DNA of 64,000 nt from Bdellovibrionales bacterium (GCA_965200875.1 OZ241456.1:96001-160000); one strand, 5' to 3'. Positions 1 to 64,000 are shown, numbered from the stretch's first letter. The notes: generated by a model from the sequence alone, not told the origin. Translations and numbers: made by a program.

Positions 1-332
1 TTTTGAAACAAAAAAACCTCAAAGGGTTTCGTCCTTAAAAAATCAGACACCCACCCCTTCATTTGCTCCAAAGAAATCCCGGCCTGAACTTGAGCCAACC
101 AACACAAAGCCTGTTTTTTTCCCTTTGTCACACGAACACGATCAAAATCCTCCTGAGGCTTAGCTGTCTTTCCCTTAAGTAGATCCTTTTCCACTTGATA
201 AAGGAAAAAACTTCTTCCCACATCACTAGGCCAAAGCGTCCCATCCGCGTCAAAGGTCGCAAAAAGAGACTCTTTTCGACTTTCTAAGGTTTTTTCCAAT
301 TGGTATTTTATTTTCTCCAAAACCAGTTTCAT
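1..332 (-). CDS. HAD-superfamily hydrolase, N-terminal part (runs off window start)
   Basis: Not in ORF track; hand translation from ATG at 332 gives MKLVLEK...FATFDADGTLWPSDVG...ALCWLAQVQAG..., open to position 1; HAD motif I DxDGT. Confidence 0.75.
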   Translation of the reverse strand, partial: MKLVLEKIKYQLEKTLESRKESLFATFDADGTLWPSDVGRSFFLYQVEKDLLKGKTAKPQEDFDRVRVTKGKKQALCWLAQVQAGISLEQMKGWVSDFLRTKPFEVFLFQ

Positions 333-360
333 TTTTTTCTCACTTTATTATCTTTTTTTA

Positions 361-1008
361 TTAAGGGGATTGATACAAAATAACAGAAGAGGGAGGAGAA
401 AACAAAAAAGACAAAAGCCATACTCCCAAAGCCAAAATCAAAATCAAACCCAACAACAAATACAGCACTTTCCAGGGTTTTGCGGAAAAAGACATATTTT
501 CCAGACTATCTGGAAAAGGCCTTTTTGCAAGCCAGTCACAATATTGCAAAGCTTTAATTTTTTTCTCAGAGGGGTTCAAAGTTTTCTTAGTTTTCTTTTT
601 CTCAGATTGACCTTCCCCGAAAAAAAAATTCCCGCCAGTCCGACTTAACTCGTCCCCTAAAAGCAAAAGCCCCTCTGTCAAACGATAGGAAAGATCTTCT
701 GGCTGAACTTTCAAAAACCAAGAAACCTTTTCCGAGGGATATTTTAAAACTCCACATAACACCACTGATAATACTTCTTCATAAGAACAGTTTTTGCAAA
801 AAGTTTTCCAGGAAAAAAGCGCGCTTTTCTTATTTGCCGGCCCTTCCCTATTTTTTTCAAAAACCTGCTTGCTTTTTTGAATAAACCAGCTAGGAAGTCC
901 TTTATTTTCCCGAAAAGGAAAATGATTTTTTTTTAAAAACAAGATGCTAGGTTTTTCCTCACAAGCCAAAAGAAAATAAACGATTTTTTTTAACAACTGA
1001 TTATCCAA
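361..1008 (-). CDS. hypothetical protein with C-terminal transmembrane helix; central segment weakly resembles a sigma region-4 HTH
   Basis: 215-aa ORF directly downstream of mreB; hydrophobic C-terminus VLYLLLGLILILALGVWLLSFLF. Confidence 0.6.
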   Translation of the reverse strand: MDNQLLKKIVYFLLACEEKPSILFLKKNHFPFRENKGLPSWFIQKSKQVFEKNREGPANKKSALFSWKTFCKNCSYEEVLSVVLCGVLKYPSEKVSWFLKVQPEDLSYRLTEGLLLLGDELSRTGGNFFFGEGQSEKKKTKKTLNPSEKKIKALQYCDWLAKRPFPDSLENMSFSAKPWKVLYLLLGLILILALGVWLLSFLFSPPSSVILYQSP

Positions 1009-1017
1009 ATAAAAACA

Positions 1018-2058
1018 TTAAGTGATGGTCAGTTCCCGGAGAAGAGCCAGCTGATCCAATACCTGCCCTGCGCCAAGAACCACACAGGAAAGTGGACTTT
1101 CCGCCCCGGAAACCGGAAGCCCCGTTTTTTCTCTGAGCAAAACATCTAGATTATTCAGCAAAGCTCCTCCTCCTGTCAAAATAACTCCATTGTCCACAAT
1201 ATCTGCGGCCAGCTCCGGGGGTGTCTTCTCCAAAGCCATTTTAACCGCATTCACCACTTCATTAAGACTGTCCTTTAAAGACTCATTAATCTGAACATTG
1301 GTGATCTTAATTGTTTTAGGTGCTCCCATCATAGTATCCCGACCTTTGATCTCCATTGTCTTTTCTTCTGAACCGGGATCAGCTGTTCCAATATTGATTT
1401 TTATATTTTCGGCTGTTCTCTCTCCAATCAAAAGATTTTTTTGCCGGCGAACATAATTAATAATGGCTTCATCAAATTTATCTCCTGCCACCTTAATGGA
1501 CTCACAATGAACAATGCCATTTAAGGAAATAACAGCAATACCTGTGGTTCCCCCTCCAATATCTACAATCATACTTCCTCTGGCTTCTGTAATGGGAAGT
1601 CCCGCTCCAATCGCCGCCGCCATAGGTTCTTCAATAAGGTACACCTCCCGCGCTCCGGCAGAATACGCAGATTCCTTTACCGCTTTTTTTTCCACTTGTG
1701 TAATTCCAAAAGGCACACAGATAATAATACGAGGACGAATAAGGCGCCTAGAAGGAGTGGAAGATCGAGCAATAAAATATTTAAGCATTTTTTGTGTAAT
1801 TTCAAAGTTGGCTATCACTCCATCTTTAATGGGACGAATAGCTTTTATGCTTCCTGGCGTACGACCCAGCATAAATTTGGCTTCCCGACCCACAGCCAAT
1901 ACTTCATCTTCTCCACTCACAGTTTTTTTGACAGCCACTACGGAAGGTTCATTTAAAATAATTCCATGTCCTTTGGCATACACCAAAGTATTGGCTGTCC
2001 CTAAGTCAATAGCCAGATCTTGTGAAAAATAGTCACTTACCCGATTAAAAAAGTTCAC
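1018..2058 (-). CDS. mreB: rod shape-determining protein MreB
   Basis: DLAIDLGTANT, EEPMAAAIGAG, DIGGGTT, LTGGGALL motifs; start placed at GTG 2058 (AGAGAG upstream) rather than the ORF-track TTG 2142. Confidence 0.97.
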   Translation of the reverse strand: MNFFNRVSDYFSQDLAIDLGTANTLVYAKGHGIILNEPSVVAVKKTVSGEDEVLAVGREAKFMLGRTPGSIKAIRPIKDGVIANFEITQKMLKYFIARSSTPSRRLIRPRIIICVPFGITQVEKKAVKESAYSAGAREVYLIEEPMAAAIGAGLPITEARGSMIVDIGGGTTGIAVISLNGIVHCESIKVAGDKFDEAIINYVRRQKNLLIGERTAENIKINIGTADPGSEEKTMEIKGRDTMMGAPKTIKITNVQINESLKDSLNEVVNAVKMALEKTPPELAADIVDNGVILTGGGALLNNLDVLLREKTGLPVSGAESPLSCVVLGAGQVLDQLALLRELTIT

Positions 2059-2293
2059 ATCTGATACTCTCTGATTTAAAGTTTTCTTTACAAGCTCTCC
2101 CTTTAAGGCAGGTATGAAAAACCCTCTTCCCCTTAAAGGCAAAAGTCACACCCGGCTCTAATTTAATTTTTTACTGCTTTTATGAAGAAAAGTCTAATTT
2201 TTAAATACCGTGGTCTAAAAGCTTTTCATTTAACTCTCCATCACGGACAACTGTTTATGATTTTATGCAACGCATCCTTAATAGAAAACCTCT

Positions 2294-2926
2294 TTAAAGT
2301 AGCCTCTTATTATTTGTCATCTGAAACTGCCTCATGGAAATATTCTGATTAAACCGGATATTAGAGAAAGTGTATTCTTCTGTATTTTCTGAGTTTTTCC
2401 ATTCAAGCCAGATCTTTAAAATCAACCCTCCATCCACTTTCACAGAAAAAGATTTAATGTCAGAGCTTTTTACAGGTTCAAAATCCAAAACCCATGTTCT
2501 TCCTTTGGAGCGAGAGGAAATAAACCGAAATTTTTGAAAAAATATATCCGAAGAAAACAAAAAAGAAAGCAGATGTTTATTTTGTTCCGCTGTATTCAAG
2601 TTGATTTGTTCAATTTGCTCTTTTGCGCCGGAAGGGGACACAATATACCACAGATGATTTCCATCAAACAAAATCCGGGTGTTTAAAAGATCAGCCACTT
2701 TTAAAACAAAAGAACCTTTTGACATCAAAATCTCTCCCTTAGATTTTTTGGTTTTTTGGAGCAATTTCAAATAAATCTGTTTTTCAAAGTTCATTCTTAC
2801 ACCTTTGTTCTGCGTGTATTTATGAACAATTTTTTTAAAATCTGGAGAAGAAATAGAAACCCCATCCGCTGAAAACAAAAAAACGCTGGATAAAAGAACC
2901 CAAAATCCGAAAAAAAGCATTTTCAT
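2294..2926 (-). CDS. lolA: outer-membrane lipoprotein carrier LolA-like protein
   Basis: Signal-peptide-like start, 'FEKQ...SKGEI', 'FDGNHLWY' and 'YTFSNIRFN' pattern of the LolA fold; start chosen at ATG 2926. Confidence 0.7.
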   Translation of the reverse strand: MKMLFFGFWVLLSSVFLFSADGVSISSPDFKKIVHKYTQNKGVRMNFEKQIYLKLLQKTKKSKGEILMSKGSFVLKVADLLNTRILFDGNHLWYIVSPSGAKEQIEQINLNTAEQNKHLLSFLFSSDIFFQKFRFISSRSKGRTWVLDFEPVKSSDIKSFSVKVDGGLILKIWLEWKNSENTEEYTFSNIRFNQNISMRQFQMTNNKRLL

Positions 2927-2966
2927 CCGCTCGTTATAGATAGGGGGAAAATAAAATTCAAGATTT

Positions 2967-3638
2967 TTATACTTTTTCTGTTTTTTCAAAGCGAAACGCC
3001 AAAGTAAAAATCATAAACTCCTTTGGGGCTTTCAAGGCTGAATAAACGGCCTGAGCCGTGGCACCTGTGGTTAAAACATCATCCACAAAAATAATTTTTT
3101 CATTCTGCTTTAAAAAATTTTTTTCTCGTAAATAAAACCGCATTTCTTTTCTTTCCTGTCGATTTTTTTGTTTTTGCATGGAGGTTTTAAAAGAAACCCT
3201 TAAAAGCGGGTTTTTTAAAGGCAAGCCGGAAAAACGAGCTAGTGCGTCTGCCAGACAAAAAGCGTGATCCCGCAAACAATACAAAGGATGGGGAGGAGCC
3301 GGGACCAACACAGAAGAAAAAGGCAGGGAAGTTACCTGAAAAGCTCGATTTAAAAATTCCAAAATCAGTTTATTAAAAATAAAGGACGGTCCGCCTTTTT
3401 TTAAACTATTTAAAAAAAGACGAATAAAAAAATCATTTTCCTCACTCCAATTAAAAAGTCGAAAATGAATCAAACTATCCTGCTCCCGGATCATATCCTC
3501 AGGAGGAAGATAAAAACTTTTTAATTTTTTCCAACAATCAGAACAAAGCCAAGCCACAGGAGGCAGAGCTGACTTACACACAGAGCAGTTTCTAAACCAA
3601 AAAGAGATATGTTCCCGCTTTTGCCAAATTCCTAGCAT
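2967..3638 (-). CDS. comF: ComF-family phosphoribosyltransferase-like protein
   Basis: N-terminal CxxC...CxxC zinc ribbon; PRPP motif FVDDVLTTGATA. Confidence 0.85.
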   Translation of the reverse strand: MLGIWQKREHISFWFRNCSVCKSALPPVAWLCSDCWKKLKSFYLPPEDMIREQDSLIHFRLFNWSEENDFFIRLFLNSLKKGGPSFIFNKLILEFLNRAFQVTSLPFSSVLVPAPPHPLYCLRDHAFCLADALARFSGLPLKNPLLRVSFKTSMQKQKNRQERKEMRFYLREKNFLKQNEKIIFVDDVLTTGATAQAVYSALKAPKEFMIFTLAFRFEKTEKV

Positions 3639-3708
3639 AATTCATTACTCCTTGTTATCGATTCTTACCCTCTTTTATGCAAAAATCGGACCAAATAAGG
3701 GAGCTAAT

Positions 3709-4443
3709 TCATTTTTTTTGAAAAAAACCGGCCAAAAAAATGGAAACTTCATAAAGAACCACCAAAGGAAGCCCCAACAAAAACAAACTCAACACATCCG
3801 GGGGAGTAATAAGAGCCGAAAACGCGGATAAAATGACTATAGCATGACGACGGTATTTCTTTAACATTTCCAAAGAGATAATATTCCACCTGCAAAGAAA
3901 AACCAAAATCAGTGGCATTTCAAACACCATACCAAAAACCAAAATAAACCGGATAATAAAAGACAAATAATTTTTAATGGTGATAAAAGGTTTATCCACT
4001 CCTCCGCCAAAGCTCATAAACAGAGAAAACACCAGAGGAAGTGCCACAAAGTACGCAAAGCTCGCGCCCAATAAAAATAAACCCGTTCCCGTAACCCAAA
4101 ACCCCAAAAAAAAATTTTTCTCTTTTTTATAAAGACCTGGAGAGATAAACCGCCAAAACTGATTTAACCAATAGGGGCTGGAAAGTAAAATGGCAGAAAA
4201 AAAAGCCACCTGAAAATGAGCCAAAACATTATCCGCCGGAGCCGTAAAGATAAGCGCGCCATTTGTATCTTTTAAAAAAGGTTTAAGAGGGTGTTTTAGA
4301 AAACTCAATATTTGCTCACTGAAAAACCAACAAAACATAAAAGCCGGCAAAAGGCTTAAAAGGCTTTTCAAAAGTCTTATACGAAGTTCGGTGAGATGCT
4401 CCATGAGAGAAGAGCTTTTTTCCCGATTAACCAGAAATCCCAC
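3709..4443 (-). CDS. tatC: twin-arginine translocase subunit TatC
   Basis: EHLTELRIRL, FISPGLY, FEMP, ITPPD motifs; multiple TM helices. Confidence 0.95.
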   Translation of the reverse strand: MGFLVNREKSSSLMEHLTELRIRLLKSLLSLLPAFMFCWFFSEQILSFLKHPLKPFLKDTNGALIFTAPADNVLAHFQVAFFSAILLSSPYWLNQFWRFISPGLYKKEKNFFLGFWVTGTGLFLLGASFAYFVALPLVFSLFMSFGGGVDKPFITIKNYLSFIIRFILVFGMVFEMPLILVFLCRWNIISLEMLKKYRRHAIVILSAFSALITPPDVLSLFLLGLPLVVLYEVSIFLAGFFQKK

Positions 4444-4517
4444 CTTTGTTTTTTAATATATCCACATATTTTTTCTTGGTATAATCTGGAAATATAACTT
4501 TCATCTCTTTCATAACC

Positions 4518-4733
4518 TTAATGAAACTCAGAAGATTTTTTGAGGTCTTGATCTTTTGATGTATCTTTTTCAGACATTAAATTCCATTCTCTCTTAAGCC
4601 TTTGAAAAATCCTTTTCATTTCATAAATCAATCGGGCCAAAGCCTGAGCAATTTTAGGAAGTTCCTTAGGCCCGAATAAAACCAAAATCAGTAAAAAAAT
4701 CACAAACAATTCCAGAGTTCCCATTCCCGGCAT
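4518..4733 (-). CDS. tatB: Tat translocase TatA/TatB-family subunit (probably TatB)
   Basis: Single TM then 'FGPKELP' hinge and amphipathic helix; upstream of tatC. Confidence 0.75.
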   Translation of the reverse strand: MPGMGTLELFVIFLLILVLFGPKELPKIAQALARLIYEMKRIFQRLKREWNLMSEKDTSKDQDLKKSSEFH

Positions 4734-4747
4734 ATTTTTATTTTCTC

Positions 4748-5350
4748 CTAATGAGAGTGATTCTTCCAGCTTTTTTTAAAAGGAATATTAATACCTTGAT
4801 TTATCAGATCACGGGCCAATGGACGAGAACCTGTTTCCATATATTGATCCAACATAGAAAGCAAATCCCCTGGCCGACGAAAAGAGTCTTTTTTCCGAAT
4901 CTGTAGAAAAACAAAAACTAAATCGGAAAAACGAAAAGATAGCTCTTCAAACATTTCCTTATTTTGAAAGTCAGAGAGGCTTTTATATGCTTCACGACCC
5001 ATGTTCATATAATAATCCACCGACACCATTTTTTTTCTTAAAGACTCCTGAAAAAAACCGCTGATATATAAACTGGTATCCCCCATCTTCTTTAAATTGT
5101 TTTTCAAAGAAATATCAGAATGATGACTGTTTAAATACAACTCCGCCAAGGTTTTTAATTGTTTTTTACCGGAGGAGTTTACTGTAAACAGATGATCGGA
5201 AAAAACATAAAATTGCAAAAGCTCACATAAATAATTTTTCACCGGTAAAGACACCTGAATACCGGTTTTGTTCAAACCCTCCTTTACCAGAGAATGAAAA
5301 AATTCTGATGAACATTTTAAAACCGACAACTTTGACATAAAGTGCCCCAC
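4748..5350 (-). CDS. conserved hypothetical protein
   Basis: 200-aa ORF co-oriented with tatBC; 'GDTSLYISGFF...YYMNMGREAY' segment. Confidence 0.7.
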   Translation of the reverse strand: MGHFMSKLSVLKCSSEFFHSLVKEGLNKTGIQVSLPVKNYLCELLQFYVFSDHLFTVNSSGKKQLKTLAELYLNSHHSDISLKNNLKKMGDTSLYISGFFQESLRKKMVSVDYYMNMGREAYKSLSDFQNKEMFEELSFRFSDLVFVFLQIRKKDSFRRPGDLLSMLDQYMETGSRPLARDLINQGINIPFKKSWKNHSH

Positions 5351-5535
5351 CTTATTTATCCGATGTTTTTACTCTCCCTTTCAAAGCTCATTTTATATAA
5401 CTATAACAGAAAAAAAGAATTTTTTCAAAACCAGAAAAGAATCCGGCTGGTTTTTAATCCCTTTTCCGCCAAAGAAAGTCAGGCTACGACTTCCGGTTTG
5501 ATTTCTTCAAGCCTTTATACTACCCTGAAAATCCC

Positions 5536-6714
5536 ATGAGCCTTTCTTGTTATATTCATATTCCTTACTGCCTCCAAAAATGTCTTTACTGTGATTTTAC
5601 CACTTTTACACAAGATAAACTTCCGCCCCCGGAAGTTTATACAAACTGGGTGAAACAGGAGATAGATCATCGTCATCAGGGTATTCCAGAAAGAAACTTG
5701 ATCAGTATTTACTTTGGAGGTGGCACTCCAAGCCTCATTCCCGCCCGAAATATCACCTCTCTCATCAATCATTTAAAAAATTATTTTCTGTTTCATCCTC
5801 ATATTGAAATCAGTCTTGAAATTAATCCTGGCACTCTCACTGAAAGATCTTTACACACCTATTTATCCGCCGGAGTAAACCGTTTCAGTGTAGGGGTTCA
5901 AACCTTTCGGGAAGATTTGCTTAAAAAATTTAACCGGGAGCATTCTGCTCAGCAAACAAAAGAGAGCTTAAGACTGCTCCAGAAAAACAAAGTGATATTT
6001 TCCGCAGATCTGCTGTTTGCTCTCAATCACCAAACCAAAAAGAATCTTCAACAGGATATAGATCTTTTACTTTCTTATAATCCCCATCATCTCAGTGCTT
6101 ATTATCTCACCTTACCGATAAACCATATCCTGCAAAAAAACAGACCAGCTGAATCTTTACAGCTGGAAATGTTTTATCAAATTCAATCCTCTCTCAAACA
6201 AGCCGGTTTTGATCATTATGAAATCTCCAACTTTGCCCGAAAAAAATTTTACTCCAGACACAACCTAGCTTATTGGCAATATAAAAATTATTGGGGGCTT
6301 GGACTAAGCGCGCACTCCTTTTTAAGGCTGAAAAACCAAAGAGTACGTTTTTGGAATCCAAAAAGCTTAAGTTTATATTCTAAACAGGTAAAAAAAGTCC
6401 CTTCAGATCTTCCTTTTTCCTGTTTGCCGGCAGAACAAAAAGAAATTCTTTTACCCCATGAAGCCCTGACAGATTTTTGCCACACAGCTTTAAGAACCCG
6501 GTGGGGAATTTCTTTAAAGAAATTAAAACTCCTCTTTGATCAAAAAACTTCAGAACTGGTGTTGAAAAAACTAAAAGACCTGAAGAAAAAAAATTGGATA
6601 AAAGAGGAAAATGAAAACTGGTGCCTGCCTTTTTCCTCTTGGCTTATCAGCAATCATATCTTCCGGGAAATCACTTTCTTGAAAGAAGATCTCATCGAAC
6701 TGAACAAACTTTAA
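5536..6714 (+). CDS. hemW: radical SAM heme chaperone HemW (HemN-like)
   Basis: YIHIPYCLQKCLYCDF (CxxxCxxC), FGGGTPS, YEISNFA, HNLAYW. Confidence 0.92.
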   Translation: MSLSCYIHIPYCLQKCLYCDFTTFTQDKLPPPEVYTNWVKQEIDHRHQGIPERNLISIYFGGGTPSLIPARNITSLINHLKNYFLFHPHIEISLEINPGTLTERSLHTYLSAGVNRFSVGVQTFREDLLKKFNREHSAQQTKESLRLLQKNKVIFSADLLFALNHQTKKNLQQDIDLLLSYNPHHLSAYYLTLPINHILQKNRPAESLQLEMFYQIQSSLKQAGFDHYEISNFARKKFYSRHNLAYWQYKNYWGLGLSAHSFLRLKNQRVRFWNPKSLSLYSKQVKKVPSDLPFSCLPAEQKEILLPHEALTDFCHTALRTRWGISLKKLKLLFDQKTSELVLKKLKDLKKKNWIKEENENWCLPFSSWLISNHIFREITFLKEDLIELNKL

Positions 6715-6819
6715 AGCTTTTACCCTCAAAGCATAGACAAATCACAAAAACACTTGATTTTCTCTCCCCTGACAGGGAAAATAACCTAAAACCAGCCCTT
6801 CATCTCAGGAGATAAGCAA

Positions 6820-7491
6820 ATGCCAAAAACTCGCCCAAAGCCAAGAAAGATGCGAAAAAAAAAATCTGGAGATAACTCCCCTTCAAAGGTCAAGGGGCCT
6901 TCTGAAATAAAAAATTCTTCTGCTTTTCCGGAAGAAAAAAAAATCGAGGATAACAAAAAATCAAGTACAAAGGCTGAAACAAAAGAAACCCCTCAAAAAC
7001 CTTTTTCTTCGCCTGCGGAACAAAAATGGAAAGAGCAGTATGAAGTTTTAAACAAAAAATATCATTTCCTGATGGCAGATTATGCCAATTACAAAAAAAA
7101 CTGTTTAAAGGAAATGAACAATTTGCGAAAATATGGAGGTGAGCATTTAATTAAACAAATTCTCTCTTCAGTAATGGACAATTTCGATCGAGCCTTGGAA
7201 AAAAAACCAAACACACAAAATATAGATGATTTTCAAAAAGGGATTGTTATGATTTATGAAAATCTTAAAAACCTCTTACAGGAAAATGGAATTAAAGAAA
7301 TGGAATGCCAAGGTAAACCTTTTGATCCTGTTTTTCATTACGCCCTAGATTCCGCGCCCAGTGAAGAAATACCCCCGGAACATATTTTACAGGTAATCAA
7401 AAAAGCCTATTTTTTCCATGATAAACTGATTCGTCCGGCAGAAGTGATTGTGGCCCGAAAACACTCAAAAGACCCTCCATCAAAAAAATAA
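6820..7491 (+). CDS. grpE: nucleotide exchange factor GrpE
   Basis: ADYANYKK, DNFDRAL, FDPVFHYA, IRPAEVIV. Confidence 0.93.
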   Translation: MPKTRPKPRKMRKKKSGDNSPSKVKGPSEIKNSSAFPEEKKIEDNKKSSTKAETKETPQKPFSSPAEQKWKEQYEVLNKKYHFLMADYANYKKNCLKEMNNLRKYGGEHLIKQILSSVMDNFDRALEKKPNTQNIDDFQKGIVMIYENLKNLLQENGIKEMECQGKPFDPVFHYALDSAPSEEIPPEHILQVIKKAYFFHDKLIRPAEVIVARKHSKDPPSKK

Positions 7492-7501
7492 AGGACAGCT
7501 T

Positions 7502-8449
7502 GTGAGTGAAAAAAAAAATTATTATCAAGTTTTAAAAGTTTCCCCTCTTGCAAGCCTGCCCACGATCAAAAAGTCTTATCGGAAGCTTGTGCAAATTCAT
7601 CACCCGGATAAAAATCCCAATGATCCCAAAGCCGAAGAAACCTTTAAAGCCATCAACGAAGCTTATGAAGTGTTAAGTGACACCTTTAAAAGAAAGGATT
7701 TCGATCGACAGATAAAAAAAGAAAAAGAAGCCACAGAAAAAAAAAGGGCCACACCCATTTACAGGTACGATTCCTTCCACACTCCTTTTGATGAAAGACC
7801 TAGTGAAGGATTAGGATCTGCCTCTTCTGCCCCTCCGGGAGATATCTCTAAAAATTTTACAGGGCGAAAGTCAGTTTCTGATCAAATCTGCGGAACAGTG
7901 GAAATTTCTCTGGAAGAAGCCACTTTGGGATGTGAAAAAAAAATTTCCGGGAAAATCCTCCGAAACAGAACTTTACAAACAACAAACTTCACGGTTCATA
8001 TTCCTCCTGGGGTCGAAGAAACACAAAAAATAAAACTTAAGTCGCATAAAAAGTTAAAAAACTTATATGTGTCCATTGCCTATAAAAAACACCCTCTGTT
8101 CAAAAAGGATGAAAAAAACATATTAATGAACCTGCCCATTCCTTTTACAAAAGCCATTCTAGGGGGCCGAGTGGAAATTCCCACTTTAAGAGGTAAAATT
8201 TCCTTTAACCTCCCACCTGGAGTACATGCAGGCCATATCATTCAGTTAAAAAATCAGGGCTTTCCATCTCTCACCGAGCACCGGAAAAGAGGAAATATGT
8301 TGATCAGCTTACTTATTGATGTCCCTTCCAATTTATCTGAAGAAGAAAAAACAGAAATAAAGAAACTCAAAAATAAAGATCTTTTATGTCCAAAAGTTGC
8401 TGAATTTGATATAAAAGCAAAACTGCTTCTCAAAAAAAGGCAAAAATGA
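7502..8449 (+). CDS. DnaJ-class (type II, no Zn finger) co-chaperone
   Basis: J domain with HPD; DnaJ C-terminal domain (AILGGRVEIPTL); no CxxCxGxG repeats; GTG start at 7502. Confidence 0.85.
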   Translation: MSEKKNYYQVLKVSPLASLPTIKKSYRKLVQIHHPDKNPNDPKAEETFKAINEAYEVLSDTFKRKDFDRQIKKEKEATEKKRATPIYRYDSFHTPFDERPSEGLGSASSAPPGDISKNFTGRKSVSDQICGTVEISLEEATLGCEKKISGKILRNRTLQTTNFTVHIPPGVEETQKIKLKSHKKLKNLYVSIAYKKHPLFKKDEKNILMNLPIPFTKAILGGRVEIPTLRGKISFNLPPGVHAGHIIQLKNQGFPSLTEHRKRGNMLISLLIDVPSNLSEEEKTEIKKLKNKDLLCPKVAEFDIKAKLLLKKRQK

Positions 8450-10458
8450 AAACAACTCTTCTTTTATTTTTTCTATTTTACCCGTCCTGTACCCTGCTCT
8501 CCAAACTAAAAAACCCCTCTGAAAAAAAAACACCCCTCAAATCCGAAGTTATAAAGCCACAAAAAAAGAAACAATCTTTGGAATCTCAAATTGTCACTAA
8601 AGCCAAAAAGCAGATATTATCCAGACCTTTAACGGAAAAACAGGTAAAAAACCTGAAAAAAATTTTAAAAGCCAAACAGTCTGCGCGCTCCAAAGAACCT
8701 CTCAGAATGATTCTGGGCCAACACTTTTTTAAAAAATCCTCCCACAAAATCGCCTTGTCTTATTATTCCCAAGTCACCAAGCAACCCTGGAAAACCAAAG
8801 CTCTTTTGCAAAAAGCAAAAATTTATTACCAGAAAAACAAGCCCAAAAAAGCTCTTCATTTTATTGAGCTTTTTTTGGAAGAAGATCCTGCCACTCCAGA
8901 TCTTTTAGTGAAGGCTTATTTGCTGAAGCTGGCTCTTATCTCCAACAACTCCTCCCCTGACGATATGGAATTATTAAAAATTTATTGCCATATACTCCAC
9001 CACAAAAATGAAAAAACCTCTATCTACAAAGAAAAAGCAAAGAACCTTGTTTTCAGGATAAAAAAAGCTCACTTGCTGGACATCAAATCAGAGGATTTTA
9101 TTAAACCTGTTCAAGATCTTGTGTTTTTCCGTGTCGGAAAAATTTTGTTTCACAGAGGAAAATTCAAAAAAGCGGGTGTTTATTTTAAAAAGTTTTTACG
9201 AATTTCCACGGAAAGCACTCTGGAAGAAAAAACCTTAAAATATCTTCAAGCTATTGAATCTCGGAAAAAGGTAAACCGAAGACATATTGGAGCTGTTTTT
9301 CCTCTTAGTGGACCTTCCGCCCATATTGGAAAAAGAAGCCTGAACGGATTAAAAATGGGATTGGGGTTTTATGTAAACAAGGAAAGCCATTTTCAACTCA
9401 CAGTTTTAGATAGCCAAGGACAACCGGATAAAGCCCGCAAAGCCGTTCAAACATTGGTGACAAAACATCATGTCATAGCCATTGTGGGGGGGGTGTTAAG
9501 CAATACCGCCAAGGCCCTGGCCGAAGAAACAGAGAATTTTGGTGTACCCGCTATATTAATGTCACAAAAATCAGAGCTTACAAAAACCGGTCGCTATATT
9601 TTTCAAAATGGCCTAACTTCAGCCCTTTCCGCCAGAATACTGACCGATTATCTGATTAATGAACTGAATATCAAAAATTTTGCCATTTTATATCCCAATG
9701 ACCCTTATGGAGTGGATTACGCCAACGCTTTTTGGTCCGCCGTGGAACGAAAAGGAGGGAAAATAACGGGAGTGCAATTCTACAAGCCCGGCGAAACCGA
9801 CTTTAACGAACCTATAAGACGATTAACCGGCCTCTATTACTTAAAAGACAGAGTAAAAGAATATAAAGATAACCTAGAGTCTTGGTATTTAAAACAGTCT
9901 TATGTGTCCAAAAGAAAGGCTCCTCCTTTGGAAAGTCTTTTAATGCCAGTAGTGAATTTTGAAGTTTTATTCATCCCCGATTCCTTAAAAACCTTAAGTC
10001 TTATCGCCCCTCATATTGCTTATAACGACATAAAAAATATAAAACTAGCCGGACCTTCCTTATGGAATCAAAAAAATTTTTTTAAAAAACACTTAAAGTA
10101 CATGGATAATATTGTTTTTCCAGATCCTGGTTTATCCACAGATAAATTTAAAAAAACACATTTTTACAAACAATTCAGTGAGATATTTCATCAAACCCCA
10201 GGGCTTTTCGAAGTCCTAGCTTATGAATCCGCTCTTGCACTGAATCAGGTTATTTCCAGTGGAGCTGATACCCGTAGTGAACTGCGAAAAGATTTGGCAA
10301 GCCTTAAAAGTTTTCATGGACCTATGGGGGAAACAGTTATTTCTCCGAAAAGAGAATTTTTACGACCCATAAACATTTTAAAACTGAAAAATAATATTTT
10401 ACTCCCGGTTAAAACCCCAGCTATGAATCAAAATAACACCCCACAAAAAACCATTTAA
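8446..10458 (+). CDS. LpoA/LppC-like penicillin-binding-protein activator lipoprotein (TPR-like + periplasmic-binding-protein domain)
   Basis: Short signal peptide ending in Cys; helical N-half; IGAVFPLSG, AILYPNDPYG, FIPD motifs. Confidence 0.75.
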   Translation: MKTTLLLFFLFYPSCTLLSKLKNPSEKKTPLKSEVIKPQKKKQSLESQIVTKAKKQILSRPLTEKQVKNLKKILKAKQSARSKEPLRMILGQHFFKKSSHKIALSYYSQVTKQPWKTKALLQKAKIYYQKNKPKKALHFIELFLEEDPATPDLLVKAYLLKLALISNNSSPDDMELLKIYCHILHHKNEKTSIYKEKAKNLVFRIKKAHLLDIKSEDFIKPVQDLVFFRVGKILFHRGKFKKAGVYFKKFLRISTESTLEEKTLKYLQAIESRKKVNRRHIGAVFPLSGPSAHIGKRSLNGLKMGLGFYVNKESHFQLTVLDSQGQPDKARKAVQTLVTKHHVIAIVGGVLSNTAKALAEETENFGVPAILMSQKSELTKTGRYIFQNGLTSALSARILTDYLINELNIKNFAILYPNDPYGVDYANAFWSAVERKGGKITGVQFYKPGETDFNEPIRRLTGLYYLKDRVKEYKDNLESWYLKQSYVSKRKAPPLESLLMPVVNFEVLFIPDSLKTLSLIAPHIAYNDIKNIKLAGPSLWNQKNFFKKHLKYMDNIVFPDPGLSTDKFKKTHFYKQFSEIFHQTPGLFEVLAYESALALNQVISSGADTRSELRKDLASLKSFHGPMGETVISPKREFLRPINILKLKNNILLPVKTPAMNQNNTPQKTI

Positions 10459-10545
10459 CAGCTTTAAGTCTGTGCTTAATTTTCTTAAAAAAGACCTTCT
10501 CACTGGACCTCTGATTATATTTTAAGGTTTTATTAAGAGTTTAAC

Positions 10546-10572
10546 TAAAGCCTTTTTTACTTTATCCGATAG
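10546..10572 (+). promoter_or_regulatory. putative sigma-28 (FliA) promoter upstream of lon
   Basis: TAAA(10546-49)-N15-TCCGATAG(10565-72) versus consensus TAAA-N15-GCCGATAA; 26 bp before lon ATG. Confidence 0.6.
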
Positions 10573-10598
10573 AGAAAAGAAGAGAGAAGGAAAAACCA

Positions 10599-12995
10599 AT
10601 GGAAAATAAAATTCATATCCCAAACACTTTGCCTCTGCTCCCTGTGAGGGATGCTGTTGTTTTCCCTTATATGCTTTTATCCCTGTATGTGGGAAGAGAA
10701 CAGTCTAAAAAAGCCATAGAAGTTGCTTTAAATAAAAACCGAATCATTTTTCTTTCTTCTCAAAAAAACACGGAAGAGGAAATAATAACCGGAAATTCCA
10801 TTTTCAAAATGGGCACTGTCGCCATTATTTTAAGAATGCGCACCATGAAAGATGGAAGAATGAAAGTTTTGGTGCAAGGTCTTTCACGCGCTTTAATCCA
10901 GGATATTTATGCAAAAAATTCCCATTATGAAGTGAATATCCAGGAAATTCAAGATTTAGAAACCCCGGAGCTTTCTCCAAACATTTTAAATTTAATGAAT
11001 AAAATCAAAGAAACCCTTAAAATCATCGCGACTTTAGGGAGACCTTCCTCCCCCGACTTACAGATGATTTTAGAGGAAGTAAACCAACCGGGAAAACTGG
11101 CTGATCTCATCGCCGGCCACTTTGAATTAAAAACCCATGAAATGCAAAGTATTCTGGAAACAGTCGACACGGAAAAGCGCCTTCATCAACTCCACCGCAT
11201 TTTAAACAAAGAGGTGGAGATTACCCGTATGCAAAACCGCATTAAAAAATTGGTAAAAAACAATTTATCCAATTTTCCAAATGAAGTTAAAATTCAAAAT
11301 CACGATCCTCATTTTACCTCCTCAGATCCTAAAGCCGAGGAAATAAAAGAGCTTGTCCAAAAAGTACACTCTGCTGAAATGCCGGATAAAGCCCAAAAAG
11401 AAACTTTAAAACAAATTTCTCGGTTGGAGAAAATGCACCCGGAATCAAGCGAAGCTTCTATGATCCGAGGTTACTTAGATTGGATTTTAGATCTTCCTTG
11501 GAACAAAGGAACAAAAGACAGTTTGGAGCTAGACCAAGCTAAATATATTCTGGAAAGAGATCACTTTGGTTTGAATGAAGTAAAAGAAAGAATTTTGGAG
11601 TTTTTAGCGGTTAGAAAGCTTAAAACAGATTCCCAGGTAAAAGGACCTATTCTTTGCTTTGTAGGCCCACCGGGAGTGGGAAAAACCTCTCTTGGAAAAA
11701 GCATCGCCACCGCCATGAACAGAAAATATTACCGTATCGCTTTAGGAGGAGTAAAAGACGAAGCGGAAATACGAGGGCACAGACGCACTTATGTGGGAGC
11801 TATGCCGGGGAAAATTATTCAGGCTCTGAAACAAGCACAATCCAACAATCCCATTTTGGTACTGGATGAAGTAGATAAATTAGGTTCAGATTTTAGAGGA
11901 GACCCATCTGCCGCCATGCTCGAAGTACTGGATCCAGAACAAAACTTTGATTTCAGAGATCATTACCTGAATTTAAATTTTGATTTGAGTAAAGTCATGT
12001 TTATTGCCACCGCCAACCTTCTGGAAAATATTCCGTATGCTTTAAGAGATCGCATGGAAATGATCACTCTCTCCGGCTATACATCAAAAGAAAAAGTGGA
12101 AATTACTAAAAAATATATTATTAACAAAGAAGTTCAAAATCATGGCATTAATAAATCAAATATTTCTTTTACAGAAAAAGGGATTAAATATCTGATATCT
12201 CATTACACAAAAGAGGCTGGCTTAAGAAATCTCACCCGGGAAGTAGGATCTCTTTGCCGAAAAATAGCTAAGAAAGTGGTCATGGGAGAAGACTCTCTTT
12301 TTCTTATCACACCTGAAAAAATTCCGGAATTATTAGGACCGGAAAAATATTTAAAAGAAGAGCGGTTAAAAGAAAGCAAAATTGGAGTCAGCACAGGACT
12401 GGCTTGGACACAGGCAGGAGGAGAGATTTTGTATGTGGAGGCTATTCGCATCAGCTCTTCCACAAACAAAGGTATTATTTTGACGGGGCAACTGGGAAAA
12501 GTTATGGAAGAGTCTGCAAAGGCCGCTTATTCTTATGTCCGCATGTACTCCGAAAAAGCAGGTATTTCCTCCAGCTGGTTCAAAAAAAATGAAATCCATA
12601 TTCATCTGCCAGCTGGTGCCACTCCCAAAGATGGTCCTTCAGCCGGTGTTACATTGGCCACGGCCCTTATCAGTTTAATCACAAATACGGCTGTCAGAAA
12701 AGATATTGCCATGACTGGGGAAATTGGCCTTCAGGGACAAGTGCTGGCCGTAGGGGGAGTTAAGGAAAAAGCCCTTGCAGCTTTAAGCCACGGAATTTTA
12801 AATGTTATCCTGCCTTTAAAAAACAAAGCTGATATTGAAAATAAAAATTCAAAAGACAACACTTTAAAAGAACTAAGACAAAAAATGAATTTTATCTTTG
12901 TGGAAAATCTGGATGAAGTGTTTGCCATTGCCCTGAAAAAAGAAACTCATCATCCTCTTAGAGAAAAACCCGCTGTCTCCTCCATAGCTTCTTAA
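10599..12995 (+). CDS. lon: ATP-dependent protease La (Lon)
   Basis: Lon N-domain, Walker A GPPGVGKT, RGHRRTYVGA, catalytic PKDGPSAG and GGVKEK. Confidence 0.97.
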   Translation: MENKIHIPNTLPLLPVRDAVVFPYMLLSLYVGREQSKKAIEVALNKNRIIFLSSQKNTEEEIITGNSIFKMGTVAIILRMRTMKDGRMKVLVQGLSRALIQDIYAKNSHYEVNIQEIQDLETPELSPNILNLMNKIKETLKIIATLGRPSSPDLQMILEEVNQPGKLADLIAGHFELKTHEMQSILETVDTEKRLHQLHRILNKEVEITRMQNRIKKLVKNNLSNFPNEVKIQNHDPHFTSSDPKAEEIKELVQKVHSAEMPDKAQKETLKQISRLEKMHPESSEASMIRGYLDWILDLPWNKGTKDSLELDQAKYILERDHFGLNEVKERILEFLAVRKLKTDSQVKGPILCFVGPPGVGKTSLGKSIATAMNRKYYRIALGGVKDEAEIRGHRRTYVGAMPGKIIQALKQAQSNNPILVLDEVDKLGSDFRGDPSAAMLEVLDPEQNFDFRDHYLNLNFDLSKVMFIATANLLENIPYALRDRMEMITLSGYTSKEKVEITKKYIINKEVQNHGINKSNISFTEKGIKYLISHYTKEAGLRNLTREVGSLCRKIAKKVVMGEDSLFLITPEKIPELLGPEKYLKEERLKESKIGVSTGLAWTQAGGEILYVEAIRISSSTNKGIILTGQLGKVMEESAKAAYSYVRMYSEKAGISSSWFKKNEIHIHLPAGATPKDGPSAGVTLATALISLITNTAVRKDIAMTGEIGLQGQVLAVGGVKEKALAALSHGILNVILPLKNKADIENKNSKDNTLKELRQKMNFIFVENLDEVFAIALKKETHHPLREKPAVSSIAS

Positions 12996-13065
12996 ATTGG
13001 AAAAGGACATAACCTCTTGACTCCAGACCTTTGGTTTATGAATGAAAAACTTTTAAACAGTTTTC

Positions 13066-13106
13066 TGTTTCAAAATGGGACAAAAAATATTTCTTAAATA
13101 TTTTTT
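13066..13106. promoter_or_regulatory. candidate regulator sites upstream of the split S8 protease
   Basis: Imperfect palindrome TGTTTCA-AAA-TGGGACA (13066-82) abutting an 11-bp inverted repeat AAAAAATATTT-CTT-AAATATTTTTT (13082-106). Confidence 0.3.
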
Positions 13107-13153
13107 TAAGGTTTTTGTTTGCGCTAATAGATAAAATCAAAGAGACTTAATTT

Positions 13154-14062
13154 ATGAAGTTGTTTTTTGCTTTGCTTTCAGTTTTAATTTTTGTCCAAAA
13201 ATCTTATGCCAATCCTGTTTCTGGTTTAGCCATGCCGGCTATTGATAAAAGCAAAGAAGCAGAACAAGAAAAAACTGCTAAGGGCTTGATAATTGCTTTT
13301 AAGGTGTGGCCTTTGAGTGAGATAGATAAAAGTGCACTTTTAAAGAAAACAAAAGCTCTGGGACTTGAAGAAAAAATTTCTTATTCCCGATTTAAGACTT
13401 ATATATTTGAGTGGGAGGGGTGGCGTGAAAAAAGCCAAGCCGAAAGGGCCTGCGAAAGTTTTTTAAATTTTCCGGGGCTGGATTACTGTGAACCAAATAT
13501 TTTACAAAAGCCTCAAATGGGTAAAATACGAAGACGAAATGATCAAAAAGCCCATAGACAAACACTTAAAAGAAGAGCTGAAATAAATGAAAAAGAACTT
13601 GGAACCAAGAAAGAAGAACCTAAGTCAGATATAAAGCTTAATCCTCAGGAGACCTTTTCAGATACAGAATCGGGAGATGTTCGCACCTGTAAAATCATTT
13701 CCTCTGAATTAAAATTGCAGGGAGGTGAATTATCAGATTATTGGGCGCAGGAGATGATCGGATCTGATTTAATGAGAGAGGAACTTAAACTTCATCCCCC
13801 TGTTAAAAAACACCTTGTGGGAGTGTTTGATACCGCTCACCATTCCAGCCGGCATGATCTAGCCAGTAAACATATCATTTCAGGTGAGGGAAAACAAGCG
13901 GTCCTGCCACCCATAGGTAACAGCATCACCAACTTTGATGTAACTCTCGGAGGGTATAGCTTAGGGCATAGTGAATATTTGTTAAAAACCTCTGAAAACA
14001 GATGTAAACACCTAAAGTCCAAAAAACCGGCAAGCCCACCAAGCCAGAGAGCCGTAAGATGA
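13154..14062 (+). CDS. secreted protein: prodomain-like region + N-terminal portion of an S8 (subtilisin) peptidase
   Basis: Signal peptide (MKLFF...SYA); prodomain-like segment ending CEPN; 'YWAQEMIG', then VGVFDT (candidate catalytic Asp226) and RHD (candidate His234). Confidence 0.7.
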   Translation: MKLFFALLSVLIFVQKSYANPVSGLAMPAIDKSKEAEQEKTAKGLIIAFKVWPLSEIDKSALLKKTKALGLEEKISYSRFKTYIFEWEGWREKSQAERACESFLNFPGLDYCEPNILQKPQMGKIRRRNDQKAHRQTLKRRAEINEKELGTKKEEPKSDIKLNPQETFSDTESGDVRTCKIISSELKLQGGELSDYWAQEMIGSDLMREELKLHPPVKKHLVGVFDTAHHSSRHDLASKHIISGEGKQAVLPPIGNSITNFDVTLGGYSLGHSEYLLKTSENRCKHLKSKKPASPPSQRAVR

Positions 14063-15570
14063 TTAAAGCTTTAAAGTTAAATTTACGATTTTTATTAATA
14101 ATGTTATTTATGGTAACAAGCACTTTTCCAGAAGTGGCTGAATCAGGATTTGTTAAAAAGCGGGTCCAAAAAAAAGTCAGGCCAAGGCCCGATAAATGGC
14201 GAGGTCCCCCTTCTCCTCCCATAAAAACCCCTTCTAAATCACCTATAGTGGCTGACTCAAATCCTTATAGACAATGCCGAGCCACTGTCATGCCCTCCTT
14301 TATCAACCGTTCTATGTCATCGACTGAGACTACCTATCGCTCTCTAAAAGCACTTTCCCCTCCTTCCATTGTAGTTAATTCAGCAGGGAACGCTTATCCA
14401 AAGCCTGTCTCAAAAGTTAATGCAAAAATGAGTAAGGAGTTTAATGCTATTTTAGTAGGTTCTATGTCCCCAGAAGGAATAAAAAGCAAGTTTTCCCAGG
14501 AAGGGGAGGCTGTTACAATTATGGCCCCTTCTGATCACTATCTCACTTCAGCTACCAGCACAGGTCATTATCGAAAATATGGTGGTACAAGTGGAGCAAC
14601 ACCTTTGGTCACAGGAAGCCTAGCTGGTTTTGAGTGGATAGCAGGCTATCACCCCACAGCAGAGGAGGCTAAAATTTTATTAGCTAAAACAGCTATTCCC
14701 ACACCTTATTCCTCAGACAAACCTCAAAAAAATGGGGCAGGCATGGTCAATGCCTATAAATTGGCTATGGTGGGGAAACAATTAAAAAAAACTTGTGGAA
14801 AAAATATATCCTGCTTTAAAGACCAAATAAGAAAAAACGATATTTACCAATTTCCAGAAGACAAAGCAGTGAGTGAAGCTTTAGACAAAGCTTTTCCTTA
14901 TTGCTCTTCCACTTGCACAGCAGAAGACTTAAAAACTCCGCCTTCCTGTGCTAAAAAAGCTAAAGCCTTTAAGAATTTCAGAAAACAAGCTTTTTTAAAC
15001 CCTCAGAATAAAAACCTTTGGAAAAAGATAGCCTGTGTTTATGCTCAAGGGGGTTTCGAAAAAAACAAAACTTTTGCATTGAATATCTATAACTCTATTT
15101 CCGGGAAACCACCACAAACTATTGATCCCCCTCCCCCTATCGGTGGTCACTCTTGTAAGAAAGATTCAGACTGTGTTTTAGCACCCAGTTGTAACATGGG
15201 GATTCAGAAGATTAAAAAGGATGGATCTAGCTCTGATATTCAAAACCCACTACTTACCCTGAATCGCGATTATCAGGAAACACATTATCTCGCTTGTGTA
15301 GAGCACAACGGGAAAATTCCCCTTTGCAATGGTAAATGTCGATGTGATTCCCAGGAAAAAGTATCACCTTCTTCTGCCGAAGCTGGACATATTGCCACTG
15401 CGTCTTGTGTGGATTCCAAGTGTATTATAACGAAAGATTATATTCCTTCTCCACCCCTTTCTTCTCCTCCAAATCCCGGTGGTGGTGAAGTCCCTCCTCC
15501 AGAAAGTGGTGGAAGTGGTGGTGAGACCCCCTCCGGTGGTAGTAGTGGAAACTCTGGTGCTGTTAAATAG
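14059..15570 (+). CDS. secreted S8 (subtilisin) peptidase C-terminal portion with Cys-rich domain and Pro/Gly/Ser tail
   Basis: Signal-peptide-like N-terminus; INRSMS, VNSAGN (oxyanion Asn111), SKFSQ, GGTSGATP (catalytic Ser178), GAGMVNA; ATGA overlap with upstream ORF. Confidence 0.85.
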   Translation: MIKALKLNLRFLLIMLFMVTSTFPEVAESGFVKKRVQKKVRPRPDKWRGPPSPPIKTPSKSPIVADSNPYRQCRATVMPSFINRSMSSTETTYRSLKALSPPSIVVNSAGNAYPKPVSKVNAKMSKEFNAILVGSMSPEGIKSKFSQEGEAVTIMAPSDHYLTSATSTGHYRKYGGTSGATPLVTGSLAGFEWIAGYHPTAEEAKILLAKTAIPTPYSSDKPQKNGAGMVNAYKLAMVGKQLKKTCGKNISCFKDQIRKNDIYQFPEDKAVSEALDKAFPYCSSTCTAEDLKTPPSCAKKAKAFKNFRKQAFLNPQNKNLWKKIACVYAQGGFEKNKTFALNIYNSISGKPPQTIDPPPPIGGHSCKKDSDCVLAPSCNMGIQKIKKDGSSSDIQNPLLTLNRDYQETHYLACVEHNGKIPLCNGKCRCDSQEKVSPSSAEAGHIATASCVDSKCIITKDYIPSPPLSSPPNPGGGEVPPPESGGSGGETPSGGSSGNSGAVK

Positions 15571-15594
15571 CAAGAGGGCCACCAGTCCTGAATA

Positions 15595-17028
15595 TTAGAT
15601 AAAATCAAATAAAAATGGCGCAAGCCCGCTTAGCAAAATAAAAACTGCCAAAAACCCTGAAACCGGTATTAAAAACCGTGGAAAACGAAAAGATCTTTTT
15701 TCTTCCCCCGGTTCCATATACATAAGAGCTATTGGCTTTAAATAATAAAACAAAGCTATGCTGGAACCTAAAATCATCCAAAAAAGCATCCACCAAAGAC
15801 CTCTATCCAATAAACCCTGAAATAAAAACAACTTAGCTATAAATCCTCCGGTTGGCGGAACCCCAGCTAGGCTCAACAAAAACAAAGTAATCAAACAGGC
15901 ATAAAATGGATGGCCATGAGACAAATTTTTCAGCTCTTCCAAATCAAGAGTGGCTGAATCAGCTTTTTCAAAGGGCCTCAAACAAATAAAAATACCTGTT
16001 GTCATACACATATAGACCATCAAATAATAAAACAAAGCCATCTTTCCTATCTGAAAACCCATTTGAGAAGAAATCAATATCATAAGCAGGTACCCTGAAT
16101 GCGCTATTGTGGAAAAAAGCAACATTTTTTTTAAATCTTTTTGCAACAAAGCCACAATATTGCCAAATAAAACACTTAAGACAGCCATCCACTGAAAAAG
16201 AGATAACAACCCGGGACCTCTCAAGGATGTAAAGATATCTTTTGTCCAGTCAAAAAGCAGAACAAATATCACTAACTTAAAGCCTGTTGCCATAAAAACT
16301 AATAAAGGAGTAAAGGCCCCTCGATAAACCTCCGGCAACCAAAAATGAAAAGGGAAGATAGCCATTTTAAATAAAAATCCCACCAATATAAACATTAACC
16401 CTAAAACTAAAAGTCGAGATCTATTCATCAGCTCAGGGCTTTCCTGAAACACTTTTTGTAAATCAAAGTGTCCCACAGAACCCCATACAAAAGAGATGCC
16501 ATAGAGCAAAATTGCACTTGCCACGGAACCCAATACAAAATATTTAAAGCTTGATCTCAAAGCCTCAGAGCCTGTTCGTCCCAAGGCAATTAATAAATAA
16601 AAAGCCAAAGAAGCAAGCTCCAAACCCAAAAAAGCTGTAAGCAAATTCCCCGCCCAAAGCAAAATCAACAAACCAATAAGAGCACCTGTTTTCAAAAACA
16701 ACATTTCAGAAAAGCAAACAACCGGTGATTGAGGATGATGAACGCTCATAACTATCACCACACCCCCTGTAATCAACAAAAGCAAAGAGGCCAAAGCTCT
16801 TATCTGATCAAAAACCAAAGACGCAGAAAAAAGTTTATGTATTGTTTCTCCTTCCGCCGGCCAATTAAGAGCTATGAAAAAAACAGAAGTGAAAATCCCG
16901 GCCAACACAAGACTTGCGGAAATAAAAGGAGAGCTTTCTTTATTTTTCCTGAGCAGTTTAAGACTAATGGGCAAAAGACTGAACAAAAAGAGACACCACA
17001 AAGGAGCACTCAGCAACAGATCATTCAT
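15595..17028 (-). CDS. nuoN: NADH-quinone oxidoreductase subunit N
   Basis: FKYFVLGS, FKMAIFPFHFWLPEVY, LSLAGVPPTGGF; start at ATG 17028 overlapping nuoM end. Confidence 0.93.
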   Translation of the reverse strand: MNDLLLSAPLWCLFLFSLLPISLKLLRKNKESSPFISASLVLAGIFTSVFFIALNWPAEGETIHKLFSASLVFDQIRALASLLLLITGGVVIVMSVHHPQSPVVCFSEMLFLKTGALIGLLILLWAGNLLTAFLGLELASLAFYLLIALGRTGSEALRSSFKYFVLGSVASAILLYGISFVWGSVGHFDLQKVFQESPELMNRSRLLVLGLMFILVGFLFKMAIFPFHFWLPEVYRGAFTPLLVFMATGFKLVIFVLLFDWTKDIFTSLRGPGLLSLFQWMAVLSVLFGNIVALLQKDLKKMLLFSTIAHSGYLLMILISSQMGFQIGKMALFYYLMVYMCMTTGIFICLRPFEKADSATLDLEELKNLSHGHPFYACLITLFLLSLAGVPPTGGFIAKLFLFQGLLDRGLWWMLFWMILGSSIALFYYLKPIALMYMEPGEEKRSFRFPRFLIPVSGFLAVFILLSGLAPFLFDFI

Positions 17029-18595
17029 CGAGAAACTCCTTTTTAAGAGAAAGCCCATAGTTTTCTCTTTGCTCCTGGATATGGTTTAAAGAAGCCGAAG
17101 AATATTTAAGAAAGACCTTTGGAAAAAGCCCCATCAAAAAAACCAAAAAAACAAAAGGCAAAATGATTCCTATCTCTCTTCTGGAAAGCGGAAAACTTTT
17201 TTGAGAGGCTGAAGACATTGCTCCAAAAAAAATACGATGAACAAGATACAACATATAAACAGCTCCTAGGACGACTCCCATTAAAGCCAGAGCAACCCCT
17301 CCAAAGCTCCCGGATAAAGCCTCTGTTATATTTAAACTTAAAAGCTCGCCCCCTCCTCCCTCGCTTGCCGACTTAAAAGCTCCCATTAAAACAAAAAATT
17401 CAGATACGAATCCGCCAGTGGAAGGAAGAGCCAAGGCGGAAAGAGAGATTATTATAAAGAAACAGGCCATGAGAGGCATTTTTTGTGCAAGCCCTCCGTA
17501 GTCTGAAATATTCAAACTCCGGGATCTTTCATAAATCATTCCCACCAATAAAAAAAGTCCAGCTGAGGAAACAGCATGGGTGAGCATTTGATAAAACCCA
17601 CCTGTTAAACCATACAAATTCAAACTAAAAACCCCAAGCAAAACATAAGCCATGTGAGACACAGAAGAGTAGGCCACTAATTTTTTCATATTTTCCTGCG
17701 CGAGAGCCATAAAAGCTCCATACACTATACCTCCCCCCGCCAAAAGAGCAATAAGAGGGGCAAAAAGCTCTGTGGATTCCGGGAAAAGAGTCAGCACAAA
17801 CCGAAGAAACCCGTAAGATCCCAGTTTTAAAATCACCGCCGCCAATACTGCAGATCCCGGTGCCGGAGCTTCCACATGCGCCAAAGGAAGCCAAGTATGA
17901 AACGGAACAAAAGGAAGTTTTATAGCAAAAGCCAAAAAGAAACAAAGAAACAAAATATTTTGAGTGCTTAGCAAATCCGTTTTTATAAATGGCAAATCCA
18001 ATTTATAAAAATCCAAAAGACTCGCGCTCATGGAACCTGTGGACTGGAAAACAAGAGTCATCAAAGCCACCACTCCCGCCAGCAAAAACAAAGAACCAAA
18101 AGCCGTATAAATAAAAAACTTAAAACTGGCATATATTCTTTCTTTCCCTCCCCAAATTCCAATAATAAAATAAAGGGGGATCAGGGAGCTTTCAAAAAAG
18201 ACATAAAACAGCACAGCATCTAGGGATAAAAATGTTCCCATCACGGATGTGTTGATCAAAAACAAACAGGCATAAAAAAGAGATTCTTTTTTTTGAATCA
18301 GCTTCCAAGAGGCAAAAACACAAATGGGATTTAAAAAAGCTGTTAAAATGACAAACCAAAAGGAAAGTCCATCTAGGCCCAAAAAATATTTTATTCCCAA
18401 AGCGGGAAACCAAGAAAACTCCTCCACTAATTGCAGTTTTTCCGTTTGAGGGTCAAACAGTATGAATAAAGAAAGACTGAATAAAAAATAAGCACAGGAA
18501 AAAACCCCAGCAAAACCTCGACAAAGCTTTGAATCTTTTATAAAAAGCAAAATCAAACCAAAAAGCAAGGGGAGAAAAATTAAGACGCTTAACAT
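17021..18595 (-). CDS. nuoM: NADH-quinone oxidoreductase subunit M
   Basis: IKLPFVPFHTWLPLAHVEAP, KKLVAYSSVSHM. Confidence 0.95.
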   Translation of the reverse strand: MLSVLIFLPLLFGLILLFIKDSKLCRGFAGVFSCAYFLFSLSLFILFDPQTEKLQLVEEFSWFPALGIKYFLGLDGLSFWFVILTAFLNPICVFASWKLIQKKESLFYACLFLINTSVMGTFLSLDAVLFYVFFESSLIPLYFIIGIWGGKERIYASFKFFIYTAFGSLFLLAGVVALMTLVFQSTGSMSASLLDFYKLDLPFIKTDLLSTQNILFLCFFLAFAIKLPFVPFHTWLPLAHVEAPAPGSAVLAAVILKLGSYGFLRFVLTLFPESTELFAPLIALLAGGGIVYGAFMALAQENMKKLVAYSSVSHMAYVLLGVFSLNLYGLTGGFYQMLTHAVSSAGLFLLVGMIYERSRSLNISDYGGLAQKMPLMACFFIIISLSALALPSTGGFVSEFFVLMGAFKSASEGGGGELLSLNITEALSGSFGGVALALMGVVLGAVYMLYLVHRIFFGAMSSASQKSFPLSRREIGIILPFVFLVFLMGLFPKVFLKYSSASLNHIQEQRENYGLSLKKEFLDE

Positions 18596-18631
18596 AGTTT
18601 TTCCTATAGATTAAAACCCTGATCTTTTCAT

Positions 18632-20551
18632 CTAAAAAATCCAGACAGATAAAATACAAACAATCAAACCCAAAATCATAAACAAAATATAGCTTTGCAT
18701 ATATGCTTTTTGCCAACTTTCAAAAATATTTTTTAAGGAAACCAGCCACTTTTGAATCAAAAAAATAAACCCTTGAATGAGTTTCAAATCCCCTCCCCGC
18801 CAAAGCTCATAACATATACTTAAAAAAGGCTGGACAATTTTGGAATGACAAAAAACATCCACCCTCAAGCCCTCTTCAAAAAACTTACATACTGTTTGAT
18901 TTTTTTGTTTCAGGGCGTAAAGCCATTTTACCTTATGCCGGTAAAACCAAAACACCAAACCCAAAACCAATAAAACCAAAACTGTGGATCCTGACATAAG
19001 TATAATTTCCGCAATATAAGAACCTTTAAAAGTATTATGAACCAAAACGGGCTTTAAATACATCTCCATAAAATGAGGAGGGTGCAGAGGCAACCATTCG
19101 CCTATTAAATGAGGAATGCCCAAAACCCCACCCACACAGGAAAGCAAAGCCAAAACAACCAAAGGAAATTTAAGGCAAAACCCTTTTTCCTGAGGCTTAA
19201 CTCCAGCCTTGAAACGGCTTTTTCCATAAAACACCAAAACAAACAGACGAGTCATATAAAAAACAGTCATTAAAGCGGAAAGCATAGCCAGAGAAAAAAT
19301 CCCAAAATGATCGCTCGCCAAGGCAGACCATAAAATGGCATCCTTGCTGAAAAATCCCGAAAAAGGAGGAAGACCAGCAAGAGCTAGGAACCCCATCATA
19401 AAACAAATATAAGTCCAGGGAAGAGATTTTCTTAAACCGCCCATGCGATAAATATTCTGCTCGCCCTTTAAAGCATGAATAATGACAGCAGCAGATAAAA
19501 ACAAAAGAGCTTTAAAAAAAGCATGAGTCACTAGATGAAACATAGCAGCTGTAAAAGCAGAAAGTCCCACAGCCATAAACATATATCCCAGCTGGGAGAT
19601 CGTGGAATAAGCCAGCGTTTTTTTTATATCACTTTGGGCACAGGCAATAAGAGCTGACAAAAAAGCAGTAACACCCCCTATCCAGCAGACAAGAGTCAAA
19701 ACCTCTCCAGCCTGAACAAATAAAAAACTCATTCTCACCATTAAATAAATGCCAGCTGTCACCATTGTAGCGGCATGAATCAAAGCAGAAACAGGAGTAG
19801 GACCCGCCATAGCGGAAGGAAGCCAAATATAAAGAGGAATCTGCGCCGATTTACCCAAAGCCCCCACTAATAAAAAAAAGCAAGCCCATTTTACAGACAT
19901 TACATCAAAATGTCCTGCCACCACCGAGGAGGACAAATCCCCAAAACTTAAAGAAGAAAACTGCTGAAACAAAATAAACATACCTATCAAAAAACCTGTA
20001 TCCCCAATACGATTGACAATAAAAGCTTTCAGACCTGCTAAAGCTTTTTGTTTATCCGTAAACCAAAAGCCTATCAACAGATAAGAGCAAAGCCCCACTC
20101 CTTCCCATCCCAAAAACATAAGAAGCAAGCTCTCTCCCAAAACCAAAATCATCATACTGAACAAAAAGAGATTTAAATAAGAAAAATACTTCGCTGGGCG
20201 TTTGTCGTGTGACATATAATAAACACTGAAAACATGAATTAAAAGCCCCACCCCGGTTATCACCAAAATCATCAACACACTTAAAGGATCCACCAAAAAA
20301 GAAAAAGACACTTTAAGAGACTCCAAATTCAACCATTCAAAAAAGGAATAAACCTTATAGGGAACCTGAGGGGAAGAATTTTGCACCGTGGAAAAAAACA
20401 AAAACACTGCACTTAAAAAAGAAATTAAACAAGCTCCCACTCCTATAAGAGAAGCTTTTTTAACATCCTCCCTTTGCCATCTGAGACCATTTAAAAGCGA
20501 ACCAGCAAGAGGAGCCAACAACAAACATAAAAGTACTGTTTTCACCACCAT
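18632..20551 (-). CDS. nuoL: NADH-quinone oxidoreductase subunit L
   Basis: GWEGVGLCSYLLIGFW, GKSAQIPL, AMAGPTPVSALIHAATMV; start at ATG 20551 just after nuoK stop. Confidence 0.95.
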   Translation of the reverse strand: MVVKTVLLCLLLAPLAGSLLNGLRWQREDVKKASLIGVGACLISFLSAVFLFFSTVQNSSPQVPYKVYSFFEWLNLESLKVSFSFLVDPLSVLMILVITGVGLLIHVFSVYYMSHDKRPAKYFSYLNLFLFSMMILVLGESLLLMFLGWEGVGLCSYLLIGFWFTDKQKALAGLKAFIVNRIGDTGFLIGMFILFQQFSSLSFGDLSSSVVAGHFDVMSVKWACFFLLVGALGKSAQIPLYIWLPSAMAGPTPVSALIHAATMVTAGIYLMVRMSFLFVQAGEVLTLVCWIGGVTAFLSALIACAQSDIKKTLAYSTISQLGYMFMAVGLSAFTAAMFHLVTHAFFKALLFLSAAVIIHALKGEQNIYRMGGLRKSLPWTYICFMMGFLALAGLPPFSGFFSKDAILWSALASDHFGIFSLAMLSALMTVFYMTRLFVLVFYGKSRFKAGVKPQEKGFCLKFPLVVLALLSCVGGVLGIPHLIGEWLPLHPPHFMEMYLKPVLVHNTFKGSYIAEIILMSGSTVLVLLVLGLVFWFYRHKVKWLYALKQKNQTVCKFFEEGLRVDVFCHSKIVQPFLSICYELWRGGDLKLIQGFIFLIQKWLVSLKNIFESWQKAYMQSYILFMILGLIVCILSVWIF

Positions 20552-20552
20552 A

Positions 20553-20858
20553 TCAAATGATCCCCTTCTGATTTTTTTCTGAAGAAAACAGTTTCCACTT
20601 ACGACTGATGAGCACAATAAGAGCAAGCCCCACTCCCGCCTCTCCGGCAGAAATGGTCATTACAAAAAAAGCGGCTATCTGCCCGGAAAGTAAAGAATAA
20701 AACTGGCTAAAAGCCACAAACGAAAGATTAACCGCGTTTAACATTAACTCTATACTCATTAATATAACTAGGAGATTTCGCCGGGTCATAACCCCAAAGA
20801 GGCCAATTGCAAACAAAAGAAAAGACACTATCAAAAAATGATTTAATCCTGGTTCCAT
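20553..20858 (-). CDS. nuoK: NADH-quinone oxidoreductase subunit K
   Basis: RRNLLVILMSIELMLNA, AGEAGVGLAL. Confidence 0.95.
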   Translation of the reverse strand: MEPGLNHFLIVSFLLFAIGLFGVMTRRNLLVILMSIELMLNAVNLSFVAFSQFYSLLSGQIAAFFVMTISAGEAGVGLALIVLISRKWKLFSSEKNQKGII

Positions 20859-20893
20859 ATTTTTTCCTCAAAAGCCTTTCTATTAAAAAAAAC

Positions 20894-21421
20894 TCACGAT
20901 ATTGTTTTTTCCGGGAGCGAAAAAGAGCGATCTTTTGATCGACAAAGAATTGCCACCCCCACTGCAATCAACAAAAGAAAAACTCCCAATACTTCAAACA
21001 AAAAAATATATTCGGTAAAAAGCAGGTAAGAAAGCTCTTTCGTGGAGCTTGACTGAAGTTCTTCAGCAAAACGAAGACTTCTTAAATGAAGAGACAAAGG
21101 AAAAGTTCCTACCACCAGACCTGTCAGAAAAAACAAACAGGAAAGGGCGGGCCATAAACCTTTGTTGAATAAACGAGATTCTTCTCTTTTCAAATCAAAA
21201 AGCATCACCACCATCACAAATAAAACCATTACCGCACCGGCGTACACCACTACCTGCACCCCCGCTATAAAATGTGCCCCCAAAATGAAAAAAAGACCGG
21301 CCAAAGCCAACATGGAGCCTGCCAAATGTAAAGCACAAATCACCAAATCCCTCTGAGAAACTGTAATCAAAGCCCCATAAATTGTTAAGAAAGAAAAAAA
21401 ATAAAATAAAATCTCAGACAT
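20894..21421 (-). CDS. nuoJ: NADH-quinone oxidoreductase subunit J
   Basis: QVVVYAGAVMVLFVMVVML. Confidence 0.93.
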   Translation of the reverse strand: MSEILFYFFSFLTIYGALITVSQRDLVICALHLAGSMLALAGLFFILGAHFIAGVQVVVYAGAVMVLFVMVVMLFDLKREESRLFNKGLWPALSCLFFLTGLVVGTFPLSLHLRSLRFAEELQSSSTKELSYLLFTEYIFLFEVLGVFLLLIAVGVAILCRSKDRSFSLPEKTIS

Positions 21422-21445
21422 ATTTTAAACCCCAGTTTTAAGTTA

Positions 21446-22594
21446 TTAAGACCGCATTAAAAAAATCCAAATTCCGGTAACAAGAGTGTTTGCCAAAGCC
21501 CACGGCAAAAGGGTTTTCCAACCCAGAGCCATTAGTTGATCATATCGAAATCGCGGTAAAGTCCATCGCACCCATATAAATAACCAAAGAAAAAAAAGCA
21601 ATTTCAACATAAACACTCCATGCAAAATAAAAGCTGTTAAAATACTGTTGGCTGTGGGAGAAAAAGAAGCTAGCAAAGTGTTTAATTTTTCAGGAGTTAA
21701 AAACGGCCAGAAGGTATATCCTCCAAAATAAAAAGTCACCATCAGGGCAGAAGCCACCAGCATGTGGCCATATTCCCCCATATAAAACATAATGATTTTC
21801 ACTCCACTGTATTCCGTATGATAACCGGCCACCAACTCCGCTTCCGCTTCCGGTAAATCAAAAGGCAGGCGGTTTGCCTCTGCAAATAAAGCCACAAAAA
21901 ACAACAGCGCGCCCAAAGGCTGATAAAAAATACCCCAGTTAGGCAAAAAAGAAAAAGTAACAGCTTGGCCAAAAAAATGAAAGGAAAGGGGACCACTTTG
22001 TAAAGCCACTATTTCCGAAAAATGAAAAGTGTTAAAAAGCAACAGCACTCCCACCAAAGAAAGACTTAAGGCTAGCTCATAACTGATGGCCTGAGCACTG
22101 GCCCTAAGAGCCCCATAAAGAGAAAACTTACTGCCTGAAGACCAACCAGCCAATAAAAGAGCATATACCGCAAGAGAGCTTACTCCCAGAACAAAGACAA
22201 TGCCGATACCCATTACAAAAGACTGAAAATAAAAGGTATAAGGGCCCCATGTTCTGCTCAACCATTCAAAAGCCTCCACGGAAACAGGGGTAGAAAGAGG
22301 AATCGCTCCAAAAGCTAAAGCCGCGGGAATAAGAGAAAAAATAGGGGCCAGATAAAAAAAATTTTTTCGGCCCTTTTGCCCTAAAAAATCCTCTTTACAC
22401 AAAAATTTTACCAAATCCGCCAGATTTTGCACAAGACCCAAAGGACCAATACGATTTGGCCCAAAGCGATTTTGAATAAAAGCAGACCCTCGTCTCTCCA
22501 CCCAAACCAAAAGCGGAACCATTTGCACCATTAGCAAAAAAATAACAGCAATTTTAATAAAATTAACTGTTACTTCAAAAAAATCCATTCCCAT
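21446..22594 (-). CDS. nuoH: NADH-quinone oxidoreductase subunit H
   Basis: ERR...RFGPNRIGP, NRLPFDLPEAEAELVAGY, RWTLPRFRYDQLM. Confidence 0.96.
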   Translation of the reverse strand: MGMDFFEVTVNFIKIAVIFLLMVQMVPLLVWVERRGSAFIQNRFGPNRIGPLGLVQNLADLVKFLCKEDFLGQKGRKNFFYLAPIFSLIPAALAFGAIPLSTPVSVEAFEWLSRTWGPYTFYFQSFVMGIGIVFVLGVSSLAVYALLLAGWSSGSKFSLYGALRASAQAISYELALSLSLVGVLLLFNTFHFSEIVALQSGPLSFHFFGQAVTFSFLPNWGIFYQPLGALLFFVALFAEANRLPFDLPEAEAELVAGYHTEYSGVKIIMFYMGEYGHMLVASALMVTFYFGGYTFWPFLTPEKLNTLLASFSPTANSILTAFILHGVFMLKLLFFLWLFIWVRWTLPRFRYDQLMALGWKTLLPWALANTLVTGIWIFLMRS

Positions 22595-22597
22595 TTT

Positions 22598-22975
22598 TTA
22601 TTTCCACTGAAGGGCTTTGGAAAATATTTCCCAAATCAAACCATATATAAAAATAAAAAGAAATATTGTCACAGCCAAAAGAGCTTCCAAACCCTGCCCT
22701 CGATCCATCAAATCCTTAAAAGACAAAGCCCAAGGATAGAGAAAAATTATTTCTATATCAAACAAAATAAACAAAATTGCTGTCAGATAAAATTGAACCG
22801 GTACCTTGGAGCTTTCCTGTTCCTCGGCTTTCAGACCACATTCATAAGGAAGACTCTTAGCCGGACTGGCCGGGGCTTTTACTTTGGCTCCAAACCATCT
22901 AACAGCTATCAACATCAACGCTCCAAAAGTAACGACAATCAATACACACACCAAAACCGGCATTAAAGAGTTCAT
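22598..22975 (-). CDS. nuoA: NADH-quinone oxidoreductase subunit A
   Basis: PYECG, FYLTAILFILFDIEIIFLYPWA. Confidence 0.95.
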   Translation of the reverse strand: MNSLMPVLVCVLIVVTFGALMLIAVRWFGAKVKAPASPAKSLPYECGLKAEEQESSKVPVQFYLTAILFILFDIEIIFLYPWALSFKDLMDRGQGLEALLAVTIFLFIFIYGLIWEIFSKALQWK

Positions 22976-23214
22976 ATTTTTTCACCTTGATTTTTAAATC
23001 CCACTCCGGCAAAAAGTTTAAACTGGATCAATATAAAATACAAGTGAGGTTCTGCCGACTCCAAAAGGACTTTCACTCCTGTTGGATTTTCAACAAAAGA
23101 GAGTGTTCAAAACCCCGGAACTAGGAATTGAAACCAAAGGAGCGAAAAAGAACATTAAAAACTTTGCCAAAAAGATACAATATATGTTTTCTTTGTTTTC
23201 AAAAAACTTCAGGT

Positions 23215-26200
23215 ATGAGAATACAAACAACAGAAACTTATAATCCCTCTCAAGATGAGTTTTCCACTTGGCTTAAGAATTTAAACACCGGCCAAACAAA
23301 GAAAATCCCGGCTCAAACTCACCCTTTTCTCATTGCTTATTTACTGCATCACACAGAAAATACAGGCCCTCACATTCTGATTTCCTCTGAAAAAAAGCTC
23401 CTTTTAAAAATCCAGTCAGCTTTGTCATTTTTTGAGCCGGAACAAAAAGGTCTCTTTTTTGAGAAAAATCTTTATTCTCTGCAAGAGAACTTAAACCCCT
23501 TTGATCAAAAGGAGTTTCTTCGGATTAAAAGCTTGGTCCAGGCCCAGGGAGCTTCCCGGGCAGATGTTTTTTTTATGAACCCAATAACTCTTTTTCAAAG
23601 AGTTATTTCTCCAGCCCTGCTTAAAAAAAAGCTTTTCAAATTGAAAAAAGGGCATCCATTACCAGAGTTTTTTTTCCACTCTTTAAAAAGCCTAGGTTAT
23701 CAAAGCCGGGATCGGGTGGAACAAGCCGGGGAGTTTTCCCGGAGAGGGTTTGTACTGGATATTTTTTGTCCTCTCTCCGGGCCTTTGCGAATAGAGCTTA
23801 TGGGAGATGAAATAATACAGATAAAAAAGTTTTCTCTGAACACACAATTAAGCTTTCAAAAAATAAATTCAGCACTTATTGCACCTGCTAAAGAGTGGAG
23901 TGTCTATGATAAAAAAGACTCGTGGCAAAAAATAAGGAGCAGGTTTTTCGACCAAGGAAAAGAAAAAAACAAGTTTTCTTTTTTGGAATGGGAGCACTTT
24001 TTGCAAAAGGGTCTTTCCGCTTTTTATACAAAGGAGTCTTCCCTTCATCAAAAACCTGATTTCTTTTCCAAAAACCCTGATGAAATATATTCTTTTTTAG
24101 CCACCTGGAAAGCCGCTTTTATCCATAAATCCCCGTTCAATATTTTAGATCATTTTTCTTTTCCCCCTCTTGTCTGGTATCTAGATCCATTGGAATTTTC
24201 GCTCAAAAAAGCGGAAGAGCTGGATGAAAGTCCCGAAAAGTCAACAAGCCCTTTCGGCTTGGAAAAAGAAGCTCTGTACCTTTCCAGCTGGAAGAAAGAA
24301 AATCTTCGGGAAGTTATTTTTACCCCTCCCACTTATTCATCTGTTTCCAACTCTCCGGCCTTTTCAGACTCTTTTTCTTTAAAAAAACTTTTTAAAACCC
24401 CGGACTGGCCCTTGCAAATAAAAAAACTAAGAGAAAAGGGAATGCTGGTCTTCCTCTCTTTCGAAAAAGAAAAAAACAAAGCTTTGCTTAAGCGAGCTTT
24501 ATCTGATTTTGAGATGAACATAAAAAACGAATCCTCTTGGATGCAAATGAAAGAAGAACAGGAAAAAAATGTTCTCAATTTACATTTAATACAAAGTTTC
24601 ACGGAAAAAAACCTGATATGGCCGGCGGAAAACATCATCATTTTAAAAGAAAGTGCCCTAGCCCTCCCTCTAAGGAACACTGATGAGGAAAGTCCAGCCC
24701 CTTCAAATCATTTTCCACGAAAAAATTTGATCCCGGAAAACAAAAGTTTAAAACCCTTTAAAACCCGTGATTTTTTCTCCAAAAACCTGCAAGTCAAAAG
24801 CTTTCATTTTGCGGAACTTAAACCTGGGGATTTAGTGATACATAAGCATCATGGCATTGGGCTTTTCAAAACTCTGGATATTTTAAATTTCGGAACCGGG
24901 AAAAATGAATTTCTGGTTTTAGAATATAAAGATGGAGACCTGCTTTATGTTCCCGTTTATGCCCTTCATCAAGTGCAAAAGCGCGCAACCCCTACTTCCC
25001 CATTGAATCAGCACCTGTTGGATAAACTGGGCAGTACCCGGTGGCTGAACACAAAGAAAAAAGCCAAAGAGCAAATTAAAAATATCACTCAGGAGTTGAT
25101 AAATTTATATAGCCTCAGAACTTCCATAAAAAGAAAAAAATTTTCTGCCATTAGCGAAAGTTTTGAAAAATTTTCCACGGAATTTCCTTTTCAGGAAACC
25201 CCGGACCAGCAAAAAGCCATTGAAGATATTTTGCAGGACTTAATAAAAAAAGATCGCCCTGCGGACAGGCTAATCTGTGGAGACACCGGCTTTGGAAAAA
25301 CAGAAGTGGCCATGCGAGCGAGCTTCAAAGTGATAGAGGACGGATATCAGGTGTGTCTTATCGCACCCACCACTCTTTTGAGTTTCCAACACTTTGAACG
25401 ATTTAAAGAAAGGTTTGCAAACTGGCCGGTGACTTTACGCATGCTTAACCGCTTCACCTCCACAAAAGAGCAAAAACAAATTTTAAAAGAAATAAAAGAA
25501 GGAAAAACAGATATTGTAATTGGTACACACAGGCTCTTAAGCCGAGACATTTATTTTAAAAATCTGGGGCTTTTGATCATTGATGAAGAGCATTTGTTCG
25601 GTGTAAAAAACAAGGAAAAAATCAAAAACTGGTATTCTCATGTAGACACCATAAATCTTTCCGCCACACCTATTCCTAGAAGTTTCAGCATGAGCCTTGG
25701 AGGACTAAGAGATATGAGCCTTATTCTCACTCCTCCTATAAACCGAAAACCCGTGGAAACCTCCATCAATATTTTTAAAGAAGATCTGATAAAAAAAGCT
25801 CTCTTAAAAGAATTAAACCGCAAAGGGCAAATTATTTTTATTCATAATCGCATTGCCAATATTTACGACATGGAAAGAAAATTAAAAGCTCTTTTACCTT
25901 CACTCCGCCTTCGAACCGCCCACGGAAAAATGGATAAATTACAGGAAAAAATAGCTCTGGATTTTTTTCAGCAAAAATTCGATCTTCTGCTTTGCACCAC
26001 TATCGTGGAATCAGGAATGGACTTTCCGGGAGCTAATACCTTGTTTATTCATCATGCCGAACAATTTGGTCTTTCGGAGCTTCATCAGTTAAGGGGGCGA
26101 GTGGGTCGCTCGGAAAGAAATGCTTACTGCTACCTATTGATTCCCTCTGAAAAAAAAGTGTCTCAATCAGCTATGGAGCGGTTAAAAATCATCCAAGAAA

Positions 26201-26811
26201 ACAATCAACCAGGAGCAGGAATTATGATTGCCCAGCATGATTTAGAAATGCGGGGGGCGGGTGAACTTATGGGTCGAGAACAATCAGGTTTTTTCAAGGA
26301 TATAGGCTATGAAATGTATTTTGAGCTTTTAAGGGAAAATATCTCTCTTTCAAAAAACAAAGAGTATATACCAGCACCAGAGCCGGAATTTAAGATCAAT
26401 GAGTCTGCTTTTATTCCTGAAAACCACATTCCCCATAAAAAAGTCCGCATGCTATTTTATAAAAAACTGTCCTTAGCGGGTTCTGCAAAAGAAATCGAGA
26501 CCATTCAGGAAGAATTAAAAGATTTTGCAGGCCCTTTGCCTATTGAAGGGGAAAACCTTATTTTACTCAGTCATTGTCGCATTATAGCCAAGGCCGGACA
26601 CATAAGAGAGCTTTCCCATCGTCATCCTTTTCTTTACATAAGCCTAGCGGAAAGCACACCTCTTCCAACTTCAAAAATCCTAAAATGGATTGAAGAAGGA
26701 GTTTGTCAGTGGCAAAACAAAGAAACCTTAAAATTTTTTATGGAAGAAGAAAGCCTTTTGGCAGTGTGGGAACTTTTAAAGAAGCGATTTGGAGAACTGT
26801 TAAAAAATTAG
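23215..26811 (+). CDS. mfd: transcription-repair coupling factor Mfd
   Basis: UvrB-like GEFSRRG, RID domain (HGIG), GDTGFGKT, DEEH, SATPIPR, QLRGRVGRS, TRG DLEMRGAG; start uncertain (23128 or 23215). Confidence 0.93.
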   Translation: MRIQTTETYNPSQDEFSTWLKNLNTGQTKKIPAQTHPFLIAYLLHHTENTGPHILISSEKKLLLKIQSALSFFEPEQKGLFFEKNLYSLQENLNPFDQKEFLRIKSLVQAQGASRADVFFMNPITLFQRVISPALLKKKLFKLKKGHPLPEFFFHSLKSLGYQSRDRVEQAGEFSRRGFVLDIFCPLSGPLRIELMGDEIIQIKKFSLNTQLSFQKINSALIAPAKEWSVYDKKDSWQKIRSRFFDQGKEKNKFSFLEWEHFLQKGLSAFYTKESSLHQKPDFFSKNPDEIYSFLATWKAAFIHKSPFNILDHFSFPPLVWYLDPLEFSLKKAEELDESPEKSTSPFGLEKEALYLSSWKKENLREVIFTPPTYSSVSNSPAFSDSFSLKKLFKTPDWPLQIKKLREKGMLVFLSFEKEKNKALLKRALSDFEMNIKNESSWMQMKEEQEKNVLNLHLIQSFTEKNLIWPAENIIILKESALALPLRNTDEESPAPSNHFPRKNLIPENKSLKPFKTRDFFSKNLQVKSFHFAELKPGDLVIHKHHGIGLFKTLDILNFGTGKNEFLVLEYKDGDLLYVPVYALHQVQKRATPTSPLNQHLLDKLGSTRWLNTKKKAKEQIKNITQELINLYSLRTSIKRKKFSAISESFEKFSTEFPFQETPDQQKAIEDILQDLIKKDRPADRLICGDTGFGKTEVAMRASFKVIEDGYQVCLIAPTTLLSFQHFERFKERFANWPVTLRMLNRFTSTKEQKQILKEIKEGKTDIVIGTHRLLSRDIYFKNLGLLIIDEEHLFGVKNKEKIKNWYSHVDTINLSATPIPRSFSMSLGGLRDMSLILTPPINRKPVETSINIFKEDLIKKALLKELNRKGQIIFIHNRIANIYDMERKLKALLPSLRLRTAHGKMDKLQEKIALDFFQQKFDLLLCTTIVESGMDFPGANTLFIHHAEQFGLSELHQLRGRVGRSERNAYCYLLIPSEKKVSQSAMERLKIIQENNQPGAGIMIAQHDLEMRGAGELMGREQSGFFKDIGYEMYFELLRENISLSKNKEYIPAPEPEFKINESAFIPENHIPHKKVRMLFYKKLSLAGSAKEIETIQEELKDFAGPLPIEGENLILLSHCRIIAKAGHIRELSHRHPFLYISLAESTPLPTSKILKWIEEGVCQWQNKETLKFFMEEESLLAVWELLKKRFGELLKN

Positions 26812-26833
26812 ATCTTAAAAAAACCACTGTTAT

Positions 26834-27232
26834 TCAGTCTAGGATTTTTAAAAAAGTTCTTTGTTTTTGTTCTTCCTGTCTTAATTTTCTTATCTCATCT
26901 GGGGAAAGATGAGGATCTTTTAATTTGTCCAAAATATCCTGCAAAGTTTTCTCTGCTTTATGCTTTTTAAGCTCTTTTTTTGTTTCTGCTGACTCTGCCA
27001 GAATTATTACTTTTTCTGCTTGAACTTCCACATAACCCCAGCTTATAGCAATTTCCTTAAAGTTTTTTTCTGTTGGCAAAAGATATTTTAAAACCCCGGA
27101 ACCAAGAGTCGAAACCAAAGGAGCGTGGCCGGGCAAAATTCCTATTTCCCCTTTTTCTCCAGGAACCAAAAGCTCTTTTACCAAGAGAGCCTCCAACACT
27201 ATTTTTTCAGGAGTCACCACAGTCAATTTCAT
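26834..27232 (-). CDS. atpC: ATP synthase F1 epsilon
   Basis: VVTPE, GILPGHAP, ILAE; follows atpD. Confidence 0.93.
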   Translation of the reverse strand: MKLTVVTPEKIVLEALLVKELLVPGEKGEIGILPGHAPLVSTLGSGVLKYLLPTEKNFKEIAISWGYVEVQAEKVIILAESAETKKELKKHKAEKTLQDILDKLKDPHLSPDEIRKLRQEEQKQRTFLKILD

Positions 27233-27250
27233 CTGTTCCTCAAGAGATCA

Positions 27251-28693
<1,443 letters not shown>

Positions 28694-29566
28694 TTATCCA
28701 TTTTTAAGAGCTTCCGCGCCTGAGCTTACTTCTATCAGCTCAGTGGTAATGGCACTTTGTCTCATTTTGTTAAAAGTCAAGGTCAGACGTGAGATAATAT
28801 CTCTCGCGTTTTTTGTGGCGTTTTCCATAGAAGTTCTGCGAGCACCATACTCTCCGGCCACACTTTCACACATACAACGATAAACCTGCACGGTAAAATG
28901 TTTTTTTATCAAATGCTCCAGCAACTCTTCTGGGGGTGTTTCAAAAATCAGATCTTGGGAAAAACGCTCCTGCTGTCTTAAAGAGGCTTTAGAAATATCC
29001 ACTGGCAAAAAAAGCTCCCGCTCCACTTTCTGAGAGATAACAGACTTAAAACTATTATACACAAAATAAATTCCATCGTACTTTCCATTTCCAAAACTTT
29101 CCATCAGCTTATGAGCCACTTTACCAGCCAGCGGATAGGAAATTTCCCGATCCAAATTAAACATCTCATCCACTGGAGCGATATTTCTAAACTGAAAATA
29201 ATTTTTGGCTTTCTTTCCTATGAAAAAAAAATCCATCTCATATTCTTTATGGGAGTGATAAAATTTTTCTGCAAAACGACAAATATTATTGTTAAAGCCT
29301 CCACAAAGTCCGCGATCAGAGGTCAAAACCACTAAAAGGACTTTTTTCAACCTGTCTTTTTTTCTCAAAAGGGGATGGTGAACCTTACAGGAAAGAGCCA
29401 CATCCGCCATAACAGACAAAATGTTTTCCGCATACGGGCGCAAATTTAAAATCCGTGCCTGAGCTTTTTTAAGCTTGGCCGTTGCCACCATTTTCATGGC
29501 TTGGGTGATCTGCTCTGTGTTTTTAACACTTACAATGCGACTTCTGATCTTTTTTAATCCACTCAT
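28694..29566 (-). CDS. atpG: ATP synthase F1 gamma
   Basis: ITQAMKMVA, TSDRGLCG, RQSAITTELIE. Confidence 0.97.
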   Translation of the reverse strand: MSGLKKIRSRIVSVKNTEQITQAMKMVATAKLKKAQARILNLRPYAENILSVMADVALSCKVHHPLLRKKDRLKKVLLVVLTSDRGLCGGFNNNICRFAEKFYHSHKEYEMDFFFIGKKAKNYFQFRNIAPVDEMFNLDREISYPLAGKVAHKLMESFGNGKYDGIYFVYNSFKSVISQKVERELFLPVDISKASLRQQERFSQDLIFETPPEELLEHLIKKHFTVQVYRCMCESVAGEYGARRTSMENATKNARDIISRLTLTFNKMRQSAITTELIEVSSGAEALKNG

Positions 29567-29593
29567 TTATATTTTTACTCCCGGAAAAATTTT

Positions 29594-31102
29594 TCAGGAT
29601 TTAAAAACAGCTTTAAACTCTTGAAGAGTTTCTTTTATTTGTTCTTCTGTTTTTTCTGTAATCTTTTTTTCCTTTTTGATTCCAAGTAGTAATTCTGAAT
29701 ACCGGGTTTTTAAAAATTCTCTTAACTCCTTTTCGTAATCCAATACTTTTTTCTCAGGCAATGAATCCAGATAACCTTTTGTCGCTGAATAAATAAGCAC
29801 TATTTGCATTTCTATACTTAAAGGCTCTCCCTGACCTTGTTTTAAAATTTCCACCAACCTGCGCCCTCTTTCCAGCTGAGCCTGAGAGACTTTATCTAAA
29901 TCAGAGGCAAAAGCGGAAAAAGCCTCCAAAGCGCGAAACTGCGCAAGCTCCAGCTTTAAACTTCCCGCCACCTGCTTTATGGCTTTAATTTGTGCAGCCC
30001 CTCCCACTCGAGAAACCGACTTCCCAACATGGATGGCCGGACGAATACCCTTATGAAAAAGATCTGTCTCCAAAAAGATCTGTCCATCTGTAATAGAAAT
30101 TACATTAGTGGGAATGTAAGCGGAAATATCCCCAGCTTGAGTTTCAATGATGGGAAGAGCTGTAAGAGAGCCTCCTCCCTCTTTATCGCTCATTTTCGCC
30201 GCTCGCTCCAGAAGGCGGGAGTGAATATAAAAAATATCTCCTGGAAAAGCCTCCCGGCCAGGAGGTCTACGAAGTAACAAAGAGATTTGACGATAAGCCT
30301 GAGCCTGCTTGGTAAGATCATCATAAATGATAAGCGCGTGTTCCCCCTTATCCCTGAAGTATTCTGCCATAGCCACGCCCGCATAAGGGGCCAGAAATTG
30401 CAAGGGGGCAGGATCAGAGGCTCCGGCGGAAATGACTGTGGTGTAGTCCATAGCTCCGGCTTTCCTAAGCCTTTCCACTACTCCCGCCAAAGTGGATCTT
30501 TTCTGTCCTATAGCCACATAAAAACATTTAACATCTTTTCCTTTTTGATGAATAATACTGTCTATGGCAATAGCGGTTTTTCCCGTCTGCCGGTCTCCTA
30601 TAATCAGCTCTCTTTGTCCACGACCAATGGGAATAAGAGCATCAATGGCTTTGATTCCTGTTTGAAGAGGTTCGAACACAGGTTGCCGACTGATAATTCC
30701 TGGTGCTTTTCTCTCCACTTCCAAAAAATCCGTGGTCTTCAAAGGACCTAAACCATCCAAAGGACGCCCCAACACATCCACGACTCTTCCTAGGGTAGCG
30801 GGTCCCACGGGAACCTGAACAATTTTCCCTGTTCTTCTAACTTCTGCTCCTTCAAAAACTTCCTGATCTTCTCCTAAAATCACGACTCCAAGACTGTCTT
30901 TTTCCAGATTAAACACCATTCCAAACAGATCTTCCGAAAAAGACACCAATTCCCCTGCCTGCACCTTCTCTAAACCATAAACCCGACATACACCATCTCC
31001 AACAGAGATGGCCTGCCCCACTTCCTGATGGGAAATTTCTTTCTCATAGTTTTGAATTTGCGTCTTTAGTATCCGACTTATTTCACTGGCTTGCATGGTC
31101 AT
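29594..31102 (-). CDS. atpA: ATP synthase F1 alpha
   Basis: [20 protein letters not shown]. Confidence 0.98.
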
Positions 31103-31658
31103 AAAAGTTTCTCCTTATCTGATTTTCCATGATCGTTAAATGAAGTTTCAAAGTGTCATCAAAAATCTGTCCTCCGGCGGAAATTTTCAAGCCCCCTATA
31201 AGGTTTTTTTCTGTTGGCTTTTCCCGCAAAGTAATATTTTTATTAAAAGATGTCTCAAGTTTTTTTATTAATTTTTCTTTCAGCTCTTTATGAATCGGCC
31301 CTGATGACTCCACTTCCACAAACATCTCCCCTTTCAGCTCTTTTTCTCTATCTTCAAGATCAGTTAATATTGTTTGAAACTCCCTCCATCTTTTTTTTTC
31401 CAACAGCAAAAATAAAAAGGAGCGAACTGAACGCTGAAGTTTAAAAGAGTCAAAAACTTTTTGCAAAACGGATTTCTTTTGCGTTAAAGTCCAACAAGGA
31501 GACAGAAAAAATCTTTTTACTTCTGGAGACTTAAAACATTTTCCCAAGTTCTTTAATTCTTCTAAAGCCGTAAAAAAATCTTTTTCAGGAAGATTTTCAA
31601 AACTTTCTTCTAAAGCGCGTGCATAAGTACTGGCAATAGATCTCACATTCTCTCCCAT
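31083..31658 (-). CDS. atpH: ATP synthase F1 delta
   Basis: YARAL N-terminus, LIGG C-terminal motif; position before atpA. Confidence 0.88.
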
Positions 31659-32215
31659 TTTTGAACCATCTGATGATTTAATTTTTCAAAACTTTCCGGA
31701 CTCGCTTTCAAAAGCCTAGATCTGGTTTTTTGCATTACTGAAGATAAAAATCGATTTTTCAGTTTATTTAAGGCTTTTATTTTAATTCGTTTAAGCTCTT
31801 GTTCCACTTGTTCTTTTAAAACTTTCATTTCCTGTTTTTCCCGCGTCTCCCACTCTGTTTTTAAGTTATCTAAAGCTTTTGCCACAGTAGATTCCATATT
31901 TTTTTCTTTTTTTATGAGGGCCTGCACTTTATCCTCCAGTAAGAGGTAAGCGGATTGATTCTGTTTTTCCAGAAAAGACGCTTTTTTTTTATACTCTGTA
32001 AAATCTTTTTGCTTTTGTTTTAAAAACCCTGGCAATTTTTTTTTCAGCAAGTAAAACAAAGCCAGAGCAAACAAAGAAAAGTTAAACACCTGAAAAAATA
32101 CAAAGCGCAGAGGGATATTTCCCGCGTCTCCTGCTCCTTCTGCTCCTGTCAGAGGCAATATAAACAACAAAATAAGTCCTAAAATCCGACAGTCCATTTT
32201 CATTCTCTTCTTCAA
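31643..32215 (-). CDS. atpF: ATP synthase F0 subunit b (with N-terminal signal-like extension)
   Basis: QVFNF-TM anchor followed by charged coiled coil; position before atpH. Confidence 0.8.
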   Translation of the reverse strand: MKKRMKMDCRILGLILLFILPLTGAEGAGDAGNIPLRFVFFQVFNFSLFALALFYLLKKKLPGFLKQKQKDFTEYKKKASFLEKQNQSAYLLLEDKVQALIKKEKNMESTVAKALDNLKTEWETREKQEMKVLKEQVEQELKRIKIKALNKLKNRFLSSVMQKTRSRLLKASPESFEKLNHQMVQKWERM

Positions 32216-32649
32216 TGGAGCAAACGGTTCAAAGCTGTCTCAGCTAGCGGATTTATTTCCGATTGCATAAGAATTTCTGCTTGTTCCATTTCTTGGAAAA
32301 AGTCCGCTTTTTTTTGTTTATACTCTTCCTTAATTACTTTCTCACCTTTTAACCGGCTTTGAGAAAACTTTTCTTTTAATTTTTGACTTCCCTCATTGTA
32401 GAGAATATTAAACTTTTCATTGAGACTTTGTGCCTTTGTTTCATATTCTCTCTCTAAGTCCTGCTTTTTTTTCTCCCACTTCTCTGCTTGTTTCAAACGC
32501 TCTTTAGTTTCTTTTTCCCTTTGATTTTGAAGATGAAAGTACGGACGAAAAAGCCACCGGGAAAACACCGGATAAAAGAAAAGAAAAATTAGAAACTGTA
32601 TCCATAAAGTACCATCTACACCTAAAGCCTCTGTTAAGGAAGAAAACAT
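32212..32649 (-). CDS. atpF2: ATP synthase F0 subunit b'
   Basis: TLWIQFLIFL..LFRPY TM anchor plus coiled coil; tandem with atpF. Confidence 0.78.
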   Translation of the reverse strand: MFSSLTEALGVDGTLWIQFLIFLFFYPVFSRWLFRPYFHLQNQREKETKERLKQAEKWEKKKQDLEREYETKAQSLNEKFNILYNEGSQKLKEKFSQSRLKGEKVIKEEYKQKKADFFQEMEQAEILMQSEINPLAETALNRLLH

Positions 32650-32684
32650 ATTTTACCTCTCGTTTGTTCCATATATTTATTTAT

Positions 32685-32730
32685 TGGTCCGTGAAAAACC
32701 TTTTTATATCAGGAGATTTACCATTTTCAC
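32685..32730. repeat. degenerate remnant of the MITE-like terminal repeat family
   Basis: TGGTCCGTGAAAAACC (32685-700) resembles both ends of the 35017-35096 element; TTTTCAC at 32724-30 is inverted to GTGAAAA. Confidence 0.3.
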
Positions 32731-32778
32731 ACCCGACTTCTTAAAAATAAGCTTAACCGGAATAAAAAAAAGAATCAA

Positions 32779-33129
32779 TTAACATATTGGCTTTCTTTTT
32801 AAGTCAGAGGCTTTAACTGAAGCTCCTTCAAAAAAAGCTCCTTCTTCAATATGTAGTTGAGGAGTGCTTAAAGCACCATAAAATTCAGAACCTTTTATCA
32901 AACTGATTTTCCTTTGGGCAGACACTTCCCCTTTCATCCAACCCTTTAAGATCAACTCCCCTACAGAAATTTTAGCTGTGACATTCGCACCTGGTTCCAC
33001 GATTAAAACACCTTGACTGAAAACTTCCCCTTCAAACCGGCCACAAAGACGAGCTATCCCCTCAAAGCCCAGCCGGCCTTCAAAAAAAGCTCCACGAGTT
33101 AAAATAACATTGGTATTTGGATTTTTCAC
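32779..33129 (-). CDS. bactofilin (polymer-forming cytoskeletal protein)
   Basis: Beta-helix pattern FEGRLGFEG..FEGEV..LIVEPGA..IEEGAFFEG. Confidence 0.88.
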   Translation of the reverse strand: MKNPNTNVILTRGAFFEGRLGFEGIARLCGRFEGEVFSQGVLIVEPGANVTAKISVGELILKGWMKGEVSAQRKISLIKGSEFYGALSTPQLHIEEGAFFEGASVKASDLKRKPIC

Positions 33130-33217
33130 ACTACACCTTACCTTTAAAAAAAACCTCTAGAAAGTAAAAAAAAAGACAGAGACATTAAAACTCCAGTTTT
33201 GGCATTACAGGAAATTT

Positions 33218-34135
33218 TTATAATTCCGCTTTCAACAAAAGATCCATTATGTGTTTAAGCTCTTCTTCTGAAAAAAAACGCAGACAAAGCTCTCCACCTT
33301 TTTTCTTGAAACTCAATCGGCTTTTTACTCCATGAACATTTTGAATTTGATCTATGGCTTGAGTTTGCCAAGGTATTTGTTTCCTAATTCCACTCGCAGG
33401 CTTTTTCTTTTTCTGAGATAAAAGACTTTGAGCTTCTCTCACTCCTGTCTTGTGTTTGGCAAAATATCTGGCCCACTTTATTTTTGTTAAATGATCTTTT
33501 TCCTGTAATAAAATTTTTGCCAAAGCTAAAGAAAGTTTTTCTTTTAAAATTAAGTTTTGCACTTCTTTCGGTAAATTTAAAATCCTTAAGTAATTAGCCA
33601 GAGTAGGTCGTGCAATTCCCAGCTGATCCGCAAGCTGTTCCTGAGTAAGTTTTTGCTCTTGCAAAAGCTTTTTACACGCCAGAGCCAGCTCCAAAGGATT
33701 TAAATCCTCTCTTTGAAGGTTTTCCACTAAAGGCAAAAAAATATTATCTGAATCCAACACTCTGACAGGAATTTCCTTTAAACCTGCCTGCATGGTGGCT
33801 CTCCATCTTCTTTCTCCAGCCACAATTTGATATTTTGATCCGGAAAGTTTTTTGACAATAACCGGCTGAATCAAACCATTTTTCTTAATAGAATCAGCCA
33901 GATCTTTTAAAAATTCCTTATCAAAAACCCGACGAGGTTGATTGGGGTTGGCCTGTATTTGTTCAATACCCAAGCAAAAAACCTCTCTTTGAAACCTCCC
34001 ATTAGTGGAAGAAAAAGCAGAAGGAGAAGAAAAAAGACTATCCAAACCCCGACCTAAAACCGGTCTGCTCCCGGAAAGAGAAGAAGATTTGGCTTTTTTC
34101 AGTCCTTGATTTTCCCGCAAGTTTTTAAGGCGCAT
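33218..34135 (-). CDS. parB: chromosome partitioning protein ParB
   Basis: LGRGLDSL ParA-activating peptide, NPNQPR, GERRWRA CTPase motif, ENLQREDLN, HTH. Confidence 0.96.
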   Translation of the reverse strand: MRLKNLRENQGLKKAKSSSLSGSRPVLGRGLDSLFSSPSAFSSTNGRFQREVFCLGIEQIQANPNQPRRVFDKEFLKDLADSIKKNGLIQPVIVKKLSGSKYQIVAGERRWRATMQAGLKEIPVRVLDSDNIFLPLVENLQREDLNPLELALACKKLLQEQKLTQEQLADQLGIARPTLANYLRILNLPKEVQNLILKEKLSLALAKILLQEKDHLTKIKWARYFAKHKTGVREAQSLLSQKKKKPASGIRKQIPWQTQAIDQIQNVHGVKSRLSFKKKGGELCLRFFSEEELKHIMDLLLKAEL

Positions 34136-34937
34136 GAATTAGCCCTCCCTCTTTTACGCTTGTTGGAGAAGTAGCTTTTTCCTGGCCGAAGATCTGCCCT
34201 TGCAACTCCCCGGCCAGCTGTTCGTAGGCCATTGCTCCAGAACAATAGGGTTCATATTGAAAAATAGTTTTTCCAAAACCCGGTGCTTCACTCAATCGAA
34301 CATTACGGGGTATAACAGTTTTGAAAACCTGCTCTTTAAAGTGTCGACGCACCTCTTGCTCCACTTGATGACTTAAAGAATTACGAGTCGCAAAAAGAGT
34401 TAGTAAAATACCCTGAAGTTTTAAAATAGGATTCCATCTTTCCTTTACCTCTCTCGCCGTTTCCAGTAAACGACTTAAACCTTCTAAAGCGTAGTATTCA
34501 CACTGCAAAGGCACAATAAAAGCCGATGAAGCTGTTAAAGCATTTAATGTCAAAAGTCCGAGGGAGGGAGGGGTATCAATGAAAATAAATTCATAGTTCT
34601 TTATTTTGTGCAAAATGTTTTTCAGAAAAAACACTCTCTCAAATTCTCTGGCCAACTCCACCTCCGCACCCGCTAAATCCGCACCGGTTGGAATAATATC
34701 CAAACCAGAAACAGAAGTGGAATAAATAGTTTCCTTTAAAGAGCATTGACCCATCAATGCTTGATAAACACCCTTTTTCAAAGAAATGCCCAAGCCACTG
34801 GAAGCACTGCCCTGAGGATCAAAGTCCAAAAGTAGGATTTTTCTATTTTTCAGAGCCAAAGCAGAAGAAAGATTGAGGGCTGTCGTGGTTTTCCCGACAC
34901 CTCCTTTTTGATTAGCAACACTTATTATCCTATTCAT
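34125..34937 (-). CDS. parA: chromosome partitioning ATPase ParA/Soj
   Basis: NQKGGVGKTT deviant Walker A, DTPPSLG, QCEYYALEG, IPRNVRLSEAP. Confidence 0.97.
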   Translation of the reverse strand: MNRIISVANQKGGVGKTTTALNLSSALALKNRKILLLDFDPQGSASSGLGISLKKGVYQALMGQCSLKETIYSTSVSGLDIIPTGADLAGAEVELAREFERVFFLKNILHKIKNYEFIFIDTPPSLGLLTLNALTASSAFIVPLQCEYYALEGLSRLLETAREVKERWNPILKLQGILLTLFATRNSLSHQVEQEVRRHFKEQVFKTVIPRNVRLSEAPGFGKTIFQYEPYCSGAMAYEQLAGELQGQIFGQEKATSPTSVKEGGLIHAP

Positions 34938-35016
34938 TCCTATATCTCTTTTGCTTTGGATTTCACATTCTTTTCCACTTGCTCATTTTTTGTTTTTCTT
35001 TCAAAAAGCAAACTAT

Positions 35017-35096
35017 CTAGAAGCCCGTGAAAAACCCTTTCTTTCCCGTGAAAACGGGAATCCAAGGAAATAACACCCTTTATCAAGGACCACTAG
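35017..35096. mobile_element. 80-bp MITE-like element bounded by CTAG, with internal REP-like hairpin
   Basis: CTAG at 35017-20 and 35093-96; imperfect terminal inverted repeats (AAGCCCGTGAAAAAC / revcomp TGGTCCTTGATAAAG); hairpin TTCCCGT-GAAA-ACGGGAA at 35043-60 followed by TCC. Confidence 0.5.
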
Positions 35097-35210
35097 GTAT
35101 TTTCTCCAAACCAGTCTCCCACAAAATAGCTCAACTTGTCCAGACTAAAAGCGTGTTTTAATCAAGCATGAACACTTATTAAAAAAACACCACTTATGAT
35201 TTTTTCCAAA

Positions 35211-35226
35211 TGTTCCACGGGGAACA
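35211..35226. other. parS: parS site 1
   Basis: TGTTCCACGGGGAACA, one mismatch to palindromic TGTTCCACGTGGAACA; about 270 bp upstream of parA. Confidence 0.85.
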
Positions 35227-35270
35227 TTAAGGATATCCAAAATTTTTAGGTTCTGGAAATATTTGCCATC

Positions 35271-35525
35271 TTATACTAGTAATTAATAATAAAATATTAG
35301 TAGTAGGGAGTAAAAAACTGTTGATAATTATTTATAAATATATGAAATAAATAAGATTTTATACTAAAAAAACTGTTGATAACTATGTTCATATATTCTG
35401 TTGATAACTCAATACCAAAGTGCATAAAAGTGGTTTTCAACACTTTATGAACAAAATATTTATTAATTATTTATAAATATATGAAATAAATAAGATTTTA
35501 TACTAAAAAACATTGTTGATAACTA
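35271..35525. other. candidate replication origin (oriC-like element)
   Basis: TGTTGATAA (revcomp TTATCAACA) at 35319-27, 35374-82, 35399-407, 35514-22; variants TTTTCAACA 35434-42 and TTATGAACA 35445-53; TAGTAGTAG trio-like run 35298-306; very AT-rich; non-coding. Confidence 0.6.
35325..35510 (+). repeat. 47-bp perfect AT-rich direct repeat (2 copies, 139-bp period)
   Basis: TAATTATTTATAAATATATGAAATAAATAAGATTTTATACTAAAAAA at 35325-35371 and 35464-35510, each followed within 2-3 bp by TGTTGATAACTA. Confidence 0.9.
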
Positions 35526-35678
35526 CTTTTAAGAAGCAAAATACCAAGAAAAAAATTGAGATAAAAATAACTGTTGGTTTTATGGATTTTGCTTTTTTTT
35601 AAGTGGAGATAGCAAAAAATAGCTTTTATTTATAAGGTTTTTTCTTTTTAAGATTATTCATTTTCAGGACCGGGAGTG

Positions 35679-36146
35679 TTATTTTACTTTTTTTCTTAAC
35701 TCCAAAAAATAATCCCAGTTTTCCTTGTATTCTTCGAGCTTTGATAAAGATCTTGAGTTTCCAAAATTCTTTATATCTTCCACGGGAATTATGTAACAAT
35801 CTCCGTTATGACTATTTATTCCAAAAATAATATCACAATCTTTTTTTGTGTATATGTAAGCGCGACTTTTAGCCTTCCTGTCAATCTGTTTTCCTGATCT
35901 AACACCACCCTGAAAGTTTAAAATGCCTGTACTTGTTCCTTTTATTTGTATTCTTAAGAGCTTTGTCTTGGTATTTGATATATCTATAACAGCATCGTAC
36001 TTAGCATTTGTTATATCCACTTTAGAACAAGAAAATCCGGCTTTTATTATCCGGCCTATGGCAATGAACTCGTCTGAATTGCCGTTCATAGTCCTAAATA
36101 TACCTGGTTTTTTTTCGGTTATATTTACTTTCCAGTCCTTAGACAT
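35679..36146 (-). CDS. PD-(D/E)XK endonuclease, putative Type II restriction enzyme
   Basis: G.SDE helix, KYDAVID and LRIQIK motifs of the small PD-(D/E)XK_5 / I-Ssp6803I-like fold; overlaps the MTase 3' end by 22 bp. Confidence 0.7.
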   Translation of the reverse strand: MSKDWKVNITEKKPGIFRTMNGNSDEFIAIGRIIKAGFSCSKVDITNAKYDAVIDISNTKTKLLRIQIKGTSTGILNFQGGVRSGKQIDRKAKSRAYIYTKKDCDIIFGINSHNGDCYIIPVEDIKNFGNSRSLSKLEEYKENWDYFLELRKKVK

Positions 36147-37060
36147 TTTGTCATTTCCTTGGCTATTCTTATAACAACAGGAACAGAAACACTATTGCCT
36201 ATCTGTTTATAGAGATGAGACTTTGCCATATCTGGTAAAATGAAGCTATCTGGGAAACCTTGAAATCTAGCACACTCCCTTGGTGTTAACTTTCTTATAC
36301 CATATTTATCTTTAATAAGTGGAACATTATGGCCACCTGTCCCCATATTAGCCGTCAATGTGGGACAAGTTTTTGATTTGTTTTCCCTCACATACATTCT
36401 GCGCCACTGATAGATTGTGTTTGGCTTTGTTATTTCCTTTTTAAGCTCTTTATGAATAGAAAACTTATGGTAATAAAAATTATCATCTTGTTTTTTCTTT
36501 ATTAAAATATCTTTGATCTTTTTTGTAAGTTTAAGAGGTTTTGGGAATTTAAAATCTGTATTATTTAAAAAGCCAATGATATAAATTCTTTCCCTTGTTT
36601 GTGGAGTATTGCCATATTCTTTTGTGTTCATGATTTTATAATGAACATTATATCCAATATTTCTTAAATCATCCAACATATTATTTAAAATATCTCCTTT
36701 GTTCAAAGAGGAAAGTCCTTTTACATTTTCCAATAGAAAGCTTTCTGGTTTTTTTTCTTTAAGGATTCTTTGTATTTCAAAAAATAAACTCCCGCGTTTG
36801 TCTTTTAATCCCTTTTTATAGCCAGCATAACTGAAAGGTTGGCATGGAAAACCGGCAAGTAATATATTATGATCGGGAATGTCTTTTGATAGAATATTAT
36901 GTATGTCCCCAAAAGGAATGTCCTTAAAGTTTTCTTTATAAGTTATCTGTGCCTGTTTATCTGTCTCACTTGAAAACACACACTTTCCACCGGCCTTTTC
37001 AAAAGCCAATCTTAACCCACCAATGCCGGCAAATAAATCAATAAACTTAAAAGATTCCAT
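36125..37060 (-). CDS. DNA (cytosine-5)-methyltransferase
   Basis: Motif I DLFAGIGG, IV GFPCQPFS, VI LENVKG, VIII QTRER, IX RKLTPRECARFQGFP, X YKQIGNSV. Confidence 0.95.
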   Translation of the reverse strand: MESFKFIDLFAGIGGLRLAFEKAGGKCVFSSETDKQAQITYKENFKDIPFGDIHNILSKDIPDHNILLAGFPCQPFSYAGYKKGLKDKRGSLFFEIQRILKEKKPESFLLENVKGLSSLNKGDILNNMLDDLRNIGYNVHYKIMNTKEYGNTPQTRERIYIIGFLNNTDFKFPKPLKLTKKIKDILIKKKQDDNFYYHKFSIHKELKKEITKPNTIYQWRRMYVRENKSKTCPTLTANMGTGGHNVPLIKDKYGIRKLTPRECARFQGFPDSFILPDMAKSHLYKQIGNSVSVPVVIRIAKEMTKCLRTGK

Positions 37061-37386
37061 AAAGCTTTCATTTATTTAAAAGTACTTTATTAAAAATTCA
37101 AATATTTCAGATTTCAAGTCGTTTTGCGTCATCATGTAGATGTTTAGTAATTCTCTGAAAGAATTTGGTTTATTGTAGAACCTTATATGTGGTTCACCAA
37201 ACCAGACTAGATCTTTGGCGGGCTTTATGACTCCACTATCAATTAGCTACTTTATAAATTATGCTTTTGTTCGCGCAAGCTATCAGTTTTGAAGTTCTTT
37301 GTTGTTCGTAAGTTAGATCACCAAGTGCTTCTGGAATATTTTTTAGGAGACTTTTAAGAGTCATGTTGAACAGGCTTTTTCACAAA

Positions 37387-37402
37387 TGTTCCCCGTGGAA
37401 CA
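37387..37402. other. parS: parS site 2
   Basis: TGTTCCCCGTGGAACA (reverse complement of site 1); palindrome extends to ACAAA...TTTGT (37382-37407). Confidence 0.85.
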
Positions 37403-37618
37403 TTTGTATTTTAAACAGCCTTTTTCTAGGACCACTAGATGTTTTTAAATTAAAGTTCGGTATAGCCTAAAGACTTAGAAAAACAAAAAAAATCGGGATT
37501 ATCTTTCGGATCTTTATCGGTCCATAACAAGACCTCCTCCGAACCTAGGTATAAAAAAAGTGTTTTTCAATCTCCCAGTGGGTTTTTCCGAAAAGAGGAA
37601 TATAGTTTAAGGGTGATT

Positions 37619-38620
37619 ATGAAAAACTTTATACCAAAGTATTTTTTCCGGGGAGTCATTATTTTATTGATGACTTTTTTGTCAGCTTCATGCTGTAAAG
37701 AAAAACCCATTGATACAAAGCAAGACAAACAAACAAAGACAGATAAAGAATACAAAAGATTAAAAGATAAGGTTCACAATAAAGAAAACGAGTTGGAAGA
37801 AGCTGAGGATGAGTTGGATGAGGTCGAAGATGAGCTGGAAGAGGTCGAAGATGAGCTGGAAGAGATAGAGAAAAAACTAAAAAACAACCAAGATTTAACC
37901 ACTGCAGAACGCAAAAAGTTAGAAGAACAAAAAAGAACCTTGGAATCTCAAAAAAGTACTTTAGAGAACCGGATTACTTCTTTGACCGGGGATATAACAA
38001 GATTAAGAGGGGAGCGGGATAGAGCTTTGCAAGAGCGAGATGAAGCTAGGCGACAAAAAACAACTGCTGAGACAGAACGGGATTGCTGGAAAAAGACAAC
38101 AGGAAATTTTTGTCATAGGCACTCAAAAGTAGTGGCCAGAATTATAGCCAAGATACCTAAGACTGATTGCGCTGAAGTTAATTATTGCGACCTAGAAACA
38201 ATCACCAATCTTGATTTAAGTGGGAGTTATGATCCAGGTGATCACAAATGTTCTGATTATCAGTTTTCTGTACAACCAAGTGATTTTTTAGGACTTACCA
38301 AGCTTGAGACGCTGGATTTGTCTGGGAATTGTATAAATACTATGATGCCTTTTACGGCAAGCAGTGGCTTTTTTAGAGAATTAGACAGCATAAGACAAAT
38401 AAATTTACAGGACACTGATGTTTATAAACTTTCAAAAAATTTTTTCAATGGAATTTTAGATACTTTAGAAGACGGCAAAGTATTGGTCACGGATTTTACT
38501 TATTGCTCCAGTCCAGAATCACCCTATAAAAGTAAATTAGGTGAGCGTGAGGGGACAAATGAGAATTTTGTCGGGAATAGCAGACTCCCTGCTAACCGAC
38601 AAGCTGAATTTTGCTATTAA
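37619..38620 (+). CDS. putative lipoprotein with coiled-coil stalk and Cys-capped leucine-rich-repeat domain
   Basis: Signal ending FLSASCC; acidic heptad coiled coil; FCHR...DCAEV cap; LRR units ITNLDLSG, LTKLETLDLSGNCI, IRQINLQDTDV. Confidence 0.75.
   Translation: MKNFIPKYFFRGVIILLMTFLSASCCKEKPIDTKQDKQTKTDKEYKRLKDKVHNKENELEEAEDELDEVEDELEEVEDELEEIEKKLKNNQDLTTAERKKLEEQKRTLESQKSTLENRITSLTGDITRLRGERDRALQERDEARRQKTTAETERDCWKKTTGNFCHRHSKVVARIIAKIPKTDCAEVNYCDLETITNLDLSGSYDPGDHKCSDYQFSVQPSDFLGLTKLETLDLSGNCINTMMPFTASSGFFRELDSIRQINLQDTDVYKLSKNFFNGILDTLEDGKVLVTDFTYCSSPESPYKSKLGEREGTNENFVGNSRLPANRQAEFCY
37799..37864 (+). repeat. 21-bp (heptad-coding) tandem repeat inside the lipoprotein gene
   Basis: GAGGTCGAAGATGAGCTGGAA exact at 37820-40 and 37841-61; degenerate copy at 37799-819. 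Confidence 0.85.
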
Positions 38621-38645
38621 AAAACCCTATTATCAAATACACTTT

Positions 38646-39257
38646 TTAAAGTTTTACAGTTTTAAGTAAGGTTTTTTTGCCTGATAAAAGAGGATGATTA
38701 TAACTTTTTACTTCCTGGATTTTCCAAAGCTTTTTAACTTCTTTATTTCCATTTTCCCATTTCTTTTTCCAGTCTGGAGTTTGTAAATGATAGTAAAAAG
38801 AATTTTTTTCAAAACGGGATTTGGTTAAAAAAAGCCTCTCATTAAGAGAAAGAAAAGCTTTAGAAACAGCGCATTTCAAAAAAGTTTTTTCCTGTTGGAT
38901 AGGAATATTTTTCACTTGGACATTTTTCAATTTCATTTTCCAGCAAGTATATTTTAAAAAATCTGCCTTTTTTTTATTAGGCTCAAAAAGCCAAAACATT
39001 CTCTTAGCATCTAATGTTGCCAAAACAAGCCCTGGGAAACCAGCCCCTGAACCAATATCAGAAATAAGTTCATGGTCTGAGTCCTTAAGCAGTATCTGCC
39101 CGGCTAAAACAGAATCTAAAATCAACTCTTGGCAAAAATCTTTTCCTTTTTTCCGGGAATATAAAGGTATCACTTTATTAAAAGAACAAAGTGCTTCCAC
39201 ATAAACTGAAAACTTTTTTATTTGTGAATCCCTTAAAAACTTATTCCAACTTTTCAT
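38646..39257 (-). CDS. rsmG: 16S rRNA m7G527 methyltransferase RsmG (GidB)
   Basis: DIGSGAGFPG, EPNKKKADFL; downstream of mnmG. Confidence 0.85.
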   Translation of the reverse strand: MKSWNKFLRDSQIKKFSVYVEALCSFNKVIPLYSRKKGKDFCQELILDSVLAGQILLKDSDHELISDIGSGAGFPGLVLATLDAKRMFWLFEPNKKKADFLKYTCWKMKLKNVQVKNIPIQQEKTFLKCAVSKAFLSLNERLFLTKSRFEKNSFYYHLQTPDWKKKWENGNKEVKKLWKIQEVKSYNHPLLSGKKTLLKTVKL

Positions 39258-39411
39258 TTTTTTTGATTTCTTCAGTAAGAGCTTATTTTTGCAAAAACTT
39301 CTTTAATAAAAGAATAAAAACAATGGCTACTGGCAATAAATCAAGTAAAAAATATATGTCACCACAATAAAAACAGGGAATAGTAGTATTTTAAACAGCT
39401 TTTTTCATAAA

Positions 39412-39427
39412 TGTTCCACGGGGAACA
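39412..39427. other. parS: parS site 3
   Basis: TGTTCCACGGGGAACA. Confidence 0.85.
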
Positions 39428-39455
39428 TTTGTATTTTGAACCGCATCTGGCAAAA

Positions 39456-39471
39456 TGTTCCTCGTGGAACA
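39456..39471. other. parS: parS site 4
   Basis: TGTTCCTCGTGGAACA, 44 bp start-to-start from site 3. Confidence 0.82.
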
Positions 39472-39479
39472 TTAAATTT

Positions 39480-41366
39480 TTACGAAGTTTTTCTGGAAAG
39501 GACTTTTAAGTGAATCAGCAAAGCCTGAATGGCAGAAGGTGGCATTCCACTAATGCGACTGGCCTGAGCCAATGTTCGGGGTTTTATTTTCTTCAGTTTC
39601 TCTAAAGCCTCGAAAGAAAGCCCTTTTACCTGTTCATAGTCCATATCAGGAAGTGTAAGATTTTCTATCTTTTGGCTTTGGGCGATAAATTGTTCTTGTC
39701 TTAGAATATACCCTTCGTATTTTATTCTTATCTCCACGGCCTCCCAGGTTTTTTTACTGAAACCAGCTTTCTTTTTTTCTTCAAAAGCTTTTTCTGAAAA
39801 CTTTTTAAGTTTTTGCCAGGTTACTTCAGGTCTGCAAAAAAATTTTTTTAAACTCTGCGGTTGATTTAAATCCGGTAAAGCTCTCTCCTTAAGCCAGGCT
39901 TTTATCTCTTTACCTGGAACAATTTGTGTGTTTTCCAAAAACTCTGAAAGTTTTTTTCTTTGTTTCAGCTCTTTTTCCAATAAAGCTTTTTTTTCGAGAG
40001 TAAGGAGACTTTGTTCAGAACTTAAGTTAAAAAGTCTCTCTAAGGCATTATCTTCTCTTAAAATCAGCCGATGTTCCGCTCGTGAAGTGAGCATACGATA
40101 AGGTTCTTTTGTTCCCTTGGTCACCAAATCGTCAATCAAAACTCCAATATAAGCCTCATGTCTTTTTAAAACCAAAGGAGAATGATTTTTCACTTTACCA
40201 GCCGCATTCACTCCCGCTAAAAGACCCTGTCCCCCAGCTTCTTCATAACCACTGGTCCCGTTAATTTGCCCAGCAAAAAAAAGATTTTTAAAAGCTTTGG
40301 TTTCCAATGTGGAAAAAAGCTCTAAGGGATCTAAAAAATCATATTCTACAGCGTAGCCGGGTCTTAAAATTTCCACTTTTTCCAGACCTTTAATACTTCT
40401 TAAAAACTCGAGTTGAATATCAGCCGGTAAACTAGTGGAAAGACCTTGCAGATAAATGGAAGAACCCTTAAGAGTTTCCGGCTCTAGGAAGCTTTGATGT
40501 CTTGTCTTGTCTGCGAAACGAATAATTTTATCTTCCACACTAGGACAATATCTAGGGCCAGCTCCTTCAATAGCTCCTGAATAAAGAGCAGAAAGTTTTA
40601 AATTTTTTCTGATAATTTCATGAGTTTTTTCATTGGTATAAGTCAAGTGGCAGGCAACTTGTGGAAGTTTTAAAGTTGAAGGGCTGAAAAAACTAAAGGG
40701 CTTGAACTTTTTATCCCCTGTTTGAAGAGTAAGAGCGGAAAAATCAATACTTGCTTTTTTGATTCTGGGAGGAGTGCCTGTTTTTAAACGATAGACAGGA
40801 AATCCAAGGGATTTTAATTGATCAGAAAGACCTTCTGTGGCTTTTTCTCCCACCCGGCCAAAGGCTTTTTTCTGAGATCCTATGTGTAAAAGACCTTTCA
40901 TAAAAGTACCAGTGGTGAGAATCACCGAATGGGCACGAATTTTATCTCCTTTGTCTGTCACCACCCCTTTACAGGAGTTTTTTTCGAATAAAAGAGACTT
41001 TACCTCTGCGGACAAATAAGAAATATTTTTCTGTTTTTCCAGATAAGTTTTTACAAAGGCACTGTAAAGGTCTTTATCACATTGAGTGCGGGATCCCCTG
41101 ACTGCTGGCCCTTTGGAGCTATTTAAAAGCTTAAACTGAATACAGGTGGCGTCTGCGGCCCTTCCCATAAGCCCCCCCAGAATATCCATTTCCTTTACAA
41201 TATGGCCCTTACCCAGACCTCCAATAGAGGGATTACAACTCATGTGGGCAGTACGGTTCCAGTCCACTGTCACCATTAAAACCGAGCAGTTTTTTCTGGC
41301 AGAAGCATAAGCTGCTTCCACTCCGGCATGACCGCTTCCCACCACAATAACATCAAAAATTTTCAT
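39480..41366 (-). CDS. mnmG: tRNA uridine-5-carboxymethylaminomethyl modification enzyme MnmG (GidA)
   Basis: VVGSGHAG, SCNPSIGG, LKTGTPPR, GPRYCPS, GQINGTSGYEEA; start at ATG 41366. Confidence 0.97.
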   Translation of the reverse strand: MKIFDVIVVGSGHAGVEAAYASARKNCSVLMVTVDWNRTAHMSCNPSIGGLGKGHIVKEMDILGGLMGRAADATCIQFKLLNSSKGPAVRGSRTQCDKDLYSAFVKTYLEKQKNISYLSAEVKSLLFEKNSCKGVVTDKGDKIRAHSVILTTGTFMKGLLHIGSQKKAFGRVGEKATEGLSDQLKSLGFPVYRLKTGTPPRIKKASIDFSALTLQTGDKKFKPFSFFSPSTLKLPQVACHLTYTNEKTHEIIRKNLKLSALYSGAIEGAGPRYCPSVEDKIIRFADKTRHQSFLEPETLKGSSIYLQGLSTSLPADIQLEFLRSIKGLEKVEILRPGYAVEYDFLDPLELFSTLETKAFKNLFFAGQINGTSGYEEAGGQGLLAGVNAAGKVKNHSPLVLKRHEAYIGVLIDDLVTKGTKEPYRMLTSRAEHRLILREDNALERLFNLSSEQSLLTLEKKALLEKELKQRKKLSEFLENTQIVPGKEIKAWLKERALPDLNQPQSLKKFFCRPEVTWQKLKKFSEKAFEEKKKAGFSKKTWEAVEIRIKYEGYILRQEQFIAQSQKIENLTLPDMDYEQVKGLSFEALEKLKKIKPRTLAQASRISGMPPSAIQALLIHLKVLSRKTS

Positions 41367-41367
41367 A

Positions 41368-42843
41368 TTACTTGCCAATGCAAAATTCTTTGAACACTTG
41401 TTTTATTACATCTTCATTGTATTCTTTGCCGGAAAGTTTGTATAAAACAGATAAAGCTGATTGCAGTTCAAAGATTGTAAATTCAGGAGAGGCATTTTGC
41501 TCCAAAAGTTTTTCTGCAAGCTCCAAAAAATGCTTTATCTTCTTAAGAGCAGTACCTTGACGAGGGGTGAAAAGAAAACTATCAAAAGCCCCTTTTTCAG
41601 ATTTTTTATGTAAAAACTCCTTTAGAACTGAAACACCTTCTCCCGTGTGTGAGCTGAGCCATAAAACCTCTTTAAATTTTGGTTGATAAGTGGAAAAAAC
41701 AGAGCTTTCGGCGGTTGATTTTTGAAAATTTTCTTTTAAAAAGCTTGTTGCAATTTGCAAAAGCTTATCTCTTTCCCTCAAAGAAAGCTTATCTGATTTG
41801 CTAAACACCATAAAAGTTTTTCCTGGATCCATCTTTTGCAGACCAAAAAAACTTTCAGGGTTTAAAGGCAAAAGACTTTCCACTAAAAACAAACAAATAT
41901 CTGCGTGCTTTATTTCCTCTAAAGCTTTCTCTATGCCTTTTTTTTCCACGGAATCGGGGTTTTTCCGAAAGCCGGCTGTGTCTTTTAAACAGAACTCTCT
42001 TTGATTCAGCAAAATCCGTGCTGACAAAATATCCCTAGTGGTACCAGGTTCTTCTGTCACAATGGCTTTTTCCTCTTCAAGCAAACAATTAAACAAAGAG
42101 GATTTTCCAGCATTAGGGGCACCTGATAAAAGAACGGAAAACCCTTCTTTATTTATTCGGCCCTGTTCAAAACTTTTAAGAGTCAATATGATTTCTTGTT
42201 TTATTTCTTTTAACAAAATTTTTTGTTGCTTCCTCGAAAAAGGTTCTATTTCCTGATCACTGAAATCAATACTGGCTGACAGATGAGATATGAGTTTTAA
42301 AAGTTTTTCCTCCAGAGTTTTTAATCGTAGAGAATTACCTCCTTTTAATCCTTTTAAAGCTTGTACATGCGCCTTAGGCGTTCGGCTTTGAATTAATCCC
42401 AAAACACTTTCTGCCTGAATCAAATCCATTTTTCCGTTCATAAAGGCTCTGTAGCTAAATTCCCCTTTTTCAGCGAGCCTAGCCCCTCCCACCCTCAAAG
42501 CTTCTAAAAGAGCTTCAGCAATAAAGGAACTTCCGTGAAAACTTATCTCAAAGCTTTCTTCACCTGTAAAGGAACGACCTTTTTCAAAACAGAACACCAA
42601 AACTTCATCCAAAGCTTTTTTGGTTTCTGGATGAACGAGAGTTCCAAAATAAATAGAGTGGGATTTAATTTTTGAGGGTAAAAAAGGACAAAGCTTTCGG
42701 CTTATTTCAAAAGCTTTTTTCCCGCTTACACGAATCAGGGAAATTGCTCCTTCTCCGGGAGGAGTGGCCAAGGCACAAATAGTGTCTTCATCTTGTTCTC
42801 TCAGTAAAAAGGAGTTTTTAGTTGTTTTCTTCATTTTAAGCAA
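41368..42843 (-). CDS. mnmE: tRNA modification GTPase MnmE (TrmE)
   Basis: SFTGE, GAPNAGKS, GTTRD, DTAG, C-terminal FCIGK. Confidence 0.97.
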   Translation of the reverse strand: MLKMKKTTKNSFLLREQDEDTICALATPPGEGAISLIRVSGKKAFEISRKLCPFLPSKIKSHSIYFGTLVHPETKKALDEVLVFCFEKGRSFTGEESFEISFHGSSFIAEALLEALRVGGARLAEKGEFSYRAFMNGKMDLIQAESVLGLIQSRTPKAHVQALKGLKGGNSLRLKTLEEKLLKLISHLSASIDFSDQEIEPFSRKQQKILLKEIKQEIILTLKSFEQGRINKEGFSVLLSGAPNAGKSSLFNCLLEEEKAIVTEEPGTTRDILSARILLNQREFCLKDTAGFRKNPDSVEKKGIEKALEEIKHADICLFLVESLLPLNPESFFGLQKMDPGKTFMVFSKSDKLSLRERDKLLQIATSFLKENFQKSTAESSVFSTYQPKFKEVLWLSSHTGEGVSVLKEFLHKKSEKGAFDSFLFTPRQGTALKKIKHFLELAEKLLEQNASPEFTIFELQSALSVLYKLSGKEYNEDVIKQVFKEFCIGK

Positions 42844-42921
42844 CTTCAGGCAGAAATGTTACACTGTTGCGAGAGATCCCCCACAGACATTAAACGGAGC
42901 TTTGTTTTTAAACCAACTGAT

Positions 42922-43425
42922 TTATTCAGAAGAGCTTTCAGTCACCGGACTGATGCAAATATTTTTATAAAAACCTTCTCCTACAGATGAGGTTTTTACA
43001 TCTCCTCTTTCTGTTAAAAATTGATGCACTTTTCTTCTTTGGAAGGGGGATAAAGCTTTTTTAAAATACACTGGCCGGCCTGTGGAAAGGGCTTTTTGCT
43101 TCAACTTGCTGGCTAGATCTAAAAGTCTTTGCTCTCTTTCCTTAAAAAAATTCCCGGAATCTATATGCAAAAAGATATTCTGGCCAAAAAAGTGGTGTTG
43201 AACCACTCGATTAAAATAAGTTTGCAATGCCAAAAGCAATCGTCCATCTTTTGCTTTCAACAATCCTTCATCCTCACCAAAAATCTCAACAAAGATTTCC
43301 CCTTCTTCCTTTTCTGTTAATTCCACTGATAGCGAAAAACCGCCTTTTTCCAGTAAATCCTGCAACACCTGTTCTATAAAATCACTTGGACTTTTATCTT
43401 TTCCCTTAAAAAATTTTTTAAACAT
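42922..43425 (-). CDS. jag: Jag/KhpB-like RNA-binding protein (KH + R3H), short form
   Basis: KH-like segment and R3H motif RRKVH; lies between yidC and mnmE. Confidence 0.8.
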   Translation of the reverse strand: MFKKFFKGKDKSPSDFIEQVLQDLLEKGGFSLSVELTEKEEGEIFVEIFGEDEGLLKAKDGRLLLALQTYFNRVVQHHFFGQNIFLHIDSGNFFKEREQRLLDLASKLKQKALSTGRPVYFKKALSPFQRRKVHQFLTERGDVKTSSVGEGFYKNICISPVTESSSE

Positions 43426-43438
43426 TTCTTAAATCCTT

Positions 43439-45097
43439 TCATTTTTTAGAGTTTTCCTTTTTTTCAGGAGAGGAACTTTTAACCTCACTTTTTTTATTCA
43501 GGTATATCTGTTGAACCAAACCAAATATTGTACTGATCAACATATAAAGTACCAAACCACTTGGAAGGTTTATCATAAAAAACACCATAAAAACAGGCAT
43601 AATTTGCATAGCTCTAAGCATTTCCTTATTCATAGCTACAGGGCTTATTTTTTGCTGAATAAACATAAAAACTCCCATTAAAACCGGTAAAATATAATAA
43701 GGATCTTTCCAGCTCAGATCCTGAATCCAGAACACAAAAGGTGCCTGATACAAAGAATAGCTGTTGGAAAGGGCTTTCCAAAGTGACCAAAACACCGGAA
43801 TTTGAAGCAATAAAGGCAAGCAACCCCCTAGGGGATTAGCCTTGTGGCTTTTCATTATGGCCATTACTTCCTGATTCATCCGCTGAGGATCTTTTTTAAA
43901 CTTTTCCCGTACTTTTTGTATTTCAGGATGCACTTTTTTCATCACCTCCATTGAATGATGAGAGGAAATCACCAGAGGCAAAAGAAGAAGTCTGACCAGC
44001 AGTGTCAATAAAATAATGGATACCCCCCAGTTGCTCACTATAGAATAAAAAAACTGTAAGATCTGAAGAATCAAACGGGATAAAGCACCGAACCATCCAA
44101 AGTCCACCCAACGAATTAAAGTCGGAAATTCTTTTTTTAAAAAAGAAAAGTCTTTTGGACCCATGAAAACTTTATAAGAAACTTCAAAATCTTTTTGAGG
44201 GTTCAACACAAAGTGATTGACAAGCCCTATATATTTTTTGTCTTTCGTGATAAATCGTGCCTGGGGCAACACATCAGACTTCTCTTCCACTAGGGCCTGA
44301 CCAAAGTATTTGGTGCCCAAAGCCACGGTCTGCACTTTGGAAAAAGGGGGCTTTTTTTGAAGCTCCTGATAGTCTGTTTCCGACATAATCGGTGCTTGTT
44401 CAAAACCCTGAGAAGAGGATATAAAAAAAGATAAAAAGTCTGGAGGAATAAAAAAAGACAAAAACCCTGATTTTTGATTCTCAGCTTTTTTTGTTTGAGT
44501 GATTATTGTGCTGATACCGGAGATAGAGTTCAGCTGACCCCTTATCTGAATTTTTGTTTTTACCAAAAATCGGGCTTTATCCACAGATAAAGTCTTTTTA
44601 ATCTCCACTTCATTCCAGTTTGCCACGCCCTCCCAAGAATGATCTGAGTTTTGTTTGATATCAAAGTGCAAGGGTTCTTCCAGTCTTTCCACAAGACGAG
44701 TTTCAAAAGGCAGATCTTTTTCCCCGGAAAAAAGCCATATTGATTTTCCTTTTCGATCTAAAATCTGATTCAAAACTACATTTTTAAAACCCATTCCTTC
44801 AGAGGAAATATCAAAAGAGAGTTTTTCACTTTTAAAGGAAAAAATCTTTGGGATTAAAGGTTTTTTTCTTTCCTTCGGGCTTAAAATTTTTTTACTAGAT
44901 TTTGAAAGAGCTTTTTTTTCCGAGGCGGAAAAAGTGGACTTTTCCCTGTTTTCCTCTGATGAGCTTACAGGTGGAGAAGGTTCTTGCCCTTTGGGATATT
45001 TTTTCCTCATATAAGCATCCCACGCGAACCAAGCTAGGAAAACCAAAACCACTGCAATTAAAGTGTTTTTATCCAAAAAATGTTCTTTTTCTTTCAT
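43439..45097 (-). CDS. yidC: membrane protein insertase YidC
   Basis: VDFGWF, NWGVSIILLT, NPLGGCLPLLLQIPVF, WIQDLS, PSGLVLY. Confidence 0.96.
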   Translation of the reverse strand: MKEKEHFLDKNTLIAVVLVFLAWFAWDAYMRKKYPKGQEPSPPVSSSEENREKSTFSASEKKALSKSSKKILSPKERKKPLIPKIFSFKSEKLSFDISSEGMGFKNVVLNQILDRKGKSIWLFSGEKDLPFETRLVERLEEPLHFDIKQNSDHSWEGVANWNEVEIKKTLSVDKARFLVKTKIQIRGQLNSISGISTIITQTKKAENQKSGFLSFFIPPDFLSFFISSSQGFEQAPIMSETDYQELQKKPPFSKVQTVALGTKYFGQALVEEKSDVLPQARFITKDKKYIGLVNHFVLNPQKDFEVSYKVFMGPKDFSFLKKEFPTLIRWVDFGWFGALSRLILQILQFFYSIVSNWGVSIILLTLLVRLLLLPLVISSHHSMEVMKKVHPEIQKVREKFKKDPQRMNQEVMAIMKSHKANPLGGCLPLLLQIPVFWSLWKALSNSYSLYQAPFVFWIQDLSWKDPYYILPVLMGVFMFIQQKISPVAMNKEMLRAMQIMPVFMVFFMINLPSGLVLYMLISTIFGLVQQIYLNKKSEVKSSSPEKKENSKK

Positions 45098-45375
45098 CTG
45101 AGCTTTTTCTTTCGGTTTGGTGGCGGGTTTGAACCTGTTGGAGATGGAACGGTATCTAAACTAAATGGCCCAAAAAATCGGCATTTAGAAAGCCTTACTA
45201 CAACTAAAAAAAACGCTTTTAAAGGGGGGTGAGAGGAAAAAGCCTTTTCAGCGTAACAGGAGCAGGAAGGGTAAAAACGACAAGCTCCTCCAAAGTGAAC
45301 AGATAAAAACACTTTATAGACTTTTATAAGAAAAATACAAAACCCTGCGATTTTTTTCATTATGTGCTTACCCAT
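45094..45375 (-). CDS. yidD: membrane protein insertion efficiency factor YidD
   Basis: CRFYPSCSCYA motif; between rnpA and yidC. Confidence 0.9.
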   Translation of the reverse strand: MGKHIMKKIAGFCIFLIKVYKVFLSVHFGGACRFYPSCSCYAEKAFSSHPPLKAFFLVVVRLSKCRFFGPFSLDTVPSPTGSNPPPNRKKKLR

Positions 45376-45471
45376 AAATTATACCTGTGATTCAGTGCCG
45401 ACCATATATAGTTTTTTTCAACACGGAATAATAGCTTAAAATCTGAAAAAAACGGTCGAAAAAAATAGCTT

Positions 45472-45822
45472 TTATAAATCTTTTTGATCTTCTTTCGGCA
45501 AAAGGGCAGAAAATCCTGCACAAAATTCCTTATAATTTAATTTTTTATACCGAGCTTTTTCTTTTTTTTCAAACCCCAACAATAAATCTAAGCCTGAAAG
45601 CTCTTGCTTTTGGTTTAAAAGCATGCGCGCCCATCTTTTAAAACGGTTCCTTTGAACCGCGTTTCCCGAATATCGTGGAAACACAAAAGCAAAGCGAGCA
45701 TAAGAGAGCTTGTTTTTTCGATAAACCACAAAGAAGCCTTTTTGTCTCTGACTTCGGCCATTTTTTTTAAGTTGGGAAAAATCAGGTTTTTTTGGAGAAC
45801 ACTTTTTATTCTCTTTTTTCAT
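45472..45822 (-). CDS. rnpA: ribonuclease P protein component
   Basis: RNR motif GNAVQRNRFKR; downstream of rpmH. Confidence 0.88.
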   Translation of the reverse strand: MKKENKKCSPKKPDFSQLKKNGRSQRQKGFFVVYRKNKLSYARFAFVFPRYSGNAVQRNRFKRWARMLLNQKQELSGLDLLLGFEKKEKARYKKLNYKEFCAGFSALLPKEDQKDL

Positions 45823-45932
45823 AATAATTTCCTGTGTTGGTCTTTAGGGGTCAGATTTAAAAACTGAAGGAAAAATAAAAACTGTTTTCTTTTGGAGTTT
45901 AGAGCGTGTGAGTAAATTTTTTTATAAGCTCA

Positions 45933-46082
45933 TTACTTGCTTCCCGTGGAGACACAAAGTTGTTTCCGGCCTTTTCGTCTTCGTCTGTTTAAGACCTCTC
46001 GCCCGGCACTATCCGACATGCGGGAGCGAAAACCATGTGCACTGCTTCTTTTTTTTCTACTAGGCTGATAAGTTCTTTTCAT
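45933..46082 (-). CDS. rpmH: 50S ribosomal protein L34
   Basis: Not in ORF track; hand translation [49 protein letters not shown] (49 aa); AGGAG RBS. Confidence 0.96.
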
Positions 46083-46217
46083 GGACCTTACTCCTATACT
46101 TTGACGCAGTCATAAAAACATATTTTGTCTCTTCCCGTCAAGCAAAGGTTTGTGGTACATCAAAAGTTCTCTTTGCCCTAAAAACTCTTTACCACTTAAA
46201 AGCTTTTCGGAGGTCTT

Positions 46218-47594
46218 TTGTCTGAACAACATTTATGGAATCAAATAAAAAAAGCTTTACAGGATCAATCTCCGGTTTTGCGTTCTGTTTTGAACAATAT
46301 CACTTTAGAAAGCCCTGTTATAAAAGGACAAAAACACTTTGTCTTTCAAACCCCTTCATCTTTTCATCAGGATATTTTGAAAAAACATTTACATGATATC
46401 CAGGTTCAGATGAAGAAAAGAGGGGAAGTTTATAAATCCATTTTAATTAAAACAGATAAAAAAAAGAGGGAGCTTTTAAAAGTTTCCTCCAGTTCAAAGC
46501 CCAGTTTTTCCCGATTGAAAAAAAGACCATCTTCCAGCTCTTTTTTTCATCAATGGACTTTTTCCTCTTTTGTTCCAGGTCCTAGTAACAGTTTTGCTTT
46601 TTCTCTGGCGCAAAATGTTGCAAAAAAACCTATAAAAAATCAGAGTAACCCTCTTTTTATTTATGGACCATCAGGGCTTGGAAAAACACATCTTCTGCAC
46701 GCCATTGGAAATGCTCTTGAACAGGAAAAGCCTCATTTAAAAACTTTTTATCTTCCGGCAGAGCGGTTTTTGAACGACTGTATCACACATATTTCCAAGA
46801 ATGATATGCCAGCTTTTCGGCAAAAGTACAGAAATAACACCCATGTTCTTTTGTTGGACGATATTCAAATTCTAGGGAGAGGGGAAAGCACACAGGAAGA
46901 GTTTTTTAATACATTTGAGTGCCTTAAACAAAAAGGGTGTCAGGTGGTTTTGGCCAGTGATCAAAAACCAAAGAGCATAAAAGGCCTGAAAGAAAGAATC
47001 AAAACAAGGCTTGAAGGGGGGGTTATAATAGATATTCAGGTTCCTGATAAAGATACAATAAAAGCCATCATCAGAAATAAAGCTCGAAAAGCTCTTCTTA
47101 AGCTTTCTGAAGAAATTATCTCTTATATAGCTGATCTTCCCATCAACTCTGTTCGGGAAACAGAGGGACACTTGAATAAAATAAAAATGTACTGCGAATT
47201 GCAAAACCGGCCTCTTTCCCTGAGCTTGATTCAAAAACTCCTTCCAGAAGAGCCTTTATCTCTTCCTAGCGCTGAACCTTATCTTTCTCACAGAAAAACT
47301 TTGGCTACAAAAACTTTGCAAAAAGAGATATGTTCCCGTTATCATATCAAACTTCCGGATTTAAAGTCCAAATCCCGCTCTAAAAACATGGTTAAAGCCA
47401 GAAATATTGCTATATATATAAGCCGAAAAGAATTAAATCTCACTTTAGAAGAAATCGGATATCTTTTTGGAAAGAGAAATCACAGCACGATAGTGCATAG
47501 CTTGAAGAGTGTGGAAAAACAACAAAAAACAAATATCCAAATGTCCAACAGTATCAAAGAGTTAAGTGTTTTTATCCGCAAAAAATATCTTTGA
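46218..47594 (+). CDS. dnaA: chromosomal replication initiator DnaA
   Basis: NPLFIYGPSGLGKTHL, LLDDIQ, QEEFF; domain IV LEEIGYLFGKRNHSTIVHS; TTG start. Confidence 0.96.
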   Translation: MSEQHLWNQIKKALQDQSPVLRSVLNNITLESPVIKGQKHFVFQTPSSFHQDILKKHLHDIQVQMKKRGEVYKSILIKTDKKKRELLKVSSSSKPSFSRLKKRPSSSSFFHQWTFSSFVPGPSNSFAFSLAQNVAKKPIKNQSNPLFIYGPSGLGKTHLLHAIGNALEQEKPHLKTFYLPAERFLNDCITHISKNDMPAFRQKYRNNTHVLLLDDIQILGRGESTQEEFFNTFECLKQKGCQVVLASDQKPKSIKGLKERIKTRLEGGVIIDIQVPDKDTIKAIIRNKARKALLKLSEEIISYIADLPINSVRETEGHLNKIKMYCELQNRPLSLSLIQKLLPEEPLSLPSAEPYLSHRKTLATKTLQKEICSRYHIKLPDLKSKSRSKNMVKARNIAIYISRKELNLTLEEIGYLFGKRNHSTIVHSLKSVEKQQKTNIQMSNSIKELSVFIRKKYL

Positions 47595-47690
47595 TAGAGT
47601 GTGAAAAACCCCGAAATCCCGAAACCCCATCCGGTTGAATAATTTTGCGTGATTATCTCCTGATAATTTGCTATTAACAGTATTATTAAA
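47510..47690. promoter_or_regulatory. sparse DnaA-box-like sites and AT-rich tract at the dnaA-dnaN junction
   Basis: TGTGGAAAA 47510-18 and TGTGAAAAA 47600-08 match TTWTNCACA in reverse; TTATCCGCA 47572-80; CTA-TTA-ACA-GTA-TTA-TTA 47671-88. Confidence 0.35.
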
Positions 47691-47704
47691 AAAAGGTTTT
47701 TAAA

Positions 47705-48861
47705 ATGCTGAAAGTTCGAATCCAACAGACAGACTTCCTTAATCTTGCTTCGCAGGCCTATAGCTTGATAGAAAAAAGAAATGTCATGCCTATTTTGTCT
47801 AAGGTGCTTATCAGTGCTGAAAAGGACACTCTTTCCATACAGGCTACAGATCAAAATAATAGTTTGCAAAGCCAGGTTTCCGCAGAAGTGGAAACTCCGG
47901 GGAAAGTTGTTGTGGATGCTCAAAGCCTTTATGATATTTTAAAAGAGCTTCCAGAGGGAGAGGTTCATTTGAGCGGGAAAAGCAGTCAAAAGCTGAGAAT
48001 AAAAAAAGGGGCTTCTGTTTTTCATCTTTTGAGTGTGGATGTTCGGGATTTTCCGAGTTTCCCCCCTTTTCAGCTGAAAAATTCTTTTCAGGCAAAAGTT
48101 TCAGATTTAAAAAATTTTATTGAAAGCACATCTTATTGTTCTTCTGTGGATGAGACAAGTTATCATTTAACAGGAGTGTTTTTTGAGGAGGCAAAAAAAA
48201 TCACAGGAGTATCCAGTGAAAAAGGAGAACCTTGTTTTCGATTTGTGGCTACAGATGGCCATCGTTTAGGACTTGCAGAAATGCCTTTTAAAAAGTCTGT
48301 TTTGGAAAAAGGGGTGATTATTTCCAAAAAAGGAGTGCAGGAAATCAAAAAACTGCTGTATCATGCCGTTTCTGAAGAGGAAGTGGAAATAGCATTGGAT
48401 CCTCCTCGAATACTGCTTCGCTATGGGTTGGCGGTTTTGAGTGTTAACCTGGTGGAAGGGGGTTATCCTAACTATCAGCCTTTTATACCGAAATCCAGTG
48501 CTGTGACTGTGGAATTGGAGGCAGAGCACTTTCATCAGGCCTTAAAAAGGGTGTCTTTACTTTCCAGCAATAAATTTAAAGGTGTGAATTTTCAGATTAA
48601 AGAAAAAAAAATATTAATGGAAGCGGAAAATCCAGATTTAGGCTCTGCTCAAGATGAAGTGACTTGTCTTGAAAAAAAAGGAAAAGATTTAAAAGTACGA
48701 TTTAATGCCAGATATATGCTGGAAGCTTTGAACTCTTTATCCAGTGAGCGAATTTCAATGGACTTTGTCGGCAAGGAAAAGCCTTGTGTTATGCGACCTG
48801 TATCTTCTGATGATAAAAAAGAAATTCAAAACAGCCTTTGTGTGGTTATGCCCATGAAAAT

Positions 48862-48865
<4 letters not shown>
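47705..48865 (+). CDS. dnaN: DNA polymerase III beta sliding clamp
   Basis: MPILSKVLI, ATD, VATDGHRL, FNARY, VVMPM. Confidence 0.96.
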
Positions 48866-52492
<3,627 letters not shown>

Positions 52493-52574
52493 ATCTGTTC
52501 GGGAATAAACTTTAAGAAACCTTAAAAATTTTTTTCTAGCTGGTGGAGAGTTTTATAAAACACGGAGCAAAAAG

Positions 52575-55028
52575 ATGAACACAGAAAAACAAAACGAAAA
52601 TATTTTCAATGTGGATATTAATCAGGAGATGAAGGAATCTTATCTTCAATATTCCATGAGTGTGATCGTGGGGCGAGCTTTGCCAGATGTAAGAGATGGC
52701 CTTAAACCGGTTCATCGCCGGATTCTTTTCGCCATGAAAGGCTTAAAAAACACATCTGACAAACCCTATAAAAAATCCGCGAGAGTAGTGGGTGATGTGA
52801 TTGGTAAATACCACCCTCATGGAGATATGGCTGTGTATGACAGCATTGTGAGAATGGCTCAGGATTTTTCTATGCGTCACCCTTTGGTGGATGGCCAGGG
52901 GAACTTTGGTTCTGTGGATGGAGATGCTCCAGCTGCTTCTCGATATACAGAAGTTAGGATGACTCCTCTTGCAGAGTCTCTTTTAGAGGATATTGACAAG
53001 GAAACAGTTTCTTTTGGCTGGAACTATGATGACACTCTTCTTATTCCTCAGGTTTTGCCGGCTCGTTATCCTAATTTGCTGGTCAATGGAAGTGAGGGAA
53101 TTGCTGTGGGTATGGCTTCCCGGGTGCCTCCCCATAATTTGGGAGAAGTGATTTCAGCTTGTGTGGCTTTTATTGAAGATCCTGAAGTGTCAGAGGACAA
53201 ACTTTTAAAAATCGTTCCAGGGCCTGACTTTCCCACCGCCGGAATTATTAAAGCTAAGGCCGGCCTCCTTTCCGCTTATAAAACCGGAAAAGGAATTATT
53301 ACTGTTCAGGCAAAAGCCGAAATCGTCCGGGAAAAAGGAAAAGACCTGATAGTGGTAAAGGAGCTTCCCTATCAGGTAAACAAAGCTCGGTTAATAGAAA
53401 GCATAGCGACTTTGGTCAAGGACAAAAAAATAGAAGGCATATCTGACATAAGAGATGAATCCTCCAGAGAGGGTATGAGGGTTGTGGTGGTTCTGAAAAA
53501 AAAGGAGAACGCAGAAGTTATATTGAATCAACTTTTTAAACACACTAATCTTCAGTCACGGTTTGGAATTATTTTTCTAGCCTTGGATCACCAAAATCAA
53601 CCGCGACTTTTTTCTTTAAAGCAAATGCTTAAATCCTTTACAAGCCATCGCTTGGATGTGGTTACTAAGAGATTGATTTTTGACTTAAGAAAGGCCCGTG
53701 AGAGAGCGCATATCCTAGAGGGTTTGAAAAAAGCTTTGGACTCTATTTCTGAAGTGATTAAAATGATTCGTTCGGCCAAGGATGTACCTTCTGCCCGCCG
53801 GCAACTTAAGGAAAGCTTGGATCTTTCCACAAAACAGGCCCAGGCCATTTTGGATATGCGTCTTCAGAAATTAACCAGCTTGGAAAGAGAAAAAATTGCT
53901 CAGGAATTGGATGGTCTTTTAAAGGAAATTGAGAGCATAAAGTCCACTCTTTCCAATGAATCGGCTTTATATGAAATTATAAAAAAAGAGCTTTTAGATA
54001 TAAAAGAAAAGTTTTCCTCTCCTCGAAAAACCTTAATTGTAGCGGGAGAAGATGAAATTTTGGAGGATAAAGATCTTATTCCAAAAGAAGATGTATTGGT
54101 TACCCTTAATTCTGATGGCGGGGTGAAACAAATTTCTTTGGAAGAGTATCGTCTTCAGAAAAGAGGGGGTACAGGACTCAAAGGGAGTTCTCTAGCCGGA
54201 GACACCAGTGTTTGGAAGAGTCTTTGCGCCAGCACTCACAGTATTTTGTTGGTTTTAACAGATCGAGGAAGGCTTTATTGGCTGGATGTGTTTCGTATTC
54301 CCCGGATGAGTCGTACTTCTAAAGGGCGATCTATTAAAAATTTGGTTCCTCTTCAATCAGACGAAACTGTGCAGGTGGTTATTCCTGTGGAATCCTTTTC
54401 GCAGGAAGGGGCAAATCTTTGCCTAGTGACTAAAAAAGGATTATTTAAAAAATCCTCCTTGAAGTTTTTTTCCAATCCGCGTAAAGGAGGAGTGATTGCC
54501 ATTGATATGAATGAAGAAGATCATCTTGTTTCTGCTTGTGTCAGTTCTTCCGATGAGGATATTTTTATTTTCACAAAAAAAGGTTTTTGTATTCGCTTTG
54601 CAGAAGAAAGTGTGCGCCCAATTGGTCGCAAAGCTCGCGGGGTGCGAGGTCTTTCTTTGCGAAAAGGTGATGAAGTTATCAGCATGGATAATGTGAGCAA
54701 AGATACAAAAGCCTCCTATATGACAGTTACGGAAAAAGGGTATGGCAAAAGAACTTTGTTAAAAGAGTGTAGAGCGCAAAGAAGAGGAGGTAAGGGGATT
54801 ACAGCTCATAAAGTCACGGAAAGAACAGGTGATGTGGTTTGTTCTCATTTGGTGGAGGACTTTCATCAGCTTCTTATAATGACCAATCAAGGTCAATCCA
54901 TTCGATTTTCCTGTCGGGAAATTTCTGTTATTGGTCGTTCAGCTCAAGGGGTGCGTTTAATGAAACTGAAAACTGGAGAACAGATAAGAAGTGCAAGTCT
55001 TTTAAATTATGAATATAAAAACCCGTAA
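52575..55028 (+). CDS. gyrA: DNA gyrase subunit A
   Basis: RALPDVRDGLKPV, YHPHGD, catalytic SRYTE, GyrA-box QKRGGTG. Confidence 0.97.
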   Translation: MNTEKQNENIFNVDINQEMKESYLQYSMSVIVGRALPDVRDGLKPVHRRILFAMKGLKNTSDKPYKKSARVVGDVIGKYHPHGDMAVYDSIVRMAQDFSMRHPLVDGQGNFGSVDGDAPAASRYTEVRMTPLAESLLEDIDKETVSFGWNYDDTLLIPQVLPARYPNLLVNGSEGIAVGMASRVPPHNLGEVISACVAFIEDPEVSEDKLLKIVPGPDFPTAGIIKAKAGLLSAYKTGKGIITVQAKAEIVREKGKDLIVVKELPYQVNKARLIESIATLVKDKKIEGISDIRDESSREGMRVVVVLKKKENAEVILNQLFKHTNLQSRFGIIFLALDHQNQPRLFSLKQMLKSFTSHRLDVVTKRLIFDLRKARERAHILEGLKKALDSISEVIKMIRSAKDVPSARRQLKESLDLSTKQAQAILDMRLQKLTSLEREKIAQELDGLLKEIESIKSTLSNESALYEIIKKELLDIKEKFSSPRKTLIVAGEDEILEDKDLIPKEDVLVTLNSDGGVKQISLEEYRLQKRGGTGLKGSSLAGDTSVWKSLCASTHSILLVLTDRGRLYWLDVFRIPRMSRTSKGRSIKNLVPLQSDETVQVVIPVESFSQEGANLCLVTKKGLFKKSSLKFFSNPRKGGVIAIDMNEEDHLVSACVSSSDEDIFIFTKKGFCIRFAEESVRPIGRKARGVRGLSLRKGDEVISMDNVSKDTKASYMTVTEKGYGKRTLLKECRAQRRGGKGITAHKVTERTGDVVCSHLVEDFHQLLIMTNQGQSIRFSCREISVIGRSAQGVRLMKLKTGEQIRSASLLNYEYKNP

Positions 55029-55827
55029 AAGTATAATGGTAGTGGGGCTTTTGTTTTTTTCCTCCTCCTGTTTTTATTTTATTTCTCCGCTGAGAAGAGC
55101 GGAAAAAGCTCTTAAGAAAGTTCAATGTGAAAAGGCTAGGAAGTTTTTCACTTTGGCACCGGAAAAAAGCTTAAAGTTTGCGGAAAAAGCCGCTAAGATT
55201 TGCCGGCGAAAAAGCCCTGAAGATTCCCTTTGGTTTTATCAATATCTTTCCTTAAGAGAAAAGGATAAAAAAAGAAGATGGATGTTTGAGGAAATACAGG
55301 CTGGGATTTTTTTTGAGGATATGAAAAATTATGAAAAATCCCTAGAAACTTATTTTTTTTTAAAAGAACAAAATTTATCAAAAACCAAAAATCATTTTTA
55401 TTCCTTTCGTATCGCGCTTTCTTATTTTGAAACCGGAAAATGGGAAATGAGTTTAAAGGAAGTGAACATATTGTTAAATAAACTTTTGGTAGGGAGGAAA
55501 AATCTTTTACAGAATCAAAAAAGCAACTCCCAGGAATTTTTGATGAAAGCCTTGTTTCTCAAAGCCCGGATTTTGTTAATGCAGGAAAAATATGAGTTGG
55601 CGGAAAAGGAATTTGGAAAAATTCAGAAAATCGCACCAGGTTTTTTTAAGGACAATAATTTATTTCTTTATTTATCTTTTATTTATGAATCCAGAAAGGA
55701 GTTTCATCGGGCTATTTCAGAGCTGAAAAAATTTCAGAGTACATCAGAATTTTTGGCTGATAAGGTAAAAAGGCTTAAGATAAGGAAAAACAATCAACCA
55801 GGGTCCGCTTTTAGAGGAAATTTGTAG
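55009..55827 (+). CDS. TPR-like putative lipoprotein
   Basis: Signal ending SSC; helical repeats (FRIALSYF...; ALFLKARILL...). Confidence 0.6.
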   Translation: MNIKTRKSIMVVGLLFFSSSCFYFISPLRRAEKALKKVQCEKARKFFTLAPEKSLKFAEKAAKICRRKSPEDSLWFYQYLSLREKDKKRRWMFEEIQAGIFFEDMKNYEKSLETYFFLKEQNLSKTKNHFYSFRIALSYFETGKWEMSLKEVNILLNKLLVGRKNLLQNQKSNSQEFLMKALFLKARILLMQEKYELAEKEFGKIQKIAPGFFKDNNLFLYLSFIYESRKEFHRAISELKKFQSTSEFLADKVKRLKIRKNNQPGSAFRGNL

Positions 55828-55951
55828 CTGTTTTTTGTGGGGTAAAAGAATGAGATTTTTTGAAGGCTTTTTTTCGGGCTGATTCTTCGGGTTGAAAGTG
55901 TTTGCATAAAAAGCTAAAACAACTATAAACAGCCTTGGAGGAGGGGGCCTG

Positions 55952-56641
55952 ATGGTACATTTTGAATGGTTGGGGCTTTTGCCTTTTCTGGAAAGCGAAA
56001 ACCTGCACATAGCTAATATGTTGCTGGTTTGCTTTTTATTGTTATTGCTGACTTTTTTTGCAAAGCGGGCTTTAAGAAGATCAAAAGATCCTTTAATGCC
56101 CGAAAGCCGGCTTTCCGTAAAGGCTTTTATGGAAAATTTTACTTCAACTATTACAGCTTTATCTGATTTAGTGGTGGGGCAGAAAGGTCGTATATTTGTT
56201 CCTTTTTTTGCGAGCCTCTTTTTGTTTGTCTGGTTGAGTAATTTATTGGGATTGGTGCCAGGGATGAGTGCTACTACAGGAAATGTCAACACGACTTTGG
56301 CTTTGGGAATATTTTCTTTTTTTGTTTATAATATTTACGGTTTTAAAGAGCACGGCTGGTCGTATTTAAAACAACTCATGGGGCCGGTTTTGTTTTTAGC
56401 CCCCTTGATGTTTGTGATTGAACTTATATCTCATCTGGTGCGCCCTTTAAGTCTCGGACTTAGGCTTTACGGCAATATGGTGGGGGATCATACGGTTCTT
56501 TCCATTTTTTTAAATATGGCACCTTTTTTTATCCCGGTTATTTTTTATTTTCTGGGGTTTTTTGTTTGCACTATGCAGGCTTTTATTTTCACGATTTTAA
56601 GTATGGTTTATATGAGCATTGCTTTGTCTCATGATCATTGA
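55952..56641 (+). CDS. atpB: ATP synthase F0 subunit a
   Basis: SNLLGLVPG, RPLSLGLRLYGNM, QAFIFTILS. Confidence 0.96.
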   Translation: MVHFEWLGLLPFLESENLHIANMLLVCFLLLLLTFFAKRALRRSKDPLMPESRLSVKAFMENFTSTITALSDLVVGQKGRIFVPFFASLFLFVWLSNLLGLVPGMSATTGNVNTTLALGIFSFFVYNIYGFKEHGWSYLKQLMGPVLFLAPLMFVIELISHLVRPLSLGLRLYGNMVGDHTVLSIFLNMAPFFIPVIFYFLGFFVCTMQAFIFTILSMVYMSIALSHDH

Positions 56642-56697
56642 TTTTTTTAAAAGAACATTATAAATAACTTATAAATAAAAACGGAGGGAAAAAGAAA

Positions 56698-57030
56698 ATG
56701 AAAAAAATACTTTGGAATATTTATTTAACAGCATTGGTTTTTGGCCTTGGTCTTGTATCCTGTTTTCAGGCTTATGCTGAGGGAGTGGCTGAAGAAGCAA
56801 GTGGTGGTGGAGGACTCTACGCTTTAGCTGCGGGAATGGCTATTGCCATAGCTGCTTTTGGTGGAGCTTTGGGACAAAGTCGTGTAGGAGCTGCGGCAAT
56901 GGAAGGTATTGCCCGAAATCCTCAATCTCAAAAAATTATGTTTATCCCTATGATTATAGTGTTGGCACTGATTGAATCTTTTGTGATTTTTTCTTTTGCT
57001 ATTGCCATGATTATAGCTGGTAAAATTTAA
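56698..57030 (+). CDS. atpE: ATP synthase F0 subunit c with N-terminal extension
   Basis: Gly/Ala-rich helix, ARNP loop, ALIES carboxylate. Confidence 0.95.
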   Translation: MKKILWNIYLTALVFGLGLVSCFQAYAEGVAEEASGGGGLYALAAGMAIAIAAFGGALGQSRVGAAAMEGIARNPQSQKIMFIPMIIVLALIESFVIFSFAIAMIIAGKI

Positions 57031-57042
57031 CTGGGATTTTTA

Positions 57043-58455
57043 TTATATATTCAGCCAGTGGTAAAAATGTTTTTTTATTTTTTCCACAGCTTGTTTGTTT
57101 TTTCCTCCAAATCGAAAAGTCCATTCATTTTGTGTGTTGGATGTACGAGCTAGGCCCCAGGCCAGACCTGGAAAACTCACTCGTACTCCATCTATAGAGG
57201 AAACCTGTGCAGACTTTTGGGCTTTATAGAATTTTTTTAAATGTTCAAGTTTTTTTTTGGCCTGAACCATATTGGAAATGGACTTTCGGATTTCCGGGGT
57301 TTCGAAACTGTTTTTTTTAAAAATCATATCTTCCGGGGTTTTGTTTTTTCTCATGCAGATATTTATTAATCTGAGAAGTCCATATAGTCCGTCATCCAGA
57401 GGAAAAAAATCGTCACAAAAAAAGAAGTGGCCACTTAACTCCCCGCCAAAAATAGCTTTTTCCTTTAAGGTTTTTTGCCGTATCAGGCTGTGTCCCGATT
57501 TCCCTATAAGGGTTTTCACTTTTTTTCTCTTTAAAAAATCAAAAAACCAGTCACCACATTTTACATCCACCACGAAGCTTGGATTTTTGGGCTTTCGATT
57601 TAAAATATCAGTGATGAAAAGAGACATAAGTTCATCTCCTTCTAGGACTTTTCCACTCTTTCCCACAATAACTAGGCGATCTCCATCCCCATCAAAAGCC
57701 GCACCAAATTCACAGTTTTTTGTTTCCATGATTTTTTTCAGATCTCTTAGATTTTTTTCAAAAGAAGGATCAGGAGGATGATTGGGGAACCGACCATCTG
57801 GAGTAGTATGGAGCCAATGGATTTTTAAAGGAAGGTTAAGGGCCTTAAAAAGCCTTTTGGCCAGAGGGCCACTGGCCCCGTTGGCACAGTCAATGGCAAT
57901 GTTTTTGAGAGGGGAAAGGGGACGGTAATGATGGAGTTTTTGTTTGTGAAAAGCAATATAAGGGGATTTGATGTCAAAGAGAATGTTTTTTCCTCTTGGC
58001 AGGCTTTGAAGGGGAGAAAAAGAAGAGGAATCGGCTATTTTTTTTAATTGTAAAATTTTTCTTCCGCAAACAGATTTTTTGTTCAGAATCATTTTAAAAC
58101 CATTGAAGTTTGGAGGATTGTGGCTCGCGGTTATCATAAGGCTCGCTTTAATATTTTTCATAAAATAACTAGAGAAAAAGCAAACTGGTGAAGGAACTAG
58201 ACCTAAAAAGTACACATCTGCGCCAGCTTGGTTTAAAAACTTTGACAAATATTTGGCAATCTCTGGACTGCTTAAACGGGAGTCGTGCCCTAAAGCTAAA
58301 GCCAGTTTTTTCTTTTGAGCTTGAGGTTTTTTTGGATAAAGACATAAGTGAACAAAAGAAAAGGCCAGAATCTTTACAAACTCAAGGTCAAAGTCCTTTT
58401 TATAAATTCCTCTTATGTCGTTTTTTCTGAAAATATCTGGGTTCCAAGTTTTCAT
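57043..58455 (-). CDS. phosphomannomutase/phosphoglucomutase
   Basis: DIRG, TASHNP, FDGDGDR, GELSGH. Confidence 0.92.
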   Translation of the reverse strand: MKTWNPDIFRKNDIRGIYKKDFDLEFVKILAFSFVHLCLYPKKPQAQKKKLALALGHDSRLSSPEIAKYLSKFLNQAGADVYFLGLVPSPVCFFSSYFMKNIKASLMITASHNPPNFNGFKMILNKKSVCGRKILQLKKIADSSSFSPLQSLPRGKNILFDIKSPYIAFHKQKLHHYRPLSPLKNIAIDCANGASGPLAKRLFKALNLPLKIHWLHTTPDGRFPNHPPDPSFEKNLRDLKKIMETKNCEFGAAFDGDGDRLVIVGKSGKVLEGDELMSLFITDILNRKPKNPSFVVDVKCGDWFFDFLKRKKVKTLIGKSGHSLIRQKTLKEKAIFGGELSGHFFFCDDFFPLDDGLYGLLRLINICMRKNKTPEDMIFKKNSFETPEIRKSISNMVQAKKKLEHLKKFYKAQKSAQVSSIDGVRVSFPGLAWGLARTSNTQNEWTFRFGGKNKQAVEKIKKHFYHWLNI

Positions 58456-59430
58456 TCAGCCTTTTCCATTAGTTTCCGGGGAGGTTAAGTGTTGTATTGC
58501 CCATGATAAAGCCTGTTTCATGGAATCCGCATTTGCTTTATTTTGTCCAAAAATATCCTGAGCTTTGCCGTGGCTGACACTGACTCTCAAAAACGGAAGC
58601 CCAAGGCTAATTTGAAAACTTTTTTTCCCGTGAATCATTTTAAAGGGAATCAGGGCTTGATCATGGTAAAGACAAAGATACATAAAATATTTTTTCCAGT
58701 TTTCTTTAAGGAAAGCGACATCAGGTACTAACGGCCCTTTCACTTTCTTTTTCCATTTTTTAAGTTCGGTTTTCAGTAAAATCTCCTCTTTTCCCAAAAG
58801 CCCTTCTTCTCCTGCGTGGGGGTTTAACCCCAAAACCCCTAAGGGTTTGGAGTTAGGGAAAGTGAACAGTTTTTTTTTGAACTTCAGGCAAAGAGAAATA
58901 CATTTATGCAGACTCTCTTTTTCAAAGCTTATTTTTTTTAAGGGAACATGGCCTGTAAGCAAAGCCACATTAAAGTACTCCCCCAGAAAAGTCATAAAAA
59001 CAAAGTCACTTTTGGTGAGTTTTTTTAATAAATCTGTATGGCCTTTTTCTTTAAACTTTTCTTTTTTCATCTGTGTTTTGGAAAGAGGACCCGTTACCAA
59101 AGCTTGGTTTTTTTTGTTTTTTAAACAAAGTGTTCCAGCCTCAGCCACCCACTTGGTGGGAGTGGGGGGACAAGCCATATCCCATAAGACAGCAGGATTT
59201 TTCTTAGTTCTCCAAAAGCTTTCCTTAAGAAGTTTTTCGGGAGAGGGAAGGGGTACGTTTACGATCTGAAACCTTTTATTGATCAGCTGAAATATTTGCC
59301 GGGGGGTTTCAGTGGCTCTCCACAGCACAAAGTGTATGTCTTTTACAGGGGCAAGTTGGCTTAAGGCTTTTAAGCTGACTTCCAACCCAATGCCGTCCAG
59401 ATCTCCTGTTGTGATATGAATGATTTTCAT
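58456..59430 (-). CDS. pdxA: 4-hydroxythreonine-4-phosphate dehydrogenase PdxA
   Basis: TGDLDGIG, GHTD, GLNPHAGE, YHDQALIPFK. Confidence 0.9.
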   Translation of the reverse strand: MKIIHITTGDLDGIGLEVSLKALSQLAPVKDIHFVLWRATETPRQIFQLINKRFQIVNVPLPSPEKLLKESFWRTKKNPAVLWDMACPPTPTKWVAEAGTLCLKNKKNQALVTGPLSKTQMKKEKFKEKGHTDLLKKLTKSDFVFMTFLGEYFNVALLTGHVPLKKISFEKESLHKCISLCLKFKKKLFTFPNSKPLGVLGLNPHAGEEGLLGKEEILLKTELKKWKKKVKGPLVPDVAFLKENWKKYFMYLCLYHDQALIPFKMIHGKKSFQISLGLPFLRVSVSHGKAQDIFGQNKANADSMKQALSWAIQHLTSPETNGKG

Positions 59431-60350
59431 TTGTTAATTTGCACAAAAGAGGTTTTCTTTTTTTGCTCCAACCAGTTCTTAAGCTCTTTTTTAAACAAGT
59501 CCTTAAATAAAACTGTAAATAGTTTTTCTTTTCTTTTTTTGTTTTTAGTGGTGATAACCGGTGTTTTCCAAAGAGCTTTGAAAATATGATACCCGGAGGG
59601 AAGAGATAAGACCTGAGAAATTTGTCCAATGGAAAGGGCTTTAAGGGCTTTTTGGATCATGGGGTGCATAGAGGAAAGCTGGATTTTTTTAAGAGTTTCT
59701 TTTTTCTCTCCTTTTTTTTCAGGTGCCCATTTATCAAAGGAGGCGGGATCTTTTGAAAAAAGAAGATAATTTTTTTGAGCTTGTTTTTTTCCTTCCTTTG
59801 TTTGTGGAAAAAGTACATAAGAAAGCTCATACTCGAAAGTGTTAAAAAGGGTTTTCCCCTCTTTTTGAAGAGCATATTCGTTGAGATCTTGATTGGAAAT
59901 TCTTATTTTTTCCATAATTTCCTTTTGTATGAGAAGATTCCTCAGGATGGACTTTTTTAAAAATGCTTTGTAAGAGGAAGAAGTGAAATGATTTTTAACG
60001 AGCTTCCGGCTAAAGGCTTTTTTGGATAAACCCATTTGTTTTCTTCGTTTGCTTAATTCCTTTTGGAAAAAGTTTTGTCCTATTTCCGTTTTTGGGGCAA
60101 AGAGATCTAGGAGTTTTTCATAAACCAAAAACTCCAAAAGTGTGGAATCTTTTTTTTTAAGTGTGGACTTTGAAAAAAGAGTGAGCAGAGGAGAGTCTTC
60201 CAGAAAACCTGTTTTCAATCTTTTGCGGGTTTCTTTTAAATCCATGAGGCTTATCATTTCCCCTTCCACAGTGGCCAGAGTTTTTTCCACAGTTTGAGCT
60301 GGCAGGAAACCACAAAAGAAAGCAAGAAAAAAACTTAAAATGTATTTCAT
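59427..60350 (-). CDS. SurA-like periplasmic foldase
   Basis: Signal peptide, VEKTLATVEGEMI SurA-N start, degenerate parvulin (GQIS...GYHIFK); directly upstream of pdxA. Confidence 0.72.
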   Translation of the reverse strand: MKYILSFFLAFFCGFLPAQTVEKTLATVEGEMISLMDLKETRKRLKTGFLEDSPLLTLFSKSTLKKKDSTLLEFLVYEKLLDLFAPKTEIGQNFFQKELSKRRKQMGLSKKAFSRKLVKNHFTSSSYKAFLKKSILRNLLIQKEIMEKIRISNQDLNEYALQKEGKTLFNTFEYELSYVLFPQTKEGKKQAQKNYLLFSKDPASFDKWAPEKKGEKKETLKKIQLSSMHPMIQKALKALSIGQISQVLSLPSGYHIFKALWKTPVITTKNKKRKEKLFTVLFKDLFKKELKNWLEQKKKTSFVQINK

Positions 60351-60370
60351 ATATTTTCCGTTCAACAAAA

Positions 60371-60390
60371 CCCGATAAAGCTTTATCGGG
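60371..60390. repeat. perfect 20-bp palindrome
   Basis: CCCGATAAAG|CTTTATCGGG in the spacer between two foldase genes. Confidence 0.85.
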
Positions 60391-60458
60391 AATGAGGAAA
60401 AAAGTCAAATGTCCAGTAGTCTTTTTATTGACCGGAAAGTGAAACGAAACGGGCTTTG

Positions 60459-61403
60459 CTAAAGGAGTTTTACTTTTATTTTTTTTAAATCGGATTCATT
60501 TTTTAAGATCTTTGCTTTCCGGCTTTCTGTATCCAACCATTTTGCAAAAAGAGCTTTTCTCTTTTGTGTCAAAAGAATTTTTCGAATTTCTTTTTTTGCA
60601 GTGGAAAAAGGGCTTAACTGCTCAGATTTTTTGTCCAATACCTGTATGATGTGATAGCCGTAAGCACTGGGCCAAATCGGGCTTATCTCGTTTTTTTTAA
60701 GAGTAAAAGCTTGGTCAAATACAGGAAGTGTGTTTTTTTCCACCCACTCTGCTCGTATAATTTGTGAGCTTTTGAGGAAGTGTTTTGCCCCGGTAATGAG
60801 ATTTTTTTCCAACTTCAAAGCCTGTTTTACTTTTAATAAAGGTTCTTTTTTTTTATGAAAAAGATGATGAATGAGAATCCGTGGGGGGTTTTTAAAAAAA
60901 CTTAAATGGCTTTGATAATATTCCTGCATTTCTTTTTCTGTTGGTTCTTTTGCCTGAGAGCTGATTTTTTGGCTTACTTTTTCATAAAGCAGTTTGTTTT
61001 TGACAATTTTTTTCCAGTCCTTTTTAGTTATTTTTTTTCTTTTCAAATACAGAAAAAAAATTTCATCACTGGGATAGTCTTTTTTTATTTTTTTCAAGCC
61101 GTGATTTAATTCCTCCGGGGAAATAAAGACAGAGTGTGTCTTTGCCCACTTTTGCACCAAATGGGCCATAAGAAGATCCACTATAAGTTGTTCTTTAATG
61201 TTTTCTAGGAGCTTTTCATTTTGAAAATCTTTAAGATTTAAGGTTTGTATTTTTTGGGCTAACAGTTTAGCAAACTGTCGATGTGTCCATTTTTCGGAAT
61301 TGATTTGCAAAATTACAAGATCTTTGGAAAAGAGGGGACAAGAAGTTAAAGTTAAAAAACTTAACAAAAGTGTTATCCGTATGGAGAATGTGAAAATCTT
61401 CAT
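60459..61403 (-). CDS. PpiC/PrsA-type peptidyl-prolyl isomerase lipoprotein
   Basis: Lipobox-like LTSC; 'FDQAFTLKKNEISPIWPSAYGYHII'. Confidence 0.8.
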   Translation of the reverse strand: MKIFTFSIRITLLLSFLTLTSCPLFSKDLVILQINSEKWTHRQFAKLLAQKIQTLNLKDFQNEKLLENIKEQLIVDLLMAHLVQKWAKTHSVFISPEELNHGLKKIKKDYPSDEIFFLYLKRKKITKKDWKKIVKNKLLYEKVSQKISSQAKEPTEKEMQEYYQSHLSFFKNPPRILIHHLFHKKKEPLLKVKQALKLEKNLITGAKHFLKSSQIIRAEWVEKNTLPVFDQAFTLKKNEISPIWPSAYGYHIIQVLDKKSEQLSPFSTAKKEIRKILLTQKRKALFAKWLDTESRKAKILKNESDLKKIKVKLL

Positions 61404-62284
61404 AAGGGGATATTATTTAACAAAGCTGTATTGGTTTGTATTTTGAATTTGGATTTTAAGCTATTAAAATACTTTTTTAAAACCTGACTTCTTTTTTGAT
61501 CGAAGTAGGCCGCTTTTATTTGTGTGCGATTGGCTTCCCCAAAGGGAATTTTACGATTAAGTTTGACAATGTAAAAGCCGGTACCGGTTCTTATAGGATT
61601 GGAAATTTGTCCGTTCTTCATACTTTGAAGTTTTTTATAAATGGTGGGATAAATAGTATGACGAGAACGAGGAATGTTGAGCCTTCCATTTAATCGGTCA
61701 TCAGAGTAGATATCCACCAGATTCGAAAAAGGTTTTTTACTGGCTTTGACTTCCTTATGGATTTTGGTGGCTCTGGCAGTGGTGGTTTTTATTTGTTTGG
61801 CGGTGGGGTTCATGGGGAGATTGATGACGATAAAATTGATGTCAAACTCCGGGTTTTTTTTGTAAAACCTGAGCATGACATTTTTGGATAATTTTTTGGC
61901 AGTTTTATCCACTTTTGCGATTTGCTTTTTGAGTTTTTTTTCCGCAAAGGTTTTATATAAAAGTTGTTCAAAACCTTCTTTCAACAAAGGGTCTTTAAAC
62001 ATATTTCTTATAGCCGGATTTTTGACTAAACGAGGATCATTATAAGCCTGCTCCACTCCTATACGATAGCGCAAGTATTCTTCAAAAAACTTTTTAATGG
62101 GAGGGGTGTTGGGTGCAACAGTTTTAACCGCTTTGTAAGTGTTTACAAATTCCTGGAGCGTGATTTTAATGTTAACGGGTCCTTTTTTTCCAGAATAGGA
62201 GATAGTTGCCAGATTCTCTGCTTGTGCGGAGAAAATGGAAAAAAAACTTAACAGGAAAATAGCGATAATAGAGTGTACACACAT
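61400..62284 (-). CDS. PpiC-type peptidyl-prolyl isomerase
   Basis: Signal AQA; 'YSDD' and 'MKNGQISNPIRTGTGFYIVK'. Confidence 0.75.
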   Translation of the reverse strand: MCVHSIIAIFLLSFFSIFSAQAENLATISYSGKKGPVNIKITLQEFVNTYKAVKTVAPNTPPIKKFFEEYLRYRIGVEQAYNDPRLVKNPAIRNMFKDPLLKEGFEQLLYKTFAEKKLKKQIAKVDKTAKKLSKNVMLRFYKKNPEFDINFIVINLPMNPTAKQIKTTTARATKIHKEVKASKKPFSNLVDIYSDDRLNGRLNIPRSRHTIYPTIYKKLQSMKNGQISNPIRTGTGFYIVKLNRKIPFGEANRTQIKAAYFDQKRSQVLKKYFNSLKSKFKIQTNTALLNNIPL

Positions 62285-62405
62285 AAAAAACCTGAACTCC
62301 AGTATATACTTAATTGTTGTTTCGGATCAAGGAAAGAGGACTTTTGTCTGGTTTAGAAAGAGCAGGAAAGTTTCTAAGGGTTGATTTCCAAAGCTAATTT
62401 TTGTT

Positions 62406-64000
62406 CTAGGAGTCTGGGCCGGCTTTGTTTTCCGGGGGCTGATTTTTTAATTCTTTTATCAGGCACGGGATAATTTCAAACAGATCTCCCACTAAACCAA
62501 AGTGACTTTTTTGAAAAATCGGGGCAGAAGGTTCTTTATTGATGGCTACAATGGTTTTAGAGGCACTCATTCCGGCAAGATGTTGAATGGCACCGGAGAT
62601 ACCACAGGCGATGTAAAGATCAGGGCTGACAGTTTTGCCAGTTTGCCCTATCTGCATGGAATGCGGGCACCAGCCGGCGTCTGTAACGGCCCTAGAAGCT
62701 CCTATAGCTGTTTTTGGTCCTAAAAGTCTGGCTAGCTCTTCTAAAAGTGTAAAATTTTCTGGCCCCTGCATGCCTCTTCCCCCTGAGACAATGATTTTGG
62801 CTTCCGTTAAGTCAGGGGCATTGATTTTTTGAGTGTGTTTTTTTTGGTGCAGGATATGGTTTTCCTTTTCTGGGAAATTCCAACTCATTTCTTGAAAAGA
62901 ATAATTGTTTTTTTCCGGGATATTGTCATTTTTTAGTCGGTGAGGTCTCATCAGCAAAATGGGAGGTTTGTCAGAGGAGGCCTTGAAACTTAAAGATGCC
63001 CGGCATTTTCCGGCATAAAGGCTTTTTTTCATAATCCATTTTGTTTCTGTTTTTTTTAAATCTAGGCAATCTGAAAGAAAAGGGCTTTCTAAACGAATGG
63101 AAATGCGGGGAAAAAGCTCTGTATTTTGTGGGGAAGAGGACGCTAAAATCAAATCCGGTTTTTGTGATTTTATAAAAAGGGATAAAAGCTCAGCCAGAAC
63201 CTCAGGGTTTGAACTTTTATCTCTTTGAAAAAAAACTTTTTCCGCGCCAGCTTTTAGGGCTTTCTTTGAAGAGGTTTTGTCAGCTCCTAGGCATAAGGCA
63301 TGAACTTTCCAGTTTTGTTGAATGGCAAAGGAGATAAGCTCTAGGCTGGAAGTCTTAGGTTGCTGATTTGAACAATTAATATAAACAAGAGCTTTTATCG
63401 TGGAAGGAGTTTTTTCTTTAAGAGAAGGGGTTTTAAATATTTTAGATCCTGGCAGGTTTTTTTTAAGAGAAGGGTTGGATTCCGTAAAGTTCAGGCCCAT
63501 TTGATTTAAGAGATGAATAAGGGTTTTAGCCTGCTCCTTTGCAGATCCGGAAATCATTTGAGGAACCGGAGGTGGCGGAGGAGGTTCGTAGGAATAAAAA
63601 TCTGCTGGTGCCAAGGGAAGATCTTTTAAAGAGGAAAGGGGTATTTGTTTTAAGGGCTTTTTTTTGGCTCGCATGATTCCCGGCAAAGTGGGATAGCGAG
63701 GGTTGTTAATGCCTTTTTCCAAAGTGACGAGGGCAGGGAGAAGTAAGGTGATCTCCTCTTTTGTTTCCGGTTCAATTTGTCTTTTGCAAAGCCATTTTTC
63801 TTCTTCCAGCTCTTTAAGTTCCGTGATAAATCCGGCCTGTGGAATACCAAGCCTTTCTGCCAGCATAGGGCCTGTGGCTGAATGATTTTCGTCAATACCG
63901 ATTTTGCCGGCAAGAATAAGATTTTTTTCCAATCCCTCTTCTTTTATAACCTGAGCTAGGGCATAAGAGGTAAAAAAAGGGTTTTTGCTATAGGTTTCCT
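62406..64000 (-). CDS. fused electron transfer flavoprotein beta-alpha (5' end beyond window)
   Basis: Frame stays open from 63932 to the window end; EtfB motifs (LAGKIGID, PRYPTLPGIMRAKKKPL) in frame with EtfA motifs (SGGRG, GASRAVTDAGW, QIGQTGK, GISGAIQHLAGM). Confidence 0.88.
   Translation of the reverse strand, partial: ETYSKNPFFTSYALAQVIKEEGLEKNLILAGKIGIDENHSATGPMLAERLGIPQAGFITELKELEEEKWLCKRQIEPETKEEITLLLPALVTLEKGINNPRYPTLPGIMRAKKKPLKQIPLSSLKDLPLAPADFYSYEPPPPPPVPQMISGSAKEQAKTLIHLLNQMGLNFTESNPSLKKNLPGSKIFKTPSLKEKTPSTIKALVYINCSNQQPKTSSLELISFAIQQNWKVHALCLGADKTSSKKALKAGAEKVFFQRDKSSNPEVLAELLSLFIKSQKPDLILASSSPQNTELFPRISIRLESPFLSDCLDLKKTETKWIMKKSLYAGKCRASLSFKASSDKPPILLMRPHRLKNDNIPEKNNYSFQEMSWNFPEKENHILHQKKHTQKINAPDLTEAKIIVSGGRGMQGPENFTLLEELARLLGPKTAIGASRAVTDAGWCPHSMQIGQTGKTVSPDLYIACGISGAIQHLAGMSASKTIVAINKEPSAPIFQKSHFGLVGDLFEIIPCLIKELKNQPPENKAGPDS

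Follow-up and report, generated by a model that had tools for sequence, protein, structure and literature searches.

A subtilisin-family protease divided between two adjacent genes at a break conserved across three genera of Bdellovibrionales

The window, a 64,000-nucleotide stretch of DNA (GCA_965200875.1 OZ241456.1:96001-160000), comes from the 1.87-Mb, 37% GC genome of an uncultured Bdellovibrio-like bacterium. Two of its genes, ORF1 and ORF2, carry between them the parts of a subtilisin-family (S8) protease (Table 1). The four nucleotides that they share as stop and start suggest translational coupling of the two, and a scan for promoters and terminators at the locus gave signals at or below chance. 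The pair sits between what we take to be a Lon protease gene and a convergent NADH dehydrogenase operon, in a region (4748-26811) of presumed housekeeping genes (GrpE, a DnaJ-like protein, Lon, NADH dehydrogenase subunits and Mfd). Among the neighbours of related split loci we found no conserved partner; the sole neighbour in common is one gene, shared by 3 genomes, which is presumably an apolipoprotein N-acyltransferase. Contigs 85-99% identical to the window were present in two sponge metagenome runs, and a scan of JGI metagenomes yielded no relative among 97 pattern matches.

Table 1. Features of the ORF1/ORF2 locus, in window coordinates.
Feature	Position	Strand	Basis
ORF1 (302 aa): signal peptide, prodomain, linker, N-terminal S8 part (~subtilisin residues 1-117)	13154-14062	+	
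ORF1 predicted Sec signal peptide, aa 1-19, ending S-Y-A	13154-13210	+	sequence, inferred
Prodomain, aa ~42-121, beta-alpha-beta-beta-alpha-beta (fused-homologue model)	13277-13516	+	model and weak ESM Atlas leads
Asp226, equivalent of subtilisin D32	13829-13831	+	profile alignment, conservation
His234, equivalent of subtilisin H64; helix start in homologue model	13853-13855	+	
Cys284, first of the cysteine pair flanking the break	14003-14005	+	
ORF1 tail, 18 aa, ending R-A-V-R; resembles the ORF2 C-terminal signature	14006-14059	+	
ATGA stop/start overlap	14059-14062	+	
ORF2 (503 aa): signal peptide, Lys/Pro-rich linker, C-terminal S8 part (~subtilisin 118-275), Cys-rich extension, Pro/Gly/Ser tail	14059-15570	+	
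ORF2 predicted Sec signal peptide, aa 1-29; basic start, hydrophobic window 2.62, ending A-E-S	14059-14145	+	inferred
Cys73, second of the pair; candidate interchain disulfide partner of Cys284	14275-14277	+	
Asn111, oxyanion-hole residue (subtilisin N155)	14389-14391	+	
Ser178, nucleophile (subtilisin S221)	14590-14592	+	
Cys-rich family-specific C-terminal extension, ORF2 aa 246-455	14794-15423	+	

The initial annotation of this DNA had read the catalytic residues as divided between the genes, with Asp226 (in VGVFDT) and His234 (RHD) in ORF1 and Asn111 (SAGN) and Ser178 (GTSGATP) in ORF2, and all four lie where it placed them. It had held the Asp and His tentatively, citing their short spacing and the motif HD; conservation, together with profile alignment to D32 and H64, settles that assignment. 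ORF2 matched Pfam PF00082 at residues 97-216 (E 2.4e-9; 37.4 bits against a curated cut-off of 21.8). ORF1 alone had no match in Pfam S8, NCBIfam or the PDB; its residues 170-302 led to Subtilase clusters in the ESM Atlas (best 0.94; PF00082 in 26 of 30 matches), and it aligned to the N-terminal half of each of 10 longer proteins, the Pfam S8 domain being present in eight. Across the aligned rows, D226 was kept in 95 of 99, H234 in 96 of 99, N111 in 101 of 106 and S178 in 103 of 106. The spacing between Asp and His had its mode at 6 residues (48 rows) and Gly followed the His in 18 rows; the short spacing is a family trait.

A catalytic-domain-weighted profile of 31 sequences gave a local alignment to residues 27-269 of subtilisin NAT (E 3e-16), which placed the family Asp, His, Asn and Ser on D32, H64, N155 and S221 of solved subtilisins. 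This was the only profile to reach the Asp, those built from full-length members having failed to do so. In the family profile 26 residues between D32 and H64 are deleted, which could mean a change to the active site. HHalign comparison with ten canonical S8 proteins from related genomes was concordant from the His onward (probability 99.4). Jointly, ORF1 and ORF2 present the Asp-His-Ser order and the oxyanion Asn of S8 peptidases, and ORF1 aligns to the prodomain region of P0004, a fused homologue, an N-terminal prodomain being common, if not universal, among S8 proteins. The triad lies in two open reading frames instead of one. This departure from one-gene architecture is a variant feature and no ground for exclusion from the S8 sequence family, of which the pair is a member by fold and triad.

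The chain modelled with AlphaFold2 was P0004, from 118 sequences, with a mean pLDDT of 84. In this model the Asp follows a strand, the His begins a helix and the Ser begins the central helix. Residues 57-484 superpose on residues 5-398 of pro-Tk-subtilisin (PDB 2e1p), prodomain included (Z 26.8, rmsd 3.1, 332 aligned), and the best Foldseek match was pro-subtilisin E. The model thus has the subtilisin fold, and P0004 is predicted to be a complete pro-subtilisin. The position of the break corresponds to a lower-confidence loop that runs from the helix ending at Cys283 to the helix with Cys310, near subtilisin residues 117-119.

Searching for conserved split and fused homologues returned both. 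An identical break point occurs at 17 loci in 14 Bdellovibrionales genomes belonging to three genera, and the two genes are adjacent at all 17. One of these loci is a second copy in the window genome itself (L001; 76% / 64% identity), split at the same point and with the same ATGA overlap. The surface loop that contains the break is variable and has a conserved cysteine on either side; the remaining fetched loci were either fragments or loci whose loop stays in one frame. The family was present in 27 of 109 genomes of the bacterial family (E 1e-15 or better). We classified 155 proteins, the best 150 representatives at 50% identity plus earlier matches, into those with both halves (103), the C-half only (41), the N-half only (5) and neither (6). 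Among the C-half-only proteins, 23 were picked by eye as ORF2-type (a Met start, resuming at the cysteine motif), and 22 of these had a hydrophobic window of at least 2.0, a count that the manner of picking makes partly circular; the others begin inside the domain and were excluded as probable fragments. Eight of 12 ORF1 homologues of near length, seen whole or as loci, stop soon after the cysteine. The split spans about 23 protein clusters at 50% identity.

The Asp, His and Cys of ORF1 and the Cys, Asn and Ser of ORF2 were kept in all 14 pairs compared, a set formed without L052, L084 and L085. Purifying selection acts on both halves, with dN/dS of 0.07-0.33 over the prodomain, both catalytic halves and the extension. 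When the window was compared with three relatives, dN/dS was 0.12-0.29 for the prodomain and the two catalytic halves and, where computable, 0.07-0.25 for the extension; the ORF2 signal and linker were under weaker constraint (0.72 and 0.67 in the comparison with the paralogue). Trees of the two halves were congruent (Mantel 0.70, 0 of 5000 permutations), as adjacent genes are expected to be whether or not their products bind, and we do not count this towards binding.

Signal peptides were judged from hydrophobicity and charge. The new signal-like N-terminus that had been claimed for ORF2 recurs in 15 of the 16 split loci measured, where the start of ORF2 has a Met, carries net positive charge and reaches 2.1-3.4 in a Kyte-Doolittle window of 11 residues; at the exception, L084, the Met lies one frame off, at a run of A. 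No loop of a fused protein exceeded a hydrophobic window of 1.63 (0 of 27), and 120 of 2381 background segments reached at least 2.0. Within the subgroup of the window, the hydrophobic segment ends in a small-x-small pattern resembling a signal-peptidase site. In another subgroup (L035, L037, L038, L039 and others) it resembles an uncleaved anchor, beginning 67 residues into ORF2 at L038 and L039, so secretion of both chains may not occur at every locus.

The history of the break was examined in a tree of the C-half core with 65 rows: 32 split proteins, 19 fused proteins with the second cysteine, and 14 sampled from 70 fused proteins without it. All 32 split proteins and 18 of the 19 fused proteins with the cysteine formed one clade (100/96, with bootstrap values not fully settled). 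Split and fused forms were interleaved within it, requiring 10 changes, at least 8 of them forced by well-supported branches, although such counts give no direction; a FastTree of 121 rows agreed. A clade of split forms only was rejected (AU p 5e-32). The sister group of the window's own clade is the fused pair P0003/P0004. Fused proteins with the second cysteine had exactly two cysteines in the loop region in 11 of 11 printed sequences, compared with two or more in 2 of 52 outgroup sequences, which puts the origin of the cysteine pair and that of the split in one and the same clade. Since fused relatives are interspersed among the split forms, the split is stable yet not obligatory, and dispensable. 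In two fused proteins, L048 and P0033, the loop retains what resembles a relic of a signal peptide, and re-fusion is probable in their lineage at least. We prefer a reading of one fission followed by repeated re-fusion, the alternative being repeated fission at one hot spot.

The two chains also share a C-terminal feature. ORF2 of the window ends in S-G-A-V-K, and a terminal G/S-x-V/I/Q-R/K/Q was present in 15 of 21 split ORF2 representatives, 6 of 12 fused proteins with the second cysteine and 0 of 67 outgroup proteins. The tail of ORF1 often matches that of the ORF2 beside it (0 of 20000 permutations over 16 loci; 4 of 20000 once three close copies are removed, the kin not being independent), and about seven loci have no such match. 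The signature may be a sorting or processing tag needed by both chains, or a trace of an origin by duplication. A general secretion tag in the window genome was rejected, since 4 of the 274 signal-bearing ORFs have the signature and three of those four are the genes described here.

Building on the gene anatomy, the residue equivalences, the conserved break and the selection on both halves, we propose that the two genes are halves of one S8 protease. Each chain is likely exported on its own, and the pair is predicted to form an active enzyme once both are outside the cytoplasm; we consider this reading probable. Both chains would be made in step from one transcript, the overlapping stop and start giving matched amounts, exported by Sec, and then assembled in the periplasm or outside the cell into a normal subtilisin fold. 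ORF1 would contribute the prodomain and, with the first strand, the His helix and the next strand and helix, the Asp and His; ORF2 would give the oxyanion Asn, the Ser nucleophile, the remainder of the fold and the Cys-rich extension. A disulfide between Cys284 and Cys73 would replace the missing peptide link and lock the chains together, and the prodomain, as elsewhere among subtilases, would chaperone and inhibit the enzyme until its removal. The two-component protease of the initial annotation is borne out in that the triad is divided between two genes, and its assembly into an active enzyme is a prediction of this mechanism. The purpose then suggested, self-protection or an AND gate, is so far unsupported: the prodomain is ordinary, the genes are adjacent with overlapping start and stop, and close relatives are single chains.

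Several other explanations would account for parts of these observations. One gene might have been split by an error of assembly or sequencing, or be a recent pseudogene, and homopolymer frameshifts are indeed common in these assemblies. Contigs over 14000-14300 gave no row with an indel, and the pieces listed end at 14021 and 14037 or start at 14059, none bridging the junction with 31 letters on both sides. Yet the same-genome paralogue has the identical break, which is also found in single-chromosome and fragmented assemblies of other species, and between the halves lie some 70 extra codons that supply a new Met and a hydrophobic segment. By contrast, the third S8 gene of the genome (G000:C1:1161634-1163339), otherwise canonical, has a plain one-base frameshift just past the HGT motif, with no gap and no new signal. 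A simple frameshift had been disfavoured from the start; because the break is conserved across loci, frameshift and misassembly are excluded, and we give an error or recent pseudogene next to no credence. A single chain might instead be restored by programmed frameshifting, stop readthrough or trans-splicing by a split intein, as the -4 overlap in the window and five other loci and the cysteines flanking the break could suggest. Naturally split inteins provide a precedent for two gene products that complement each other, though here intein domains and splicing motifs are absent and the halves would stay two chains. Recoding predicts a constant frame and overlapping open frames, but all three frame relations occur, gaps between the genes range from -32 to +173 nt, the open frame of ORF2 begins past the ORF1 stop in 6 of 16 loci, and readthrough would put a signal sequence within the domain. 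Against an intein, the flanks of the break (18 aa and about 44 aa) are low-complexity and unconserved, no halves of a HINT domain lie there and no intein family matched in Pfam (E up to 1), and in fused forms the same cysteines bracket loops of 8-30 residues. We judge a restored single chain very improbable. It is also possible that the halves make no protease and have separate non-catalytic roles; ORF1, which bears the prodomain, might for example be an inhibitor or decoy, and ORF2 a binding protein. Some ORF1-type proteins do carry a large, unrelated C-terminal region past the cysteine (L037, L085 and P0008, with a Thr/Gly-rich spacer and a domain), but the four catalytic residues and both loop cysteines persist in every pair compared, the genes stay adjacent at every split locus, and neither half is a domain, because the break runs through the central fold. 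Such roles are unlikely in our estimation.

The closest competitor shares the mechanism of separate export and reassembly and differs from it in purpose only: the halves assemble, but the split is a tolerated accident without regulatory role. On this account one fission, for example by tandem duplication and complementary deletions, took place in an insertion-tolerant loop, was inherited, and was repeatedly re-fused. The loop between the cysteines does vary in length among the clade's fused proteins, from 8 to 98 residues, fused forms are nested among split ones, the relics in L048 and P0033 are what re-fusion would leave, and ORF1 tails resemble the ORF2 tail of their own locus. Weighing the other way, the split has persisted over three genera and some 23 protein clusters, the ORF1 tail is identical in the window and its paralogue although synonymous sites differ (pS 0.41), and the ORF2 N-termini are of differing kinds, cleavable-looking or anchor-like. 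We regard a tolerated accident as a serious contender, short of an even chance. A more specific form of reassembly, in which exported split subtilases have one half tethered to the membrane in some species, carry matching C-terminal tags and form an active site only on assembly, is possible but doubtful. If true, it would make a two-key protease whose halves could be switched separately and mixed between paralogues; homopolymer tracts lie in ORF1 of several loci.

Compared with the S8 subtilisins NAT, E and BPN' and with pro-Tk-subtilisin (2e1p), the pair has the same prodomain and fold, the Asp-His-Asn-Ser order and motifs, and a signal peptide. It differs from them in having the triad spread over two genes, 26 residues of the Asp-His loop deleted and, in the window copy, HD instead of HG, and in carrying a Cys-rich C-terminal extension and a second signal peptide. 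Nearer relatives are the single-chain members of the Bdellovibrionales S8 subfamily (P0003-P0007 and P0009-P0012; 103 of the 155 classified proteins), which share the motifs SDYWAQE, VFD, H, PSFIN and GTSGA and the extension, but are one chain, with no stop or hydrophobic segment in the loop. Outgroup single-chain members have neither the cysteine pair nor the C-terminal signature, and often terminate in HEAT repeats.

Two reports describe SpyCEP (ScpC) of Streptococcus pyogenes as a two-chain mature S8 enzyme with triad residues on both chains, Asp on one and His and Ser on the other, arising by autoprocessing of one exported precursor from one gene (PMC7113628, PMC9082167); in the first, separately made fragments reconstitute active enzyme (PMC7113628). 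By analogy, the split pair may work like SpyCEP, with Asp and His on ORF1 and Ser on ORF2, but it is not of SpyCEP type: it comprises two genes with two export signals and separate starts, its two chains do not come from autoprocessing of one precursor, and its break lies past the His helix, dividing Asp and His from Asn and Ser. A report on Bdellovibrio bacteriovorus gives 15 subtilisins and a suggested role in predation (PMC2605481). Exact-word matching in open-access full text turned up no description of a two-gene subtilase.

Few proteases are as well studied or as widely used as the subtilases, whose triad normally lies in one gene, and the pair is a natural, conserved two-gene version. 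A split point near subtilisin 117-119 that evolution has tolerated over three genera would be useful in designing subtilisins that are split or whose activity is conditional. A question of folding arises too, in which a prodomain on one chain would chaperone a catalytic domain completed by another. With split and fused sisters in one clade, the family offers a natural series in which to follow how the gene for an exported enzyme is split and re-fused.

Other irregularities were seen at these loci. A second kind of split has the prodomain as a separate gene, followed directly by a gene for the catalytic domain, each with its own signal peptide (L040 1145-3802 and L053 1616-3127 in genome G003; L087 648-2694 in G120), and L040 holds several prodomain-only genes. 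At L067, near-identical and partly truncated members of the family lie in tandem and bear HEAT-like tails. Further breaks occur at split loci, L052 being decayed and L084 and L044 having homopolymer frameshifts. In eight gene copies from four genomes (L043, L045, two in L046, L047, the second copy of L044, L084 and L086), a poly-A frameshift lies just before the strand of the catalytic Asp, and these are either a slippage switch or long-read error. The paralogue's ORF1 (L001 4780-5110; G000:C1 ~806890) has no ATG in frame; at its start, upstream Mets are separated from the signal-like region by a long poly-C tract, which reflects either phase variation or homopolymer error. The divergent neighbour of the paralogue (L001 2722-4291, minus strand) encodes a secreted-looking protein with an HExxH motif, itself in two ORFs.
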